Shown here in pieces: positions 1 through 64,000 of a stretch of DNA of 64,000 nucleotides. Where the stretch lies: positions 544,001 to 608,000 of the forward strand of contig CAXXVS010000001.1 of the NCBI GenBank assembly GCA_963674755.2, in the 5' to 3' direction. Origin of the DNA: Desulfobacterales bacterium (lineage in GTDB: Bacteria > Desulfobacterota > Desulfobacteria > Desulfobacterales > UBA5852). The translations under genes were made by a program, and so were the position numbers. How positions within the stretch are numbered: the stretch's first letter is position 1; each line of letters begins with the position of its first letter. Below the pieces are notes generated by a model. It saw only the letters and a list, made by a program, of their open reading frames with translations, was not told the DNA's origin and searched no databases.

Positions 1-982
1 CATTGTTGGCCGCCTGGCCGAAGGTCTTGGCCGGTCCCGGAGTGAGGCGGTCCATATAAAGGATGCTGGCCATATGAAAGGTGCCGTAGGAAAAGGCGTG
101 CAGGACCTGGGAGGCCAAAATCAGCAGGGGCGTTTGAAAGATCGCCAGCAGCAGCCAGCGCAGAGCGGCCAGAAAGAAGGAGGCCTGCAGGACCGCCTCC
201 AGACTGGCCCACTGGAAGAGGCGCCGGGAGTTGAGCATGACCAGGATTTCGGCCAGTACCGCCACGGCCCAGGCCACACCGATGAAAGTCGGCGAACGTC
301 CGAGATTTTCCAGATGAATGGAGAAAAAGCCGTAGTAGGTGCCGTGGCTGACCAACATCAGGAAGCCGCAGCCGAGAAAAACAAGTACGTTGGGCCAATC
401 GATACGGACACGGCCTGGCCCGGTATGGGGTTTTAGTGCGGCGGGGCCGGCCGGCAGGGCGGTTGCCAGGAGCGTTTGCAGCAGGGAACCGGCCAAAATC
501 ATGGGAACGATCACCCCGATGCCGTAGCGGTCGATCAGGGGGCCTAAAACCGTGACGATGAGAATGAAGCTGAGCGACCCCCAGACACGGATACGCCCGT
601 AGGCCTTTTTATCTTCTCCCAGAAGGTCCATGGCGTAAGCTTCCAGGAAAGCGATCAGGGGCGCATAGAAGATGCCGTTTCCAATGGTAATGAGCAGCAT
701 GGGCCCAAAGGCGGTTGTCGTCAGGTAGCCGGCCCAGGCCGCACAGGCCGCGGCATTGCAGAGCAGATAGATGAATTTGCGTTTGCGGAAGCGGTCCGCC
801 AGAGCGCCCCATACGAACGGGAACAGGACCAGGGTTGCCGAGCGAAGGCCCGCCAGATAACCGATCTGGGCTCCGCTGAATCCCAAATGATAGCAGTAGA
901 GGTTGAAATAGGGCAGATACAGTCCTAGGATACCGAAGTAGACGAAATACTGGGCCCTCAGGATGATCCTGGACGAAGGCAT
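1..982 (-). CDS. MFS transporter (partial, runs off the window start)
   Basis: Manual minus-strand translation from ATG at 982: MPSSRIILRAQYFVYFGILGLYLPYFNLYCYHLGFSGAQIGY..., hydrophobic, with MFS-like WGALADR motif; not in the ORF track because it has no stop in the window. Confidence 0.85.
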   Translation of the reverse strand, partial: MPSSRIILRAQYFVYFGILGLYLPYFNLYCYHLGFSGAQIGYLAGLRSATLVLFPFVWGALADRFRKRKFIYLLCNAAACAAWAGYLTTTAFGPMLLITIGNGIFYAPLIAFLEAYAMDLLGEDKKAYGRIRVWGSLSFILIVTVLGPLIDRYGIGVIVPMILAGSLLQTLLATALPAGPAALKPHTGPGRVRIDWPNVLVFLGCGFLMLVSHGTYYGFFSIHLENLGRSPTFIGVAWAVAVLAEILVMLNSRRLFQWASLEAVLQASFFLAALRWLLLAIFQTPLLILASQVLHAFSYGTFHMASILYMDRLTPGPAKTFGQAANN

Positions 983-1125
983 GGCGATGTCCGCTCTGAC
1001 CCGTAGCGACGGTGACGGCGGCGGGGATGCCGCTTTACAAAAAAAAACCGAAATGGTACCTTGCCGACACTGCTAGGCTGACTGATTTATAATAATATAA
1101 TTGTCTTAGCAACCGGGAGCCGGCT

Positions 1126-1572
1126 ATGGAATACATCAAAATTCGATTCGGCAAAGATTGGGGTAAACTGGAGTCGGGTTTCGAACGCACCCTCGACACC
1201 ATCTTCCGCTCCGTCAATCCGATGTTTGCCGACTGCGACCAACCCTGGACCCCCCAGATGGATGTCTACGAAACCCACGAGGAATTCTTTATCACGGCTG
1301 AAATTGCCGGTGTGGACAAGGAGGATCTGGGCGTCGAAATCAACAATAAGGCCGTCAAGATCAGCGGACGGCGCGTACCCCAGCCGCGTGCGGCGGACGC
1401 CTCCTTTCGGCTGGCGGAAATTCAATACGGGGATTTCGAACGGGTGCTGTACATGCCGACCGCCATCGATCCCGAGGTCGTTTCCGCAACGTATAATAAC
1501 GGATTTCTCCAGCTTCGCCTGGCCAAAGCATTGTCCCCAAAAGCCCGTAGGATTCCCATCGCCGAAGACTAA
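1126..1572 (+). CDS. Hsp20/alpha-crystallin small heat shock protein
   Basis: WTPQMDVYET...AEIAGV...EIQYGDFER...ATYNNGFLQL alpha-crystallin motifs; directly upstream of lon. Confidence 0.93.
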   Translation: MEYIKIRFGKDWGKLESGFERTLDTIFRSVNPMFADCDQPWTPQMDVYETHEEFFITAEIAGVDKEDLGVEINNKAVKISGRRVPQPRAADASFRLAEIQYGDFERVLYMPTAIDPEVVSATYNNGFLQLRLAKALSPKARRIPIAED

Positions 1573-1637
1573 CCATCCTTTTGATATTGACGGGACACGT
1601 CACTGTGCAATCGATTGACCGCCCTGGGAGGTAAAAA

Positions 1638-4040
1638 ATGACACAACACCGGTCGCCGGAGGATCTTACTGCCGAGAAGCTTCCTGAGCGTCTGCCCATT
1701 CTACCCCTGCATGAGACCGCCCTCTATCCCAAAATGGTCCTGCCCCTGGTGGTCATGCAGGCGGATTCCATCAAACTGGTGGACGAAGCCATGCAGAAGG
1801 ACCGCATCATCGGCATGCTGGTAGCCAAGGCCGATGCGCCGGCCGCAGGCGACCAGGCAGCCCAGGAGACGACTGCCGAAACCGCGGCGGAAGAATCCGC
1901 CTTCGACCCCCGGGAACATCTTTCCAGCATCGGCACCAGTGCCATGATCATGAAAATGGCCAAGACCCAGGACAATCAGACCCAGATGCTGGTCCAGGGC
2001 ATCAGCCGTTTCAGGATCAAGGATTTCGTACAGGAAAAGCCCTATCTCATTGCAACGGTGGAGCATCTCAAGGAGGAGAAGGCCGAAGGCAAGGAAATCG
2101 AAGCGCTGATGACCAACCTGGTCAATACCTTCGGTCGGGTCGTCGAGCTTTCCCCGGGCATGCCGGCAGAGATTGCGACCATGGCCAAGTCCATCCAGGA
2201 ACCGGGCACCTTGGCCAATATGGTGGCCTCCACCCTGAACGTGGATGCCCAGAGCAAACAGGCCGTCCTGGAGCTCGACGATGTCAAAAAACGCCTGCGG
2301 GCCGTCATGCGGATGGTGAACGAGCAGTTGGAGATCCTGGAACTGGGCAACAAGATCCAGTCCCAGGTCAAGGGCGACATGGAGAAAAGCCAGCGGGAGT
2401 ACTATCTGCGGCAGCAGCTCAAGGCCATCAAAGAAGAACTGGGCGAGACCGACGACAGCAATGTGGAACTGGAAGAATTCCGTACCAAGATCATGGAGGG
2501 CGACCTGCCGGAGGAGGCCCGCAAGGAGGCCGAGCGGGAGCTCGACCGCCTGGCCAAGATGCATCCCTCTTCGGCGGAATACACGGTGGCCACCACCTAT
2601 CTGGATTGGGTAACCTCCCTGCCCTGGCATCAGAGCACCGAAGACAATCTGGACATCAAGGCCGCCCGGGCGATTCTGGACGAAGACCATTTCGGGCTGG
2701 AAAAGGCCAAGCGGCGCATCGTCGAACACCTGGCGGTGCGCAAACTCAACCCCGACACCAAGGGCCCGATCCTGTGTTTCGTGGGGCCGCCCGGTACGGG
2801 CAAGACGTCCCTGGGGCGTTCGGTGGCGCGCGCCATGGGGCGCAAGTTCTGGCGGATCTCCCTGGGCGGGGTGCGCGACGAAGCCGAAATCCGGGGCCAT
2901 CGGCGTACCTATGTGGGGGCCATGCCCGGGCGCATCATCCAGGCCATCCGCCGTTGCGAGTCCAACAATCCCGTGTTCATGCTGGATGAAATCGACAAGC
3001 TGGGCAACGACTTCCGGGGTGATCCCTCCTCGGCCCTGCTGGAAGTCCTGGATCCCGAGCAGAACTTCAGTTTTTCCGATCATTATCTGGATGTGCCTTT
3101 CGATCTGTCGCATGTTATGTTTATTACGACGGCCAACGTCCTCGATACCATTCCTGCGCCGCTGCTCGACCGCATGGAAGTGCTGGAAATGGTGGGCTAT
3201 ACCCTCGAGGAAAAAGTCAAGATTGCCAACCGCTACCTGATTCCACGCCAGCGGGAGGCCCACGGCCTCAAGGCGCGCCAGATCAAGATCTCCACCGGCG
3301 CCGTGAAACGGATTATCGCGGGTTATACCCGGGAAGCCGGTCTGCGCAACCTGGAACGGGAGATCGCCTCCATCTGCCGCGGCGTGGCCGCCAAGGTGGC
3401 CCAGGGCGATGCGGAGGCCGTCTCCGTCGGGATGGACGAGGTCGCCGAATATCTGGGGCCGATCAAGATCACTTCGGAAGCCAAAGCGCGCACGGCCACC
3501 CCGGGCGTTGCCATAGGACTGGCCTGGACGCCCACCGGCGGCGAAGTTTTGTTCATCGAAGCCACCGCCATGAAGGGGCAAAAGGGGTTGACCCTTACCG
3601 GGCAGCTGGGGGACGTGATGAAGGAATCGGCCACCGCGGCCTTAAGCTTTATCCGCTCCCACGCCAAGGAGCTCAAGATCGACGAGGATTTCTTCAGCAG
3701 CCACGACATCCATATTCATGTGCCGGCCGGGGCGATCCCCAAAGACGGACCCTCAGCGGGGGTTACCATGCTGACGGCCCTGGTATCCCTGATGACGAAC
3801 CGGCGGATCAAAAAGGACCTGGCCATGACCGGTGAAATCACCTTGCGGGGCCAGGTGCTTCCTGTGGGCGGGATCAAAGAGAAGGTTCTGGGGGCCCACC
3901 GGGTGGGCATCAAGATTTTGATTCTGCCGGCGGCCAATGAAAAGGACTTGATCGACGTGCCGGAAAAGGTACGCATGGCCATAGAGTTTCACTTCGTCTC
4001 CAAGATGAAGGATGTGCTCCGTATTGCCCTCGGCACCTGA
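1638..4040 (+). CDS. lon: ATP-dependent Lon protease
   Basis: LON N-domain, Walker A GPPGTGKT, Walker B LDEID, catalytic PKDGPSAG and GGIKEK; RBS GGAGG. Confidence 0.98.
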   Translation: MTQHRSPEDLTAEKLPERLPILPLHETALYPKMVLPLVVMQADSIKLVDEAMQKDRIIGMLVAKADAPAAGDQAAQETTAETAAEESAFDPREHLSSIGTSAMIMKMAKTQDNQTQMLVQGISRFRIKDFVQEKPYLIATVEHLKEEKAEGKEIEALMTNLVNTFGRVVELSPGMPAEIATMAKSIQEPGTLANMVASTLNVDAQSKQAVLELDDVKKRLRAVMRMVNEQLEILELGNKIQSQVKGDMEKSQREYYLRQQLKAIKEELGETDDSNVELEEFRTKIMEGDLPEEARKEAERELDRLAKMHPSSAEYTVATTYLDWVTSLPWHQSTEDNLDIKAARAILDEDHFGLEKAKRRIVEHLAVRKLNPDTKGPILCFVGPPGTGKTSLGRSVARAMGRKFWRISLGGVRDEAEIRGHRRTYVGAMPGRIIQAIRRCESNNPVFMLDEIDKLGNDFRGDPSSALLEVLDPEQNFSFSDHYLDVPFDLSHVMFITTANVLDTIPAPLLDRMEVLEMVGYTLEEKVKIANRYLIPRQREAHGLKARQIKISTGAVKRIIAGYTREAGLRNLEREIASICRGVAAKVAQGDAEAVSVGMDEVAEYLGPIKITSEAKARTATPGVAIGLAWTPTGGEVLFIEATAMKGQKGLTLTGQLGDVMKESATAALSFIRSHAKELKIDEDFFSSHDIHIHVPAGAIPKDGPSAGVTMLTALVSLMTNRRIKKDLAMTGEITLRGQVLPVGGIKEKVLGAHRVGIKILILPAANEKDLIDVPEKVRMAIEFHFVSKMKDVLRIALGT

Positions 4041-4058
4041 GGGAGGCACCCTCGTTTT

Positions 4059-4892
4059 ATGTCCAGGTTATCAATGAAAAGCATGCCGCGACGTTCAAGC
4101 AGGCCCACGCGGCGGCGCCCCCATCGCCTGGCGTGGCGGTCCGTCGGCCGATGGGCCGTGGTTCTGGGGGGATTGTGCCTGCTGGTGCATGGCTGCCAGT
4201 CGGTTTCGACATCAAGGCCGTCCCCCAGCACGCCCAGCGCCCCGCCAGGCTACCCCAAACCTTACCGGGTGGACGGGCAATGGTATCAGCCCCTCCCGGA
4301 TGCCGCCGGCTTCCGCCAGCAGGGAACGGCCTCCTGGTACGGCCGCCAATTTCATGGCCGCCGGACCTCAAATGGCGAAGTATACAACATGTACGGCGTT
4401 TCGGCCGCCCACAAAACCCTGCCCTTCGGCACCGTGGTGCGGGTGCACAATCTGCGCAACAACCAGCAGCTGGATGTGCGCATCAACGACCGCGGTCCCT
4501 TCGTGAAAAATCGCATTATCGACCTGTCCTACGGGGCCGCCCAAAAACTGGGCGTGGTGGGCCCCGGAACGGCGCCGGTGGAAATCGTGGTCCTGGCGGC
4601 TCCGGCCCGCAGCGTGCAAGAACCTGACGGACAGGAGCACCTGGTACCGGTGGACCTTACCCACGGCAATTTTACGTTCCAGGTGGGTGCTTTCCAGGAC
4701 CGCAACAATGCCGAACGCCTGGCCGCCAAACTGTCCCGCACCTACCACCATGTCCACGTGGCCTCCTTCGATCGGGGAGACGGCCTCTTCCACCGCGTGC
4801 GGGTAGGCCGGGCCACCACCCTGCAAGAAGCCGATGACTACGAGCAGGCCCTCATCCGCCAGGGCTTCGACGTCTTCATCGTGGCGGAGTGA
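4059..4892 (+). CDS. rlpA: Septal ring lytic transglycosylase RlpA family lipoprotein with SPOR domain
   Basis: ASWYG, AAHKTLP, RINDRGPF, IIDLS motifs; C-terminal QVGAF SPOR domain; lipobox-like LVHGC; exact start uncertain. Confidence 0.92.
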   Translation: MSRLSMKSMPRRSSRPTRRRPHRLAWRSVGRWAVVLGGLCLLVHGCQSVSTSRPSPSTPSAPPGYPKPYRVDGQWYQPLPDAAGFRQQGTASWYGRQFHGRRTSNGEVYNMYGVSAAHKTLPFGTVVRVHNLRNNQQLDVRINDRGPFVKNRIIDLSYGAAQKLGVVGPGTAPVEIVVLAAPARSVQEPDGQEHLVPVDLTHGNFTFQVGAFQDRNNAERLAAKLSRTYHHVHVASFDRGDGLFHRVRVGRATTLQEADDYEQALIRQGFDVFIVAE

Positions 4893-4893
4893 C

Positions 4894-5457
4894 ATGGCCC
4901 CCGGTGCCATCGGAAAAACGGTTTTTCTGGATCGGGACGGCGTCGTCAACCGCGATTCGGCGGATTATATCACCTCCTGGGCTCAATTCGATTTTCTGCC
5001 GGGCAGCCTGGCGGCCATCGCCCGCCTCACCCGGGCCGGCCAGAGCGTCATCGTGATCACCAATCAGTCGGCCGTGGGACGCGGCATGCTGGACCTGCCC
5101 ACCCTGGAGGCCATGCACCGGAACCTGCGGGCGGCCGTCGCGGCACACGGCGGGCGGATCGCGGAGATTTTTTACTGCCCCCATCACCCCGAGGACGGCT
5201 GCCACTGCCGCAAACCCGAACCCGGCCTCATTTTCCAAGCCCAGCGCCAATTCGGGCTGGACTTGGGCTTGGCGACCATGATCGGCGACCGTGCCAAGGA
5301 TATCCAGTGCGGCCTCAACGCCGGCTGCGGCCGGACGATCCTGGTCCAATCGGGCCTGCACGACGACAGCCCGCAGCTGCAGAGGTCGGGTCTGGCGCCC
5401 AATCACGTCGCGGCCGACCTGGCAGCCGCCGTCGACTGGCTGCTGGCCCGGCCGTGA
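4894..5457 (+). CDS. gmhB: D-glycero-D-manno-heptose 1,7-bisphosphate phosphatase (HAD)
   Basis: FLDRDGVVN, TNQS, CPHHP..CHCRKP, MIGD motifs; ATG 1 nt after the rlpA stop. Confidence 0.92.
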   Translation: MAPGAIGKTVFLDRDGVVNRDSADYITSWAQFDFLPGSLAAIARLTRAGQSVIVITNQSAVGRGMLDLPTLEAMHRNLRAAVAAHGGRIAEIFYCPHHPEDGCHCRKPEPGLIFQAQRQFGLDLGLATMIGDRAKDIQCGLNAGCGRTILVQSGLHDDSPQLQRSGLAPNHVAADLAAAVDWLLARP

Positions 5458-5462
5458 CGCGT

Positions 5463-7700
5463 ATGAACCATCTCCCGGCCGACAGCGATGCCCCCATGGC
5501 ATCCGCCCCTGACGAAGTGACCCTGCGGGGCCGTGTGGAGCACATCACCTTCCAGAACCCGGACACCCATTTCACCATCGCCCGTCTGCGGACCGATCCT
5601 GACGGCCACCGGGTGACGATCCTGGGCCATCTTCTGCTGTCCGGGCAGGGCGAGACCCTGGAGGTCAGCGGGCACTGGGAGCGGCATCCGCGCTTCGGCA
5701 CCCAGCTGAAGGTCGCCCGCTATCAGATCCTGCTACCGGATACCATTGACGGCATCCGGCGCTATCTGGCCTCGGGCGTCATTCCCGGAGTCGGCCCCAA
5801 GCTCGTGGAGCGTCTGGTGCGGCATTTCGGCGCGGACCTGCTGGCGGTGATCGAAACGCGCCCCCGGGAATTGACCCGGGTGCGGGGAGTCGGTCCCCAA
5901 ACCGCCGCACGGATCGAAGAGGGCTGGAACACCCACCACGCCGCACGCCTATTGATGCAGTTTTTGCAGGACAACGGCTTGAAGCCGGCCTATTGCGGAC
6001 GGATCCTCAAGGCGCTGGGCGAGGACGCCCTGACATTGTTGCAGGAAGACCCGTACAGCGTCGTGGACGAACTGCCGGGCATCGGCTTCATGGTGGCCGA
6101 TGCCATAGCGCGCAATCAGGGGTTGCCGGCCGAAGATCCGCGGCGCATCCGGGCCTGCATCGGTTATTTGCTGGAACAGGCCGCGGCCGAGGGACATGTC
6201 TTCCTTCCGGAAAGCCATCTGCTGGAACGCAGCCACGCGCTTTTCGAGATCGCTCCGGATGACCTGGCGGCCGTGCTGGACGCCATGGCGCGGGATCGCG
6301 CCCTCCACGTCAGCGATGGCGGGGATGACACCGGCCGCCGGCTTTACACCATGGCGCTCTATGAGGCCGAACGGGGCCTGGCCCGGCGCTTGAACGCGAT
6401 GTTAGCGTTGCCCCTGCCGGCGACCGAATTCGCACCCGATGTCATCGAGGCCACGGTCACCAGGCGCCTGGCCATTCATCCCTCGCCTGCCCAGCAGGCC
6501 GTCCTCCAAGGGGTTCTGGGTCACCGGGTGGCGGTGATGACCGGCGGACCGGGCACGGGCAAGACCACCTTGATCCGGTCCCTCTACACCCTTTACCACG
6601 CCCAGGGCCGTTCGGTCTGTCTGGCCGCCCCCACCGGGCGGGCCGCCCGCCGTCTGTCCGAGGTAACCCGGCGGCCGGCGGCCACGCTGCACAAGCTGTT
6701 GGGGTACAATCCCTCCGCCGGGGAATTTGAAAAGGATCAGGACGATCCCATCGATGCGGATGTCTTCATCGTGGATGAGGCCTCCATGGTGGATACCCTG
6801 CTGATGGCGCAGTTTCTCAAAGCCGTGCCCCTGACATCCGTCCTGATCCTGGTGGGGGATGTCTTCCAGTTGCCTTCGGTGGGACCGGGCAATGTTCTCC
6901 ATGATATCATCGCGTCCCAGCGGCCGGCGATCTACCATCTCAAGGAGATTTTTCGTCAGGCCGAGGAAAGCCCCATCATCCTAAACGCCCACCGGGTCCG
7001 CGACGGTCAACAGCCCGACCTGGAGGCCGGCCGCGAATTGGATATCCTGGCCCCCTTCCATTTTATCGAAGCCGCCCGCATGGAAACCGTGGTCCGGACC
7101 ATCGTCGAGCTTTGCGCCCACTGGATTCCGGACCAGTACGGGATGGATCCCATAGACGACATCCAGGTGCTGACCCCGGTGCACAAGGGGGAAGCGGGCA
7201 CCATCAATCTCAATCAGGTGCTCCAGAAACGCCTCAATCCTGACCGGCGGAAGAACGCCGTGGGATTTCACCCGGGGGACAAGGTTATGCACCTGCGCAA
7301 CAATTACGGCAAAGAGGTCTTCAACGGGGATATCGGCCGGATCACGGAGGTGGCGGCGGCCCGGGAGCGCCTGAGCGTGGATTTCGACGGGCGGGAGGTT
7401 TGCTACGATTTTTCCGAGTTGAGCGAGTTGACCCTGGCCTACGCCATATCGGTACATAAATCCCAGGGGTCGGAATATCCGGCCGTGGTCGTGCCGCTGC
7501 TCACCCAGCACTATGTGATGCTGCAACGCAACCTGCTTTACACGGCCATTACACGGGGGAAAAGGCTGGTGGTTATCGTGGGCCGCCGGCGGGCGCTGGA
7601 AATCGCTTTGCAGAACGATCGCCCCCGGCAGCGCCTGTCCTATCTGAGGCAGCGGCTGGCATCCGGTGGAAACCTCGACGGTGGCGGATTTCCGGTCTAG
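5463..7700 (+). CDS. recD2: ATP-dependent RecD2-like DNA helicase
   Basis: HhH GVGP motifs, TGGPGTGKT, APTGRAA, VDEASM, GDVFQLPSVG, HKSQGSE, YTAITR. Confidence 0.95.
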   Translation: MNHLPADSDAPMASAPDEVTLRGRVEHITFQNPDTHFTIARLRTDPDGHRVTILGHLLLSGQGETLEVSGHWERHPRFGTQLKVARYQILLPDTIDGIRRYLASGVIPGVGPKLVERLVRHFGADLLAVIETRPRELTRVRGVGPQTAARIEEGWNTHHAARLLMQFLQDNGLKPAYCGRILKALGEDALTLLQEDPYSVVDELPGIGFMVADAIARNQGLPAEDPRRIRACIGYLLEQAAAEGHVFLPESHLLERSHALFEIAPDDLAAVLDAMARDRALHVSDGGDDTGRRLYTMALYEAERGLARRLNAMLALPLPATEFAPDVIEATVTRRLAIHPSPAQQAVLQGVLGHRVAVMTGGPGTGKTTLIRSLYTLYHAQGRSVCLAAPTGRAARRLSEVTRRPAATLHKLLGYNPSAGEFEKDQDDPIDADVFIVDEASMVDTLLMAQFLKAVPLTSVLILVGDVFQLPSVGPGNVLHDIIASQRPAIYHLKEIFRQAEESPIILNAHRVRDGQQPDLEAGRELDILAPFHFIEAARMETVVRTIVELCAHWIPDQYGMDPIDDIQVLTPVHKGEAGTINLNQVLQKRLNPDRRKNAVGFHPGDKVMHLRNNYGKEVFNGDIGRITEVAAARERLSVDFDGREVCYDFSELSELTLAYAISVHKSQGSEYPAVVVPLLTQHYVMLQRNLLYTAITRGKRLVVIVGRRRALEIALQNDRPRQRLSYLRQRLASGGNLDGGGFPV

Positions 7701-8113
7701 TCCTCTTCGGGAGGGGGCGGGACGGGCAGCTTGACGAAATCGACGCCTTCTTCCCGCAGCGTTTTTTCTTCCTGTCGGGTACTGACACCCCGGATGTTGC
7801 GGGGTTCCGCGGCGCCATAATGGATTTTAAGGGCTTCCTTGGCAAAATCCGGGCCGACGTTGTCGAAATTTTTATCGACAAAATCATAGATTTGACGGCC
7901 CAGGGCCTTCAGGCCGGCCATGTCCGGAGCGGGGCTATGCGCGGCCGGACGCGATTTGATGGCGAAGGTCGAGGGCCGGCGGCACACGCCCGCGTCGTTG
8001 CAGACCGGGCAGGTCACAAGCCCCTTTTTCTTCTGCTTCTGGTAAGCCTTGGCATCTTCGAACCAGCCTTCGAAGGTGTGGCCATTGGGGCATATCAAGT
8101 CGTAAGCAATCAT
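7697..8113 (-). CDS. DUF1178 family protein
   Basis: MIAYDLICPNGHTFEGWF...CPVC...DNVGPDFAKEALKIHYG..RNIRG signature. Confidence 0.85.
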   Translation of the reverse strand: MIAYDLICPNGHTFEGWFEDAKAYQKQKKKGLVTCPVCNDAGVCRRPSTFAIKSRPAAHSPAPDMAGLKALGRQIYDFVDKNFDNVGPDFAKEALKIHYGAAEPRNIRGVSTRQEEKTLREEGVDFVKLPVPPPPEED

Positions 8114-8351
8114 GGCATCGGGGCCTTGGCGGTTTTCTTCATTGCGGTACAAACCGTGTACCACACTGCCCCGACGCCTATCACAGAGGGGAAAAAAATT
8201 AAAGTTATTATTGACATATGGGACATTTTCTAATCAATATAAGGAGATATTTGGATAAGGGAATATGCGGCCTTATCCGGTTTGAAAGACCAGCGGCCGC
8301 CATGGGCAGTGCAACGCTGGCAGGATTTGGCAACAAGGAGAATTTAGACGC

Positions 8352-8972
8352 ATGTTGAGAAGTCATCTTAAGCGGAACGCAGCACGCGCAAGTCGCCAGG
8401 GGATGCGAGGTCTTCTCCTCGGAATCGCGATCGTGTTGTTTCTTTCGGCAACGGTCGCCTGGGCGGAAACGGTTTATGTGGATGATAAACTGACGATCAC
8501 CTTCCGCAGCGGCCCCGGGATGGATCGCAAGATCATAGAGTACCTGACGACGGGCGACCATATGGAGTTGCTCCAAGATGGCGAGGAGTGGGCGCTCGTG
8601 CGGTTGCCGGACGGCCAAGAGGGCTGGGTCATGAAACAGTACATCACCAAGACCAAACCCAGCACGATGCAGGTTGCGGATCTGCAGCAAGCGAACAGCA
8701 ACCTTACCTCCCGGTCAGATGAATTGGCCAAGGAAAACGAAACCCTCAAGGCGACCAACCAGAAGGTGAACGCGGCCCTCGCGGAGAAGACCAAGGCCTT
8801 GGCCGACCTTACCACGGAGTTCAACGACCTCAAGCAATCATCGGATGCCAGCTCGTTTCAGATGCGCAAGTATCTGATTTTCTTTTTCAGCGGCGCCGGC
8901 ATCCTGTTTATCGGTATCCTGCTGGGTCTGGTCATGAAGCGCCAACGGCGTAAATCCATGTATATGATTTAG
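8352..8972 (+). CDS. SH3 domain protein (TIGR04211/YgiM-like), coiled coil and C-terminal TM
   Basis: Signal peptide, ETVYVDD..ITFRSGPG, EGWV SH3b motif, C-terminal TM followed by basic tail; start may be 8403. Confidence 0.85.
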   Translation: MLRSHLKRNAARASRQGMRGLLLGIAIVLFLSATVAWAETVYVDDKLTITFRSGPGMDRKIIEYLTTGDHMELLQDGEEWALVRLPDGQEGWVMKQYITKTKPSTMQVADLQQANSNLTSRSDELAKENETLKATNQKVNAALAEKTKALADLTTEFNDLKQSSDASSFQMRKYLIFFFSGAGILFIGILLGLVMKRQRRKSMYMI

Positions 8973-9082
8973 CATTCGGACGCGCCTGACCGCCTTTTCC
9001 GACGGCGGGACCGCTCCCTTCCAAGAGCGTGCGTTGCATCCGGTATACCACCCTATCCCCTGACTGACGGTCGTGACAGCTG

Positions 9083-10714
9083 ATGAAAGCACATGAATCC
9101 GATTTCCTGATTATCGGCAGTGGGGTTGCCGGTCTTCTGTTTGCCCTCGATACCGCCCAGGTCGGCCGGGTCGCTCTGGTCACCAAAAAAGAGGCCATGG
9201 AGAGCAATACCAACCATGCCCAGGGGGGGATCGCCGCCGTGCTCGACGGCAATGATTCCTTCGACCTCCACATCCAGGACACCCTGGCCTCGGGCGCCGG
9301 TCTTTGTCATTCCGAAGTGGTGCGCCTGGTGGTCGAGGAGGGGCCGGCGCGCATCAAGGAGCTGGTCCAGCTGGGGGTATCCTTCAGCCAGGGCACCAGC
9401 GCCCCGGCGGAAACCTTCGATCTGGGGCGTGAAGGGGGCCATTCCCGCAACCGGATCGTCCACACCCAGGACATGACGGGCCGGGAGGTGGAGCGGGCCC
9501 TGCTTGCGCAGGTCCGGGAGCACCCCAACATCGAGCTGTTCGAAAACCACATCGCTGTGGACCTCATTACCCACTCCACCCGCATGAAACGCGGCCTGGT
9601 GACCACGACCCACGAGGAACATTGCTGCGGGGCCTATGTGCTGGACCGGGAAGCCCACCAGGTGTGCCCCTTCGTGGCCCGCATCGTATTGCTGGCCACG
9701 GGCGGAGCCGGCAAGGTCTATCTTTACACCAGCAATCCCGACATCGCCACCGGGGACGGGCTGGCCATGGCCTACCGGGCTGGTGCCACCCTGGCCAACC
9801 TGGAATTCGTGCAGTTCCACCCCACCTGCCTCTACCACCCCGAGGCCAAGAATTTTCTGATTTCCGAAGCCGTGCGCGGGGAAGGGGCCCTGCTGATCGA
9901 TGCCCGCGGCAACCGCTTTATGGAGCACTACGATCCGGCCCGGGAGCTGGCCTGCCGGGATGTGGTGGCCCGGGCCATCGACACCGAGCTTAAAAAGAGC
10001 GGGGACGATGCGGTTTTTCTGGATATTTCCGGAAAAGAGGCCGATTTTATCCGGAAGCGGTTTCCCAACCTGTACGAAAATTGCCTGAATTTCGGCATCG
10101 ACATGACCCGGGATCCCATACCCGTGGTTCCGGCGGCCCACTATATGTGCGGCGGCGTGGTGACCGACACCGAAGGCCGCACGGACATCCGCCAGCTTTA
10201 CGCCGTGGGCGAGACCGCCTGCACCGGCCTGCACGGTGCCAACCGCCTGGCCAGCAATTCGCTGCTGGAGGCCTTGGTTTATGCCCGCCGGGCGGCCCGC
10301 CAGGCCATCCAGGAATTCCAGTCCGGTGCGCTTGCGGCCATGCCGGAGCCGCCCGGTTGGGATGAGGTGGGCACATCGGACAGCGACGAGCGGATCATGG
10401 TCTCCCAGAACTGGGATGAGATCCGCCGCTTCATGTGGAGCTATGTGGGCATCGTGCGCTCGGACAAGCGCCTGGAGCGCGCCCGGCGGCGCATCGAGAT
10501 GATCCAGCAGGAAATCCGCGACTACTACTGGAATTTCAAGGTGACCGCGGACCTCATCGAGCTGCGCAACATCGCCATGGTGGCCGAACTCATCATCCGC
10601 AGCGCCTCCCACCGCAAGGAAAGCCGCGGCCTGCACTACAACATCCTCTACCCCGAGCGCGACGACCAGCGCTGGCAAAAGGACACCATTTTGCGGCGGC
10701 CTATCGTGGGATAA
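9083..10714 (+). CDS. nadB: L-aspartate oxidase
   Basis: IIGSGVAG, AQGGIA, EGGHS, QFHPT, SEAVRGEG, HYMCGG, GLHGANRLASNSLLE, ESRGLHY. Confidence 0.97.
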   Translation: MKAHESDFLIIGSGVAGLLFALDTAQVGRVALVTKKEAMESNTNHAQGGIAAVLDGNDSFDLHIQDTLASGAGLCHSEVVRLVVEEGPARIKELVQLGVSFSQGTSAPAETFDLGREGGHSRNRIVHTQDMTGREVERALLAQVREHPNIELFENHIAVDLITHSTRMKRGLVTTTHEEHCCGAYVLDREAHQVCPFVARIVLLATGGAGKVYLYTSNPDIATGDGLAMAYRAGATLANLEFVQFHPTCLYHPEAKNFLISEAVRGEGALLIDARGNRFMEHYDPARELACRDVVARAIDTELKKSGDDAVFLDISGKEADFIRKRFPNLYENCLNFGIDMTRDPIPVVPAAHYMCGGVVTDTEGRTDIRQLYAVGETACTGLHGANRLASNSLLEALVYARRAARQAIQEFQSGALAAMPEPPGWDEVGTSDSDERIMVSQNWDEIRRFMWSYVGIVRSDKRLERARRRIEMIQQEIRDYYWNFKVTADLIELRNIAMVAELIIRSASHRKESRGLHYNILYPERDDQRWQKDTILRRPIVG

Positions 10715-10947
10715 TAACCACCCCCTGACTGTCGGTTAAAAAGCCCGTATGCTTTTGCGGGCAAAGTGGTTTATCGCATGCTTTTCCAATGCCGGACGAC
10801 GGCGCGCTCAATAGCGTTGATCGCAGGCATCGTGTGCCGGTGCCTTCTTTGCTATCGATATCGCAAATGGCGTTCACATTTTTTTTGCCCAGGGATAATT
10901 GCATAAAACCCTGCGGGCTGTGCAATCGGCGGGTGGCCAATCTGGTA

Positions 10948-10991
10948 ACTGTTTGAAATTAAACAGTTCAATGCCTGGTATGGAAATTGCT
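10948..10991 (+). promoter_or_regulatory. sigma54 (-24/-12) promoter with adjacent inverted repeat
   Basis: TGGTATGGAAATTGCT at 10976-10991 (GG-N10-GC); AACTGTTT-GAAATT-AAACAGTT inverted repeat at 10948-10969. Confidence 0.6.
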
Positions 10992-11076
10992 GCCGGTTAG
11001 CCCCATGAGCCATTGCCGCTGCAGCCCAACCATTGCGGTGCTGATGGGAAATCTTCCATTTGAACAGGTGAACGCT

Positions 11077-11682
11077 ATGCCGACCATTTATGACCTAAAA
11101 CCCCACTTCCAGACGGTGCTCCGCCCCATTGCAGACCGCTTGGCAAAAGGCGGCATTACGCCAAACCAAATTACGATTGCCGCCCTGCTTCTTTCCATAG
11201 GCACAGGACTGCTGGTTGCCCTGGCGGCCAGGCATGGACGGCTCCTACTGCTGGTCCCGGGGGTGCTTTTGGCCCGCATGGCGCTGAACGCCATTGACGG
11301 CATGCTGGCCCGGGAGCATGCCATGCAGACGTCTTTGGGAGCCGTCTTGAACGAACTGGGCGATGTCGTTTCAGATGCTGTCCTCTACCTGCCCTTTGCG
11401 TTCATTCCCGGGATCAACGCAGTCCTGGTGGTCATCCTGGTGGTGCTGGCCATGGTGAGTGAGATGGCCGGGGTGGTGGCGGTCCAGATCGGCGCGCCAC
11501 GCCGTTACGACGGTCCCTTGGGAAAGAGTGACCGGGCTTTCCTGTTCGGTCTTATCGCTTTGATTCTGGGATTGGGGTTCAGGTTTTATGTGATCGCCAA
11601 TCTCGCTTTGGCCGTCGCGTTGGTCCTTTCGCTGGTGACCATCAAAAACCGCGTTCAACATGCGCTGCAGGAGGTATCGTGA
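11077..11682 (+). CDS. CDP-alcohol phosphatidyltransferase family (YnbA-like)
   Basis: IYDLKP, TPNQIT, NAIDGMLAR..G..LNELGD..SD, GPLGKSDR. Confidence 0.9.
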   Translation: MPTIYDLKPHFQTVLRPIADRLAKGGITPNQITIAALLLSIGTGLLVALAARHGRLLLLVPGVLLARMALNAIDGMLAREHAMQTSLGAVLNELGDVVSDAVLYLPFAFIPGINAVLVVILVVLAMVSEMAGVVAVQIGAPRRYDGPLGKSDRAFLFGLIALILGLGFRFYVIANLALAVALVLSLVTIKNRVQHALQEVS

Positions 11683-12620
11683 ACACACCGCATATGAGCC
11701 CTGTCATCCTGTGGTCGCTGGGAGGCCTGTTCGGAATTCTCATTGCGGCCACAGCGATCTATTTTTTCCTCAAGCGAACCCGCCCAACCGCCGATTTTGC
11801 CGAAATCGGCCTGCGCATCCGCTCCTGGTGGATAATGGTTTTCGTTTTCTCCCTGGCCATGCTGCTGAGCCGGAACGTCTCCCTTTGCTTCTTCGCTTTC
11901 ATCAGTTTTTTAGCGCTAAAGGAATATTTGTCCATCATTCCCACTCGGCGGGCGGACCGTCGCGTGCTTCTTTGGGCCTACCTGGCGATCCCAGTGCAGT
12001 ATTTTTGGGCCGGTATCGCCTGGTATGGTATGTTCATCATCTTCATCCCGGTCTATGTCTTCCTGTTCCTTCCGCTGTGCATGGTGAATGTCGGCGAAAC
12101 GCGGGATTTCCTGCGTTCCGCCGGAACCTTGCACTGGGGTCTGATGACGATGGTGTTTAGCATCAGCCATATGGCCTATCTATTGGTGCTGCCGCCTGTC
12201 GCGGCTTCGGGGGCGGGAGGTTCCGGGCTGCTGCTTTACCTGGTTTTTTTAACCCAGTCCAACGATGTTGCCCAATTTCTCTGGGGCAAGTCCCTGGGGA
12301 GGCGCAAGATTGTTCCCAACGTCAGTCCGAACAAGACCTTGGAGGGCTTTCTGGGCGGCGTCGCAACCACCACCTTTCTGGCGGTTCTCTTGAGCGGCTT
12401 GCTCACCCCTCTGAACTTCCCCCTGGCCCTGCTGGCCGGGATTCTGATCAGTATGGCCGGTTTTGTGGGAGACGTCACAATATCGGCCATCAAACGTGAT
12501 ATCGGTGTCAAGGACAGCGGCAACCTGCTGCCCGGGCATGGGGGTATCCTAGACCGGATCGACAGTTTGACCTACTCGGCGCCCCTCTTTTTTCACTTTA
12601 TTCACTATCTATACTACTGA
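11679..12620 (+). CDS. Phosphatidate cytidylyltransferase (YnbB-like)
   Basis: SPNKTLEG, GD..SAIKRDIGVKDSG..LPGHGGILDRIDS. Confidence 0.93.
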   Translation: MNTPHMSPVILWSLGGLFGILIAATAIYFFLKRTRPTADFAEIGLRIRSWWIMVFVFSLAMLLSRNVSLCFFAFISFLALKEYLSIIPTRRADRRVLLWAYLAIPVQYFWAGIAWYGMFIIFIPVYVFLFLPLCMVNVGETRDFLRSAGTLHWGLMTMVFSISHMAYLLVLPPVAASGAGGSGLLLYLVFLTQSNDVAQFLWGKSLGRRKIVPNVSPNKTLEGFLGGVATTTFLAVLLSGLLTPLNFPLALLAGILISMAGFVGDVTISAIKRDIGVKDSGNLLPGHGGILDRIDSLTYSAPLFFHFIHYLYY

Positions 12621-13279
12621 TGGTCGTCATGAACCTCATCAACCGGTTGTTGCGTTACGTATTCTACCGGGTCGTCGTACGCCTGGTGGTGCTGATCGTC
12701 TTGGGCCTGAATGTGCGCCACCGTGAACGTCTCCCTCAAAAAGGACCCGCCATCGTGGTGGCCAACCACAACAGCCACCTGGATACGATGGTTCTCATCA
12801 CGCTTTTGCCGGCCCGCCTGCTCAGCAAGATCCAGCCCGTGGCTGCCGCCGACTATTTTCTGGCCACCCCCCGCAAAGCCTGGTTCGCTCTGAATATCGT
12901 CGGCATCCTGCCCATCAAACGTCAGCGAAAAACCCCGGACGAGGACCTGCTGGCGCCCTGCTACAAGGCTTTGGAAGAAGGGCGGGTCTTAATTTTTTTT
13001 CCCGAAGGCAGTCGGGGGGAATCCGAACGGCTGGCTGCCTTCAGAGGCGGGATCGCCAAACTGGCCAAGCGTTTTCCAGAGGTTCCGGTGACGCCGGTTT
13101 TGCTGCACGGTTTGGGCAAGGCGTTGCCCAAAGGCGAGAAACTTTTGGTCCCGTTTTTCTGTGATGTCTTTGTCGGGGAACCCCTCTTCGGGACGAAAGA
13201 CCGCGGGAGTTTCATCCATCAACTGGAATCGCGCATGGCCGAGCTTTCCCAGGAAGGGGTTTTTCCGCCCTGGGAGTAG
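12620..13279 (+). CDS. 1-acyl-sn-glycerol-3-phosphate (lysophospholipid) acyltransferase
   Basis: ANHNSHLD (HX4D) and FFPEGSR motifs; start overlaps the previous stop. Confidence 0.92.
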   Translation: MVVMNLINRLLRYVFYRVVVRLVVLIVLGLNVRHRERLPQKGPAIVVANHNSHLDTMVLITLLPARLLSKIQPVAAADYFLATPRKAWFALNIVGILPIKRQRKTPDEDLLAPCYKALEEGRVLIFFPEGSRGESERLAAFRGGIAKLAKRFPEVPVTPVLLHGLGKALPKGEKLLVPFFCDVFVGEPLFGTKDRGSFIHQLESRMAELSQEGVFPPWE

Positions 13280-13385
13280 GCCCAATAAAACCAATTCTAA
13301 GGGACTGGATCTGCGTTGGTTTTCCATGGACCAAAAGAGGTCGCAGGAATGCAACGCATTCCTGGTGGGACGGCAGGTTCTTGGC

Positions 13386-14336
13386 CTAATACCCCGCCGC
13401 AGTGTCGACCACATTTATCATTTTGCCAGAGCCCGACAGGTAGACCTCTATATTGTGCTCGATGATCGCCATGGCGCGCGCCATGTAGTGGGGTGAAACC
13501 CCGCAGATGTGGGGCGTCAGGATGACGTTCTCAAGGTCCCACAGGGGGCTTTCGGCGGGCAGCGGTTCTGTCTCGTAAACGTCGCTGACCAGGGCCTTGA
13601 TGCGGTGGCGGCGCAGGGCATCGATTAGATCCGTTTCGTTGACTGTCGTGCCGCGGCCCATGTTGATGAAGCTGGCCGTGGGTTTCATCGCCTCGAAGAA
13701 GCGGCGGTCGATCATCTTTTCCGTGCCCGGCGTGGCGGGCAGCAGGTTGATGACGTAATCGCTTTGCCGGAATACGAGGGCCATGTCCTCGGGGCCATAG
13801 ACCGTATCCACATCTGTCAGCGGCACAGGGGTGCGTTTGACGCCGATTACGCGCATGCCCATGAAAGCTGCCTTGCGGGCGATTTCGCGTCCGACGGCCC
13901 TCAGTCCGATGATGCCGACGGTCGCGCCGCTGATCTCCTCCTGGGGGACCGCGCGCGCCCATTTTTTTTGCATCTGGTTGCGGAACATAAAATGGAAGCC
14001 GCGTGCCAGGTTGATCATGGCCGCGATGGCATATTCGGCCATGTGGATGGTGTGGATGCCGCGTCCGTTGGTGAGGCGAATGCCCCGGCGGGCGATTTCC
14101 GCCAGGGGCAGGGCATCCACCCCGGCGGTGATGGCCTGTACCCATTTGAGCTGCGGGGCCGCATCGATCATTTTGCGATTGCCATGCAGGAAAATCAGCA
14201 GGATTTCGGTTACCGGCAAATAGTCGAAGACCTTGTCGCGATCCGTGCAGCGCATCCATGCGACTTGCGGATAGTGCTGTTCGAGCCGTGCCAGATCGGC
14301 ATCCGGCAGGTCAAAATGGATCAGAGCATGAGGCAT
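13386..14336 (-). CDS. D-2-hydroxyacid dehydrogenase family protein
   Basis: AGVD, INMGRG, DVYETEPLP, ILTPHICG; Rossmann motif reads GLRAVG. Confidence 0.9.
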   Translation of the reverse strand: MPHALIHFDLPDADLARLEQHYPQVAWMRCTDRDKVFDYLPVTEILLIFLHGNRKMIDAAPQLKWVQAITAGVDALPLAEIARRGIRLTNGRGIHTIHMAEYAIAAMINLARGFHFMFRNQMQKKWARAVPQEEISGATVGIIGLRAVGREIARKAAFMGMRVIGVKRTPVPLTDVDTVYGPEDMALVFRQSDYVINLLPATPGTEKMIDRRFFEAMKPTASFINMGRGTTVNETDLIDALRRHRIKALVSDVYETEPLPAESPLWDLENVILTPHICGVSPHYMARAMAIIEHNIEVYLSGSGKMINVVDTAAGY

Positions 14337-14431
14337 TCGCTACTCTCCTCTTATTGTTCTGAATTGCCAAAACAGAAATTTACCATGAAGAACATGAAGG
14401 CCTTAATATTGAGGTTTTTGGCCTTCGCTCA

Positions 14432-15343
14432 TCACAGTTCCTCGGGCACGAAGGCGGTCACATCGTCGATGGTCAGGGTGTCGGCCAAGAGCATCACCAG
14501 GCGGTCCACTCCCAGGGCGTTGCCGGTGGCGGGGGGCATCATTGCCAGATCCGCCAGAAAGCGTTCCGGCAGGGGGGTGGCCGGGCGGCCGGCCTGTTGC
14601 CGTAGCTGCAATTCCTGCTGAAAGCGCTGCCGTTGCTCCGCCGGATCGGCCAACTCGCTGAACCCGTTGCACAATTCGATACCCCCGATATAGAGCTCGA
14701 AACGCTCGGCCCGGTCGGGCCGGTCCGGCTTCAGGCGGGCCAGGGCCGCGCAGGGGGCCGGATAGTCGTAAAGCAAGACCGGGCGCTCCCAGCCCAGGCG
14801 AGGCTCGATTTCCAGGCCGACGATCTCGTCGAAGCGGCCCGCGGCGAGGGCCTCCTCGGGCGTGGTGCCGGCGAAAATCCGAAAGGCCTCCTCCACGGCC
14901 AGGCGTTCGAAAGGGCCCGCTATATCGATGGCCCGTCCCTGGAAGGATAAACAGCCATCGCGGTCCAGGGCGTGGGCCACGTGCTTCACCAGGGCCTCGG
15001 TCTGGTCCATCATGTGCCGGTAGTCCCGGTGGGCGGTATACCATTCCAACAGGGTGAATTCGCAAAGGTGGCGCCGGCCGCGCTCACCCCGGCGGAAGCA
15101 ACGGCAGAGCTGGAAGAGGCGCGGATAGCCGGCCGCCAGAAGCCGTTTCATGCACAATTCGGGCGAGGTCTGCAGAAAGGCGTCGCCGGCCGGTTCGGGG
15201 TCGATATGGGCTTCCGGGGCAGGGGCGGGTATCCGAATGGGGGTTTCGACGTCAAGATAGTCGTGGGTTTCGAAAAAAGAGCGTATGGCTTGCTGCACTT
15301 GGGATCTTAACCGCAGGGCGGTCTTAAGCGTCGCTTGGCGCAT
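14432..15343 (-). CDS. epmA: EF-P lysine aminoacylase
   Basis: LQTSPELCMKRLL, FRRGE, EFTLLEWY, ERFELY..ELCNGFSEL, GNALGVDRL; no anticodon-binding domain. Confidence 0.93.
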   Translation of the reverse strand: MRQATLKTALRLRSQVQQAIRSFFETHDYLDVETPIRIPAPAPEAHIDPEPAGDAFLQTSPELCMKRLLAAGYPRLFQLCRCFRRGERGRRHLCEFTLLEWYTAHRDYRHMMDQTEALVKHVAHALDRDGCLSFQGRAIDIAGPFERLAVEEAFRIFAGTTPEEALAAGRFDEIVGLEIEPRLGWERPVLLYDYPAPCAALARLKPDRPDRAERFELYIGGIELCNGFSELADPAEQRQRFQQELQLRQQAGRPATPLPERFLADLAMMPPATGNALGVDRLVMLLADTLTIDDVTAFVPEEL

Positions 15344-15355
15344 GGTCGCCTCGGA

Positions 15356-16672
15356 TCAGGCTTTGCGTACGGTATAGCTGTCCGTACGCTGATCCTGCAG
15401 GGCCACAAAGTCGAATTCGTCGGGATCGGCCTCGCTAAACCAGGCCTGGCCGGCCTGGCGGCAGTCTTCGCAGGCGTTGCGCGGAATGTGGATCGCCAGG
15501 AGGTGCCGGCCGCGGTCGGAGGTGGAGTCGATGCGCCAGGCGCCGCCGCACTGATCGCAGATCCGAACCGTTTCTTTTTGGAATTCGGTGATGCCGGCGG
15601 TGTCGTAGTAGAGCTGGCGCGAGCGCTGGCCGCAGCCGGACTTGGCACGGACCTGCTCCTGGATTTCACCCCGCCGCTGCCAGTAGGCCAGCACCAGGTC
15701 CCCCACCTTGCCGATGACGCGCGTGACGTCCTTGGACTGGCGGATGGTCTCCGGATTGAAATTGGGCTCGCGCACCTTGCTGTAATCGATGCCGGCCATG
15801 GCCAGGATGATGCCGACGTTAACATAGGGCAGGGCGCCTTCGATGGCATAGCCGCCTTCCAGGACGGCGATGTCGGCCTTGAGCAGCTCCGTCAGCTCGG
15901 CGTAGCCCCGGGCCGTGAAGTTCATGTTGGTGATGGGGTCGGAGAAATGATTGTCCTGGCCGGCGGAATTGACCACCAGATCCGGCTTGAAATCCTCCAA
16001 GATCGGCAGGACCACGTTGCGGATGGTGTAGAGAAAGCCTTCCTCCGAGGTGTTGGGGGGCAAGGGGATGTTCAGGGTGGTGCCAATCGCGTTGGGGCCG
16101 CCCAGCTCGTTGGGGAAGCCGGTGCCCGGATACAGGGTGCGTCCGTCCTGGTGGATCGAGATGAAGAGGGTGTCGGGATCGTGCCAGTAGACGTCCTGGG
16201 TGCCGTCCCCGTGATGGCAGTCCGTATCGACGATGGCCACCCGGCGGACGCCGTATGTTTGGCGCAGATGTTCGATCATGACGGCTTCGATATTGATGTT
16301 GCAGAAGCCGCGGGCGCCGTGGACCACCCGCATGGCGTGGTGGCCGGGAGGGCGCACCAGGGCGAAACCCCGCTCGATTTGCTTTTCCATGACCGCGCAG
16401 CCGATGGTCTTGGCGCCGCCGGCACTGATGAAATGGGACTCCGTCATGACGCTGAGCGGGTCGGGCACGCAGAAATGCACCCGCTGGACATCGGGAACGT
16501 TGACCAGGTCGGGCTTGAGCTCCACGATGTCTTCGATGTCCAGAAGCCCCTCCTCGATGACCTGATCCTGGGTATAGAGGAGGCGCTCTTCGCGCTCCGG
16601 ATGGGTGGGGTCGATGGCCCAGTCGAAGGCCGGAAAAAAAACCAGGCCGGTTTTATATTTGGCTTTCAGCAT
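15356..16672 (-). CDS. Histone deacetylase family protein with C-terminal Cys-containing extension
   Basis: HPE, RPPGHHA, GFC, DTDCHHGDGTQ, SAGQD, LEGGY. Confidence 0.92.
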   Translation of the reverse strand: MLKAKYKTGLVFFPAFDWAIDPTHPEREERLLYTQDQVIEEGLLDIEDIVELKPDLVNVPDVQRVHFCVPDPLSVMTESHFISAGGAKTIGCAVMEKQIERGFALVRPPGHHAMRVVHGARGFCNINIEAVMIEHLRQTYGVRRVAIVDTDCHHGDGTQDVYWHDPDTLFISIHQDGRTLYPGTGFPNELGGPNAIGTTLNIPLPPNTSEEGFLYTIRNVVLPILEDFKPDLVVNSAGQDNHFSDPITNMNFTARGYAELTELLKADIAVLEGGYAIEGALPYVNVGIILAMAGIDYSKVREPNFNPETIRQSKDVTRVIGKVGDLVLAYWQRRGEIQEQVRAKSGCGQRSRQLYYDTAGITEFQKETVRICDQCGGAWRIDSTSDRGRHLLAIHIPRNACEDCRQAGQAWFSEADPDEFDFVALQDQRTDSYTVRKA

Positions 16673-16699
16673 GGCGTGTCCTCTTCCGGCCGCGGCGGC

Positions 16700-18379
16700 T
16701 CACATCAGGCGCCCCGCCACCGGGTCGTAGCCGTGAATCAGTCCGGGCTGTACCTGGGCGCGGATGCGGATATTGCGGCCGGTCGTATGGAAACCCCGGA
16801 CCATATTGAACTGCAAATCTTCGGTGACTTCCATTTCGAGGTATTCCGGGTTGGCCCCCCGTCCCACGGCCTTGCGCTGCAACAGGTCCAGCGCCAGCCG
16901 GCGGGCCTGGACCCGGTCGAAGGAGCGCTCGATACGTTCCGTATAGTTTTCTTCCGGCGCCGATACGATCCCCTGTTCCGTATCGGCATACAGCACCACT
17001 TCGCAGGTGGTGCGGGCCAGGGCGGCGCCGATGGCGTTGGCCACCGCCCAGCGCGGCACGACCCCCACCCGGTAGCTGGACAGGGACTCCAGGTGCGCGG
17101 CAAAAAGCGGGGCCGGCCCTCCGAGAACCAAGATCGTGGCGGGGCGCACTTCATAGCCTTCCTGCATCTCATGGACCGTATAGACCGGCTGGCGGTTGAT
17201 GCGCGCGATCATCTGCTCGGCTTCATCCAGGATTTGGCGGCAGGTGTGGTCAAAGACCCGGAAGGCGGCCTCCTCCACGCTTAGCCCCAGTTGTTGGGCA
17301 ATGGGGGCGAACCCCCGGGCGGCCAGTTCCGGCGATCCCCGGCGGGCCTTGCCCATGATGACCAGAGCATCGGTGGGGGTGGGGGTCGGGCCGCCGTGGG
17401 CCATGGCCGGGCCGTCGCGATGGGGGCCGACCAGGATGCGGCCGTCTTCAATCCGTACGGCGCTGTCCCCGCCGATCCCGATGGAATGGGTTTTCAGGGA
17501 CCGGATGAGGGTTTTGTAGTCCCCCAGTTCCACCCCTTGGGGGTCGAGCAGGGGCACCTGATCCACCAGCACCGCCATGTCGGTGGTGGTCCCGCCGATA
17601 TCCATGACCAGGGCGTCGCCGTTTTCCGGCCCGAAGGCGATGGAGCCCATGACGCTGGCCGCCGGTCCGGAAAAAATGGTCTGGGCCGGGTAGTCGATGG
17701 AGGCCTCGAAGTTCATGTTGCCGCCGTCCGCCTTGAGGATCCGGATCGGCACCTGCAAGCCCTTGCGCACCAGCGATTTGTGGACGGCTTCAAAAAAATT
17801 GCGGTGAATGGGGTAGACCGCGGCGTTGAGATAGGTGGTGGCGATGCGGCGCGGAAAGCTGAGGTTGCCGGAAATGCGGTGACCCAGGAAGATCTTCTCG
17901 AAATGGTTTTCAAGGTGGCGGGCGATGGCCAGTTCCTGTTGGGCATTGCGCACCGAGAATTTGGTGACGACGCCGACATGCCGAATGCCCTCCGCTTGGA
18001 ATCGGTCGCGGACGTCGTCGATTTCAGCCGCCTGCACCGGTTCGACTTCCCGCCCGCGATGGTCGATGGAGCCTGAAAGGCAGGCGAAGTGGTCGTTGGT
18101 GCGATAATACCAGGGGTCGACCCCGGGGCCGCCGGCAACGATCATGCCGACCTTGGGGAGCTTTTTCTGAATGATGGCGTTGGTGGTCAGGGTCGTGCTC
18201 ATGACCATGCGCAGGATCCGGGTCGGATCGATGCCGGCGGTGATGCTTTCAAGAGCGGTCAGGACCGTCTGGAAAAGGTCGTCGGGATCCGTCGGGACCT
18301 TGAGTTCGTTGATGATGCCTTCGCTTCCGAGCAGTACGACATCGGCGTGGGTGCCGCCGACATCAAGACCAATGATCAT
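16700..18379 (-). CDS. Hydantoinase/oxoprolinase family protein (A-subunit type)
   Basis: IGLDVGGTHAD, SGPAAS, DIGGTTTD, GIGGDS, PTPTDA, VANAIGAA. Confidence 0.9.
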   Translation of the reverse strand: MIIGLDVGGTHADVVLLGSEGIINELKVPTDPDDLFQTVLTALESITAGIDPTRILRMVMSTTLTTNAIIQKKLPKVGMIVAGGPGVDPWYYRTNDHFACLSGSIDHRGREVEPVQAAEIDDVRDRFQAEGIRHVGVVTKFSVRNAQQELAIARHLENHFEKIFLGHRISGNLSFPRRIATTYLNAAVYPIHRNFFEAVHKSLVRKGLQVPIRILKADGGNMNFEASIDYPAQTIFSGPAASVMGSIAFGPENGDALVMDIGGTTTDMAVLVDQVPLLDPQGVELGDYKTLIRSLKTHSIGIGGDSAVRIEDGRILVGPHRDGPAMAHGGPTPTPTDALVIMGKARRGSPELAARGFAPIAQQLGLSVEEAAFRVFDHTCRQILDEAEQMIARINRQPVYTVHEMQEGYEVRPATILVLGGPAPLFAAHLESLSSYRVGVVPRWAVANAIGAALARTTCEVVLYADTEQGIVSAPEENYTERIERSFDRVQARRLALDLLQRKAVGRGANPEYLEMEVTEDLQFNMVRGFHTTGRNIRIRAQVQPGLIHGYDPVAGRLM

Positions 18380-18558
18380 GGCAACGTCCCGAGCGTTGAG
18401 GGATAATGGGCGCGGCCGCCTGTGCTGGGGGCAGGCGGACCGTTGTTGGGTGTGCCAGAAGACCCTAACGGATATGGCCGGTGATGTCAATCATCCCTTA
18501 TGGGGTGCGGGATTGCGGCGGGATGGACCGGCGGCGTCGTAGCCGGTCGTCCCTGTGG

Positions 18559-18963
18559 TCAATCCGCCAGGTAGTAGGTAATGGTCGACTGCCCCGAATA
18601 GCGGAATTTGATGTTTTGCGACCCGCTGTAGCCCTGGGCCTGTTTATCGATGACACTGGGCGGCCCCGTGGAGAGGGCCGATTCCGGAAAACCCTGGTTA
18701 CGGAGAAAAGCGATAATCAGGGCGTTTTTCTTCTGGATGTCGTCGTAAAGGCGGTTGAGGTCGTTGTCGGCTTCATTGAAGGTGATGGGCCAGATGGCGA
18801 TATTGGCCCTCACTTCGCGTTCGGAGAGACCTTTGACCGTTACGGTCCTTTCCAGCGCCCGGAAGGCGACTACGCTGTTACCGATCTGAAATCCCAGGCC
18901 GATCAGCCCGATGCACAGCAGCAAACCGAGAATCAGGGCGCTGCCGAGGGAGGATGTTTTCAT
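18559..18963 (-). pseudogene. SIMPL (DUF541) domain protein, internally deleted
   Basis: RTVTVKGLSEREV.ANIAIWP SIMPL start but only 134 aa; ends in TITYYLAD, resembling the family C-terminus. Confidence 0.6.
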
Positions 18964-19230
18964 TCGAGGTGACCTTTCGTTGAGGTGCGGCGGTGAAGGA
19001 CGCTGTAAACGGCGTCGGTGGTGTCATCGCGGTCGCGCTGCAACGCCTTTGGGATGATTCCCGCCATAGTGGATCAGCGCCGAAAAATAAATCGGCATTG
19101 AAATCCCCCACCGCGGCGGCTGACGTGAGCGGCTTGCGCCGGCAGGCGAATATTGTTATTCTTCTTGCTATTCGAAGGCGCCATCGCCTTGTGCTGACGG
19201 TCTCCCCCACCATAAGCTAAGGAAAGCATC

Positions 19231-20589
19231 ATGCCCGATCCTTCGCCAGCGATCGAAACCGCCAAGGCCAAACTTTCCGGAACCCTGCAATTCGTTACCG
19301 ACGACATCTGGCGCACACGCCCGGCCGATCTGCCTCCCTGGAAACGTGCCATCGTGCGCATGCTGCGGGTGCTCTCGCTGGCCATTCGCGGTTTCCGGGA
19401 AGATGTCTGCACGCTGCGGGCGACCTCGCTCACCTTCTACACCCTGCTCTCCATCGTGCCGGTGGCGGCCATGGCCTTCGGCATTGCCAAAGGGTTCGGC
19501 TTCCAGAAGATTCTCGAGCAGCAGCTTTACAAAAACTTTCCCGGCCAGGAAGAAATTCTCGGTAAGGTCGTTCTTTTCGCCAATTCGCTGCTGGCCACAA
19601 CCCAGGGCGGGGTCATCGCCGGGATCGGTCTGGTGCTGCTCTTCTGGACCGTAGTGAAGGTGTTGGGCACCATCGAGGCCTCCTTCAACAGCATCTGGGG
19701 CATTCGGCGGCCGCGTTCCATTGCCCGCAAGTTCAGCGACTATCTTGCCATCATGATGATCAGTCCCCTGCTGGTGATTCTGCAAAGCAGCGCTATCGTG
19801 TTCATTACCACCCAGCTCAGCCAGATCGCCGAACGGATTGCCCTGATCGGGTATTTCAGCCCCTTGATTACCCTGTCCTTCAAACTCATTCCCTACGTCA
19901 TCGTCTGGGTCCTGTTCACCATGGTTTACATGGTCATGCCCAATACCCGCGTCAAGTTTTCTTCCGCCTTGATTGCCGGCATGATCGCCGGCACCGGTTA
20001 TCAATTGTTCCAGTGGTTTTACATCTCCCTCCAGGTGGGGGCCGCGCGTTACAACGCCATCTATGGCAGCTTTGCCGCCCTGCCGCTTTTCCTGGTCTGG
20101 CTCCAGGTCAGCTGGACCATCGTGCTCTTCGGCGCTGAAATTTCCTTTGCCAAACAGCATGCCCAGGACCATGAGTTCGAATCCGATACCGAGCAGGCCA
20201 GTCCCGGGCTGCGTAAAATGGTGGCCCTCCAGATCACCCGCCTGGTGGTCCAAAAGTTCGTCGACGGCGCGCCGCCCCTGAGCGCCGGAGCCATCGCCGC
20301 CGGGGTGGAACGCCCTCCCCGTCTGACCCATCGGGTATTGGAGGAACTTGTGGAGGGCGGTATCCTCAATGAAGTCCAGGTTGAGAGTACGGAGGTCCCC
20401 ACCTATGTTCCGGCGCGGGACGTGGACCAGTTTACCCTGAGTTTTATCCTGGAAGCTCTCGAAACCCGGGGCGTCAATGAGATCCCCTGGCCCCAGGGTC
20501 AGGAAACCTCCTCCCTGGCACTGGCCCTCAACCAGTTGCGCGAATCGGTGCGCCAGTCGCCCGGCAACCGCCGCCTGAAAGAGCTCTGA
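19231..20589 (+). CDS. YihY/BrkB family membrane protein with C-terminal winged-helix extension
   Basis: ATSLTFYTLLSIVP, IEASFNSIW, YNAIYGSFAALP..LVWLQVSW.IVLFGAE. Confidence 0.9.
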   Translation: MPDPSPAIETAKAKLSGTLQFVTDDIWRTRPADLPPWKRAIVRMLRVLSLAIRGFREDVCTLRATSLTFYTLLSIVPVAAMAFGIAKGFGFQKILEQQLYKNFPGQEEILGKVVLFANSLLATTQGGVIAGIGLVLLFWTVVKVLGTIEASFNSIWGIRRPRSIARKFSDYLAIMMISPLLVILQSSAIVFITTQLSQIAERIALIGYFSPLITLSFKLIPYVIVWVLFTMVYMVMPNTRVKFSSALIAGMIAGTGYQLFQWFYISLQVGAARYNAIYGSFAALPLFLVWLQVSWTIVLFGAEISFAKQHAQDHEFESDTEQASPGLRKMVALQITRLVVQKFVDGAPPLSAGAIAAGVERPPRLTHRVLEELVEGGILNEVQVESTEVPTYVPARDVDQFTLSFILEALETRGVNEIPWPQGQETSSLALALNQLRESVRQSPGNRRLKEL

Positions 20590-20781
20590 GGTGTCGGCGT
20601 CCCGTTAACCGTCCCTGTATCCCTGGTCCGCCGTCCCTTCCCAGGGACGGCACCTATGCCTGCCGTATGTGCTGGATCCTCCTATTGTTTTGCGGACCAA
20701 AAGCGTCCCATTCCCATAAGCGGATATTTTGGGTTGTTTTGGGTCGCTTTAACTGCTTTTATTCTCAGGGATAAAATAATA

Positions 20782-20810
20782 TTGACAACTGATAACGGCA
20801 AATCTATAAC
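20782..20810 (+). promoter_or_regulatory. sigma70 promoter of the regulator-wtp operon
   Basis: TTGACA-N17-TATAAC. Confidence 0.75.
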
Positions 20811-20820
20811 CCCCAATTTA

Positions 20821-20844
20821 TGATACATATCTCATTATGTGTCA
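20821..20844. promoter_or_regulatory. Palindromic operator candidate
   Basis: TGATACATA-N6-TATGTGTCA, just downstream of the -10 box. Confidence 0.55.
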
Positions 20845-20903
20845 GCCCCGAGCGGATGATAGGGACCCGCATTGCCATCCCCGGGGGCGAAAGGCGGATC
20901 GCT

Positions 20904-21830
20904 ATGCGTGATTTACTTTCGACGAAAGAAGTGGCCCGGTTTCTGGGTGTCAATGAAAAGATGGTCTATACCCTGGTGGCTGAAAAAGGACTGCCGGCCA
21001 CCAAAATCACCGGCAAATGGCTTTTCCCCCAGAATTTGGTGGAGCAGTGGGTCGAAGCCAACACCATCAACTATCCGGAACCCCAGCGCCATTTGCCGCC
21101 TTATGAGGGGTTGCTGATTGTAGCCGGCAGCAACGATCCCCTTCTGGAGAAGACCCTTTCGCTGTTTAACCGGCGTTATCCCGAGCATATCGCCGTACTG
21201 GGCAATCTGGGGAGTCTCGGCGGATTGCGGGCCCTGCGTCGCAATTTGTGCCACCTGGCCACCAGTCATCTTATCCAGGACAATGAGGCGGACTATAATT
21301 TCGAATATGCCGACCGCGAACTCGAACGTCAGCCGGCGGTGGTCAATTTCTGCCGACGGGAGCAGGGGTTGCTCGTGGCCCGGGGGAATCCCAAAAGCAT
21401 AAGCACGGTGGCCGATTTGGCCCAACCGGGGCTTACCCTGGTCAACCGCCCCAATAGTACCGGAACCCGCCTGCTCCTGGACCGTGAATTGGCCAAGGCC
21501 GGCATCGAGGGTGAGGACATTGCCGGCTATCACCAGACGGTGATGCGCCATCTGGACGTGGGCCTGGAAATCCTGGCCGGGCGGGGCGATGTGGGGCCGG
21601 GCATCCGCGCTGTGGCCGGGATGCTGGGGCTTGATTTCGTGCCCCTGCGCTGGGAGCGCTATGATTTGCTGATCACCAAGGAGCGTTTTTTCGACCCGGG
21701 TGTTCAGCTTTTTCTGGGGTTGCTGCCGGATGAAGAATTCCGGCAGTTGGCGGACACGCTGGAGGGCTACGACGTCTCTGCCAGCGGAAAAATGGTCTAC
21801 CCCAACGGGGAACGGCCACAAACGGATTAG
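20904..21830 (+). CDS. HTH_17 (excisionase-like) + PBP molybdate/tungstate-binding transcriptional regulator (TaoR-like architecture)
   Basis: [11 protein letters not shown]...ITGKWLF HTH; GSNDP, GSLGGL, REQGL, VNR..GTR, ERYDL PBP_like motifs. Confidence 0.88.
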
Positions 21831-21843
21831 GAAGGAGACATCC

Positions 21844-22824
21844 ATGGATCGGAAGCGGTGGCATTTTTTAAGCATCATGCTTGTTGGATTGCTGCTGATG
21901 GGTGGGACGGCCGTTACGGCTGCGGCCAAAGACGCGGTTATCGTGTTTCACGCCGGTAGCCTGACGGTGCCCCTGGCTCAGATCGAAAAGGATTTCGAAG
22001 CGTTGCACCCGGATATCGATATCCAGCGCGAGGCCGGCGGCAGTACGAAAATGGCCCGCATGATTTCGGAATTGCACAAACCGGCCGATATTATGGCATC
22101 AGCCGACTACCAAGTTATCGAGAAAACCCTGAGGCCCCGGTATGCCGACTGGAATATCCGCTTTGCCACCAACCGCCTGGTGCTCTGCTATACCCCCCAG
22201 AGCCGTTACGCCGATGAACTGACCGCCGATAATTGGTATGAGATTCTGGCCCGCAAGGGCGTAGTCTGGGGGCATTCCGATCCGAACCTGGATCCCTGCG
22301 GGTACCGCAGCCTGATGGTCCTGCAGCTGGCCGAGCTGTTCTACAACCAGCCGGGGCTCTACGACCGTCTGCTGGCCAACCGGCCGGAGGCCAATGTGCG
22401 GCCCAAGTCGGTGGAGCTGGTGTCGCTGCTTAAAACCGGGCATATGGATTATGCTTGGGAATACCGTTCCGTGGCCGTCCAGCATGGGTTGAACTTCCTG
22501 GAACTTGATGACCACATCAATCTTGGCAATTATGCGTATGACGATTATTACCGCCAGGCCCAGGTCAAGGTTACCGGCAAAAAGCCCGGCAGCTGGATAA
22601 CCCGCACCGGCAAAAGCTGCACCTACGGTATCACCATGATCAAGGACGGCCCCAATCCAGACGGGGCGGCCCTTTTCATGGCCTATCTGCTGGATCCGGA
22701 AGGCGGCTTGAAAGTCCTGGACGCCATGGGGCAACCGCCCTTCATTCCCTGCCGGGTGGCTTCGGAAACTGAAAAGCAAGCCTTGCCTGATTCGCTGCAA
22801 CCGCTGGTTGCCATTGCGCCCTAA
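21844..22824 (+). CDS. wtpA: Tungstate/molybdate ABC transporter substrate-binding protein
   Basis: [31 protein letters not shown] WtpA-type motifs; signal peptide; RBS AAGGAG. Confidence 0.9.
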
Positions 22825-22906
22825 TGAATCCCGCTGATGACGCTCCTGCCGGTGGGCGCCGGATAGCGCATCCCGGCCGGGGCGGGCGGTCGATTTCGCT
22901 ACCACC

Positions 22907-23742
22907 ATGCCACCCATGAATGCGTCCTTGCATAGCAGCCCCCCATCGGCCGGCGGCCGTCTGGCGATCGATCCCTTTTGGGGTCTTGCCCTGGCCGCCA
23001 CCACCGTGATCACTGCGTTCATTCTGCTTCCGCTGGTGGAAATGGTGGTCCAGCCCTCCTGGCAGGACCTGCTCGATTCCTGGCGCGATCCCGATGTCGT
23101 GCGGGCCATCGGAATGAGCCTTTATACCGCCGGCGCGGCGGCCTTGATTTCCTTCGTCTTCGGCACCCCGTTTGCCTACCTTCTGGCCCGCAAATCCTTC
23201 CCGGCAAGCGCCTGGTGGAAAGCGTGGTGGACCTGCCCATTATGATCCCCCATCCGGTGGTGGGCATTGCCTTGCTGAGTCTGGCCGGTCGCCATCACTG
23301 GTTCGGACGCATCCTGGAAGCGCTCAACATCCAGATCATGGGCACCGTCACCGGGATCGTCAGCGTTCTGACCTTCGTCGGACTGCCCTTTTACATCAAT
23401 GCCGTCAAAACCGGATTCGAGTCGATTCCGCCGCGTCTGGAGACGGTTTCCCGCAGCCTGGGGGCCTCGTTTTCAGCAACCTTTATGCGGGTCACCTTTC
23501 CCCTGGCCTGGCGCAGCATGCTGGTGGGGCTGATCATGTGCATGGCGCGTGCGGTGAGTGAATTCGGGGCCGTCGTGATCGTGGCCTATCATCCCATGGT
23601 GGCTTCGGTGATGATCTATGAGCGGTTTACCGCATACGGACTGAAGTATTCCCAGCCGGTGGCGGTGGGATTGATTCTGGTCTGCCTGGTGTTTTTCCTG
23701 CTTCTGCGCTGGGTGTCGCCCCGGAAGGCGTCCATCCCATGA
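22907..23742 (+). pseudogene. wtpB: Tungstate ABC permease, split by a 1-nt frameshift near 23200
   Basis: Frame 1 ends ...FAYLLARKSF, frame 2 continues PGKRLVESVVDLPIMIPHPVVG...; adding one base at TTCCCGGCAAG joins them. Confidence 0.8.
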
Positions 23743-24800
23743 TACGGGTGGAGGACTTGACCGTCGCGCTGCCCGGCTTTGCCCTGACGGACATCCAGTT
23801 GCATGTGGCACCCGGCGAGGCCTTTGCCCTGCTCGGGCCCACGGGCGCCGGCAAGACCCTTTTGCTGGAAGCCATTATGGGGGTCGTACCGGTGCAACGG
23901 GGCCGGATCCTGGTCGCGGGCCGTGACGTGACCGGGTTGCCCCCCGAGCGGCGCCGCATCGGGATCGTCTACCAGGATCACGCCCTGTTTCCCCATCTGA
24001 ACGTGGCGGAAAACATCGTCTATGGGCAACGCTATTGTGCCGGCCCGCTTCCGGACCTGGACGCCCTGATCCAGCGTCTCGGCCTGGAGCGCCTTCTGGC
24101 ACGCCGCATCCATTCCCTGAGCGGCGGCGAAAAACAGCGCGTGGCCCTGGCGCGTTCCCTGGCCGTGGCGCCTTCGGTCCTGCTATTGGACGAGCCGCTG
24201 ACCGCGCTGGATCCGAATTTCCGCGAAGATCTTCGCGATCTGATCAAAACCCTGCATCAGGACACCGGCATTACGCTGCTGATGGTGACCCACGATTTCG
24301 CGGAGGCCCATTTCCTGGCCCAGCGCACGGCGATCATGCATAGCGGACGTATCGAACAAACCGGATCCCTGGAGGCGGTTTTTGCACATCCGGAAACCCC
24401 CTTCGTGGCGGGTTTCGTCGGCATGAAAAATCTGTTTTCGGCGGAAATTGACGGGGATGCGGTGAAAATCGGCAACCTTCGGCTGCGGTGCCGCAACCCG
24501 GGCGGCGGGTTTCGTTCGATTGCCGTACGGCCGGAAAATGTGGGTGTCAGCCGGCAACCCAAGGACGCCCCCGGGGTCAACCATTTGACCGGCCGCCTGC
24601 GCCGCGTTTTGAACCGCGGCTTTTATGCGGATATCCTGGTTGACGTGGACGGCGTGTCCTGGCATGCCATCGACAGCCGCCGTGACCTGGGCCGCTCGGC
24701 CGTGACCCACGGCGAGACGGTTTATCTAACGATCGCCCCCGAAGATATCCATTTGATTCGCGATGGTTGCGATGGGGGGACGCAAAAAGCGGGAAGATAG
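23739..24800 (+). CDS. wtpC: Tungstate/molybdate ABC transporter ATPase with TOBE domain
   Basis: GPTGAGKT, LSGGEKQR, LLLDEP, VTHD; C-terminal TOBE-like region. Confidence 0.88.
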   Translation: MIRVEDLTVALPGFALTDIQLHVAPGEAFALLGPTGAGKTLLLEAIMGVVPVQRGRILVAGRDVTGLPPERRRIGIVYQDHALFPHLNVAENIVYGQRYCAGPLPDLDALIQRLGLERLLARRIHSLSGGEKQRVALARSLAVAPSVLLLDEPLTALDPNFREDLRDLIKTLHQDTGITLLMVTHDFAEAHFLAQRTAIMHSGRIEQTGSLEAVFAHPETPFVAGFVGMKNLFSAEIDGDAVKIGNLRLRCRNPGGGFRSIAVRPENVGVSRQPKDAPGVNHLTGRLRRVLNRGFYADILVDVDGVSWHAIDSRRDLGRSAVTHGETVYLTIAPEDIHLIRDGCDGGTQKAGR

Positions 24801-24874
24801 ACCCGGCATGGGGAACAGGCGTCGTTTGATCCCTATCGCTTGCGGCCAGAATCCAGGCTTATCAGACTTGCGTA

Positions 24875-25219
24875 CTAATTTCCGGTGGGATTCGTCGGAG
24901 TATTATCCAACTTGAGCTGGTCAGCCGGAATATTTTTGTGCTGATTGGCGATTTTGTGCTGGTTAGCCGGGATATTTTTGTGTTGGTTGGCCACCTTGTG
25001 CTGGTTGGCGTCAAGGATTTTATGCTGGTTGGATACGACATCGCCTGTTGTCGCCGGGCTGGTGATGGTGGCTTTTTCGCCGGCCATAACATCGCCCACA
25101 TTGACTCCGAGGGAAGCGCCCAGGGAAGCCACGACCGTTGCGATACCAATGGTCTTTTTTAGGGAACGGATGCCCGGTTTGCGATCGTTGTGTTGCTTAG
25201 CGGTCGATTTGGCCTTCAT
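24875..25219 (-). CDS. Small exported-looking protein with tandem NQHK repeats (candidate precursor peptide)
   Basis: RBS GGGAGGG, basic N-region, hydrophobic segment ending VMA, six (S/A)(N/D)Q(H/L)K units with synonymous codon variation. Confidence 0.85.
   Translation of the reverse strand: MKAKSTAKQHNDRKPGIRSLKKTIGIATVVASLGASLGVNVGDVMAGEKATITSPATTGDVVSNQHKILDANQHKVANQHKNIPANQHKIANQHKNIPADQLKLDNTPTNPTGN
24911..25033 (-). repeat. Coding tandem repeat: SNQHK, 4 x ANQHK, ADQLK
   Basis: Read directly; 18-24 nt units differing mainly at third codon positions. Confidence 0.9.
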
Positions 25220-25916
25220 TTTTCCCTCCCTTCATGGAATGGCCGGCCCAGTCTTCGATGGCCCGGATGTGGATTACAAGTTCATTTTCTATCGTTAGGG
25301 GCCGGGCGATTTGTTCTCTTTTGCAAAAGTCTGATACCGCCCGGTCGACATCCCGGAGGATATCGTAAGGTTCCGCCGCCGCACAAGAAGGCTTGGCCAA
25401 GGCATTGGCCATCGCCTGGTGGTTGGCCACATCTTTTTGCAATATATCGCATAACTTCCAAAAAAGCTGCAAGTATTTATCGGCCGCCGCCATAAACGGA
25501 TGGGCCCTCTGGGCGTCGAGATAATCGCAGACCGTGGCGTCCGTTCCATAAACGCCCCGGCAGGCCGGGTCCGGTTCGAATTCGGAAAAGGACTCCTGCA
25601 AGGTCGGTGTAACGTGTCGCCCAAGGGGGTAGAGACGGCAGACCAGGGGGCGGTCCTTATGGACCATGCACCCCCGGGAACCGAGAAATAAGCAGCGTCC
25701 CTCGGCGTCCCAGGTCAGGCAGGTTCCGGCTTCGGTCGTATAGCGCTTGATAAAATCAGACGTAGACAGCCCGCGGTTGCGGGCCAGACGGGTGATTTCA
25801 TAGGGATTGACCTGGATCTTTTTGTTGCGGCAGCAGGTCCGGCAGCGCCGGCATGCGAAGGAGAAAGGCGTTTCCCGATCGAGATTGACCCTGCGTTGGC
25901 GCATATCCATGCTCAT
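25197..25916 (-). CDS. YkgJ family CxxCxxCC cysteine-cluster protein
   Basis: FSFACRRCRTCC...CLFL...CMVHKDRPLVCRLYP, plus an ~110-aa C-terminal helical extension. Confidence 0.88.
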   Translation of the reverse strand: MSMDMRQRRVNLDRETPFSFACRRCRTCCRNKKIQVNPYEITRLARNRGLSTSDFIKRYTTEAGTCLTWDAEGRCLFLGSRGCMVHKDRPLVCRLYPLGRHVTPTLQESFSEFEPDPACRGVYGTDATVCDYLDAQRAHPFMAAADKYLQLFWKLCDILQKDVANHQAMANALAKPSCAAAEPYDILRDVDRAVSDFCKREQIARPLTIENELVIHIRAIEDWAGHSMKGGKNEGQIDR

Positions 25917-25990
25917 CCATCCAAGGCATTTTGCGGCCCCGGTCGGAACAAAGATCGACCACCCTGGGACAGATACAATCTAACCGCCCA

Positions 25991-27157
25991 TTAGGGCCGA
26001 TAGCGGCGGGGCACCCGGGTGGTGTTAGTGAACAGTACCTCGTAATTGATGGTACCGAGCAGGTCCGCGACCTCATCGGCGCTGATTTCGGCTTTGCCCT
26101 GACGGCCGATGAGTACGACTTCATCCCCGGCCTGAGCGCTTGCTTGCGGGCCCAGGTCCAGCATGATCAAATCCATGCAAACCCGCCCTACCATGGGGAC
26201 CCGTCGTCCCCCCACCAGCATAACGCCCCGGTTGGATAGGCGGCGCGAGATGCCGTCGGCGTAACCGGCCGCCACGGTGCCGATCACGGTGGGCCGGGGG
26301 GCCTCCCAGGTCATCCCGTAGCTGACCTTGGTCCCTGCCGGCACCGTCTTGACCTGCAACAGGCGTGCTTTCAAGGTAAGGGCCGGGTGGAGGGCGATCC
26401 GGTTATGGTCCACATCCCGGGAAGGATAGAGCCCGTAGAGGGCGATGCCGGGCCGCACCGCATCCAGATGGGCCTGGGGCAGATCGATGAGGGCCGCGCT
26501 GTTGGCGGCGTGGCGCAGGCCGCAAGCGATGCCGGCCGCCTTCAGGGCCTGCAGAAAATCTTGGAACACCTGGAACTGGCGGTCGGCATAGGCTTTATCC
26601 TTTTCATCGGCGGCCGCAAAATGGGTGTAGATGCCCTCCAGGCGCAGCCCCGGCAGGCGGCTGATGGCGGTGGCCTCAGATACGGCCGACAGGGAAGCGT
26701 CCCTCCGCAGCGCATCCGGAAGCAGCCCCAGGCGGCCCATGCCCGAATCGAATTTGAGATGGATGGGGATGGCCTTGCCCCGGCGTTGGGCCACCGCCTC
26801 CAGCTGTCGGGCGGCTTCCAGCCCGCCCACACTCGGGATCAGGTCGTGGGCGATCAGGTCTTCGGCCGCGGCAGGGAGGGTGTGGCCAAAGACGAGAATG
26901 GGCGCTTTAATCCCTGCCCTGCGAAGGGTAATCCCCTCGTCCAGGCGGGCCACGGCCAGCATCGCCGCTCCGGCTTCCAGCACGGTGCGGGCGACTTCCA
27001 CAGCCCCGTGACCGTAAGCGTCGGCCTTGACCACGGCGATCATCCGGGCCAGGGCCCGGGTGATGCGCCGCAGTTCATGCACATTGTGCGCGATGGCCTT
27101 CAGATCGATCTCGGCCCAGATGGGCGGGCCATCCATTATCCTATCGCTTCCGGCCAT
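25991..27157 (-). CDS. alr: Alanine racemase
   Basis: AVVKADAYGHG PLP lysine, DSGMGRLG, VRPGIALYG, GYADG, GRVCMD, TINYE. Confidence 0.97.
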   Translation of the reverse strand: MAGSDRIMDGPPIWAEIDLKAIAHNVHELRRITRALARMIAVVKADAYGHGAVEVARTVLEAGAAMLAVARLDEGITLRRAGIKAPILVFGHTLPAAAEDLIAHDLIPSVGGLEAARQLEAVAQRRGKAIPIHLKFDSGMGRLGLLPDALRRDASLSAVSEATAISRLPGLRLEGIYTHFAAADEKDKAYADRQFQVFQDFLQALKAAGIACGLRHAANSAALIDLPQAHLDAVRPGIALYGLYPSRDVDHNRIALHPALTLKARLLQVKTVPAGTKVSYGMTWEAPRPTVIGTVAAGYADGISRRLSNRGVMLVGGRRVPMVGRVCMDLIMLDLGPQASAQAGDEVVLIGRQGKAEISADEVADLLGTINYEVLFTNTTRVPRRYRP

Positions 27158-27202
27158 GGGTGCTCTTCTGATCTGCGCTCATGGTTCAAGGGGTTCCGCC
27201 GA

Positions 27203-28453
27203 CTACAACATCTCCAGCACACAGGCCATGGAGACCCCGCCGCCCCCGCACAGGGTGGCCATGCCCAGAGTCTTGTTGCGTTGTTTGAGGGCATGCAGCA
27301 GGGTGACCATGATGCGGGCCCCCGTGGCCCCCACGGGGTGTCCCAGTCCGATGCCCGAGCCGTTGACGTTGGTGATCTCGCGATTCAGCCCCAGTTCGAT
27401 TTCGCAGCCGAGATACTGGGCGGCAAAGGCTTCGTTGACCTCGATCAATTCGAAGTCCTCCAAGCCGATCCCCGAGCGTTCCATCAGGTTCCGCACGGCC
27501 GGAACCGGGGAGAGGCCCATCACGGACGGGTGGCAGGCGCCCATCCCCACGGCCTTGATGCGCGCCAGCGGGGTGAGACCCAATTCCCGGGCCTTGTCGG
27601 CGGACATGATCACCATGGCGGCCGAGCCGTCGTTGAGTCCGCTGGAGTTGCCGGCGGTGACCTTGCCGATTTCGGGAACGAAGGCCGGCGGCAGTTTGCT
27701 GAGGTCCGCCATGGTCATGCCCGGCCGGTAATGCTCGTCGCGGTCGAACACCAACGGGTCTTTTTTGCGGCGGGGCACCTCAATGGCAACGATCTCCTCT
27801 TCAAAATCCCCTTCCCGGGTGGCCCGTTCGGCGTTGTTGTGGCTGCGCAGGGCGACTTCATCCATGGCTTCCCGGCTGATGCCGTAGTGCTGGGCGATGA
27901 ATTCCGCCGTATGGCCCATAATGTAGGGCTTGCCCTTGAAATAACTCAAAGGCGGTTTTTCCGCATCCACCGGGCCGTCTTCAGGATGGGGGATCACATG
28001 GGACCCGCAGTGCAGGGCCCGTATCATGCGATCCACGAAGACCTGGTCCTGCAGCCGGCAGCCCCAGCGGGCTTTTTCCACGGTATAGGGGGCGCCCGAC
28101 ATATGTTCCACCCCGCCGGCCAGCACGATATCCACCAGTCCGGCCTGAATCATGGCCATGCCTGAGAGGGTGGCTTCCATGCCGGAAATGCAGACCCGGT
28201 TGATGGTGACGGCCGGCACGCTGTCCGGGATGCCCGCCAGCAGCGCGGCAATGCGGGTTACATTCAGGGTATCGGTGGGCTCGAGACAGCAGCCGTAGCG
28301 AACGTCACCGATCAGGGCAGGATCGATCCCGGCTCGGCGAATCGCTTCTTTCATGGTGGTGGCCGCGATGGTGGCCCCGTTGACATCCCTCAGGGTGCCC
28401 CCGAAGGTGCCGATGGCCGTACGGCAGGCCGATACGATGACAACATCTTTCAT
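27203..28453 (-). CDS. Acetyl-CoA C-acetyltransferase (thiolase)
   Basis: NRVCISG, NEAFA, GHPVGATG, LCGGGG; RBS AAGGAG. Confidence 0.95.
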   Translation of the reverse strand: MKDVVIVSACRTAIGTFGGTLRDVNGATIAATTMKEAIRRAGIDPALIGDVRYGCCLEPTDTLNVTRIAALLAGIPDSVPAVTINRVCISGMEATLSGMAMIQAGLVDIVLAGGVEHMSGAPYTVEKARWGCRLQDQVFVDRMIRALHCGSHVIPHPEDGPVDAEKPPLSYFKGKPYIMGHTAEFIAQHYGISREAMDEVALRSHNNAERATREGDFEEEIVAIEVPRRKKDPLVFDRDEHYRPGMTMADLSKLPPAFVPEIGKVTAGNSSGLNDGSAAMVIMSADKARELGLTPLARIKAVGMGACHPSVMGLSPVPAVRNLMERSGIGLEDFELIEVNEAFAAQYLGCEIELGLNREITNVNGSGIGLGHPVGATGARIMVTLLHALKQRNKTLGMATLCGGGGVSMACVLEML

Positions 28454-28546
28454 CAAAAACTCCTTTCAAATGGTCCGTCATTTCGGGGCCGGCGCTTTAA
28501 GGCGGGGCCGGTCCGGCATCATGGTCGCTTTATGCGGGGGCGTCCG

Positions 28547-30397
28547 TCAGCCCCCAAAGGAGGATTCGGCCGCGTCCAGAATGGCAGCGGCATCGCCGTC
28601 TAAAATGGCGTTGATCTTGCCTTCCGTCACCGGCAGCTGGCTGCGGATAAAATAGGTGGCGGCCCTGATCTGGCCGTCGTAGAAGGCGGCTTCCTTGTTA
28701 GCGGCAATGCGGCCGGCCGGATCTTCGGTGTCACCCAGCAGTTCCGCCAGGCGGGGCTGGGCCACGGCGGCCCGCCAGAGCAGCATCCAGGCCATGATGA
28801 TATCGCCGGTGACATCCAGGAAGGGCTGCGCCTGGGTGAAGGCGATTTTAACCGCCGGGCTCATGGCCTTCTTGCCCATGAAAATGGCGGTCTCGCCATA
28901 GCGGTTGAGAAGCTGCTCCAGACGGCCGCAAAGGCCCTGCAGGGCGGGCATCGTTTCCGCCGTCTGGATGGTGCGGCGGATCTCCTGCAGAAATTGCATA
29001 AACACTTCACCTCTTTTAAGGCCCAGTTTACGGCCCAGCAGATCCATGGCCTGGATGCCGTTGGTGCCCTCATAGATGGTGGCGATCTTGCAGTCCCGCA
29101 TGAGTTGTTCCACCGGATATTCACGGGTATAGCCGTAACCGCCGAAGACGTTCATGGCCATGTCGCAGACCTCCATGCCGCGATCGGAGCAGTAGGCTTT
29201 CACCACCGGTGTCAGAAAGTCGATGAGCCCTTTGTACTTTTCCTTTTCATCGCCGTCGCGCGCGGTGGCTTCCAGGTCGAAGAGATAGGCCACATAAAAG
29301 GTGAAGCTGCGCATGCCGTCCACCAGGGCTTTCATGCGCATCAGTTGGCGGCGGATGTCGGGATGGCGGATGATGGGAACACCGCCTGCCTCGGGGGTGC
29401 GGGCTTCGGACAAATCGCGTCCCTGGATGCGCTGCTTGGCATATTCCGCGGCATGCAGGTAGGCCGAAGAGCCGTGCAGGTAGCCCTGCTGGCCGACACC
29501 AAGGCGGGCTTCATTCATCATGTGGAACATGATCGCCATGCCCCGGTTGGCCTCCCCCAGGAGCAGGCCCCGGCAGGTTCCGCGCGACCCCAGGGCCATA
29601 CTGCAAGTAGGGCTGCCGTGGATGCCCATTTTTTCTTCGATGCCGGTGCACATGATGTCGTTGGGTTCTCCCAGGGATCCGTCTTCGTTGACCCAGTGCT
29701 TGGGCACCAGGAAGATGGAGATGCCCTTGGTGCCGGCCGGAGCCCCTTCGATGCGTGCCAGGACCGGATGGATGATGTTCGCGGTGACATCGTGGTCCCC
29801 GCAGGTGATGAAGATCTTGTTGCCGGTAATGCTGTAGGTGCCGTCCGGATTGGGCCGGGCCGTGGTGGTGAGGGCGCCCACATCGGAGCCGGCCTCCGGT
29901 TCGGTGAGCAGCATGGTGCCGGCCCATTCGCCGGAGTAGACTTTTTTCAGAAACAGCTTTTTCTGCGCTTCGGTGCCGAAGAGTTCAATCATCTTGCCGG
30001 TGCCGTGGGCCAGAATGCCGAAGGCCGCAAAGGCGAAATTGGCGCCCACGATATACTCCCGAGCGGCCTGGGCCACGACCTGAGGCAGCCCCTGGCCGCC
30101 CATAGCGGGATCTTCTTCCATGGCGATCCATTCGCCGTCGACATAGTATTTATAGGGCCGATAGAAGCAGGCCGGCACCTTGACCTGGCCGTTTTCAAAA
30201 GCGACGCCGGTGCGGTCGCCTTCCACATAGGTGGGGAGGATTTCGTTGATGCCCAGACGGCGGGCTTCCGTTATCACCATATCGGTCAATTTACGGTTGA
30301 GGTCATGGTAGCGCTCGGTTTCGAAAAGGGCTTCGATTCCCAGTTGCTCGAATAAGACAAAATCGATATCCCGACGGTCGGCAATGCGTTGGGCCAT
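28547..30397 (-). CDS. Acyl-CoA dehydrogenase (long, ~600-aa type)
   Basis: LTEPEAGSDVG, GNKIFIT, EEKMGIHGS, MMNEARL, FGGYGY, IYEGTNGIQAMDL; start at MAQRIADRRD. Confidence 0.94.
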   Translation of the reverse strand: MAQRIADRRDIDFVLFEQLGIEALFETERYHDLNRKLTDMVITEARRLGINEILPTYVEGDRTGVAFENGQVKVPACFYRPYKYYVDGEWIAMEEDPAMGGQGLPQVVAQAAREYIVGANFAFAAFGILAHGTGKMIELFGTEAQKKLFLKKVYSGEWAGTMLLTEPEAGSDVGALTTTARPNPDGTYSITGNKIFITCGDHDVTANIIHPVLARIEGAPAGTKGISIFLVPKHWVNEDGSLGEPNDIMCTGIEEKMGIHGSPTCSMALGSRGTCRGLLLGEANRGMAIMFHMMNEARLGVGQQGYLHGSSAYLHAAEYAKQRIQGRDLSEARTPEAGGVPIIRHPDIRRQLMRMKALVDGMRSFTFYVAYLFDLEATARDGDEKEKYKGLIDFLTPVVKAYCSDRGMEVCDMAMNVFGGYGYTREYPVEQLMRDCKIATIYEGTNGIQAMDLLGRKLGLKRGEVFMQFLQEIRRTIQTAETMPALQGLCGRLEQLLNRYGETAIFMGKKAMSPAVKIAFTQAQPFLDVTGDIIMAWMLLWRAAVAQPRLAELLGDTEDPAGRIAANKEAAFYDGQIRAATYFIRSQLPVTEGKINAILDGDAAAILDAAESSFGG

Positions 30398-31108
30398 AAC
30401 GGGGCTCCTTGTTTCACGGGCGGCGGCACGCGTCACCGCTGTGGAATGGGGTTGGCGCTGCCGTGGCGGCAGCCGGCTGGGTTCCTGTATTATGACATTG
30501 GGCGGCCGACGGCAAGGCCCGGGTCGCCGGATAATCGTCAGCGCGGCCCAAGCGCCGGTGGCCGGTCGGTGTGTGCCCGCTGGCACGGCGTACGCGGTCG
30601 GCGCTGGAAGCGTGTGATAAAAGATGCGGGGGGCAGGTGTAAAGCGACGCCGGCGTCGGTCGGCCGGGGTACCCCGCTCGGTTGGATGCCGCTGCCGCGG
30701 AGCCGGTCCGGCAATCTGCCTGCCGTTCAAACGGATTCGGCAGGCGCTCTCGCGAAGGCGTTATTTTCGTCCTGGTGAAAGCCTTGTGGAAGTAGGATCT
30801 CCATCGGAAAAGATGCACGCTCTTCCGGGAGACGCCTGCCGAAACTCGGGGGGCAACGTACGCTGATGGCGCAAGGGTCCCGCTCTCACGATATGGGAGG
30901 ACAAAGGGCAACAGGGCGATTTTGTGCTTTCCGGTGCGTGGCGGTGCGGTCTCGGGCAGCATTCGGGCGATTGAAAGATACCATATGCAAAACAGGTCCT
31001 GCTTGTCAAAGCAAAAACGGGCGATGTTCGTACCCGCACTTTGAATTCGGTTTCAAACGAAAAAGATCGATTCGCAAAGACAGCGGCCGGCATGTCGGGA
31101 CCGGCCGG

Positions 31109-31137
31109 TTGACATTCACGGGCCGCCCCATTATGTT
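31109..31137 (+). promoter_or_regulatory. Putative sigma70 promoter of the sucrose operon
   Basis: TTGACA-N17-TATGTT, followed by TTAGAGCA direct repeats at 31150 and 31168. Confidence 0.5.
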
Positions 31138-31271
31138 TCTTTTCGATACTTAGAGCACAAAATAATATTAGAGCAAAGTTTGGGTCGGCATGCCTAAAAA
31201 CTCCCATTGCCCATATTCTTTAAGGCCACCTTGCGCAGTTTAATCTATTTGTTCCCAAAAGGACATTTGGT

Positions 31272-32180
31272 TTGATCCTGGCCATCGGTGAAATCCTGTT
31301 CGACATGTTCCCCGCCGGACGGCGCCTGGGCGGGGCCGCCTTCAATTTTGCCTATCATATTCACCAGCTCGACGGGCCGTTGCGCTTTTTGAGCCGTATC
31401 GGAGACGACCCGGAGGGGCAAACCATCGAAAGGTTTTTGACCGCGCAACACTTTCCGCGCGACGATCTGCAGCGGGATGCGGTCCATCCCACGGGACAGG
31501 TCCGCGTTACCCTGGACGCCGGGGGCAGCCCCCGTTTCGAGATTCTGTCCGGGGCGGCCTACGATTTTATCACCCCCACGCCGGCCATCGCGCGTTTTGT
31601 CGCCCAAGACTGCCGTCTGATTTATTTCGGCAGCCTCATCCAGCGCACGGCCCAGGGGGCCCGGACGGTGCGTGCGATCCTCCGGCAGCGCGCCCCCCGC
31701 GTCAAATGTTTGTTTGACGTGAATTTGCGTCCCGACTGCTATACCGACGAAATCTTGGCGGTCTCTTTGGGTGAAACCGACCTTCTTAAACTCAGCCAGG
31801 AGGAGCTCGACGTTCTATCGGCCATGCAGAGCCTGAGAGGCCCCACCGCTGACCGGGTGGCCGGCCTGATGGCGCGCTTCAACATCGAGATGGTGGCCCT
31901 GACACGGGGCGCCCAGGGCAGTTGCCTTTTTACAGGGGATGCCCGTCACGATATCCACCCCCGGGACAACATCGCGATCAAGGATGCGGTGGGGGCCGGC
32001 GATGCCTTTGCCGCCATGCTGGCCATTGGTTATTTGCGCGGCTGGCCGGCCGCGCGTATCCTGTCGCTGGCCGACCGTTTTGCGACGGCAGTGTGCGGCA
32101 TCGAAGGCGCGGTACCCACCGAAGCCCGCTTCTATGAACCATTCCGCCAAGCGCTCGCCCTGGGGAGCGGCCATGAGTAG
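31272..32180 (+). CDS. PfkB family carbohydrate kinase (probable fructokinase)
   Basis: GEILFD, LGGA.FN, DVNLR, DAVGAGDAF; TTG start; sucrose-operon context. Confidence 0.88.
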   Translation: MILAIGEILFDMFPAGRRLGGAAFNFAYHIHQLDGPLRFLSRIGDDPEGQTIERFLTAQHFPRDDLQRDAVHPTGQVRVTLDAGGSPRFEILSGAAYDFITPTPAIARFVAQDCRLIYFGSLIQRTAQGARTVRAILRQRAPRVKCLFDVNLRPDCYTDEILAVSLGETDLLKLSQEELDVLSAMQSLRGPTADRVAGLMARFNIEMVALTRGAQGSCLFTGDARHDIHPRDNIAIKDAVGAGDAFAAMLAIGYLRGWPAARILSLADRFATAVCGIEGAVPTEARFYEPFRQALALGSGHE

Positions 32181-34362
32181 CGCCTATTACATCCAAATGT
32201 TCAGCTTGCATGGTCTGATTCGGGCCGACAACCTGGAACTCGGCCGGGACGCCGACACCGGCGGCCAGGTGACCTATGTCCTGGAACTGGCCCGGCAGCT
32301 CAGCACTCTCGAGGCCGTGGCCCGGGTGGACTTGTTCACCCGCCTGATTTCCGACAAAACCGTGTCGGACGACTACGCCCGGGCGGTCGAGACGGTGAAC
32401 GACAAATTCCGGATCGTCCGGATTCAGTGCGGCGGACGCAAATATCTGCGCAAGGAATTGCTGTGGCCGCACCTGGATGAGTTCGTCGACAAGACCGTCA
32501 AGTTTATCAAGCGCGAACAGGCCATACCCGATATCGTCCACGGGCACTATCCGGATGCGGGCTATGTGGCCATGGAACTGGCCCGCTTTTTCGGCGTACC
32601 GTTTATCTTCACGGGGCACTCCCTGGGCCGGGTCAAAAAGCAGAAGCTGCTCAACGACGGGATTCCCGCCGCCGATCTCAACCGGCGCTACAAAATCGAC
32701 CATCGTATCCGTGTGGAGGAGGAGCTTCTGAGCCAGGCCGACCTGGTGGTCACCAGCACGCGTCAGGAAATCGACGAACAATACGGTTCCTACCGCAATA
32801 AGGACCGACCGAAGTTCATGGTAATCCCGCCGGGCCTGGATGTGGAGCGCTTTCATCCCTATTACCGGGACATGCTGCCGCAAAACGAAAAGGACGAAGC
32901 GGCCATGTATGCGCGGGCCTCGTTGCTCCAAGAGCTGAACCGCTTTTTTATCCACCCCGACAAACCGCTTGTCCTGGCCCTGTGCCGGCCGGACAAGCGC
33001 AAAAATATTTCCGGACTGGTGCGCGCTTTCGGTGAGGATCTGGATTTGCAGGCCATGGCCAATCTGGCGGTCTTTGCCGGCATCCGCAAGGATATCGAGA
33101 GCATGGAGGACAACGAGCGGGAAGTGCTCACCGAAATGCTTCTGCGGCTGGACCGTTACGATCTCTACGGCAAGATGGCCATCCCCAAGAAGCACGATTT
33201 CGAGTCGGAGGTCCCGGAACTCTACCGGATTGCCGCCGAAAAAGGTGGGGTCTTTGTCAATCCGGCTCTGACCGAACCTTTCGGCCTGACCCTCCTGGAA
33301 GCCTCCGCCACCGGGCTGCCCTTCGTGGCCACCAAGGACGGCGGACCCAAGGACATCGTGGCCAATTGCCAGAACGGCATCCTGGTGGATCCTTCCCAAC
33401 CGGCCGAGATCGCCGCAGCCCTGAAGACGATCATCGTCGACCGGGAACAATGGGACACCTTTTCCAAAAACGGCATTATGAATGTGCGCCAGCATTACAC
33501 CTGGGAGAGTCATGCCCGCAACTACATGGCCAAGATCGAAAAGCTGGCCGCCGCGGTGGAGACCACCGACATGAAGACCGCCCGCCCCAAGGATGCCATC
33601 GGCAGGCGCCTAATGCGGTTGAAGGCCCTATTCGTTACCGATATCGATCATACCCTGATCGGGGAGGACAACACCCATCTGCCCGGCCTGCTGAAGACCC
33701 TCAAGGACCATCGATCCACAGTGGGGTTCGTGGTGGCCACCGGGCGCACCGTCACATCGGCCAAGAAACACCTCAGGGAATACGGCATCGAGGGCGTCGA
33801 TATCCTGATTACATCGGTGGGCGCGGAAATCTACTATGGACCGCAGTTGCAGCCCAGCCGCAGCTGGGAATCCCATATCGCCGGGAAGTGGGAGCCGGAC
33901 AAGATCCGCCGGACCCTGCGGGATCTGCCTTACCTGGAAGACCAGGAAGAGGACACCCAGCGTCCCTTCAAGATCAGCTACTATATGGATCCCGGAAAAG
34001 ACCGGCTGGCCGAGATCCACAACCGGCTGCTGGCCCAAAAATGCCAATACAACCTGGTCTATTCCCACGACCAGTTTTTGGATATTCTTCCCTACCGGGC
34101 CTCCAAAGGCAAAGCGATCCGGTTCCTGTCCTACAAATGGGAAATTCCCCTGCGCCATATCGCTGTGGCCGGCGATTCCGGCAACGATGAAGAAATGCTG
34201 CGGGGGGAGCCCTTGGCCATCGTGGTGGCCAATTACAGCCGGGAGCTGGACGCGCTGCGCAAAAGCAGGCATGTCTATTTTGCCACCCAGCCCTTTGCCG
34301 GCGGTATCCTGGAGGGGCTTGCCAAATACCGCTTTTTCGAAAAGGCGACGCGTGACCCATGA
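32173..34362 (+). CDS. sps: Sucrose-phosphate synthase with C-terminal HAD phosphatase domain
   Basis: GRDADTGGQVTYV, HGHYPDAG, RPDKRKN, EPFGLTLLEA (GT4); C-terminal DIDHT, ASKGKA, GDSGND. Confidence 0.93.
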   Translation: MSSAYYIQMFSLHGLIRADNLELGRDADTGGQVTYVLELARQLSTLEAVARVDLFTRLISDKTVSDDYARAVETVNDKFRIVRIQCGGRKYLRKELLWPHLDEFVDKTVKFIKREQAIPDIVHGHYPDAGYVAMELARFFGVPFIFTGHSLGRVKKQKLLNDGIPAADLNRRYKIDHRIRVEEELLSQADLVVTSTRQEIDEQYGSYRNKDRPKFMVIPPGLDVERFHPYYRDMLPQNEKDEAAMYARASLLQELNRFFIHPDKPLVLALCRPDKRKNISGLVRAFGEDLDLQAMANLAVFAGIRKDIESMEDNEREVLTEMLLRLDRYDLYGKMAIPKKHDFESEVPELYRIAAEKGGVFVNPALTEPFGLTLLEASATGLPFVATKDGGPKDIVANCQNGILVDPSQPAEIAAALKTIIVDREQWDTFSKNGIMNVRQHYTWESHARNYMAKIEKLAAAVETTDMKTARPKDAIGRRLMRLKALFVTDIDHTLIGEDNTHLPGLLKTLKDHRSTVGFVVATGRTVTSAKKHLREYGIEGVDILITSVGAEIYYGPQLQPSRSWESHIAGKWEPDKIRRTLRDLPYLEDQEEDTQRPFKISYYMDPGKDRLAEIHNRLLAQKCQYNLVYSHDQFLDILPYRASKGKAIRFLSYKWEIPLRHIAVAGDSGNDEEMLRGEPLAIVVANYSRELDALRKSRHVYFATQPFAGGILEGLAKYRFFEKATRDP

Positions 34363-35807
34363 CTCTCAAGAACAAGGTCCAACTCATTACCTACCCGGAT
34401 TCGTTGGGCAAAAATCTGCTCGAGCTGCACTACGTGCTGCGCCGCTATCTGCGTAACGCCATCGGCGGGGTGCACATTCTGCCTTTCTACCCGTCCTCGG
34501 CCGATCGGGGTTTTGCGCCGCTGACCTATGACGAGGTGGATCCCGCCTTCGGTACATGGGAGGATGTGGAATACATCGGCCGGGACTTCGACCTGATCGT
34601 CGATTTCATGGTGAACCATATTTCCCGCCAGTCCGTCTTCTTTCAGGACTATATGGAGCGCGGCGAAGAGAGTCCTTACGCCGATATGTTCCTGAGCTTC
34701 CGCAAATTGAGCCCGGAAGGGGAGGTGTCCGCGGAGGACCTGGCCAAGGTGTACACCCGCAAGCCCCGGCCGCCCTATACCGTCATCCACCGTCCGGACG
34801 GCTCCCGCGAAAAAATCTGGTGTACCTTCGACTATGAACAGATCGATCTGGATTACCGCTCGCCGGTGACCCGCGAGGTGGTGCGCCAGTTCCTGATCCG
34901 TCTGGCCCGCAGCCGCCCGAAGATGATCCGGCTGGATGCCTTTGCCTACACGACCTTTAAACTGGGAACGAACTGTTTTTTCCAGGAACCGGAGGTGTGG
35001 GAGCTCCTGGAATGGTTCAGCGGGTTTACGGCGCCTTTCGATGTCGAAATCCTGCCCGAAGTCCACGAACACCACCGCTACCAGTTCAAGCTGGCCGAAA
35101 AGGATTACTGGACCTACGATTTCGCCTTGCCCATGATCATGCTGCACACCCTCTACCACCATACCAACCGGCGCCTGCTGGAGTGGCTGCGGATCTGTCC
35201 CCGCAAACAGATTACCACCCTCGACACCCATGACGGTCTGGGCGTGGTGGATGTGGTCGAGTTGATGACCCAGGAGGAGATCGACCGCACCATCGAAGGG
35301 CTTTATGACAAGGGCTCCAACGTCAAGCGCATCTATTCGGGGGAGGACTATCAGAACCTGGACGTCTATCAGGTCAACTGCACCTATTACTCGGCCCTGG
35401 AAAACAACGACGATTCCTATCTGGCGGCCCGGGCGCTGCAATTCTTCTGCCCGGGAATTCCCCAAGTCTATTACGTCGGCCTGCTGGCGGGCAGCAACGA
35501 TATCGACCTGGTGGAGCGGACCAAGAACGGGCGGGACATCAACCGGCACGGCTACGGTCTGGATGAAATCGACCGGGAAGTCCAGCGCCCGGTGGTCCAG
35601 CGCCTGCTGCGCTTGATGACCTTCCGCTCCTACTACCCGGCCTTCGACGGGACGTTTAAAATCGAAGCCACACCGGAAGATCAGGTGGGCCTGACCTGGC
35701 GCAGGGACAACTTCACGACCACCCTGCATGTGGACCTGCAGACCTATAAGGCCCGCATCACCTATTACGATCCCACGGTGGACACGCGCAAGCGGCTCGC
35801 GGTGTGA
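34359..35807 (+). CDS. gtfA: Sucrose phosphorylase (GH13_18)
   Basis: KVQLITYPDSLG, RLDAFAY, LPEVHEH, LDTHDG, loop motif NLDVYQVN typical of sucrose-specific members. Confidence 0.88.
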   Translation: MTLKNKVQLITYPDSLGKNLLELHYVLRRYLRNAIGGVHILPFYPSSADRGFAPLTYDEVDPAFGTWEDVEYIGRDFDLIVDFMVNHISRQSVFFQDYMERGEESPYADMFLSFRKLSPEGEVSAEDLAKVYTRKPRPPYTVIHRPDGSREKIWCTFDYEQIDLDYRSPVTREVVRQFLIRLARSRPKMIRLDAFAYTTFKLGTNCFFQEPEVWELLEWFSGFTAPFDVEILPEVHEHHRYQFKLAEKDYWTYDFALPMIMLHTLYHHTNRRLLEWLRICPRKQITTLDTHDGLGVVDVVELMTQEEIDRTIEGLYDKGSNVKRIYSGEDYQNLDVYQVNCTYYSALENNDDSYLAARALQFFCPGIPQVYYVGLLAGSNDIDLVERTKNGRDINRHGYGLDEIDREVQRPVVQRLLRLMTFRSYYPAFDGTFKIEATPEDQVGLTWRRDNFTTTLHVDLQTYKARITYYDPTVDTRKRLAV

Positions 35808-35934
35808 CCTGGGCTTCCGTCTACCATGGCAATCGCATGCGGCGCGTCAGAGAGCGAAGCGTTGGAAGCCTTCGGTGCGTTCGACGTTCCTTGATCTTCA
35901 GGGCGGTATGAATTTCCCCGCGAAGAGGGGACAT

Positions 35935-36384
35935 TCATGGGAAAATCAGATGATCCAGGATGAGCCCCCAGAAGGCGGCCCCGGAGGGCGCGGCAAAGCA
36001 CCAGCCCAAATGGGCCAGACAGCCCCGGCATACCCCCACCCGCCAGGCAAAACCATTAAACCAGGTGAATTCATCCGAGGCGGGGCCTACCTGGGCACAC
36101 CCTTCGGCCGTGCGGAAACAGCCGATGGTAAACACGATGCCGGCCGGGTTGGCAAACGTGTGCTGAAAAGCCCCCGACATGGTGGTGCGGTCCTCTTCCC
36201 GTGCAATCGGGAACAGGCATTCCCGGCAGAGAATCAGGGGCTCGTCACGTTCTTCTTCGCGGACCGCGTCGGCCGGTGCCGTGCCGTCGTTTCTTTCGGG
36301 TGCCGCCGGTGTTTTCAGCCACATGGCGGCCGGCCGCGGCAGGGGTACGGTTGGGCGACGGGGCCGGGGGGCTTGGATGCGCAT
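35935..36384 (-). CDS. Cereblon-like (CULT/Yippee-type) protein
   Basis: CREC...HTFANPAG..F...FTWFNGFAW...CRGC..HLGW; start uncertain. Confidence 0.85.
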   Translation of the reverse strand: MRIQAPRPRRPTVPLPRPAAMWLKTPAAPERNDGTAPADAVREEERDEPLILCRECLFPIAREEDRTTMSGAFQHTFANPAGIVFTIGCFRTAEGCAQVGPASDEFTWFNGFAWRVGVCRGCLAHLGWCFAAPSGAAFWGLILDHLIFP

Positions 36385-36582
36385 AGGCGATGTTCCACAG
36401 AACGGTGAAACCAGTATGGATGCCACGACAGTCCTTCTGACCGAACTATAGGGCCTTTTCACGCCGGGGACAAGATGAGTGTGATGCCGGACGGCTTTAC
36501 AGCGGGGATAACAGGATATAGGTTATCCCTGCATCGGAAACCGAACGAACCGATGACATGACGCGGGAAAGGAGACCGTACC

Positions 36583-36690
36583 ATGGACGATACCCCACGC
36601 GACGGCACGGGTGAAACCGACTGCGCCATTACGGTGTATGACGGTGCTTATATCACGTGCGATATGATCGAGGAGGAGGATGACGGCTAG
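36583..36690 (+). CDS. Small acidic 35-aa protein (below the ORF-track cut-off)
   Basis: AAGGAG RBS 8 nt upstream; MDDTPRDGTGETDCAITVYDGAYITCDMIEEEDDG; terminator downstream. Confidence 0.5.
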   Translation: MDDTPRDGTGETDCAITVYDGAYITCDMIEEEDDG

Positions 36691-36731
36691 TGCCGTCCGA
36701 TCTGCACTTGCAATAATAGACTGAATCCATT

Positions 36732-36773
36732 AAGGGTTTGCGTGAGAATTCCCCCTTGCGCAAACCCTTTTTT
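36732..36773 (+). terminator. Intrinsic terminator
   Basis: AAGGGTTTGCG-loop-CGCAAACCCTT followed by a T run. Confidence 0.7.
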
Positions 36774-36925
36774 ATGCCGTTTCCCTAGTTTTCCGGTTAA
36801 TCCGTCGTTAACCTACCTTGGCCACGATGGAATGGATCGTCGCAAGGCAGGATTGGATCAGGTCAATGTTTCCCAACGGGTTGTGTGGATGGCGTGACAC
36901 ATGGCCCCCATCTGACCCCGGAGCT

Positions 36926-39355
36926 ATGGACATGAAAAAAGCGCTTATCCCCCTTGTTGTGATCGGTTTGTTCCTATGGGCTGCCCCGGCCCTGGCCGTC
37001 AATCCGATGCTGCTTCAACAAAAGAAGGTTGCCAAGGCTAAACCGGCCAGCGAAAGCATCCAGCTGCCGGAGGATTTGCGCTCCGAAGATGTCGATGCCC
37101 TTATCGCCCGTCTCGATGACGATCAGGTAAGACGGCTGCTCATCGCCCAACTGCAGGCCGCCGCCCGGAAATCGGCGGGAACGCCTTCCCGGCCGGCGGT
37201 CGGACCGATGGAACAGATCGTCCAATGGTTTGAAAGCCGGACGGACCTTCTCGTTTCCCGGATCTATCGGTTGGGGGTCAGCCTGCCCACTGTGCCCGGG
37301 GATCTCGGCCGCGCCATGGACCAGTTGACGGATTACCAGGGGGCCGGACGGTTCGGGTTCATGGTGCTGGTGATTCTGGGATTTCTCGTCGCCGGCTACG
37401 GGGCGGAGCGGCTCTTTTATCGCCTGAGCGCGGCGTTCCGCGCGCAGATGGACAGCATGCCGGCGATGGACGGCATCCTCAAGTTCTGGGGGGCGGTCAT
37501 GGGCCTCATCCCGGAATTGCTCGGGCTTCTGATATTCGCCCTGACGCCCTTCATCCTGTTCTTCCTGCTGGTCGACAAGGAAGACAAGGGCTTGCGCCTG
37601 TTGTTTTTGGCGTTTCTCCTGACCATCGTGGTGATCCGCCTGTGCGCGGCCCTGCTGCGCCTGGTATTATACCCCCGGGTCAGGAAAGTGCGGCTTGTCA
37701 AACTGACGGATGGGGTGGCGCTTTACTTATACAGACGTCTGCTTCTGGTGGCCGGCATCCTGGTGGTCGGTATGATCCTGCAGCTTCTGCTCCAGCGTCT
37801 TGGCGCCACCCTTATGTCGCGCGTATGGGTGGTCCTGACCTACGGATCGGCGATCATTCTGATATTCGCAGGCATGATCTGGCGCCATCGCCACCCGGTA
37901 AGGGACCATCTTATGACAAGGGCGACGGACGGAAGTGAAAAAAGCATATGGTTGCGGGACCAGTTCGCCGGCATGTGGCATACGTTGGCCCTGGCCTATC
38001 TTTTCCTGGTGTGGGGCCTGGGCTTCGTCAACGTGGTGATGGCGGACGAGTTGCGGCTTCGCGGGACCTTCGTCATCAGTTTCCTCATCGTGCCCATTTA
38101 TCTGGCCCTTGATCGTCTGGCCATCTGGTGCCTGGACTCCACCGTGGCCCCCCAGATCGAAAACCTCGCACCGCCCCCCCAGGATGAAGGCTCCGGTCGT
38201 GATGACCCGGCGCATGATGATGCTTCCGTTAAGAAGGGCGGCAACTACCTGGCCATCGTACGGCGGGTGTTGCGTCTGGTGGTGTTCGCGGCCGTGGCCC
38301 TCTGGTTCCTGGATATCTGGGGTTTCCACGTTCCCCTCGGGGACGCGGCGGTGGAGGCCATTTTCAACATCCTGGTGACGCTGGTGCTGGCGCACATTCT
38401 CTGGGAGTTGATCAGTGCGGCCATCAGCCGCAAATTGGCCCAAGGCGGCTTTGTCGAGGCGGCTGAAAAGGCGGACGACGATGCTGAGTGGGGCGGGGGG
38501 GCCACCCTGGACCGTGCCCATACGCTGCTGCCCATGCTGCGCAAATTCATCGGGGTCGTCATCGTCGTGATGACGACCCTGATCGTGCTTTCCGCCCTCG
38601 GGGTGGACATCGGCCCCCTGCTGGCCGGCGCCGGGGTGGTGGGACTGGCCATCGGTTTCGGTGCCCAGAAACTGGTCCGCGACATCCTCTCGGGCATCTT
38701 CTTTCTCATGGACGACGCTTTCCGGGTGGGAGAATACCTGGATGCCGGGGGCGTTTCCGGCACCGTGGAACAGATCACCCTGCGCACCATCAAACTGCGC
38801 CATCACCGGGGCATGCTGCAGATCGTCCCCCTGGGGGATCTCAAGTCCATCACCAACTTCATGCGGGGCGGGATGGTGGTAAAATTCGATTTGAAGCTGC
38901 CCTACGACACGGACATCGAAAAGGTGCGCAGGATCATCAAGAAGGTCGGCAAGAAAATGCTGCTGGACGAGGAACTGGGCCCCGATTTCATCAAGCCCCT
39001 CAAATCCCAGGGGGTGCGCAGTGTGGGGGATTCGGTCATGACCTTCCGGGCCAAGTTCACGGCGCGGCCGGGCACCCATTTCGTCATCCGCCGCGAGGCC
39101 TACCGGGAAATCACCGCGGCGCTCGAAAAGGCCGGTATCCACTATGCCCACCGCAAGGTGATCGTGGATCTCGCGCCCGAACTGGCCGAGAAGATGGATG
39201 TTGCTCCCGCCAGCACGGACCGCACGGGCGGGCTCTCGTCCGGTAAGCTGACCCCGGAACAGCAAGTGCAGGTGATTACCACGGGGGCGGCGGCCGCAAT
39301 GGATACCATTGCAGAGGAAGAGGAGGGCGGTGGAAAAGGAAAAAAGAAGACGTAA
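36926..39355 (+). CDS. Large MscS-family mechanosensitive channel (YbiO-like)
   Basis: Signal peptide, many TMs, LLAGAGVVGLAIGFGAQ.LVRD..SG, FRVGEY, GTVEQITLR. Confidence 0.92.
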   Translation: MDMKKALIPLVVIGLFLWAAPALAVNPMLLQQKKVAKAKPASESIQLPEDLRSEDVDALIARLDDDQVRRLLIAQLQAAARKSAGTPSRPAVGPMEQIVQWFESRTDLLVSRIYRLGVSLPTVPGDLGRAMDQLTDYQGAGRFGFMVLVILGFLVAGYGAERLFYRLSAAFRAQMDSMPAMDGILKFWGAVMGLIPELLGLLIFALTPFILFFLLVDKEDKGLRLLFLAFLLTIVVIRLCAALLRLVLYPRVRKVRLVKLTDGVALYLYRRLLLVAGILVVGMILQLLLQRLGATLMSRVWVVLTYGSAIILIFAGMIWRHRHPVRDHLMTRATDGSEKSIWLRDQFAGMWHTLALAYLFLVWGLGFVNVVMADELRLRGTFVISFLIVPIYLALDRLAIWCLDSTVAPQIENLAPPPQDEGSGRDDPAHDDASVKKGGNYLAIVRRVLRLVVFAAVALWFLDIWGFHVPLGDAAVEAIFNILVTLVLAHILWELISAAISRKLAQGGFVEAAEKADDDAEWGGGATLDRAHTLLPMLRKFIGVVIVVMTTLIVLSALGVDIGPLLAGAGVVGLAIGFGAQKLVRDILSGIFFLMDDAFRVGEYLDAGGVSGTVEQITLRTIKLRHHRGMLQIVPLGDLKSITNFMRGGMVVKFDLKLPYDTDIEKVRRIIKKVGKKMLLDEELGPDFIKPLKSQGVRSVGDSVMTFRAKFTARPGTHFVIRREAYREITAALEKAGIHYAHRKVIVDLAPELAEKMDVAPASTDRTGGLSSGKLTPEQQVQVITTGAAAAMDTIAEEEEGGGKGKKKT

Positions 39356-39536
39356 ACCGGCTTGCCCGGCCGGCACCGTTCGGGTTGGAGGGCGGACGAG
39401 GGCTTAGAACGAAGGGGGCCTCCAGCGGATTTGCGGGTTGCGATTTGGTCAGACGGTATTAGTTTGACTGCTTGGAAATAGACCGGCGGAAGCATGCCGT
39501 GTCGATTCACCATGATACGCAATCAAGGAGGGTCCC

Positions 39537-40136
39537 ATGAGCATTCTGGTCGCGCAAGCGGCGCCGGATTTCGAGGCGCCGGCCGTCATGCCCAGCGGCG
39601 TGATCGAAGAACATTTCAAACTGTCCGACCTGCACGGGCAATACGTGGTGCTTTTTTTCTGGCCCCTGGATTTCACTTTTGTCTGCCCCACCGAGATTCT
39701 GGCCCACCACAAGCGCATGGCCCGGTTCAAGGAAAAAGGCGTGGCCGTGGTGGGGGTGTCCATCGATTCCCAGTTCACCCATTTCGCCTGGCGCAACACC
39801 CCTGTCGCCGAGGGCGGCATCGGCCCTGTCGACTTTCCCATGGTGGCCGACGTGAAACACGACATCACGCGGGCCTATGGTGTCGAACATCCGGACGGTG
39901 TCGCCCTGCGGGCATCCTTCCTCATCGACCGGGACGGCATCGTCCAGCACCAGGTGGTCAACAACCTGCCCCTGGGACGCGAGGTGGACGAAATGCTGCG
40001 CATGGTGGATGCCCTGCAATATACCGAGGAACACGGGGAAGTCTGCCCGGCCGGCTGGCACAAAGGCGAAACCGCCATGAAACCGGACGCGGCCGGTGTT
40101 GCCGATTATTTGCGCACCAACGCGGACCGTCTCTGA
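39537..40136 (+). CDS. ahpC: 2-Cys peroxiredoxin (AhpC/TSA)
   Basis: PLDFTFVCPTE and EVCPAGW motifs. Confidence 0.93.
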   Translation: MSILVAQAAPDFEAPAVMPSGVIEEHFKLSDLHGQYVVLFFWPLDFTFVCPTEILAHHKRMARFKEKGVAVVGVSIDSQFTHFAWRNTPVAEGGIGPVDFPMVADVKHDITRAYGVEHPDGVALRASFLIDRDGIVQHQVVNNLPLGREVDEMLRMVDALQYTEEHGEVCPAGWHKGETAMKPDAAGVADYLRTNADRL

Positions 40137-40151
40137 GGTGGTTTCAATATC

Positions 40152-40200
40152 GAAATCCGGCCCGTTTCACCGGCCCCGGCCCGAGGGCCGGATTTCTTTT
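40152..40200 (+). terminator. Intrinsic terminator after the peroxiredoxin
   Basis: GAAATCCGGCCC...GGGCCGGATTTC followed by TTTT. Confidence 0.7.
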
Positions 40201-40298
40201 CGACTATGGATCATCGCTGTTTCTTTCCTGTGATGCCCCGGCGACCGAGCGGTTGACGACGATCGACGGACGCTGTAGTATGCATTATCTTATGCCAT

Positions 40299-40439
40299 TG
40301 CGCATCCATAAATGGCATCTTTTGGCCTCTGGCGGCGTTCTCGCCTCCTGTCGGTCCTCGGCGTAGCCGGGCTACGCCTGTGGGCGCCAGTCGGCTGCGG
40401 CCTTGCCAGAAACCAAAATCTACCATCTCTGGATGGGCA
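40299..40439 (+). repeat. Palindromic intergenic element (copy A)
   Basis: ~35-bp imperfect terminal inverted repeat; core GGCGTAGC-CGG-GCTACGCC; CGTT and GCCTTG motifs. Confidence 0.65.
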
Positions 40440-40595
40440 CTATGCTAGGTTGAGGTGATTTTTCTACCCCTTCCATGGGCGCCAACCGGCCCTAAGATGC
40501 GTGCGCAGGCAGCTGAATTTCCCCGGGGTGCGAAGGCCTTGCGGCATTACCCTCCCCATCATGACGCCGGGGGCATATCCGACAGGGAGCGAGTC

Positions 40596-40832
40596 GTGAA
40601 TGACCATCGTGAAACCCAGCGGCCATTGGATGGCGACCTGATCGAAGACGAGCAGCGTGAAAACTGCCTGGTGGACCGTCGTTCGGGCTTTGACCGGCGG
40701 CGGGCTTACAGCCTGGCGTATTTCGCCAACGGCGGGATCGAACGGCGCCAGGGCTGGGATCGCCGGGGAGACCGCGACCGACGCCGATTCTGGGAAATGC
40801 GGGAAACGCCCTGCCCCGTTAGTTCCGGCTGA
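40596..40832 (+). CDS. Small Arg-rich protein with DRR/ERR repeats
   Basis: AGGGAG RBS, GTG start; DRRSGFDRRR and ERRQGWDRRGDRDRRR. Confidence 0.65.
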   Translation: MNDHRETQRPLDGDLIEDEQRENCLVDRRSGFDRRRAYSLAYFANGGIERRQGWDRRGDRDRRRFWEMRETPCPVSSG

Positions 40833-40901
40833 AGCGCCCCCGACACGCGCCTCCTTTTAACCGCCTTCCGCCAACGGTGTTTTCAAGAAAGGACCATAAC
40901 C

Positions 40902-41171
40902 ATGACCCGACGCGCCTGGCTTGTGGTGTTTACCCTGGTATTTATTCCGGGACTTCTGTTGAGTGGCTGCAGCAAAATCACCCAGGCCAACTACGACAAG
41001 ATCGAAATGGGGATGACCTATCAGGAGGTCGTCGATATCCTGGGGGCTCCCGATGAGATGCAGGCTGTCATGGGGGCTAAAAATTGCGTGTGGGGGAAGG
41101 AACCGAAAATCATCGATATCAAATTTATTGGCGACAAGGTGGTGTTTCATTCCGCTAAAGGCCTGTCCTGA
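40902..41171 (+). CDS. Small lipoprotein (DUF3862/BamE-like)
   Basis: Lipobox LSGC; SKITQANYDKIEMGMTYQEVVDILG.P. Confidence 0.85.
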   Translation: MTRRAWLVVFTLVFIPGLLLSGCSKITQANYDKIEMGMTYQEVVDILGAPDEMQAVMGAKNCVWGKEPKIIDIKFIGDKVVFHSAKGLS

Positions 41172-41234
41172 CCGGTCAGCCGGACCCGTGAACCGGCCGC
41201 CCATTTCTCGATTTGGGCTGACCGCGCGACCTGG

Positions 41235-41642
41235 ATGGATGAGATGAATGCTCAGCTTTTAGACGCCTTGAGATCGCTGATGACCGGCGCAGGTGAAACA
41301 GACCTAACGCCCACCCGTTTGGAGCCTTTCTTCGTTCATTGCGCCCGGCGTCCGTTAGCGCTTGACGGTCGGCCTGTTTTGCTCCCTTTGAAAGCGCTTT
41401 TGTTGAATCAGGCCTACCTGCGTCCGGAAGTAAAAGCGGCCCTGGACAAGACGCTTCATGAACAATGGCGCCGGTTTACAGCGGCATCGCCGTCACCCGC
41501 CGTTGTTGCCAGAGAACCGCAGCCTCCCGCACCTGTGCCTGAACCGGCCCTGCCTGACGACGATCGTCCTGTCGTCCGGACAGTCAAAGAAGACTGGTTC
41601 GACCGTTTTTTAAACGGGGTGCGCTGTCTGTTTTTCCTTTAG
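41235..41642 (+). CDS. Hypothetical protein
   Basis: 135-aa ORF filling the gap; no recognised motif. Confidence 0.4.
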   Translation: MDEMNAQLLDALRSLMTGAGETDLTPTRLEPFFVHCARRPLALDGRPVLLPLKALLLNQAYLRPEVKAALDKTLHEQWRRFTAASPSPAVVAREPQPPAPVPEPALPDDDRPVVRTVKEDWFDRFLNGVRCLFFL

Positions 41643-41670
41643 CGGGGGTGTTCGCCCCTGACGATCCCAA

Positions 41671-42055
41671 TCAAAAACACGATGCCAGAGAGCCCTTCGA
41701 GGCATTACACGGCCTTTCAAGATGAGGGATCTGCCGCCAGTCGAGCCTCAGGAGTCCGGCGGCCTGGCGATCGACTGCCACGGGATCGACCCCGGCGATA
41801 ATGGCGCCGGCGGGCGGATCACAGCAAGGACCTCCCAAATGAAAAGCGGACAGCCCCAGCGATGCTTCCATGACGCTTAGATCCGGTGCGCGGCAGGCGT
41901 TGAGCTCACGGATGCTCTGGTGTAACTCTTCGTGGAAGGCGGCTTTGCGCCAGGAGCCCCATCCTGTTTTTCAAGGAGCCGGTGATGTCGGCCAGGGAAT
42001 GGGCTTTGAGCACCGGGACCGAGACCAGGTAGTGCGTGAAAGCGATTTCCGATAT
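41671..42055 (-). pseudogene. DUF362 family gene remnant (5'-truncated, internal deletion with frameshift)
   Basis: Frame 1 EIAFTHYLVSVPVLKAHSLADITGSLKNRMG; frame 2 GSWRKAAFHEELHQSIRELNACRAPDLSVMEAS...DPVAVDR; junction near 41960. Confidence 0.75.
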
Positions 42056-42074
42056 CGGACAAATGACGCAACCG

Positions 42075-43112
42075 TCAGCGGAAACGGTTCATGTTGGGGC
42101 GCCGCACCACCTCCGGGGCCTGGTCGAAGAAGCCTTCCAGGGTATCCCGCACGGCATCCATGCCCTGGGCCCGCATCAAGCGGGCATAGAGGGCGTGCCC
42201 GTAGAGAAAATTGGCGGAGAAGTAGCTGGCATAGCGCCGGAATCGCCGCAGGGCGGTGGCGGGCAGGTAATAGCGCTCCAGCAGATGGGTCAACTGTCGG
42301 GCACATTCCCGGTAGATCGCCGGGGGCGGCACCAGACGCCCGGTCCATTCGCCGAAGATCCAGGGCTTGGCCAGTGCCAGGCGGCCCAGGGCCACGCCGT
42401 CGCAGCCGGTGGTGCGCACCAGGCGCTCGCAGTCGGCCAGGTCGAAAACGTCGCCGTTGCCGAAAACCGGAATCTTCACGGCGGCTTTGATCTCGCCGAT
42501 ATAGGCCCATTTGGGCGGCCGGGTGCGGCGGTCCGGGGCCACCCGGGGATGGAAAGTCAGGGCATCGGCTCCGGCGGCCTCGAAGCGGCGAGCCAGGGCC
42601 ACCGCCGCCGCAGGCCGGTCTTCCCAACCGGTGCGGAATTTCACGAAAAGGGGAATATCCACCGCCCGTCGCACCGCGGCGACGATGGCCGCGGCCTTTT
42701 CCGGCTGCCGCAGCAGGGCCGCCCCGCAGCCTTTGCGGCAGACCGCGGCCACCGAGCAGCCGAAGTTGAGGTCCACCCCGAAAAACCCCTCCGCTTCGAT
42801 AATGGCGGCCGCCCGGGCCATGGCCTCCGGGTCGTTCCCGAAGATCTGGCACACCACCTCCTGGAGATTTTCCCCGGCGTGCCACATGAAGCCTCCCTGG
42901 TCGTGGCCGTTGCCGCAGGGCACCGAGCGGGCCCAGCACATCTCGGAGAACAGCAGGCCATAGCCGCCGTAGCCGGCGACCACCTGGCGAAAAGCGGTAT
43001 TGCCCAGTTTGGAGAGCGGTGCCAGGAACAGGCGGCCGGGAATCCGGCGGCCCCGCAGGGTTAAGGGCTGCCGCAGGAAGGCGGCAATGGTGTCGGTTGT
43101 TTCAGACGGCAT
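42075..43112 (-). CDS. tRNA-dihydrouridine synthase family protein
   Basis: LAPL, QIFG, DLNFGC, GAALLR, VKFR.GW, HPR, GNGDV, GVALGR. Confidence 0.92.
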   Translation of the reverse strand: MPSETTDTIAAFLRQPLTLRGRRIPGRLFLAPLSKLGNTAFRQVVAGYGGYGLLFSEMCWARSVPCGNGHDQGGFMWHAGENLQEVVCQIFGNDPEAMARAAAIIEAEGFFGVDLNFGCSVAAVCRKGCGAALLRQPEKAAAIVAAVRRAVDIPLFVKFRTGWEDRPAAAVALARRFEAAGADALTFHPRVAPDRRTRPPKWAYIGEIKAAVKIPVFGNGDVFDLADCERLVRTTGCDGVALGRLALAKPWIFGEWTGRLVPPPAIYRECARQLTHLLERYYLPATALRRFRRYASYFSANFLYGHALYARLMRAQGMDAVRDTLEGFFDQAPEVVRRPNMNRFR

Positions 43113-43220
43113 GGTTCCAAGACGTCTCGGTGGAGCGATTTCGCAGGGAGAGGCATGGTTTCACAGGACGTCCGAAATGGTCAACCCGCGAAGCGGGCGG
43201 CCAACCGGATGCCCGGGGGA

Positions 43221-44699
43221 TCAGCGCTCGCCATAGATCAGGTCGAAGAGCCGATCGGCCTGCTGCGCATCCAGTTTTTTAAGGATCTTGTATTCCTCCA
43301 AGGCGGCATGGCGCTCGCCGCGGCGCAGGAAGTAAAGACCCATGTTGTAATGGGCTTCGACAAAGTCCGGGTTGATGCGCAGCGCTTCCTTGTAGGCGTT
43401 GGCCTCCTGGCGGTCATTGCCCATGTTGGCGTAGATCAGCCCCAGGGCGAAATGGGCCGGGGCGAAATCCGGCTTGAGCGCCAGGACCTTTTGCTGGGCG
43501 TCCAGGGCGTCTGCGTACTGGCCGAGCCGGTTGCAGACCAGGCCCAGGCGGAAGTAGGCCGGGTAGAATTCAGGGTTCTGGGCGATAATGTCGCTGTAAG
43601 CCTGCTTTTCCTCCCCGGTTCGGCCCATCTGGCCCAGCGTCTCCCCCATCTCCAGGCGGGAAGGAATGTGTTTGGGATCGACGCCCAGAGCGTCCTGGAA
43701 GGTCGCCAGGGCGGATTCATAGCGGCCCAGCTGCCGGTAATAGATCGCCAGGTTGTAGTAGGCGTTGACATTGAGAGGGTCGGTGTGGATGACCTGACGG
43801 TAGGCGTCGATGGCTTCTTCGGGCTGTTCCAGACCGATGTAGCAGTTGCCCAGCCCGAACCAGGCGTTGGTGTCGTCCGGGTGGGTTTCAACGGCTTCCT
43901 GAAAATAGGTCAGGGCCTTTTTGTACTGTCCGCGGATGGTGAAGCGGAAGCCCTCCCGGCAGAGGTTTTGTACTTCCTTGGGATTGTCCTTGATCCGGGC
44001 ATAGGCCCACTCCCCAAGGGACGGTTGGGGGTCGTTGGCTTTCAATTTCGGCAGGTTGGTGCTGGCAATGGCAAAATTCAGATTCTGTCCCACCCGGGAC
44101 TGGAAAGAAATCACACCCAGCACCTCCCCGCGCCGATTGACCACCGGGCTGCCGCTGGACCCGCTGGAAATGGGGGCCGTGACCTGGAAAATAGCGCCCA
44201 CCTCGGGGATTTCCCGTATTGCCGATACGATGCCTTCGCTGACGGTTTGTTCCAGCCCCAGGGGGCTGCCCACCACCACGATGGGGTCGGCGATCTCCGG
44301 CAGGGTTTCGGTGATTTCCAGCCAGCGGCGGTGTTCGGCCGGTATATCCGCTGAAAGTTCGACCAGGTCCACCGTCTTGTTTTCGGCCAGAACGGAGATC
44401 ACCGGATAGGATTGACCCTCCCGGGTCTTGACGGTGGCCGCGTAGGCCCCTTCCAGCACGTGGTAGTTGGTGATCAGGTGGCCCTGGTTGTTGATGAAAA
44501 AGCCGGTTCCCAGACCGACGGGCTTCATATCCGGATCGAAGGTGCGGATGGTGACCACCGCCGCCTGCACCCGGTTCACCAACTGGTGGATGGCCACCGG
44601 CGGCTCCGGCCGCGGCGTCTTCCCGGCGCAGGCCACGAGCAGTCCCCCGATCAATAACAGGGCCGTCCATTGAAACGATTTTCCCGTCAAGGTTTTCAT
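43221..44699 (-). CDS. Lipoprotein: trypsin-like serine protease + TPR repeats
   Basis: Lipobox LVAC, GTGFF, TNYHV, DL, GSSGSP triad motifs; several TPRs. Confidence 0.9.
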   Translation of the reverse strand: MKTLTGKSFQWTALLLIGGLLVACAGKTPRPEPPVAIHQLVNRVQAAVVTIRTFDPDMKPVGLGTGFFINNQGHLITNYHVLEGAYAATVKTREGQSYPVISVLAENKTVDLVELSADIPAEHRRWLEITETLPEIADPIVVVGSPLGLEQTVSEGIVSAIREIPEVGAIFQVTAPISSGSSGSPVVNRRGEVLGVISFQSRVGQNLNFAIASTNLPKLKANDPQPSLGEWAYARIKDNPKEVQNLCREGFRFTIRGQYKKALTYFQEAVETHPDDTNAWFGLGNCYIGLEQPEEAIDAYRQVIHTDPLNVNAYYNLAIYYRQLGRYESALATFQDALGVDPKHIPSRLEMGETLGQMGRTGEEKQAYSDIIAQNPEFYPAYFRLGLVCNRLGQYADALDAQQKVLALKPDFAPAHFALGLIYANMGNDRQEANAYKEALRINPDFVEAHYNMGLYFLRRGERHAALEEYKILKKLDAQQADRLFDLIYGER

Positions 44700-44853
44700 T
44701 GTGCCTTATTCCATACTGGGGAGGGTTGGGAGCGTCGGTCCTCGCTTATACGATTACAATATGCGGCGACCCGCCGGCAGTGTCAATTGGCGATGGCGCT
44801 GGAATGTGAGACCGGCGCTGTGGACGGTCTTCGGCTGACCGGCCTGGCAGGGA

Positions 44854-46425
44854 TCAGACAATCGTGAGGCTTTTGGGGCCTGCGGACATGCGATCACCGT
44901 TTGCCCGGTCGCGCCGCACAGCTTCCGGCAGGTTTTCCAGGATGTCCCGGGCCGTGACGCCGTCGGCGCCCTTGGCCGCGGCCGCGATGTCGCCCGCCGC
45001 GCCGTGCAGGGCGACGCCCTTGCAGACCGCCATGTCGAGGGGCAGACCGGCGCCCCGCATGGTCGCAATGACCCCGGTCAGGACATCGCCCGCCCCGGCC
45101 GTCGCCATGGCATGGCTGCCGGTGGTGTTGATGAAGATCCGCCCGTCCGGGCAGCCGATGAGCGAATGAGCGCCTTTGAGCACCATATAGGCGTTCAGCC
45201 GGGCGGCGGTTTGCTGCAGGATGCCCACGGGGTCCTCCCGGATGGCCGCCACCGTCAGGCCCGTTAAACGGGCCATCTCGCCTAAGTGTGGGGTGAGTAC
45301 CGTTTCACCGGGCCGGTCCGCCAGGCTTTCCCTGGTCGTGCTGACGGCGGTCAGCCCGTCGCCGTCGATGAGCAGCGGCTGCGGCAGGGTTTCCACCAGG
45401 CGTCGGACGAGCCGGTCGGTCTCCTCGTCCCGGGACAGACCCGGACCGATGACCACCATGTCCCGGGAGCGGGCGGCCTCGATCAGGCGGTCCAGATTAT
45501 CGAGGGCCAGGCTGCCGGCCGCGGTTGCGACCTGGGGCAGGAAGACCAGCTCCGGTCCCAGGGCGCCGATGGTCGGCACGATGGCGGCCGGCGCGGCCAG
45601 GCGGGCATACCCCCCGCCGGATTTGAGCAGGGCCATGGCGGCCAGGAAGGGCGCCCCGAAATAGCCGGCGGCCCCGCAGATGAACAAAGCGTCGCCGAAG
45701 GAGCCCTTGTGACCGGCCGGATCACGGTCCGGCAGGGGCGGGGGCGCATTGAGGGCGATGGCCAGTTCGGAGGCCCGGGTCAGGGCCGGTGGAAATGAAA
45801 TGCGGGTCACAAAAAGGTCGCCTCCGTTGGCAAAGCCGGGATAGAGCAAATTGCCGACCTTGGGCAGCCCGAAGGTAACCGTCAGATCGGCCCGGATGGC
45901 GGTTCCCATGACCTGCCCGGTGTCGCCGTGGATGCCCGAGGGAATGTCCAGACTGACCACCGGCCGCCGGCTGGCATTGACACGTTCGATAACTTCGGCA
46001 TAGGCGCCCCGCACGGGCTTGGAGAGACCGGTGCCGAGAATAGCGTCCACCACGAGCTGGCCGGCGGCCAGGTCTTCATCCAGGGCCTCCGGCGAGGCAT
46101 AGGGCTGCACCGGAATGGCCAGACTTTGAATGATTTTCCAGTTGACCGCGGCTGCGCCCCGGTAGCGTTCCGGATCCCCCAGCAGCACCACTTTCGGCTT
46201 GCCGCCATCGGAGAAGATCTTACGGGCCACCACCAGACCGTCGCCGCCGTTGTTGCCGCTGCCGCAGAGCACCAGGATGCGCCGGCCGTTCACCGGGAAG
46301 CGCTCCCCCAGGACCCGGTAGGCGGCCAAGCCGGCGTTTTCCATCAAAAGGGTCTCGGGAATACCGTAGTCTTCGATGGCGCGGCGGTCCATGGCGCGCA
46401 TTTGGGAAACCGTAGCGATTTTCAT
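44854..46425 (-). CDS. nnr: Bifunctional NAD(P)H-hydrate epimerase/dehydratase
   Basis: LMENAG, GSGNNGGDG, DIPSG; HKGSFG, GPGL, TPHLGE, ATAGAGDVL. Confidence 0.95.
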   Translation of the reverse strand: MKIATVSQMRAMDRRAIEDYGIPETLLMENAGLAAYRVLGERFPVNGRRILVLCGSGNNGGDGLVVARKIFSDGGKPKVVLLGDPERYRGAAAVNWKIIQSLAIPVQPYASPEALDEDLAAGQLVVDAILGTGLSKPVRGAYAEVIERVNASRRPVVSLDIPSGIHGDTGQVMGTAIRADLTVTFGLPKVGNLLYPGFANGGDLFVTRISFPPALTRASELAIALNAPPPLPDRDPAGHKGSFGDALFICGAAGYFGAPFLAAMALLKSGGGYARLAAPAAIVPTIGALGPELVFLPQVATAAGSLALDNLDRLIEAARSRDMVVIGPGLSRDEETDRLVRRLVETLPQPLLIDGDGLTAVSTTRESLADRPGETVLTPHLGEMARLTGLTVAAIREDPVGILQQTAARLNAYMVLKGAHSLIGCPDGRIFINTTGSHAMATAGAGDVLTGVIATMRGAGLPLDMAVCKGVALHGAAGDIAAAAKGADGVTARDILENLPEAVRRDRANGDRMSAGPKSLTIV

Positions 46426-46610
46426 GATATTTTTCCTCAGGCGGCATAGCTGCCAGGCCCATAGATAATGGACGTCCGGTGCGGACGCTGATGATTTCCC
46501 CTACCAGACAAGCTTCGGGACGATCAAGGGAAAAGGGGATCGCCGGATGTCGAGATGCTTGACAAACCGGGCGGCCTCGGCTATGGGCAAATGACTTGAG
46601 AGGAATCGGG

Positions 46611-46658
46611 ATGCAAATGATCATGGGCTACGGCAACTGGTGGTGGCCGGCAGTTTGA
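46611..46658 (+). CDS. Trp-rich leader peptide MQMIMGYGNWWWPAV
   Basis: GAGAGG RBS, ATG at 46611, TGGTGGTGG at 46638-46646, TGA at 46656; TTGACA at 46559 upstream. Confidence 0.85.
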   Translation: MQMIMGYGNWWWPAV

Positions 46659-46751
46659 AGCGGCTCGCCACCAGACCCTACATCCTTTAAAGAACAGGGC
46701 TGTGAGCGGCTTCAGCGTGAGGCGTTGGAGAAGTTCATGGCTCTTTTTTTT
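46637..46751 (+). promoter_or_regulatory. Ribosome-dependent transcription attenuator (1:2, 2:3, 3:4 + U8)
   Basis: 1:2 = 46637-46649 / 46661-46674; 2:3 = 46657-46668 / 46702-46713; terminator = 46696-46707 / 46733-46744 with T8 at 46744-46751 (paired by eye, G-U allowed). Confidence 0.8.
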
Positions 46752-46894
46752 GACGGCTTCATAAATCGCTCAAAATCGGCGCTGTGCGGCCTTCGGCCCC
46801 GCGCTAGCGGTATTCCTCGTCGCGGCGGCGTTCTGATGCACGCCGCTCTCCTCGGAATTCGCACGCCGTATCTTGAACGGTTTATGAAGCCGTC
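46752..46894 (+). repeat. Palindromic intergenic element (copy B)
   Basis: GACGGCTTCATAAA...TTTATGAAGCCGTC terminal IR; core GCGGCGTT-CTGATGC-ACGCCGC. Confidence 0.75.
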
Positions 46895-47022
46895 GGAATA
46901 GTTACGCTCCTCGAAACTCATTCCTTGGAGGAGCACCACGGGTTCGTCCCCTTCTGCTATCACCCGGTTGGATTCGGTGGGACCGATCGCACGAAGAAAC
47001 TGGAACGAGGAAATTTCAAACG

Positions 47023-48831
47023 ATGCGCCGATTGATGTTGGGCAATGAAGCGATCGCCCGGGGACTGCTGGAAAACGGCTGCGCCATGGCCACCTCCTAC
47101 CCCGGCACGCCCGCTTCGGAAATCTTGGCTTCCCTGGCGGCCATGCGCACGGCCGAGCAGGTCGACATGCACGTGCAGTGGGCCGTCAACGAAAAGGTGG
47201 CCTTCGAAATCGCCTATGCCGGGGCCATGAGCGGTTTGCGCACGGCGGTCAGCATGAAGCAGGTGGGCCTCAACGTGGCCTCGGACCCCTTGATGAGCGC
47301 AGCCTACATGGGCACCAAGGGCGGGTTCGTGGTGATCAGCGCCGACGATCCCGGTCCCCACTCGTCCCAGACCGAGCAGGACAGCCGCATGATGGCCATG
47401 ATGGCCAAGATCCCGGTCCTGGATCCGGATTCCCCCCAACAGGCCAAAGCCATGGTGGCGCTGGCTTTCGATCTGTCGGAGGCCTTTGAGATCCCGGTCA
47501 TGGTGCGGCCCACCACCCGGGTATGCCACGCCCGCCAGGACATCGCCCTGGATGCCCTGACGCCCCTTGGTCGTCAGCCGGTATTCGAGCGCAATCCCGC
47601 CCGCTGGGCGGCCACGCCCAAGTTTCGGTACCATCTGCACGGGGAGCTGGAAGACAAGCTGGCCAAGATCGCGGCCTATGAGGCCACCGCTCCGGTTCAG
47701 CTCAACCCCCACGTCACCGGCCCCCAGGCCGTGGTCGCGGCCGGTGTGGCCCTGGCCCACACGATGGAAATCATGCGGGGGCTGGGGCTGTGGGATACTC
47801 TGCCCATCTACCAGGTGCGCCAGCCCTATCCCCTGCACACGGACTTCATCGCCCGGCTGGAAGACGCCCATGCCTCGCTCCTGGTGATCGAAGAGACCAC
47901 GGGCATGATCGAGATGCAGTTGGGGGACCGCCATCGGGTGGCCGGCAAACAAAGCGGGGCCGTGCCCCGGGTGGGTGAGCTGGCGCCGGAAGCCATCGAA
48001 GACATTTTATGCCGTTTCAGCGGACGATCCCGTACCGTCGCGCGGCCGCCGGCCGTGGCCGGCCGACGGCCGACCCTGTGTGCCGGATGCCCCCACCGGG
48101 CCAGTTTTTTTGCCATCAAGAAAGCGGCCCCCCGGGCCATCTACACGAGTGATATCGGCTGCTACACCCTGGGACTGAACCTGGGGGCCGTGGATACGGT
48201 GTTGTGCATGGGGGCCGCCATCAGCCAGGCGGCCGGCTTCTATCACGCGTTCAAGGACCAGGCCAAACCCCGGGACGTGGTGGCCACGATCGGGGATTCC
48301 ACCTTCTTCCATGCCGGTTTGCCGGCCCTGGTGGATGCGGTGGCCCATCGGGTCAAGATGGTGCTGGTCATCCTGGACAACCGTACCACGGCCATGACCG
48401 GCAACCAGCCCACTCCGGAAAGCGGGTGGGGGGCCTGCGGCGAACCGTTGCAGGCCGTCAACCTGGAACAATTGGTGCGCGGCTGCGGCGTCGACTTCGT
48501 GCGGGTGGCCGACCCCTACCGGACCGAGGCCCTGATCAAGGTTCTCAAGGAAGCCCTGGCCCATAGCCGGGAGACCGCAGCGCCGGCGGTGGTCATCTCC
48601 CGGGCCCCCTGTCTGATCGACAAACAGGCCACGCTCACCAAAAGCACGGGCGCGCCCCCTGTTGTAAGCGATGTGTGCGACGGCTGCGGATATTGCGTCC
48701 AGCAGTTCGAGTGCCCGGCCATCGTCATGGCCGAAGACGAATCCCATGTGACCATCGACTCCGTGCTGTGCAGCGGATGCGGTGTGTGCGCGCAGGTCTG
48801 CCCGAAGCATGCCATCCGAGGCGACGCTTAG
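47023..48831 (+). CDS. iorA: Indolepyruvate:ferredoxin oxidoreductase alpha subunit
   Basis: [53 protein letters not shown], two C-terminal 4Fe-4S motifs. Confidence 0.95.
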
Positions 48832-48879
48832 GGCCGGTGATCGTTTTGACGAAAGAAGATCGAGAGTGAAGGAAGTCCT

Positions 48880-49434
48880 ATGACGGAAACGACGCGCCAG
48901 CAGGTGGTCATCAGTGGAGTGGGAGGCCAGGGGGTGCTGTTCGTTACACGCCTGCTGGCGGAAGCCGCCATTCGCAAAGGGTTGCCGGTCCTGACATCGG
49001 AAACCCATGGCATGGCCCAGCGGGGCGGTACGGTTATCTCCCACTTGAAGGTGGGCGATTTTACCAGCCCCCTGATCCGTAGCGGGCATGCCGATGTCCT
49101 ATTGGCCCTGAAGGCCGAAGGCGCCGCCCAGCACGGTCATTATCTGCATGACGGGGGATGGGCGCTGGTCAATGACCGTCACGGCAAAGAGGATACGGCA
49201 GGCGGTTGCTGGCAACGGCTGGATGCCGATCGCCTGGCGCAGGATAGCGGCAACCCGCGGGCCGTCAACCTGGTGGTCCTGGGCGGGGCGCTGGACCAAT
49301 CGGCGCCGTTGCCGCTGTTTTGCACCTTGAACGATATTCAGGCGGTTCTGGCAGCGCGCCTGGCCGCCAAACCGGATTTGTTGGAGATGTCCCGCAAGGC
49401 GCTGGCGGCAGGGTTGCAGGCGGTTGCCCCCTGA
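48880..49434 (+). CDS. iorB: Indolepyruvate oxidoreductase beta subunit
   Basis: GVGGQG, ETHGMAQRGG, N.VVLG. Confidence 0.92.
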   Translation: MTETTRQQVVISGVGGQGVLFVTRLLAEAAIRKGLPVLTSETHGMAQRGGTVISHLKVGDFTSPLIRSGHADVLLALKAEGAAQHGHYLHDGGWALVNDRHGKEDTAGGCWQRLDADRLAQDSGNPRAVNLVVLGGALDQSAPLPLFCTLNDIQAVLAARLAAKPDLLEMSRKALAAGLQAVAP

Positions 49435-49534
49435 GGGACCCGTAAGAGGGGAAAAGCCCGCGAGTGCCCATCATTAATCGCAGTCACACCGGTGCCCGGC
49501 ACCGGTGTACTGAAGGGGTGGAGGAGAGCGAACG

Positions 49535-50554
49535 ATGAGAAGAAAATCAGTTGCATGGACGACGCTGGGCCTGCTCGTTGGGGTGCTGAGCCTGCTTTTG
49601 ATGCCGGGGGCGGTCAGTGCCGGGACGATCACCTTGAGCTATGCCAATTTCCCGCCGGCCCCGACCTTTCCCTGTGTCCAGATGGAGCGCTGGAAGACCG
49701 AGGTGGAAAAGCGCACCAACGGGCAGGTGGCCATCAAGACCTATCCCGGCGGCACCCTGCTGGGCGCCAAGGAAATGATGGACGGCGTGATTGCCGGCCA
49801 GGCCGACATCGGCAACCTGTGCATGGCCTACCAGCCCGGCCGCTTCATCGTGACCAACGCCACCAGCCTGCCGCTGGGTATCCCCAACGCCCGTACGGGC
49901 AGCCTGGTTCTCTGGGCGCTTTATAACAAATACCACCCCAAGGCCTTTAGCCAAGTGAAGGTGCTCACCATGTTTACCACGGCACCGGCCAATATCATGT
50001 CGAAAACCCCCGTACGCAGTCTCGACGATATCAAAGGCCTGGATCTGCGCGCTTCCGGCGGGGCCGCCCAGATCCTGAAAGCCTGGGGCGCCAACCAGGT
50101 GGGCATGCCCATGTCGGCCACGCCGGAAGCCTTGCAGAAAGGTGTCGTACAGGGGCTTTTTTCCTCCCTGGAAGTCATGAAAGACCTCAAATTTGCTGAA
50201 ATTTGCCGCTATGTCACCATGACGGACACCGTCATCTACCCCTTTGCCGTGGTCATGAACATGGACCGCTGGCAGGCCCTGCCGCCGGATGTCCAGAAGG
50301 TGATGGACGACCTGGCCGAGGAACAGGCCGAATGGACCGGTGCTTACATGGATCAGCATGTGAAGGAAGCCATGGATTGGTCGGTCAAGGAATATAAGGT
50401 GGACGTCATCCAGCTGGACGCCAAGGCCAAGGCCGCCTGGGACCAGAAGCTGAAGTTCATCACGGACCAGTGGATGGCCGACGCCAAGGCCAAGGGGTTT
50501 CCCGCCGAAGCCATCGTGACCGACATCCGGAAGCTGACGGAACAATATCAATAG
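49535..50554 (+). CDS. dctP: TRAP transporter substrate-binding protein
   Basis: Signal peptide, YPGGTL, KGLDLR, EALQKGVVQG, W.ALPPD. Confidence 0.92.
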   Translation: MRRKSVAWTTLGLLVGVLSLLLMPGAVSAGTITLSYANFPPAPTFPCVQMERWKTEVEKRTNGQVAIKTYPGGTLLGAKEMMDGVIAGQADIGNLCMAYQPGRFIVTNATSLPLGIPNARTGSLVLWALYNKYHPKAFSQVKVLTMFTTAPANIMSKTPVRSLDDIKGLDLRASGGAAQILKAWGANQVGMPMSATPEALQKGVVQGLFSSLEVMKDLKFAEICRYVTMTDTVIYPFAVVMNMDRWQALPPDVQKVMDDLAEEQAEWTGAYMDQHVKEAMDWSVKEYKVDVIQLDAKAKAAWDQKLKFITDQWMADAKAKGFPAEAIVTDIRKLTEQYQ

Positions 50555-50570
50555 AAACATCAGGCCAGCG

Positions 50571-50605
50571 GGGCCGCAATCGTCGCCGGCGATTGCGGCC
50601 CTTTT
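50571..50605 (+). terminator. Intra-operon hairpin / partial terminator after dctP
   Basis: GGGCCGCAATCG-N7-CGATTGCGGCCC followed by TTTT. Confidence 0.6.
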
Positions 50606-50619
50606 GTTGAGGGGGCACC

Positions 50620-51111
50620 ATGGCAGTCCTGGAGCGCGTCACGCGTTTGCTGAACCGGCTGTTCGTTTTTTGCGGCGGCATGTTCCTGGTGGGCATGATC
50701 CTGCTCACCTGTGCCAATATCGCCTGCCGGGCCGTGTGGGAGCCGATTCGGGGCACGTTCGAACTGATGGGCTATTTCGGGGCCGTAGCCACCGCCGCGG
50801 CCCTGGCCTTTACCCAGATCAACCACGGCCATATCGCCGTCAATGTGTTGATCAACCACTTTTCCCCCAAGACCCGCCGATGCCTGAACGCCTTCAACAA
50901 CGCGACCTGCGCCCTTTTCTTCGCCGTGATCGCCTGGCAGATCGGATTGAAGGCTCATGGGTTCATGCAGACGGGTGAGGTGTCGGAAACCCTGCGGGTG
51001 ATTTTTTATCCCTTCACCTATATGGTGGCCGCCGGCTGCGGGGTGATCGCGCTGGTGTTTGTGGTGGATCTGCTCCGGCCGCTGCGTTCCGGCCCGGGAG
51101 ACCCGCCATGA
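50620..51111 (+). CDS. dctQ: TRAP transporter small permease
   Basis: Four TMs, PIRGTFEL, GHIAV. Confidence 0.9.
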   Translation: MAVLERVTRLLNRLFVFCGGMFLVGMILLTCANIACRAVWEPIRGTFELMGYFGAVATAAALAFTQINHGHIAVNVLINHFSPKTRRCLNAFNNATCALFFAVIAWQIGLKAHGFMQTGEVSETLRVIFYPFTYMVAAGCGVIALVFVVDLLRPLRSGPGDPP

Positions 51112-52412
51112 GCGCGGCCGTCGTGGGACTTCTGGGCATCGCCGTTCTGCTGGCGGTGTTGTTCCTGCTGGGCATGCCGGTGGGTATCGCCATGGCCATG
51201 GTGGGCTTTGGCGGCTTCTGCTACCTCGTGTCCTTCAATGCGGGCCTCCACATGCTCAGTTCGGTCTTCTGGGACACCTTTTCCACCTACGGCCTGACCG
51301 TGATTCCCCTGTTTATTTTCATGGGGCAGGTGGCCTTTTATTCCGGCGTCAACGAAAAGCTTTACCGGGCGGCCTATAAATGGGTGGGGCATATCCGCGG
51401 CGGGATTGCCATGGCCACGGTGCTGGCCTGCTCCGCCTTTTCCGCCATATGCGGGTCCAATGCCGCCACGGCCGCCACCATGACCACGGTGGCCCTGCCC
51501 CAGATGCGCAAATACCACTATCACCCCAAGTTGAGCACCGGCGCCATTGCCTGCGGCTCTACCCTGGGGGTGGTGATTCCGCCCAGCGTGGTCCTGATCG
51601 TCATCGGGTTGTCTACCGAGCAGTCCATTGCCCGGCTCTTCTACGGCGGCATCGGTGCCGGGATGTTGCTGACCCTGACCCTGATGGCCACGGTGGTTGC
51701 GGTGTGCCGCCGGCATCCGGACTGGGGCCCCGTGGGCCCCCCCACCACCTGGGGGGAGCGCTGGCGGTCGCTCTACGGGGCGTTGGAGATGGTGGTATTG
51801 TTTCTGCTGGTGATGCTGGGCCTGTTCTTCGGCGTGTTCACGCCCACGGAGGCCGGTGCGGCCGGAAGCCTGCTGGCGCTTCTGATTGCCGGGGTCCAGG
51901 GCCGCCTGAGCTGGAAGGGGTTTCTGGCATCGGTTAGGGATACCCTGAAAATTTCCTGCATGGTGATCGTGATCGTGACGGGCGCCATGGTGTTTGGCCG
52001 GTTTTTAGCCGTCACCCGCATTCCCTTCGACATCGCCGACTGGGTGGTGGGGCTGCCGATTCCCAAGGTCGCGGTGATGGGGATTATCTTTCTGATCTAT
52101 ATCATCGGCGGGGCGGTTATGGATGCCCTGGCGCTGCTGCTGATCACCATCCCGATTTTCTTTCCGGTGGCCTCTGAACTGGGATATGACCCCATCTGGT
52201 TCGGGGTGACCATTACGGTGGTGACCACCCTGGGGGCGGTGACACCGCCCGTGGGGGCCACGACCTACGTCGTGGGAGGCATGGCCGGTGATATCCCCCT
52301 GGAGGATGTCTTCCGGGGGGTGGCCTATTTCCTGCCGGCCTATATCGTCTGCATCCTGATTTTGATGATGGTGCCGGAGATCGTTACGTTTATGCCGCAT
52401 CTTTTACGGTGA
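51108..52412 (+). CDS. dctM: TRAP transporter large permease
   Basis: IPLFIFMG, GSNAATA, IPPS, FTPTEAG, TPPVG. Confidence 0.93.
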   Translation: MSAAVVGLLGIAVLLAVLFLLGMPVGIAMAMVGFGGFCYLVSFNAGLHMLSSVFWDTFSTYGLTVIPLFIFMGQVAFYSGVNEKLYRAAYKWVGHIRGGIAMATVLACSAFSAICGSNAATAATMTTVALPQMRKYHYHPKLSTGAIACGSTLGVVIPPSVVLIVIGLSTEQSIARLFYGGIGAGMLLTLTLMATVVAVCRRHPDWGPVGPPTTWGERWRSLYGALEMVVLFLLVMLGLFFGVFTPTEAGAAGSLLALLIAGVQGRLSWKGFLASVRDTLKISCMVIVIVTGAMVFGRFLAVTRIPFDIADWVVGLPIPKVAVMGIIFLIYIIGGAVMDALALLLITIPIFFPVASELGYDPIWFGVTITVVTTLGAVTPPVGATTYVVGGMAGDIPLEDVFRGVAYFLPAYIVCILILMMVPEIVTFMPHLLR

Positions 52413-52628
52413 CGCGGATAGCCGGTCGCCGAAGCGGGCTCACCCGCTGTCAAAAAAAGCTTGAAGGGATGGCCGTGGGCTGATAGGGACGTTTGAAAAA
52501 TTTTTGAAAGCCATGTCATCCCACCGTTTGCGGCGGGGTGTCCGGGACCGATTTGAGCCCGAACCGTTTTCTTCAACCTGTGCGAGCAATTGGTAGCCTC
52601 CACGGAACGGTTCGGGCTCTCCTTTTTT

Positions 52629-52755
52629 AGACGGGTTCGTAAAACAACCAATCTCCGCGTTACGCGGCATTTTGAATTGCTGCGGCGTACCTGATGTACG
52701 CCTCACAATTCAAAACACCGCAAGCCTTGACCTTGGCCGTTTTACGAACCCGTCT
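52629..52755 (+). repeat. Palindromic intergenic element (copy C)
   Basis: Perfect 17-bp IR AGACGGGTTCGTAAAAC / GTTTTACGAACCCGTCT; core TGCGGCGTAC-CTGAT-GTACGCCTC; GCCTTG. Confidence 0.8.
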
Positions 52756-52832
52756 TTTTTCTGGGGTTAATGGGAACGCAAGGAACAGATCCACTTTCAG
52801 CGGTGGGTGTAATCCCGAAAGAAGAGGAATAG

Positions 52833-52978
52833 TGTACCCGCTTCAGAAATGAGGATTTTTAGTTCTGATCAAGGCCCGACGAGGGTTTGTGGTGAGGCGT
52901 ACGCCAGTACGCCGCAGCCGCAGAACCCGAGGAGAACGAAGATCAGGGCTAAAAATCCTCATTTCCGGAGCGGGTACA
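52833..52978 (-). repeat. Palindromic intergenic element (copy D, opposite orientation)
   Basis: ~30-bp terminal IR TGTACCCGCT..GAAATGAGGATTTTTAG; minus-strand core TGCGGCGTAC-TGGC-GTACGCCTC; GCCTTG. Confidence 0.8.
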
Positions 52979-52981
52979 AGG

Positions 52982-53971
52982 TTACCCGCCGATGGAGGAC
53001 ATGCGGGCGTCTACTTTTTGGCCGCCGGTCACCAGGCTGTGGGCCATGGGTTTGAGGCGGGCACCTTCCAGGAAGATGGCGGCCAGTTCCTTGTCGGAGG
53101 CGCCGGCCCGCAACGGACCAAGCAGATCGTATTCCCGGTTGGAAAGCAGGCAGGGGCGCAGTTTGCCGCCGGCGGTCAGGCGCAGCCGGTTGCAGGTGTC
53201 GCAAAAATGATGGCTCATGGGACTGATGAAGCCCACCTCGCCGGGCGCCCCGGGATAGCGGAAGCGGCGGGCGGGTCCGTCGTTTTCGCCGCGGGGTACC
53301 GGTTCCAGCGGGGCGATCCGCTCGACCCGGCGGCGCACTTCATCATTGGGCATGTAGGGATCGCCGGGCAGATTGGAATTGCCCATGGGCATATACTCGA
53401 TGAAACGCACTTGCAGGGGGCGGGTAAGGGTCAGGGCGGCGATATCCTCGAATTCGTCGTCATTGATGCCCCGCATGGCCACGACGTTGAGCTTGATGGG
53501 GTGAAAGCCCATGGCCTGGGCGGCTTCAATGGCCTCCCAGACCTGCTGGAAATGATCCCCCCCGGTGATTTCCTGGAAGCGTTGGCGTTGCAGCGTGTCG
53601 AGACTGATATTGAGCCGTTTGATACCGGCCGTCTGCAACGCGTCCAGATAGGGCTTGAGGAGCACCGCATTGGTGGTCAGGGCCATGTCGGTGAGGCCTT
53701 CCAACTGGCGGAGCTCTTCCAGAAAAGGCAGGAGATCGCGGCGGACCAGGGGCTCGCCGCCCGTAATGCGGACTTTGGTAATCCCCAGGGTGATGCCGAT
53801 GCGCAGGATACGCAGGATTTCCTCGTAGCGCAGGATTTCCTCATGGGCCATGCGGGGGATGCTTTCCCGCGGGACACAATAGGCGCAGCGCAGATTGCAG
53901 CGGTCGGTCACCGATACACGCAGGTAATTGAGCCGGCGGCGATAGCGATCATGTAACAAGGGTTTATGCAA
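52982..53971 (-). CDS. moaA: GTP 3',8-cyclase (Moco biosynthesis, radical SAM)
   Basis: YLRVSVTDRCNLRCAYC, TGGEP, FCDTCNRLR...C, C-terminal MSSIGG; TTG start inferred. Confidence 0.96.
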   Translation of the reverse strand: MHKPLLHDRYRRRLNYLRVSVTDRCNLRCAYCVPRESIPRMAHEEILRYEEILRILRIGITLGITKVRITGGEPLVRRDLLPFLEELRQLEGLTDMALTTNAVLLKPYLDALQTAGIKRLNISLDTLQRQRFQEITGGDHFQQVWEAIEAAQAMGFHPIKLNVVAMRGINDDEFEDIAALTLTRPLQVRFIEYMPMGNSNLPGDPYMPNDEVRRRVERIAPLEPVPRGENDGPARRFRYPGAPGEVGFISPMSHHFCDTCNRLRLTAGGKLRPCLLSNREYDLLGPLRAGASDKELAAIFLEGARLKPMAHSLVTGGQKVDARMSSIGG

Positions 53972-54079
53972 AGGCTTTCCTTTGAGCCTGAATTCGGGGG
54001 CCTGCCTAAAGCGACCCCTTTGCGGCGCAAGCCAGCAAGGGGCATCAATACCCCCGGGGAATCGACCTGTCAATCCAAA

Positions 54080-55099
54080 CTAAGCGGTCTCTTCCTCCGG
54101 TGCAAGCGACTTGGGTGGGGTTTTTACGGAAGCGGCGAATTTTTCCCGGTATTCGGGGATGCTGATCATGGGCGGCCGCTCGATGCCGACCATTTTGAGC
54201 ACTTCCGGCGTGATATCGTTTTTGACCAGCTGGTACTGGATCATCTCGTTATAAATATCATTTTTGAGTTCGATGAGGCCCAGATTCTCCAGCCGCTTGA
54301 GGAAGGTTTTGATCACCACGAACGACATGCGCCCCAGGGCCCGGGTGTCCTGGTTGCGATGCACCCGGCGCTCGAGATCCACCTGGGCGATGACATCCAG
54401 TCCCCATTTTTCACAGATATCCAGAATCATGCTGGTTTCCACCCCGTAGCCGATGGGGAAGGGGATGTTTTCAAACACCTCCCGATACCCCGCGTATTCC
54501 CCCGAAAGGGGCTGCAGGATCTGGGTCAGTTCCGGGAAGAACAGGGAAAAGAGGGGGCGGATGACCAGTTCGGTGACCCGCCCGCCCCCGGTGGGGCGGA
54601 TCTTGCTCTTGCCGATGGCGATCGGCCGATCATAAAAGGCCTTGGTGTATTTGATGCGGTCGTCCGTTAGCAGGGGCCCCAGCAGACCGTAGCAGAAGCG
54701 ATGGTGAATGTTTCTGATGTCGGCATCCAGATAGACGATGATGTCTCCGGTGGTGACATAGAGCGCCTTCCACAGGTTTTCCCCCTTGCCGCGATAGCCG
54801 CCATGGGCGGGCAGCAGTTTGTCGGCCAGGTAGACCTTGGCATCGAAGGATTCCGCGATGCTTACCGTCTGATCGGTGGAGCCTGAATCGATGACAACGA
54901 TTTCGTCCAGAAGGGGATAGCGCGTCATGAGTTCGGATTTCATGATGATGATTTCTTTGGCGATGGTGTTCTCTTCATTCAGGGTCGGCAGACAGAGGGA
55001 GATTTTGAGCCCTTTGCGCTGCTTTTCCTCGACCAGGCGGCCCAGATCGCTGAAGCGGCTGTAGTGAAAGGTATGGGAAGCCAGCCAGGAATTATTCAT
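54080..55099 (-). CDS. gpgS: Glucosyl-3-phosphoglycerate synthase (GT81)
   Basis: LPTLNEE, DSGS.D, GKGENLW, DAD, GGGRVTELV.RP, QPLSGEY, GYGVE, HRNQ. Confidence 0.9.
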   Translation of the reverse strand: MNNSWLASHTFHYSRFSDLGRLVEEKQRKGLKISLCLPTLNEENTIAKEIIIMKSELMTRYPLLDEIVVIDSGSTDQTVSIAESFDAKVYLADKLLPAHGGYRGKGENLWKALYVTTGDIIVYLDADIRNIHHRFCYGLLGPLLTDDRIKYTKAFYDRPIAIGKSKIRPTGGGRVTELVIRPLFSLFFPELTQILQPLSGEYAGYREVFENIPFPIGYGVETSMILDICEKWGLDVIAQVDLERRVHRNQDTRALGRMSFVVIKTFLKRLENLGLIELKNDIYNEMIQYQLVKNDITPEVLKMVGIERPPMISIPEYREKFAASVKTPPKSLAPEEETA

Positions 55100-56249
55100 C
55101 ACACACCCCGCTGTCGATGGCCTGCAGAACGCCGATGATCTGGGCGATACCCGTGAACATCGGCTCGATTTCCATTTGCGATTCGGGTTGGTGGTATTGT
55201 TGGCCGCGGGTCAGGCCCAGGGTGACGGCCGGGATTTTGCGGGACAGCAGGATGGAGAGCTCGGATTCGCTGGGTTCACCGATCGTGTGGATATCCAGGG
55301 CCTGCATGACTTGGCCGGCGGCTTTGACCAGGGGGTGGTTGTAGCGCAGCCGCGAGGAGGTGGCATTGCTGATCGTTTCCAGCTCCAGGCGGACGCCGAA
55401 TTCGTGGCGGATGCCGATGACCATATCCTTGATGTCTTCAAAGATGGCTTTGACCATCCAATCGGTGTCGCTTTGGATTTCCAGCCCCAGGGTGGCTTCA
55501 AAGGCGATGATGCCGTGTTTCTGGCCGCCTCGGATTTTGCCGATGATGACCCGGCTGCGGGGTTTCTGGGGCAGCCGAATGGCCATGATCTGGTTGATCA
55601 GTTCATGCAGCACCAGAATGGCGTTGGGTTTGAACCGGTAGGCGACCCCCTTTTCCTCGGAAATGTGGCAGGTGATGTCGCAGCGGATCATGCCTTCGGA
55701 ATAGTAGCTCAGGCGTCCCAGTTCGACCCCCTCCATGCAGATGGCCCCCCGGATGGGGGTCGGCCAGGTTTTCACCAGATGACGCATGCCCCGCAGGTTG
55801 CCTTTCCCCAGGGACTGAATGACGCCGGCCAGGATGATATCCGAGTCGAAGGTCAGGCCGAGGTGTTTGAAAATGGCGGACAGCGAGGCCAACACCCCCA
55901 CCGCGACCGAGTTGTCGAGCACACCGGCGCCCCGGATGGTGTCGGCGGTGATGGTGTAGTTGTGGTCGATGTCTCTGGCAAACATGGTGTCTAGGTGGGC
56001 CACCAGCAGGATGGGCGGCAGGTCGCTTTTTTGGCCGCGGATAATACCGATGGGATTTTGGTAGCCGTCGGTGGTGCACTCGTCCACATGGTTTTCCACC
56101 AGGCGGTCCATAAATTTGATGGCGCGCCGCTTTTCATGAAAGGTGGGCGCCGGAATCTGACCCAGGAAGACGATGTTGGCGATAATGGTTTCGCGGATGC
56201 GTCGTATGGCTTCGGTATAAGCGGCAAGATTTTTAAGATAGGGTGGCAT
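55092..56249 (-). CDS. M20/M25/M40-like metallopeptidase-fold protein
   Basis: IPAPTFHE, AHLDT, GAGVLDN, C-terminal HQPES; the usual EE motif reads QS; RBS AGGAG. Confidence 0.8.
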   Translation of the reverse strand: MPPYLKNLAAYTEAIRRIRETIIANIVFLGQIPAPTFHEKRRAIKFMDRLVENHVDECTTDGYQNPIGIIRGQKSDLPPILLVAHLDTMFARDIDHNYTITADTIRGAGVLDNSVAVGVLASLSAIFKHLGLTFDSDIILAGVIQSLGKGNLRGMRHLVKTWPTPIRGAICMEGVELGRLSYYSEGMIRCDITCHISEEKGVAYRFKPNAILVLHELINQIMAIRLPQKPRSRVIIGKIRGGQKHGIIAFEATLGLEIQSDTDWMVKAIFEDIKDMVIGIRHEFGVRLELETISNATSSRLRYNHPLVKAAGQVMQALDIHTIGEPSESELSILLSRKIPAVTLGLTRGQQYHQPESQMEIEPMFTGIAQIIGVLQAIDSGVCDE

Positions 56250-56619
56250 GGGGTCTCCTATCCGCACAGATTCCCGCGGTTCCGGCATGGCAACCTCACG
56301 CAGACAAGGTCGGGCTCAACAGAATCGCCGAAGGCGGTCGCCTGAAGGGCCTTTTTCAAAACATCAAGACCAAGGGCCCGGGTCGGTTTATCCCTGTTGG
56401 GTAATCCGGCTGTTGAGCGGCCTGGGATCACCACTTGTCGATTTGATAGCGGTCTGGTACGAGGGGGGCCACAGAGCGAACGACCGGCCCGGCGAAGGTC
56501 ATGGACAGCTTCAGAGAGTTCTTGCGCGAGAATACACCAGATAGACACGGGAGGTCAATGCCTGGCTTCGGCTGCGGCCGGATCATCGCCGGCAGTCGGG
56601 TTTGCCGCCAAACATCTGA

Positions 56620-58143
56620 TCAGCGGGCCGTAAAAAAAGCCTCGATGGCCTGGCAAAGTCCCGGGATGGTATATTCGTCAGCCGTAATATCCACTTGAAA
56701 TCCCAGGGATTCGGCCGTTTCGGTGGTGATGGGGCCGATGCTGGCAATGTGCACGTCGGCCATGAGCTGATCCCGGCGGTCGGGGGGCAGCAGCTGGTTG
56801 AAATGCCGGACGGTGGAAGAGCTGGTAAAGGTCACCATGGCGACCCGGCCGTTTTCCAGGTCCGCGATCAGCTCGGTCGCCCCGGTGGTGACCGGCCGGG
56901 TGTGATAGATGGCGATTTCGTCCACTTGGGCGCCCAGGCGCCGCAGTTCTTCCGGCAATATCGGGCGGGCTTCGGCCGCCCGGGGCAGCAAAACCCGCCG
57001 GCCGGTCATATCCTCGCTGCTGAAAGCCTCGATCACCGCTTCAGCCCGGTAGCTTTCCGGTAGGATGTCGCTGCACAGGCCCCGCCGCCGCAGGCGTTCG
57101 GCCGTGGCCGGACCGATCACGGCCGTGCGTATCTGGGCAAGCGCCCGCACATCCCGGCCCTGGGCAAAGAGCCGGTCGAAAAAGATGTCCACCCCGTTGA
57201 CGCTGGTGAAGATCAGCCAGTCGTAAGTCGCCAGGGCTGCGATGGCCTGATCCAAGGCGGCGGTATCTTCGGCGGGCATCACCGCGATGGTGGGGTATTC
57301 CAGGCAGCGGGCCCCCAAGGCGGACAATCGTTCCACCAGGTCGCTGGCCTGGGCCCGGGCCCGCGTTACGACGATCGTGCGGCCGAACAGGGGACGTGTC
57401 TCAAACCACTGCAGGCGCTCGCGCAGACCCACGACCCTGCCGATGACGATGATCGCCGGGGCTTGCATGCCGGCCTGTTGCGCGATAGCCACAATCGTGT
57501 TCAGGGTGCCGGTGACGGTCTGCTGGCGCGGGGTCGTGCCCCAGCGAATCAAGGCCACCGGTGTCTCAGGGGGCATGCCGTTGTCCTGCAGACGGGCCGT
57601 GATCAGGGGCAGGTTCTTGACCCCCATGAAAAAGACCAGAGTTCCCATGCCGGTGGCCAGCGCCTGCCAGTCGATGCTGGAGCTGTCCTTGGTGGGATCC
57701 TCGTGGCCGGTCACGAAGGCCAGGGTGGAGGTGAAATCCCGGTGTGTCAGAGGAATTCCGGCATAGGCGGCGCCCGCCACGGCCGATGTCACCCCGGGCA
57801 CCACCTCGAAGGGGATGCCGGCGGCGACCAGCTCTTCGGCCTCTTCCCCGCCCCGTCCGAAAATATAAGGGTCACCGCCCTTCAGGCGGGCCACAACGCA
57901 CCCCTGCCGGGCTTTGTCGACAATCAGTTGGTTGATGCCGCCCTGGGGCAGGGTGTGATCCCCCCCTTTTTTGCCCACGTAAATCATTTCGGCCTGCGGT
58001 GCGGCATGGGCCAGCAAGGCCGGTGCGGCCAGATAGTCGTAAACAACCACGTCGGCCGCCTGGATGCAGGCCTGGCCCTTGACCGTAATCAGTCCGGGAT
58101 CCCCGGGGCCGGCCCCGATGAGGTAGACTTTGCCTGTTTTCAT
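56620..58143 (-). CDS. cobA: Uroporphyrinogen-III C-methyltransferase / uroporphyrinogen-III synthase fusion (CobA-HemD)
   Basis: GAGPGDPGL, RLKGGDP..FGRGGEE; then VTRAR, FTSVNGV, FTSSSTV, IGPIT. Confidence 0.95.
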   Translation of the reverse strand: MKTGKVYLIGAGPGDPGLITVKGQACIQAADVVVYDYLAAPALLAHAAPQAEMIYVGKKGGDHTLPQGGINQLIVDKARQGCVVARLKGGDPYIFGRGGEEAEELVAAGIPFEVVPGVTSAVAGAAYAGIPLTHRDFTSTLAFVTGHEDPTKDSSSIDWQALATGMGTLVFFMGVKNLPLITARLQDNGMPPETPVALIRWGTTPRQQTVTGTLNTIVAIAQQAGMQAPAIIVIGRVVGLRERLQWFETRPLFGRTIVVTRARAQASDLVERLSALGARCLEYPTIAVMPAEDTAALDQAIAALATYDWLIFTSVNGVDIFFDRLFAQGRDVRALAQIRTAVIGPATAERLRRRGLCSDILPESYRAEAVIEAFSSEDMTGRRVLLPRAAEARPILPEELRRLGAQVDEIAIYHTRPVTTGATELIADLENGRVAMVTFTSSSTVRHFNQLLPPDRRDQLMADVHIASIGPITTETAESLGFQVDITADEYTIPGLCQAIEAFFTAR

Positions 58144-59075
58144 GAAGGGAGTTCCATCTGTAAACGGTCCAGAATCGGGCCCGCGCCTTGCGCGAGGAGG
58201 TGCTCGGCCAGGGCCAGCCCGATGGCTTGCGCCTCGGCCGCGGGACCGTCCAGGGTGTGACGCACCATGGTCCGGCCGTCGAGGTCGGCCACCAGCCCGC
58301 TCATGCGGAGACGATCGCCATCCAGGGTGGCATGCCCGGCAATGGGCACCTGGCAGCCCCCCTCCAGGCGGGCCAGGAAAGCCCGCTCGGCCAGGATGGC
58401 CCGGCGGGTGGGGGCATGGTCCAGGGAAGCCATCAGGGGCGCCATCACGGGATCCGCGTCGCGCGTCTCGACGCACAGGGCGCCCTGCCCCACGGCGGGC
58501 AGCATGACCTCCGGCGCCAGGATTTCGGTGATGCGATCCGCCAGACCCAGGCGCTTGACCCCGGCGGCGGCCAGCACGATGGCATCCATTTGTCCTTCGT
58601 CCAATTTGCGCAGGCGCGTGTCCAGGTTGCCCCGCAGGGGAACGATGACCACATCCGGCCGGGCGTGTTGCAGCTGGGCGGCCCGCCGGAGGCTGCTGGT
58701 GCCGATGCGGGGGGCCTGGCCCAGTTGGTCCAGGGTCACACCTTCACGCGTAATCAGCACGTCCAGCGGTGTTTCCCGCTCCGGAATCGCGCCAATGCAC
58801 AGACCGGCCGGTATCTCGGCCGGCATGTCCTTCATGCTGTGTACGGCAAGGTCGACCCGACCCGCCAGCAGCGCTTCCTCGATCTCTTTGACGAAAAGAC
58901 CTTTGCCACCCACTTTGGCCAGGGGGACGTCCAGAATTTTATCCCCCTTGGTTTTGATGACGTTCAGGGCGACCCGGGTCCCGGGATGGAGGGTTTCCAG
59001 ACGGTCTTTGATCCAGTTGGCCTGCCAAAGGGCCAGTTTGCTGCCCCGCGTTCCGATGGTAACCGTGGATCCCAT
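58140..59075 (-). CDS. hemC: Hydroxymethylbilane synthase
   Basis: GTRGSKLALWQ, HSMKD, GTSSLRR, RGNLDTR, GGCQVP. Confidence 0.97.
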   Translation of the reverse strand: MGSTVTIGTRGSKLALWQANWIKDRLETLHPGTRVALNVIKTKGDKILDVPLAKVGGKGLFVKEIEEALLAGRVDLAVHSMKDMPAEIPAGLCIGAIPERETPLDVLITREGVTLDQLGQAPRIGTSSLRRAAQLQHARPDVVIVPLRGNLDTRLRKLDEGQMDAIVLAAAGVKRLGLADRITEILAPEVMLPAVGQGALCVETRDADPVMAPLMASLDHAPTRRAILAERAFLARLEGGCQVPIAGHATLDGDRLRMSGLVADLDGRTMVRHTLDGPAAEAQAIGLALAEHLLAQGAGPILDRLQMELPS

Positions 59076-59305
59076 CAGTGACCGCAGCCCGCGCAGCTCG
59101 AGGCGCTGCAGCCGCCGCAGGAAGATGTGGCGGCCGAAGACCGGACGGTTTCACCACCGGATCCCTTGCTGTAGAATCCGCAGGTCGACATCAGGCGGCA
59201 GACCTTCTTGCTTTGGCATTCGGTGCATTCCGGCTCGGGTTTCCCGATGACCAGATATTCGAAGGTCTTGCCGCAGTCTTGGCATTGGTATTCGTAAATC
59301 GGCAT
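59075..59305 (-). CDS. FmdB family zinc ribbon protein with Cys-rich tail
   Basis: MPIYEYQCQDC...CTEC; tail CGGCSASSCAGCGH. Confidence 0.9.
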   Translation of the reverse strand: MPIYEYQCQDCGKTFEYLVIGKPEPECTECQSKKVCRLMSTCGFYSKGSGGETVRSSAATSSCGGCSASSCAGCGH

Positions 59306-59458
59306 GGAGCATCTCCTTGTACATTGTGCGGCCTTACTTTCACAAACGGCGGAAGGGGCGCGCCGCCCCCTCGGGGTTTCGACTCAACCGGTGCCCCTCT
59401 TTACACAGCTTTCCCCGTTTTGGCAAGACACACGCGGCATCGATACGACCGTCGGCGT

Positions 59459-60052
59459 TCATTGCTGATCAGGTGCGGAGGGCCCTTTCGGGAACAGGAT
59501 CGTGTCCACCAACTGGCAGAGGATGTGGCCCATGAGGATATGCGTTTCCTGGATCCGGGCCGTGGTGGCCGAAGGGACCGCCAAAAGAAGGTCGCTCACC
59601 TCCTCTAGGGTCCCCCCTTTCCCGGTCATTCCCAGGCAATGCAACCCCAATTCACGGGCCTCTTGCAAGCCGGCCACGACATTGGGCGAATTGCCGCTGG
59701 TACTGATGCCCCAGGCCACGTCGTCCCGTCTTCCGAGGGCCTGAATCTGTTTGGCGAAGATCAGGTCAAAGGCGTAATCGTTGCCGATGCTGGTGATGAT
59801 CGAGCTGTCCGTGGTCAGGGCCAGGGCCGCCAGGGGAGGGCGTTCGATCTGAAAGCGGTTGACGAATTCCGCCGCCAGGTGCTGGGCGTCCGCGGCGCTG
59901 CCGCCGTTGCCGAAAAGGAGGATCTTATGGCCGGAGGCCACACAGGTGGCCAGCATGTCGGCGGCCTGGATCAATCGTTCCATCTGGTCCGTGACCGCCT
60001 GCTTTTTGGTGGCCAGGCTGTCTTCCAGAATGGCCTTAATCATATCGTTCAT
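59459..60052 (-). CDS. gmhA: Phosphoheptose isomerase (SIS domain)
   Basis: GNGGSAADAQH.AAE, NDY, STSGNS, RIQE.H. Confidence 0.95.
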   Translation of the reverse strand: MNDMIKAILEDSLATKKQAVTDQMERLIQAADMLATCVASGHKILLFGNGGSAADAQHLAAEFVNRFQIERPPLAALALTTDSSIITSIGNDYAFDLIFAKQIQALGRRDDVAWGISTSGNSPNVVAGLQEARELGLHCLGMTGKGGTLEEVSDLLLAVPSATTARIQETHILMGHILCQLVDTILFPKGPSAPDQQ

Positions 60053-60110
60053 GGGTGGGGGGATGTTCTCCTTCGATGTTGATTTCCGTCGGCCGGTTCG
60101 GGGGTCCGTT

Positions 60111-61466
60111 TTAGGAGGCCCGGGTGACGCCGCGTTCCTCCAGATCCAGGATGGACTGTCGCACGTCTTCCCCTAAAGCTTCGGCTTTGCGGAAAGCCGT
60201 CAGGGCCTTTTGATACTGGCCGGTTTTGCGTAACAGCCGCCCCAGGCGGATATGAAAGCGCCCCTCGTCAGGTTTAATGTCGACACTTTGCTGGCAGAAG
60301 GCAAGGGCGATATCCAGATTTTCATTTTTCAATTCATAGCAACGGCCCAAGCCCGACAGGGCCGGGGCATCGTTGGGGTGCAGCCGCAGGGCCTTTTTGT
60401 AGGGTGCCACCGCCTGGTCCACGAGGCGCTGGGCCAGGAAAATATCCCCCAGAAAACGTTGCACCAGGGCGGATTCGGGTTTGAGGGCGGCGGCACGCTG
60501 GATCAGGCCCTGGGCTTTTTCGGGTTTGTCCATTTCCAGCAGGAGCTTGCCGGCCTGGAAGTTGAGCTCGAACACGTCTTTTCCCAAAGGTGCGGCTTTC
60601 AGCCAGCAGGTGAGCGCCTTGTTCCGCCGGTCCATCAAAAGGTTGACCAGGCCGGCGTTGTAGAGGGAGAGAATTTCCGTGGGATTGATTTTGAGGGCCG
60701 TTTCGAAGGCCGTGAGGGCTTTGGGGTAGTTTTGCTGCACGCCGAAGCATACTCCCAGACTGTTGAGCACATTGACATTCTTGGGATCCAGCCGCAGCGC
60801 GTTACGGAACTCCCCGATAGCGCCGTCGATGTCGCCGGCATCGTAGCAGCGGTCGCCGCTGATGTTGAGGCTTACGGCATCGAAACAGGCACGGCCCCCG
60901 GGCCCCAGGAAAAGGGCGTGCTCCAGCGCCTTGTGCGCATTGGCCAGAACATCCGCCGCGGCGTACTTGAGACAGGGAAAGGCCGACAGTCCGATGGTAA
61001 GGCTGATCCCGAAGGCGGCATTGAGGCGGTCCTGGAGCGCTTTGGCGATGGCCAGCGAGGAGGCCATATCTTTGCCGGGAAAGACACAGCCGAAAATATC
61101 GCCGGCCACCAGCCCCCAGCGGCCGTTTTCAGCGGCGCATTTTTTGTCGATGGCGTCGGCCACGGCCAGGCGCAGCTGCTGAAAACGTTCCAGGTCGTCG
61201 GCGTAGCGGGCACTATTGTCGATGCGCAGGGCCAGGGCAGTGAAGTGAGGTTGGCCGGCGGCCTGGTGGGCCGCCCAGGTCGTGTAGGCCGTTTCCGTCC
61301 GCAGGTCCGGGTAGCGCCGGCGCAGAGGGTCATCGGCCCCGGTGGGCATTCCGGGCAAGAGGGCCGCGTTCGGTGCCGTGCGGGCCCCCTCGGCCGGGGT
61401 CTTGGCGTAGAGAAAGTGTTCGCTGGCGGTGAGATCGCGGTCCGCGCGGTTTGCGGCTGACGTCAT
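60111..61466 (-). CDS. TPR protein with N-terminal degenerate GGDEF-like domain
   Basis: ALRID...AGDIF...LTIGLS..A.KAL..A GGDEF-like pattern lacking GGDEF; multiple TPRs. Confidence 0.75.
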   Translation of the reverse strand: MTSAANRADRDLTASEHFLYAKTPAEGARTAPNAALLPGMPTGADDPLRRRYPDLRTETAYTTWAAHQAAGQPHFTALALRIDNSARYADDLERFQQLRLAVADAIDKKCAAENGRWGLVAGDIFGCVFPGKDMASSLAIAKALQDRLNAAFGISLTIGLSAFPCLKYAAADVLANAHKALEHALFLGPGGRACFDAVSLNISGDRCYDAGDIDGAIGEFRNALRLDPKNVNVLNSLGVCFGVQQNYPKALTAFETALKINPTEILSLYNAGLVNLLMDRRNKALTCWLKAAPLGKDVFELNFQAGKLLLEMDKPEKAQGLIQRAAALKPESALVQRFLGDIFLAQRLVDQAVAPYKKALRLHPNDAPALSGLGRCYELKNENLDIALAFCQQSVDIKPDEGRFHIRLGRLLRKTGQYQKALTAFRKAEALGEDVRQSILDLEERGVTRAS

Positions 61467-62884
61467 GAAGACTCCTTTTTCAGCATGTGCCGGAAAGCCT
61501 GTTCGATAGGGGGCAGGTCGTCATCCTGCAGGGTACGGGCGTCCATGATAAAATGGTCTTTTTCGATGCGGCCGACAATGGGCGGGGTGTGACGTCGCAG
61601 GAAGGCTTCCGTGCGCTGGGCCGAACCTTCCTGGAAAGCGACCGCCACCCCGTGGCTGGGAAGCACCAGGCGCGGCAGCGAGCCGCCGCCGATGCGCGAT
61701 GGGACCGAAACCTTTTCAAAGGTCAGGCCGGGGAAACCGATACGCTGCAGGCGCTTCCACAGACGCTCGGCCCGGTCGGCCAGAACCTTGTCGGGGGCCA
61801 TCATCATGGCCAGGGTGGGAATGGCGGCCATGGCCCGGGACTCCTCGCGGTATAGCCGCAGGGTGCTTTCCAGGGCGGCCAGGGTCAGTTTGTCGATGCG
61901 CAGGGCCCGGTTGATGGGGTTCTTTTTGATGGCCTCCAGATAGGTGCGCCGGCCGACGATGATGCCGGCCTGAGGCCCCCCCAGCAATTTGTCGCCGCTG
62001 AAAGTGACGACATCGGCACCGCTGGCCACCGCATCCTGGACCGTGGGCTCATAGGGCAGGCCATAGCGCCTGAAATCCACAAACGTGCCGCTGCCCAGAT
62101 CTTCCATGACCGGCAGTTCCTGCCGGCGGCCGAGGTCCACCAGCTCCTTGAGCGATACGGCCTTGGTAAAGCCGGTGATGGCGAAATTGCTCTGGTGGAC
62201 CTTGAGCAGCAGTCCGGTGGCTTCGCCGATGGCGCCGGCGTAGTCCCTTAAATGGGTGCGGTTGGTGGTGCCCACTTCCTTGAGCAGCGCCCCGCTCTTG
62301 GCCATGACGTCGGGAATGCGGAAAGCGCCGCCGATTTCAACCAGCTCGCCCCGGGAGACCACGACCTCGCGGTCCCTGGCCAGGGTTTCCAGGGCGATCA
62401 GGACGGCCCCGGCATTGTTGTTGACCACCAGTCCGGCTTCGGCGCCGGTGATCTCGCAGAGCAGGTCTTCCACCGCGCTGTAGCGCGAGCCGCGGCGGCC
62501 CTCTGCCAGATTGAATTCCAGGTTGGAATAGCGGCGGGCGATAAGGGTCAGATTGTCGACCGCCTCCTGGCAGAGCAGGGAGCGCCCCAGGTTGGTGTGA
62601 ATGACGATGCCGGTGGCGTTGATGGCCGGTCGCAGGTTGGGCTGCATGGCAGTGGCCACCAGGGCTTCCATGCGGCGCAGGATGGCCGCTTCGTCCACAT
62701 CGGCGGTGTCCACCCGGTCCTTGTCGTGCAGCAGCTGGTGGCGCAGGGCCTCGATAGCGGTGCGGGCGGCATTGGAAAGCACGGAATGCGGCGTTGTACG
62801 CAGGGTGTCGGAAGTTTTAGCGCATTCCAGCAAGCGATCGACAGCGGGCAGGCGTTGCAGCAGGATTTGGGTATGATCGTCCAT
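61463..62884 (-). CDS. selA: L-seryl-tRNA(Sec) selenium transferase
   Basis: INATG..HTNLGR, VNNNAGA, SRGELVEIGG.FR, EVGTTN, DLGSG, SGDKLLGGPQAG. Confidence 0.97.
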   Translation of the reverse strand: MDDHTQILLQRLPAVDRLLECAKTSDTLRTTPHSVLSNAARTAIEALRHQLLHDKDRVDTADVDEAAILRRMEALVATAMQPNLRPAINATGIVIHTNLGRSLLCQEAVDNLTLIARRYSNLEFNLAEGRRGSRYSAVEDLLCEITGAEAGLVVNNNAGAVLIALETLARDREVVVSRGELVEIGGAFRIPDVMAKSGALLKEVGTTNRTHLRDYAGAIGEATGLLLKVHQSNFAITGFTKAVSLKELVDLGRRQELPVMEDLGSGTFVDFRRYGLPYEPTVQDAVASGADVVTFSGDKLLGGPQAGIIVGRRTYLEAIKKNPINRALRIDKLTLAALESTLRLYREESRAMAAIPTLAMMMAPDKVLADRAERLWKRLQRIGFPGLTFEKVSVPSRIGGGSLPRLVLPSHGVAVAFQEGSAQRTEAFLRRHTPPIVGRIEKDHFIMDARTLQDDDLPPIEQAFRHMLKKESS

Positions 62885-63043
62885 CCTTCACCTTCAGCGG
62901 CCCGGCACGTGTCAGCGGGTCCTGTGTTGCGATTGAAAGGGTAATCTCAAACTTTACTTTTTAGCATCGAAAAGCTAAATAATTCAATCAATTTATTGCC
63001 CACAAGCGGGCCCCCGGGATACCCGGCGGCCGGAGGGAGGTCT

Positions 63044-63772
63044 ATGCGAACGCCGCAGGATTACATTGTCTTCCCCCTCGATGTGGCCACACGCGCCGAG
63101 GCGGAACAACTGGTGGGGCAGCTCAGCGGCCATGTGGGGCTGTTCAAGGTGGGGCTGGAATTGTTCATCCGGTCCGGGCCGGATCTGATCCGATGGATCC
63201 AGGCCCAGGGAACGGCCGGGATTTTTCTGGATCTCAAGCTCCACGACATCCCCGTCACCGTGGCGCGCGCCATGGAAGGTATTTGCGATCTGGGAGTCGT
63301 CCTGACCACGATCCATTGCGGTGAAAGCCCCCGCATGCTGGAAGCGGCGGTGGCGGCCGGCCGCGGGCGGACCAGAATCCTGGCAGTGACGGTGCTGACC
63401 AGCGTGGGGCCCGAAGAGCTGCAGCAGGCCGGTCTGTCCCCGGCCCTGGCCGGGGACCTGGAAGCCCTGGTCCGGCAGCGCGCCCGCATGGCGCGGTCCG
63501 CCGGCTGTGACGGGGTGGTTTGTTCCGGCTGGGAGGCGGGGGCGATCAAAGGCGACTTGGGGCCGGACTTTTTAGCGGTCACGCCGGGCATCCGCCCGGC
63601 CTGGGAGGCGAGCGGGGCCGATGATCAGCGGCGCGTCATGACACCGGCGGAAGCCGTGCGCAACGGGGCGGACTATATCGTCATCGGGCGGCCCATCCGG
63701 ACCGCGCCCGATCCGGTGCTGGCCGCCCGGCGGGTGGCCGAGGAGATTGCAGTGGAATTGTCGCAGGGATGA
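63044..63772 (+). CDS. pyrF: Orotidine-5'-phosphate decarboxylase
   Basis: PLD, KVG, FLDLKLHDIP.TV, VTVLTS, TPGIR, DQRR..TP, GRPI. Confidence 0.97.
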   Translation: MRTPQDYIVFPLDVATRAEAEQLVGQLSGHVGLFKVGLELFIRSGPDLIRWIQAQGTAGIFLDLKLHDIPVTVARAMEGICDLGVVLTTIHCGESPRMLEAAVAAGRGRTRILAVTVLTSVGPEELQQAGLSPALAGDLEALVRQRARMARSAGCDGVVCSGWEAGAIKGDLGPDFLAVTPGIRPAWEASGADDQRRVMTPAEAVRNGADYIVIGRPIRTAPDPVLAARRVAEEIAVELSQG

Positions 63773-63860
63773 CCCAATAGGGTGGGCGATGGTCCGGCAT
63801 TCGTTTGGAATTAAGTCCTCGGTCTTTGGTGGAGGATCCGGGGAGGTTTTACGTAAATGA

Positions 63861-64000
63861 TTTCTTCATTTTCTTCCACGTGGAAGAAAACGAAGCAAAA
63901 GAAGACGCCCGTGTCCCGCGGCCCCTTTGGGGCTTCCCTGCGCGTCGTCGCGGCGGTCGGATCACGCGGAAACTCGCCCCGCCTTCGCTATCGCTACGGC
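63861..64000. repeat. Start of a second type of palindromic intergenic element (partial)
   Basis: CTTCATTTTCTTCCA-CG-TGGAAGAAAACGAAG palindrome followed by further small hairpins; runs off the window. Confidence 0.4.

Follow-up and report, generated by a model that had tools for sequence, protein, structure and literature searches.

FliB, the flagellin lysine N-methyltransferase of Salmonella (NCBIfam NF038110; PMC8598068, PMC7181671), works with SAM and a [4Fe-4S] cluster bound by a cysteine motif and, according to PMC8598068, methylates many flagellin lysines before export, by a mechanism which that source treats as unsettled and for which a radical route has been put forward. A further methyltransferase of interest is DpdM, a phage dPreQ1 N-methyltransferase of the DUF3109 family and a YkgJ homologue (10.1101/2023.04.13.536721, the same work as PMC10516641), which is described as carrying a CxxxCxxCC motif along with a predicted pair of cysteine metal sites and as N-methylating the aminomethyl group of preQ1 (10.1101/2023.04.13.536721). 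Sec signal peptides can also be borne by RiPP precursors, as reported for the bufferins, for which the signal peptide is described as dispensable for modification (PMC11626156).

The locus considered here, situated in a 64,000-nucleotide stretch of Desulfobacterales DNA (the window), is a pair of overlapping genes with the following features:

25197..25916, minus strand: enzyme gene, encoding a 239-aa CxxCxxCC (YkgJ-type) cysteine-cluster protein (ORF and translation, PF03692 match)
24875..25219, minus strand: putative precursor peptide gene, 114 aa, leader followed by six QxK repeats (ORF and translation)
25224..25230, minus strand: Shine-Dalgarno sequence GGGAGGG of the peptide gene, within the 3' end of the enzyme gene (read from the sequence)
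25082..25219, minus strand: peptide codons 1-46, basic n-region, hydrophobic core and V-M-A site (heuristic signal-peptide features)
25082-25165, minus strand: peptide residues 19-46, the best-conserved part of the peptide family (majority-residue frequency)
24911..25033, minus strand: peptide codons 63-103, six tandem repeats (SNQHK, ANQHK four times, ADQLK), the proposed multi-core (translation)

As stated in the initial annotation, the two genes overlap by 23 nt (25197-25219 by ORF coordinates) and the peptide gene has a strong ribosome-binding site of its own, GGGAGGG at 25224-25230, with its ATG 4 nt downstream. The layout described for the peptide is likewise found in the translation, with a basic N-region, the hydrophobic segment IGIATVVASLGASLGVNVGDVMA and then five NQHK units and one DQLK. 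A scan of the locus returned 0 promoter-like sites, and terminator-like sites were located on the opposite strand or within genes.

The enzyme belongs to PF03692 (CxxCxxCC, YkgJ/UPF0153), matching it over residues 21-99 with 47.4 bits against a gathering cut-off of 23 (Pfam). To our knowledge this family is very widespread and almost devoid of assigned functions; it was present in 10 of the 14 control genomes, and the genome of the window contains 12 copies. In translation the cysteine spacing is CX2CX2CC, and across 76 aligned relatives C22, C25, C28, C29, C75, C83 and C93 are invariant, all seven being located in an N-terminal domain (about residues 1-135) which is followed by a C-terminal helical domain (about residues 139-229). 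PF03692 was the only family returned by Pfam at E-values up to 0.01, with no match to DUF3109 or to PF04055 (Radical_SAM), whose CX3CX2C motif differs from that of the enzyme. The FliB equivalog model NF038110, whose cut-off is 85, gave 14.3 bits (E 0.022) and covered the cysteine domain only, and tblastn against 50,697 phage records, performed with DpdM in mind, yielded one weak, unannotated match (E 0.04). The proposed relatedness to FliB stands, the nearest characterised relative of the enzyme being FliB-like.

Searches at the level of structure were made with an AF2 model of the enzyme (pLDDT 87.9). No sequence relatives with a solved structure were found, Foldseek gave nothing at E <= 0.001 among solved structures, and the best VIA-align result for the whole model (Z 5.0) concerned the helical part only, while the N-domain alone reached Z >= 2 with 1 of 48,161 chains (Z 2.1). 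The ESM Atlas returned YkgJ clusters only. For the fold as modelled a structural neighbour is undetectable, which does not make the fold new.

Compared with FliB, the enzyme shares an N-terminal motif of the CxxCxxCC kind (FliB has about eight conserved cysteines) and a gene position adjoining that of the known or proposed substrate, which in the case of FliB is modified in the cytoplasm, on many lysines, before being exported. The differences are considerable: FliB has about 373 positions and a CX4CX3CC motif, as opposed to 239 aa and CX2CX2CC, and its substrate is flagellin, which leaves through flagellar type III export and offers no consensus site, whereas the proposed substrate here is a short peptide with a Sec leader and a strict, repeated QxK unit. 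With DpdM the enzyme has in common a pair of predicted metal sites and a last motif cysteine accompanied by three later ones, which in DpdM are described as about 10 apart and to which C29, C75, C83 and C93 could correspond, as well as a fold lacking a solved counterpart; DpdM also methylates a primary amine. Unlike the enzyme of the window, it acts on DNA and has the spacing CxxxCxxCC.

The small peptide has no Pfam or NCBIfam family, and when 57 members of its own family were compared with these databases only scattered, single low-complexity matches were obtained. The family comprises 79 representatives in 1.84 billion proteins and, judging by Pfam and NCBIfam, is uncatalogued; the ESM Atlas, in which the peptide was poorly recognised (top score 0.82), was uninformative. 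When all six-frame ORFs of 40 aa or longer were compared across the 6.7-Mb genome, only the peptide exceeded three N[QE]xK motifs, with a count of 5, the runner-up being an ORF of 1229 aa with 3, and because of this unique count, and because relatives conserve them, the repeats are not due to chance.

Both halves of the leader and repeated core architecture suggested by the initial annotation are borne out by the family. The leader consensus, SLKKxLAxATxAASLGxSLGV..A, is unusually conserved, with a mean majority-residue frequency of 0.76 at residues 19-46 versus 0.34-0.50 in the other regions of the peptide, and the repeats follow a tandem [S/A]-x-Q-x-K-hydrophobic motif present in 5-15 copies per peptide. 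Of 1347 lysines in the mature regions, QxK accounts for 685 and ExK for a further 126, Glu replacing Gln in the latter with Lys retained; conversely, 685 of 1217 mature-region glutamines have Lys at +2. By residue counts the conserved positions of the repeat are Gln and especially Lys, not His and Asn, which makes the invariant Lys and the near-invariant Gln the candidate target residues. His and Asn had also been put forward as targets, a suggestion which does not extend to the family, given that just 11% of the repeats have His as the x of QxK and 35% have Asn before Gln. A metal-binding product, another early suggestion, is not upheld either: with His so infrequent at this position, binding through it is ruled out as a family trait, the His-bearing repeats being specific to the lineage of the window.

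Features of the Sec (SPase I) type are found throughout the family, with a median net charge of +4, an h-region hydropathy of 1.89, no lipobox Cys and a small-x-Ala cleavage-type site in 120 of 123 members; the call is based on our own heuristic for such features. We propose that codons 1-46 encode a Sec-type signal peptide which doubles as a recognition leader. This would account for the lack of an adjacent protease or transporter, which was pointed out at the outset and is confirmed here.

The initial annotation had linked the YkgJ-type gene to the peptide gene and staked that link on the co-occurrence of their homologues, which holds strongly. Among 61 related genomes, full-length orthologues of the enzyme were found in 2 besides the window's own (E 4e-114 and 4e-58), all remaining matches being at 8e-16 or weaker, and the same 2 genomes contained the peptide homologues (3e-47 and 4e-7), so that the two genes adjoin in 3 of 3 genomes when that of the window is included. 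A profile scan of genome contigs with a narrow peptide alignment yielded 8 peptide-anchored loci, with an intact enzyme gene directly upstream in 6 and a frameshifted one in 1; the last is an orphan, whose genome has the enzyme with a second-type peptide elsewhere. In the genome samples the peptide is found only beside the enzyme, save for this one orphan copy. For the best 80 of 357 confirmed enzyme-anchored metagenome loci, a peptide was detected directly downstream by HMM in 68 and by eye in 4 further ones, another 4 end too early for a call, and 4 (L097, L106, L113 and L136) have room downstream and no peptide.

A sample covering 401 genomes of the phylum contained the peptide at strong E-values in 3, each time adjoining the enzyme, and in 8 genomes enzyme-like matches (E 1e-35 or better) stood alone, with no peptide match; no peptide candidates were seen in the 7 of these that were inspected. 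The clade of the enzyme thus extends beyond the peptide-coupled group. A quick ORF listing around the PF03692 paralogues of the window's genome, in which the enzyme ORF was located at 6 of 12 places, showed no leader-repeat peptide beside the others, and a leader-like tail on one enzyme (G211, locus L140) was not significant (-0.8 bits). Identities among the enzymes track those among the peptides (Mantel r 0.877, reached by 0 of 999 permutations, 47 pairs), and adjacency persists down to about 38-40% enzyme identity across changing genomic contexts, the lineages with an adjacent pair including Desulfobacterales, Desulfatitalea, Desulforapulum and Geobacteraceae. Enzyme and peptide form a conserved, self-contained two-gene module.

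The genes surrounding this module vary from locus to locus, those of the window being an alanine racemase and an ABC ATPase and not flagellar genes. A scan for known families covered 59 of the 79 ORFs on the flanks, the other 20 belonging to near-identical sister loci or being short (about 100-195 aa). Among the 59, no third gene for a protease, exporter or methyl-donor enzyme recurred beyond close loci, and families seen more than once (Glycos_transf_2 in four cases, SBF in three and Rrf2 in two) recurred within closely related loci only. Because the flanking genes differ between loci, no dedicated protease or exporter would appear to be needed.

Multi-core RiPP precursors have a single leader followed by several short copies of a core motif. 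The present pair differs from the usual systems of this kind in that no RRE, protease or transporter gene accompanies it among the 59 flanking ORFs, and here the repeats probably stay together in a single chain instead of being cleaved from each other. The resemblance to the bufferins lies in the Sec signal peptide on the precursor, theirs being modified in the cytoplasm, with general export and leader removal giving a periplasmic product. Bufferin maturation, however, employs a DUF692/MNIO iron enzyme together with a DUF2063 partner and targets cysteines, whereas here a single enzyme of another family faces a core practically free of Cys (0.1% family-wide), and DUF692 is absent from the enzyme, the peptide and the 59 flanking ORFs. 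The signal peptide is also a predicted docking element here, unlike that of the bufferins.

Modelling of the complex, as suggested by the initial annotation, gave a co-fold score of 0.84 in three runs, compared with 0.47 for the best of 3 controls. Of 157 solved complexes 116 attained this mark, as did 2 of 215 mismatched pairs, counts which are only rough for this pair, as our own alignments and a riding 4Fe-4S cluster were used. The runs had at least 73% of contacts in common, with a partner pLDDT of at least 51. Leader residues 22-39 are placed on enzyme helices 145-163, 182-188 and 220-224, and repeat 1 (residues 60-71) at positions 28, 31-38 and 91-105 of the enzyme, C28 and C93 among them. 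The leader is predicted to bind as a helix, and the repeat to run as a strand alongside enzyme residues 98-105. The strongest contacts are those of the signal-peptide core (residues 26-37, errors 0.5-0.7 A), and the repeat contacts of lowest error join S63, N64 and Q65 to the near-invariant R100, H101 and V102 of the enzyme. The prediction supports binding of the leader on the C-terminal helices and of the first repeat at the cysteine sites. Hydrophobic helices are easily docked by structure predictors, and some caution is due, one control partner still having obtained the 0.47.

The pair thus combines what is expected of a RiPP system, namely a gene-encoded precursor with an apparent leader and core and an adjoining enzyme for which recognition is predicted. 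The reading we place foremost, tentatively and with somewhat less than even confidence, is that of a self-contained, RiPP-like modification cassette in which leader-guided N-methylation of the repeat lysines is followed by Sec export. The C-terminal helical domain of the cytoplasmic enzyme would grip the hydrophobic, conserved signal peptide, the [S/A]-x-Q-x-K-hydrophobic repeats would be threaded successively past two cysteine-bound metal sites, and the epsilon-amine of each repeat lysine would be N-methylated. The modified peptide would then enter the general Sec pathway and lose its leader to signal peptidase I, the mature form being predicted to begin after V-M-A46. Lysine N-methylation is favoured because both characterised relatives, FliB and DpdM, N-methylate primary amines, and since we know of no SAM-binding motif for the CxxCxxCC enzyme fold, methyl transfer is proposed purely by analogy. 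Counted against methylation are the confinement of FliB similarity to the cysteine domain, the differing cysteine spacing and the fact that DpdM is undetectable by sequence; the reported dispensability of the bufferin signal peptide is counted against guidance by the leader.

The same architecture could also serve another chemistry, such as methylation or deamidation of Gln, a Gln-Lys or other crosslink within Q-x-K, hydroxylation or a non-methyl transfer, which we consider possible but rather doubtful. Gln is nearly as conserved as Lys, as the frequency of Lys at +2 indicates, Q65 is among the lowest-error repeat contacts, the mechanism of FliB is itself not settled according to PMC8598068, where a radical route is put forward, and no solved relative of the fold constrains the reaction; but the 126 ExK units, which give up Gln and keep Lys, are more easily understood with a Lys target, and both characterised members of the superfamily methylate primary amines. 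That the enzyme is not catalytic at all, being instead a cytoplasmic holdase or export gate which binds the signal peptide and times secretion, possibly sensing redox state or oxygen through its cluster, seems unlikely. It would agree with the strongest predicted contacts being those of the signal-peptide core and with the leader being the most conserved region of the peptide, yet it leaves unexplained why QxK is conserved in repeats that otherwise drift freely and why the first repeat is predicted to dock at the cysteine sites, and the seven invariant cysteines speak for catalysis, as do the precedents of FliB and DpdM.

Less probable still, and in our opinion very improbable, is that the small protein is an uncleaved membrane anchor or regulator of an enzyme that modifies something else. 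FliB is reported to act near the membrane (PMC8598068) and the hydrophobic segment could span one, but the small-x-Ala site after the hydrophobic core is retained in 120 of 123 members, a membrane-embedded helix is incompatible with the position predicted in the groove of a soluble enzyme, and no third conserved gene offers an alternative source of substrate. That the genes are mere neighbours with no functional link can hardly be credited, being contradicted by the co-occurrence counts, by adjacency at low identity and in changing contexts, and by its recurrence in several lineages.

In conclusion, the pairing of enzyme and peptide points to a previously undescribed modification of a peptide before export in sediment bacteria. 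A literature search, with most subscription journals outside its scope, found no paper tying YkgJ, CxxCxxCC, PF03692, UPF0153 or DUF3109 proteins to a peptide precursor. Extending the leader-guided methylation reading, we regard it as possible, if on balance doubtful, that the pair represents a new RiPP class in which a CxxCxxCC enzyme is the sole maturase, the core of a Sec signal peptide is the leader, and iterative, metal-cluster-dependent Lys N-methylation results in an exported poly-methyl-lysine peptide, the many orphan PF03692 paralogues (12 in the genome) likewise N-methylating dedicated protein or peptide substrates. Carriers of such a product may include anaerobic sediment bacteria of the Desulfobacterales, Geobacteraceae and others.

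For PF03692 the pair is a candidate for a minimal, genetically defined enzyme-substrate pair, with an enzyme of about 230 aa, and through its strict three-residue target unit and mutable leader it opens the chemistry of the family to direct testing by means of co-expression and mass spectrometry. Should that chemistry be confirmed, one maturase family and one precursor family would be added to RiPP biology, Sec signal peptides would have a second, mechanistically different case in RiPP logic after the bufferins, and sulfate- and metal-reducing sediment bacteria would have a new exported product.

The initial annotation had reported a CxxCxxCC gene overlapping a gene for a leader-repeat peptide, an observation borne out by the ORFs, the Pfam match and the translation; the pair and the ABC importer genes beside it are as follows.

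25197-25916, reverse strand: enzyme ORF, 239 aa (ORF call and translation)
24875-25219, reverse strand: peptide ORF, 114 aa, overlapping the enzyme ORF by 23 nt
4 nt ahead of the peptide ATG, reverse strand: Shine-Dalgarno GGGAGGG of the peptide gene (read from the sequence)
20820-21830, forward strand: 336-aa ORF with an HTH-like N-terminal start, ahead of the importer operon
21700-22824, forward strand: putative binding protein of the ABC importer
22978-23742, forward strand: putative permease of the ABC importer
23739-24800, forward strand: ABC ATPase with a TOBE_2 domain (Pfam)

Judged by its sequence, the enzyme is a member of Pfam family PF03692 (CxxCxxCC; 47.4 bits, cut-off 23). The peptide, which has no Pfam or NCBIfam match, runs from MKAKSTAKQHNDRKPGIRSLKK through TIGIATVVASLGASLGVNVGDVMA and a 16-residue linker to SNQHK, four ANQHK units and one ADQLK unit. 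Among all six-frame ORFs of at least 40 aa in the 6.7-Mb genome it alone has more than three N[QE]xK units (5, the runner-up being a 1229-aa ORF with 3), and no second copy of it was found in this genome. The importer operon (20820-24800, forward) is convergent with the peptide gene, while 5' of the enzyme gene, on its own strand (25991-30730, reverse), lie an alanine racemase gene (alr, at a distance of 74 nt), a thiolase and a large acyl-CoA dehydrogenase-like ORF, whose co-transcription with the pair is possible in the window, the alr region being placed outside the module. The alr gene also precedes the pair in the related genome G001, and is absent from this position in a further relative, G035, and in most metagenome loci; the order ATPase-peptide-enzyme-alr is shared by the window, G001 and locus L060.

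The peptide's family is real and uncatalogued: only 6 sequences at E <=0.01, the query itself among them, came out of 5.8 billion proteins in a word-indexed search, a profile run against 1.84 billion representatives gave 79 relatives at E <=0.001 (30 at E <=1e-10), and the 57 members scanned had no consistent match to any curated family. Common to all 126 distinct members (copies recovered from loci included, with start codons there set by our own rule) are a basic start and the leader SLKKxLAxATxAASLGxSLGVxVxDxLA, after which come tandem units of the form [S/A]-x-Q-x-K-hydrophobic. QxK occurs 0-15 times per peptide (median 5; zero in 5 members), mostly at a spacing of 6-8 residues; two places ahead of Q stands Ser (57%) or Ala (25%), x is I (20%), G (15%), L (15%) or H (11%), and L, I, F or V directly follows K in 55%. 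Lysine is the sole residue kept in each unit, even where Glu replaces Gln, and of 1347 mature-region lysines 685 lie within QxK and a further 126 within ExK; Cys content is 0.1%. The initial annotation had named Lys, His, Gln or Asn of each repeat as possible targets, of which His and Asn do not hold as general ones: with the His frequency so low and Asn directly ahead of Q in only 35%, they are traits of the window's lineage rather than of the family. A second peptide type, of ~175-220 aa and found at L058 (G061 C15), L059 (G062 C19) and L065-L087, has the same leader followed by spaced heptad-like A-N-Q/E-x-K-L units with a coiled-coil-like look, and its partner enzymes form a subclade ~50% identical to those of the short type.

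The most conserved part of the peptide is the leader, residues 19-46, with a mean majority-residue frequency of 0.76 compared with 0.34-0.50 in the n-region, linker, repeats and tail, a degree of conservation that signal peptides do not usually show. The N-terminus nevertheless looks, by simple heuristics, like a Sec/SPase I signal (median n-region charge +4, h-region hydropathy 1.89, and a small-x-Ala site near residue 45 in 120 of 123 whole members).

Co-occurrence of the two genes, which the initial annotation had put forward as a check, is extensive. Among 61 related genomes, enzyme matches at E <1e-50 are confined to the window's own genome (G000), G001 (70% identity) and G035 (44%), the remainder being paralogue-level (8e-16 or weaker); peptide matches better than 1e-5 occur in exactly these three, and the genes are adjacent in 3/3, with different surroundings in G035 (TetR-like ORFs where the window has alr and the ABC transporter). 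In an enzyme-anchored scan of metagenome contigs we considered the best 80 of 357 confirmed stretches (38-78% identity, nearly full length, several being near-duplicates from related samples): 68 have a peptide-profile match (E <=0.001) directly downstream on the same strand, 4 reach the contig end within 73 nt of the enzyme, and of the remaining 8, four (L111, L122, L127, L139) have a divergent leader-plus-QxK ORF recognised by eye and four (L097, L106, L113, L136) have no downstream peptide seen by profile or eye. A scan anchored on the peptide, with one genome per species, gave 8 loci, from MAGs titled Desulforapulum, Desulfatitalea, Desulfobacterales, Deltaproteobacteria, Geobacter and Geobacteraceae, with an intact enzyme gene directly upstream in 6. 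At L055 (3291-4014) the precursor looks normal and the enzyme gene upstream of it is split by a frameshift near 3517-3524, which marks a pseudogene or else a fault of the assembly; at L054 (a Geobacter sp. MAG) the precursor gene is an orphan with no enzyme within 4 kb. The sole enzyme orthologue of the L054 genome, 50% identical to that of L056, lies on a different contig beside a longer-type peptide, and may thus serve both precursors; both short-type and long-type pairs are present in one Geobacteraceae MAG.

The module is rare, in <1% of sampled phylum genomes. In an even sample of 401 genomes, strong peptide matches occur in G000, G096 and G142, each time with the enzyme adjacent, and a fourth (9.6e-4, within a 537-aa frame) is probably spurious. 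Enzyme-like matches at E <=1e-35 occur in 11 of the 401, 8 of them without a peptide match and 7 of these 8 without a candidate peptide on inspection; the wider enzyme clade is therefore larger than the peptide-coupled subfamily. One enzyme relative without a downstream peptide, L140 (G211 C19:50792-51457, E 3e-73), has a 50-residue C-terminal extension whose leader-like end (…TVSVLGHSIGAA…) bears a faint likeness that is not significant (-0.8 bits). G000 itself has 12 PF03692 genes (places include C1:115296-117524, C3:322416, C3:1479789 and C2:2144597), two of them divergent and 1.7 kb apart on C1, and tandem or neighbouring paralogue pairs are found in several relatives too; a quick ORF listing that covered 6 of the 12 places gave no comparable leader-repeat peptide beside them. 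The identities of enzyme and peptide vary together over 47 distinct pairs (Mantel r 0.877, reached by 0/999 permutations), which shows joint inheritance and nothing beyond.

Among 59 of 79 flanking ORFs scanned (20 were set aside as short ORFs or as belonging to near-identical loci) there is no conserved third gene, be it a protease, exporter, RRE protein, radical-SAM enzyme or classical methyltransferase, and the module is therefore self-contained. This is consistent with export through the general Sec pathway and cleavage by signal peptidase, which would account for the lack of an adjacent protease or transporter remarked on in the initial annotation and now seen across these 59 ORFs. Suggestive extra neighbours, none conserved, were noted at single loci: a YcaO gene beginning 5 nt after the precursor (L076:1671-2669), a gene for a CsgG-like outer-membrane channel lipoprotein, 101 nt beyond a precursor of the long type (L084:2007-2732), type VI Hcp and VgrG genes on either side of the pair (L129), and an upstream ORF at L111 similar by eye to L129's type VI neighbours.

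In 76 aligned enzyme relatives C22, C25, C28, C29, C75, C83 and C93 are invariant, as is the block R89-PLVCRLYP-97. The AlphaFold2 model is confident (pLDDT 87.9, pTM 0.83; N-domain alone, pLDDT 90.5), with a mixed alpha/beta cysteine domain (~residues 1-135) and a C-terminal helical domain (helices 139-170, 183-201 and 209-229). Sequence search gave no solved relative and Foldseek no match at E <=0.001; the best VIA-align hit to the whole model (Z 5.0) covers the helical part only, and the N-domain alone drew one of 48,161 chains at Z 2 (Z 2.1). Identity with FliB was rejected (14.3 bits vs 85, different Cys spacing, no flagellar context), as was identity with radical SAM or MNIO enzymes, and identity with DpdM/DUF3109 is not detectable by sequence.

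Binding of the two products is supported by prediction. Co-folding, with alignments of 76 rows for the enzyme and 56 for the peptide and with a 4Fe-4S cluster riding along, scored 0.84 in 3/3 runs, with at least 73% of contacts common and partner pLDDT at least 51, compared with 0.47, 0.00 and 0.01 in three controls, one of the two lowest having the enzyme replaced; the pass mark, reached by 116/157 solved complexes and 2/215 mismatched pairs, is approximate for runs with our own alignments and a small molecule, and such models dock hydrophobic helices readily. Leader residues 22-39 are placed, with the lowest expected errors, on enzyme helices 145-163, 182-188 and 220-224, while peptide residues 60-71 (DVVSNQHKILDA, first repeat) run along enzyme residues 98-105 and against residues 28, 31-38, 62-66 and 91-96, which would put the first repeat at the cysteine sites, among them C28 and C93.

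Salmonella FliB binds a [4Fe-4S] cluster via a CX4CX3CC motif, has eight conserved Cys and, with SAM and a reductant, methylates many flagellin lysines ahead of export (PMC8598068), at sites described as lacking a consensus (PMC7181671). The phage protein DpdM has a CxxxCxxCC motif and is described as a homologue of YkgJ; its reaction is N-methylation of dPreQ1 at the aminomethyl group, and two metal sites are predicted in it, one of three motif Cys and a distant Cys, the other of the fourth motif Cys and three later Cys (10.1101/2023.04.13.536721, PMC10516641). These are the two superfamily members with assigned activities, and each methylates a primary amine (PMC8598068; 10.1101/2023.04.13.536721).

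Because both do so and lysine is kept in every unit, we tentatively prefer leader-guided iterative N-methylation of the repeat lysines: the leader would guide a cytoplasmic, presumably metal-containing enzyme to the precursor, the repeat lysines would be methylated there one after another, and Sec export and leader cleavage would follow. That the architecture is as proposed and the chemistry on Gln or Lys is of another kind is a real possibility, with the FliB and DpdM precedents speaking against it. A non-catalytic holdase or export gate would equally engage the signal-like leader, and seems unlikely beside the invariant cysteines and the first repeat modelled against them. The peptide acting as an anchor or regulator, for which its hydrophobic segment might speak, is highly improbable beside the small-x-Ala site kept in 120 of 123 members, and a pair without any functional link is scarcely credible beside the recurrent adjacency.

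The logic of the pair resembles RiPP biosynthesis, the nearest precedent being the bufferins, whose precursors, too, carry Sec signal peptides, though these proved dispensable for modification there (PMC11626156). The literature search, whose coverage mostly left out subscription journals, found no paper tying a YkgJ/CxxCxxCC protein to a peptide precursor. We class the pair as presumed leader-guided modification of a peptide, in which maturase family and precursor family are both new; by analogy with the methylation of flagellin its product could, speculatively, be a more hydrophobic or adhesive cationic peptide of the envelope or matrix.

Follow-up and report, generated by a model that had tools for sequence, protein, structure and literature searches.

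Why should genes for an indolepyruvate ferredoxin oxidoreductase lie behind a leader peptide with three consecutive tryptophan codons? Bacterial iorAB genes are routinely taken as markers of aromatic amino acid fermentation and indole-acetate production, and PMC5817080 gives this usual fermentative reading. The window, i.e., the whole stretch of 64,000 nucleotides of a Desulfobacterales genome analyzed here, carries an iorAB operon whose leader is predicted to switch it off at high tryptophan, which opposes that reading.

The element begins with a predicted sigma-70 promoter on the forward strand (46559 to 46587), comprising TTGACA at 46559, a 17-nucleotide spacer, and TATGGG as the −10 hexamer (46582 to 46587). 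A Shine-Dalgarno-like GAGAGGA (46598 to 46604, +) precedes a leader peptide open reading frame, MQMIMGYGNWWWPAV (46611 to 46658, +), whose Trp-Trp-Trp run is encoded by TGG codons at 46638 to 46646. Extra in-frame ATGs occur at 46617 and 46623, and the real start may be 46617 instead of 46611, judging from the 13-codon length in 19 of 36 homologues. Four segments are arranged on the same strand. Segment 1 (46637 to 46649) overlaps the three TGG codons; segment 2 (46656 to 46674) begins at the leader stop codon and has segment 1 or segment 3 as its partner; segment 3 (46696 to 46718) is both the 3′ arm of the antiterminator and the 5′ arm of the terminator; and segment 4 with a T8 tract (46744 to 46751) completes a predicted intrinsic terminator (46722 to 46751). 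The pairings are located at 46637/46661 (1:2), 46657/46702 (2:3), and 46696/46733 (3:4). An earlier note on this DNA had proposed the TTGACA, a weak −10, the ribosome-binding site, the leader frame, the helices, and the T8 tract, and sequence and folding placed all of them correctly; its terminator was present but drawn too short, the helix actually comprising 21 pairs over 46696 to 46744, with an internal loop and an energy of −29.6 kcal/mol. A 143-bp dispersed, MITE/REP-like palindromic repeat with terminal inverted repeats (46752 to 46894, no strand assigned) lies directly after the T tract. It has 11 more partial matches in the genome, is missing from the closest relative (L021), and is not a component of the switch.

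Folding of 46590 to 46760 gave the 1:2 plus 3:4 structure at −67 kcal/mol (z = −3.77), and none of 200 shuffles was equally stable. First-order Markov resampling of the intergenic region produced a short frame with WW or WxW followed by T6 in 5 of 2,000 sequences and the WWW version in none of 2,000. Short ATG frames containing WW are frequent genome-wide (1,039 distinct stops), and the leader peptide alone is therefore of little weight; structure and conservation carry the case. A promoter and terminator consensus scanner called neither the leader promoter nor the leader terminator; its alternative promoter, TTGAGA-17-GATCAT at 46596, was not adopted, as it overlaps the ribosome-binding site and the leader frame. 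Rfam covariance models (Trp_leader, other leaders, T-box, and riboswitches) gave only chance matches in the window (E = 1.4 to 7.2) and no match at gathering score in seven related loci. One RNA sequencing run yielded six contigs of 151 to 163 nucleotides on iorA and iorB and none on the leader, such contigs showing neither transcript ends nor levels. Taken together with the folding and conservation described below, we are highly confident that the attenuator architecture in the window is real.

Nascent RNA was folded at eight lengths with the ribosome footprint held unpaired. With a ribosome on any Trp codon, the 2:3 helix had a mean pair probability of 0.67 to 0.96 in RNAs ending at 46714 to 46738; with the ribosome at the stop codon, 2:3 had a probability of 0 and 3:4 reached up to 0.98; and with the ribosome absent, 1:2 and 3:4 prevailed, 2:3 being formed transiently (0.79 at 46720). 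This length-by-length constrained folding reproduces the trpL-type logic invoked in the earlier note, in which a stall on the Trp codons frees segment 2: a ribosome stalled there leads to the antiterminator, one that has reached the stop codon to the terminator. Covariation of the helices is seen in relatives. In fuller transcripts with a stalled ribosome, 2:3 dropped to 0.19 to 0.51 at 46744 and to approximately 0 at 46751, and the helix energies are −17.6 for 2:3 versus −29.6 for the terminator. The terminator prevails at equilibrium once segment 4 is fully exposed, even with a stall, and control must therefore be kinetic. RNA polymerase conceals roughly the last 12 to 14 nucleotides of its transcript, and exposed RNA is therefore predicted to reach ∼46738 as the polymerase crosses the U tract. 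Equilibrium folding of the whole leader with ribosome constraints, tried as a switch test, gave the terminator in the window and most relatives and was uninformative.

From these folds we infer the following response to tryptophan. With tryptophan plentiful, the ribosome would get to the stop codon at 46656 and mask segment 2, 3:4 would form, and transcription would terminate at the U8 tract near 46750. With tryptophan scarce, the ribosome would stall at 46638 to 46646, 2:3 would form before segment 4 is free, and the polymerase would read through, such that the attenuator would turn on iorAB-dctPQM when charged tRNA-Trp is scarce. Leaders of the Trp-inducible TnaC type act in the opposite sense, in that a ribosome held at the stop codon at high tryptophan blocks termination; the leader in the window does not belong to this type, as a ribosome at its stop codon gives the terminator (0.98).

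Within the genus, leader DNA was matched in 7 of 12 other genomes, with iorA downstream in all seven. In an 11-sequence alignment, two-sided changes occurred in 5 of 19 terminator pairs (0 of 500 shuffles) and in 2 of 12 antiterminator pairs (7 of 500 shuffles). A covariance model built from this alignment matched 49 of 151 genomes of the order (E ≤ 0.01). Among the 30 best loci in the order, 5 of which are training sequences of the model, 29 have Trp-rich leaders, situated upstream of iorA (17 loci), trpB2 (6 loci, with the trpB2 family confirmed on one), a PaaK-like ligase (4 loci), or a dctP orthologue (2 loci); the thirtieth has a Tyr/Phe leader ahead of aroG. Downstream of 20 extended leader loci are dctP (14), iorA (13), iorB (13), the ligase (12), and trpB2 (5), and the most complete gene order behind a Trp leader is trpB2-iorA-iorB-ligase-dctPQM. 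Among 20 of the 24 weaker matches in the order, most have Phe/Tyr leaders (ahead of ADH synthase-DHQ synthase II, aroG, or aroK) or Trp leaders, the latter preceding trpE, trpC, trpB2, or iorA, and a few are leaderless. In a phylum-wide sample the model matched 29 of 151 genomes, those outside the order weakly (E = 4 × 10−8 to 8 × 10−3). There, 5 of the 27 loci examined have a Trp leader upstream of iorA, and other Trp leaders stand ahead of trpE, trpD, trpB2, and one aminotransferase. The occurrence of the same element family before trpB2, and of weaker relatives before trpE and trpD, fits induction by tryptophan starvation.

All 36 leaders compared have two to five Trp residues, and the Trp run alone is conserved, with the remaining residues varying. 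The stop codon falls two to three codons past the last Trp in 29 of 36, and TTGACA lies 53 to 94 nucleotides upstream of the leader ATG in 23 of 36 (27 with looser hexamers). Paralogous iorA loci, used as a control, had the leader in 0 of 30 cases. The earlier note had pointed to iorA orthologues as the place to look for W-rich frames and covarying stems; both are conserved in the leader family, but among 78 close iorA homologues whose upstream DNA is long enough, only 7 have the leader. Within this genome the covariance model finds no second strong copy, and neither trpB2 nor the paralogous iorA has a leader. At one locus (L042) the leader is frameshifted at the Trp codons (∼5735 to 5780), by mutation or assembly error, and at another (L055) the promoter alone remains upstream of iorA. 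The W-containing frames upstream of L051 and L060 were rejected as leaders, being shadows of coding genes.

Relatives differ from the window in the number of segments. An additional 5:6 hairpin with T6 to T9 follows 3:4 in 24 of the 36 leaders, and in 20 of these 24, five or fewer T residues follow 3:4; the eight leaders closest to the window have no 5:6 hairpin and have T7 to T9 after 3:4. In a swap test of own-partner versus foreign duplexes, with nine near-duplicates dropped, the own partner was better for 2:3 (24 of 26), 3:4 (24 of 26), 4:5 (12 of 17), and 5:6 (17 of 17), each with P = 10−4, on segments taken from each sequence's own fold, which favors 3:4 and 5:6 by construction, and among kin that are not independent. 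Pairing 1:2 was not significant (8 of 26), and segment 1 barely varies. Of the six control pairings, five showed no effect, and segment 3 with segment 5 gave P = 0.02. Against mononucleotide shuffles, 4:5 was weak (mean z = −1.0 in 24 leaders), and the claim for 4:5 is based on the swap test rather than on the shuffle test. In these relatives, 1:2, 3:4, and 5:6 together would be the stop state of a six-segment relay and 2:3 with 4:5 the go state. The attenuator of the his operon has such a six-segment architecture. The 24 leaders with a 5:6 hairpin, T6 to T9, and a covarying 4:5 resemble it, whereas the leader in the window lacks 5:6 and carries its U tract on 3:4, and tryptophan rather than histidine would be sensed. 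The relay may have been shortened to four segments in this genus.

The operon behind the leader, iorAB-dctPQM, is divergent from nnr, and all five genes are on the forward strand. The first, iorA (47023 to 48831), encodes the alpha subunit of indolepyruvate ferredoxin oxidoreductase (TIGR03336, 653.5 bits; cutoff, 650.9), as the earlier note had it, and IorA had no match among solved structures at an E value of 10−10. It is followed by a gene for an IorB-like beta subunit (48880 to 49434; NF004916, 216.7 bits, just under the cutoff of 227), dctP for the solute-binding protein of a TRAP transporter (49535 to 50554), a gene for a small membrane protein (50620 to 51111; no NCBIfam match) that is probably DctQ from its position between dctP and dctM and its conservation, and dctM for the large permease (51108 to 52412; TIGR00786, over the cutoff). 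A G+C-rich hairpin followed by TTTTGTT lies between dctP and dctQ (∼50570 to 50610) and possibly stabilizes or partly terminates the dctP message.

The predicted model of DctP (pLDDT, 91.5) is closest to Desal_3247 (structure 4N6D) and Dde_0634 (4NAP, with 4PGN and 4PGP scoring nearly identically), with 56% and 49% identity, respectively, a Z score of 43, and a root mean square deviation of 1.7 to 1.9. The next best proteins have 26 to 28% identity, so that these two stand far above other TRAP proteins in overall identity and fold. Dde_0634 is termed an IAA-binding protein in a passage citing Vetting 2015 (PMC9543091), and the TRAP ligands mentioned from that study include indole acids (PMC5812351). 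By transfer from the 49% identical protein, the ligand of DctP would be an indole acid.

Salvage of tryptophan from indole acids is the likely role of iorAB-dctPQM under the tryptophan attenuator, and the cells probably regenerate tryptophan from indole acids that they scavenge rather than degrade it. The TRAP system would import indole-3-acetate and/or indole-3-pyruvate; a PaaK-like ligase would convert indoleacetate to indoleacetyl coenzyme A (indoleacetyl-CoA); IorAB would reductively carboxylate indoleacetyl-CoA to indolepyruvate with reduced ferredoxin as the donor; and an aminotransferase would convert indolepyruvate to tryptophan. In other genomes, TrpB2 under the same leader would salvage free indole. 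Both the ligand and the direction of Ior are predicted by analogy. That one predicted high-tryptophan-off switch stands before genes for a transporter, a ligase that activates acids, Ior, and TrpB2 points to salvage. The ligase scores below the PaaK cutoff, and its gene lies within the operon in most relatives (12 of 20); in this genome it is unlinked (contig C2, ∼965750 to 967064), has no leader, and belongs to the clade of the Trp-operon ligases. The operon itself contains neither a ligase nor an aminotransferase, and no dedicated aminotransferase for the pathway was identified, the best candidate having 35% identity. Salvage would supplement synthesis, because trpE, G, D, C, F, trpA, and trpB2 are present in the genome as well. 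The chemistry has a precedent in Methanococcus maripaludis, where aryl acids are turned into aromatic amino acids by way of Ior, according to passages citing Porat 2004 (PMC4162585, PMC3462420). The two systems have IorAB in common (here with the alpha subunit over its cutoff and the beta subunit just under) and may share an aryl-acid CoA ligase family gene, and the same chemistry is predicted; the present, putative system differs in being bacterial, in its TRAP importer, in an apparent split between Trp and Phe sensing, and in leader-peptide control.

A transporter and an aminotransferase might suffice, with the attenuator real and sensing tryptophan, the TRAP system taking up indolepyruvate or tryptophan isomers for simple transamination, and IorAB a passenger or a means of balancing aryl-keto-acid pools. 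The operon here is without a ligase, the leader precedes dctP without ior in 2 of the 30 best matches and ligase plus transporter in 4 of 30, and Dde_0634 was reportedly crystallized with indolepyruvate and D-Trp. However, in 17 of 30 the leader is followed first by iorA, and the ligase follows 12 of the 20 extended leaders, and transamination of indolepyruvate needs neither, which makes this simpler scheme unlikely.

Leaders of other kinds accompany related genes in this genome and elsewhere. On contig C2 (886087 to 886250, +; L258), a Phe/Tyr-rich leader, MMNARIYFYFFGFCGGFHFRKSTREPSS, a hairpin, and T8 are followed by a second PaaK-like ligase gene and Liv-type ABC transporter genes. Of the orthologous loci of the second ligase (L260 to L289), 19 of 30 again have a Phe leader. 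This ligase forms a clade separate from the Trp-operon ligases in the tree, and the set of genes around it probably does for Phe what the salvage module does for Trp. A Trp leader with five Trp residues, MKRSTGHHCIEYRWWWCWWHMP, and a multihairpin attenuator lie ahead of trpEGDCF (L259; C2, 474583 to 474515, −), a leader that the covariance model does not find. This genome also has a Phe/Tyr leader at aroG (contig C3, ∼567590 to 567400, −), and Phe/Tyr(/Trp)-rich leaders with terminators occur before aroG, aroK, and ADH synthase-DHQ synthase II-pheA operons across the order (L169, L171, L173, L175, L177, L178, L182, and L183). Two short frames with similar TTxDxEWW ends, each followed by T6, lie on C2 (607789 to 607857, +, and 637015 to 637074, −). 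In genome G179, a Trp leader directly precedes a class I/II aminotransferase gene (L218, 8731 to 9816, −), a candidate for the last step of salvage. Three weak model matches (L176, L187, and L217) are without a leader frame; in them a TTGACA promoter is followed by hairpins, in two cases upstream of TonB-receptor-like genes, and they are perhaps another cis-regulatory element.

The Phe-associated ligase also bears on the specificity of the operon, which might salvage aryl acids generally as Phe, Tyr, and Trp precursors, with tryptophan merely the starvation signal. Ior enzymes act on several arylpyruvates, and the next structural neighbors of DctP are binders of coumarate, cinnamate, and other aromatic acids. 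Set against this breadth, the separate ligase clade is served by a Phe-rich leader and a Liv-type transporter of its own, and an iorA paralogue that is near-universal is leaderless, which together suggest a division of labor; we therefore regard a general aryl-acid role as quite improbable.

One group of Ior genes has a different setting. A 31-member branch of iorA lies mostly behind serA, often with trpB2, and has acyl-CoA dehydrogenase genes nearby (FastTree of 98 sequences with the paralogue as root and L219 excluded; branch support 1.0, backbone weak). In 22 of 80 close iorA homologues, a palindromic operator-like motif, TGTATACnGTATACA, is present in the serA/trpB2 setting. At L024, L057, L061, L063, L064, L066 to L070, L073 to L077, L081, L083 to L086, L090, and L092, iorAB stands behind (trpB2)-serA and TGTATACnGTATACA, with a divergent FadB-like gene and acyl-CoA dehydrogenase/carboxyltransferase genes, which makes this cluster a candidate for anaerobic indole or tryptophan degradation, and the branch may be catabolic. 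That the operon in the window is itself catabolic (tryptophan or indole to indoleacetyl-CoA), its leader being either induced by tryptophan like tnaC or a relic, is very improbable: Ior is usually annotated as a peptide fermentation enzyme (PMC5817080), a close homologue clade has serA, trpB2, acyl-CoA dehydrogenase, and the operator-like motif, and the frameshift at L042 indicates that leaders decay, but folding yields the terminator when the ribosome stands at the stop codon and so predicts an off state at high tryptophan, members of this family also lie upstream of trpB2 and related elements upstream of trpE, and the leader in the window is intact and covarying.

Salvage of tryptophan thus being preferred for the operon, a broader reading can be framed, to which we give about the same chance of being right as wrong: an undescribed Desulfobacterota attenuator family would govern two aryl-acid salvage modules, for Trp and Phe, with a six-to-four-segment collapse and with one Ior branch rewired under an operator for indole or tryptophan breakdown. 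The Trp module (IorAB, the indole-acid ligase, the TRAP importer, and TrpB2) would fix CO2 onto scavenged indole-3-acetate, and the Phe module would use the paralogous ligase and a Liv-type importer.

The switch mechanism is textbook and belongs to the known trpL class, attenuators of which are described for E. coli trpEDCBA and Sinorhizobium meliloti trpE(G) (PMC6614838, PMC4615214). The window has a leader frame with a ribosome-binding site and tandem Trp codons, consecutive Trp codons over segment 1, mutually exclusive 1:2, 2:3, and 3:4 helices (from computational folding and covariation), and a predicted intrinsic terminator with a U tract ahead of the first gene, in a leader of about 150 nucleotides. 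Unlike in trpL, where a de novo operon is controlled, the putative targets here are iorAB, a TRAP transporter, a CoA ligase, and trpB2; the antiterminator begins at the leader stop codon, the terminator stem has 21 pairs, and there is no Rfam match. What was not found in Rfam or the literature searched is the sequence family, the predicted target regulon, and the relay variant. The earlier note caught the attenuator and iorA but did not notice the TRAP genes, that the regulon is wider, or that relatives have a six-segment form. It knew of no leader before ior genes, and our literature search likewise found no attenuator upstream of ior, although the older comparative surveys (Vitreschak; Lopatovskaya/Lyubetsky) may list some.

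The element represents an RNA family that Rfam does not contain and offers a natural set of switches ranging between six and four segments, and it would carry leader-peptide attenuation beyond biosynthetic operons into a regulon for transport and salvage. As the leader is predicted to switch iorAB off at high tryptophan, it could mark biosynthetic Ior copies. If the salvage reading is true, the aryl-acid route of methanogens extends to abundant sulfate reducers of sediment and rhizosphere, which would then be consumers of indole acids.
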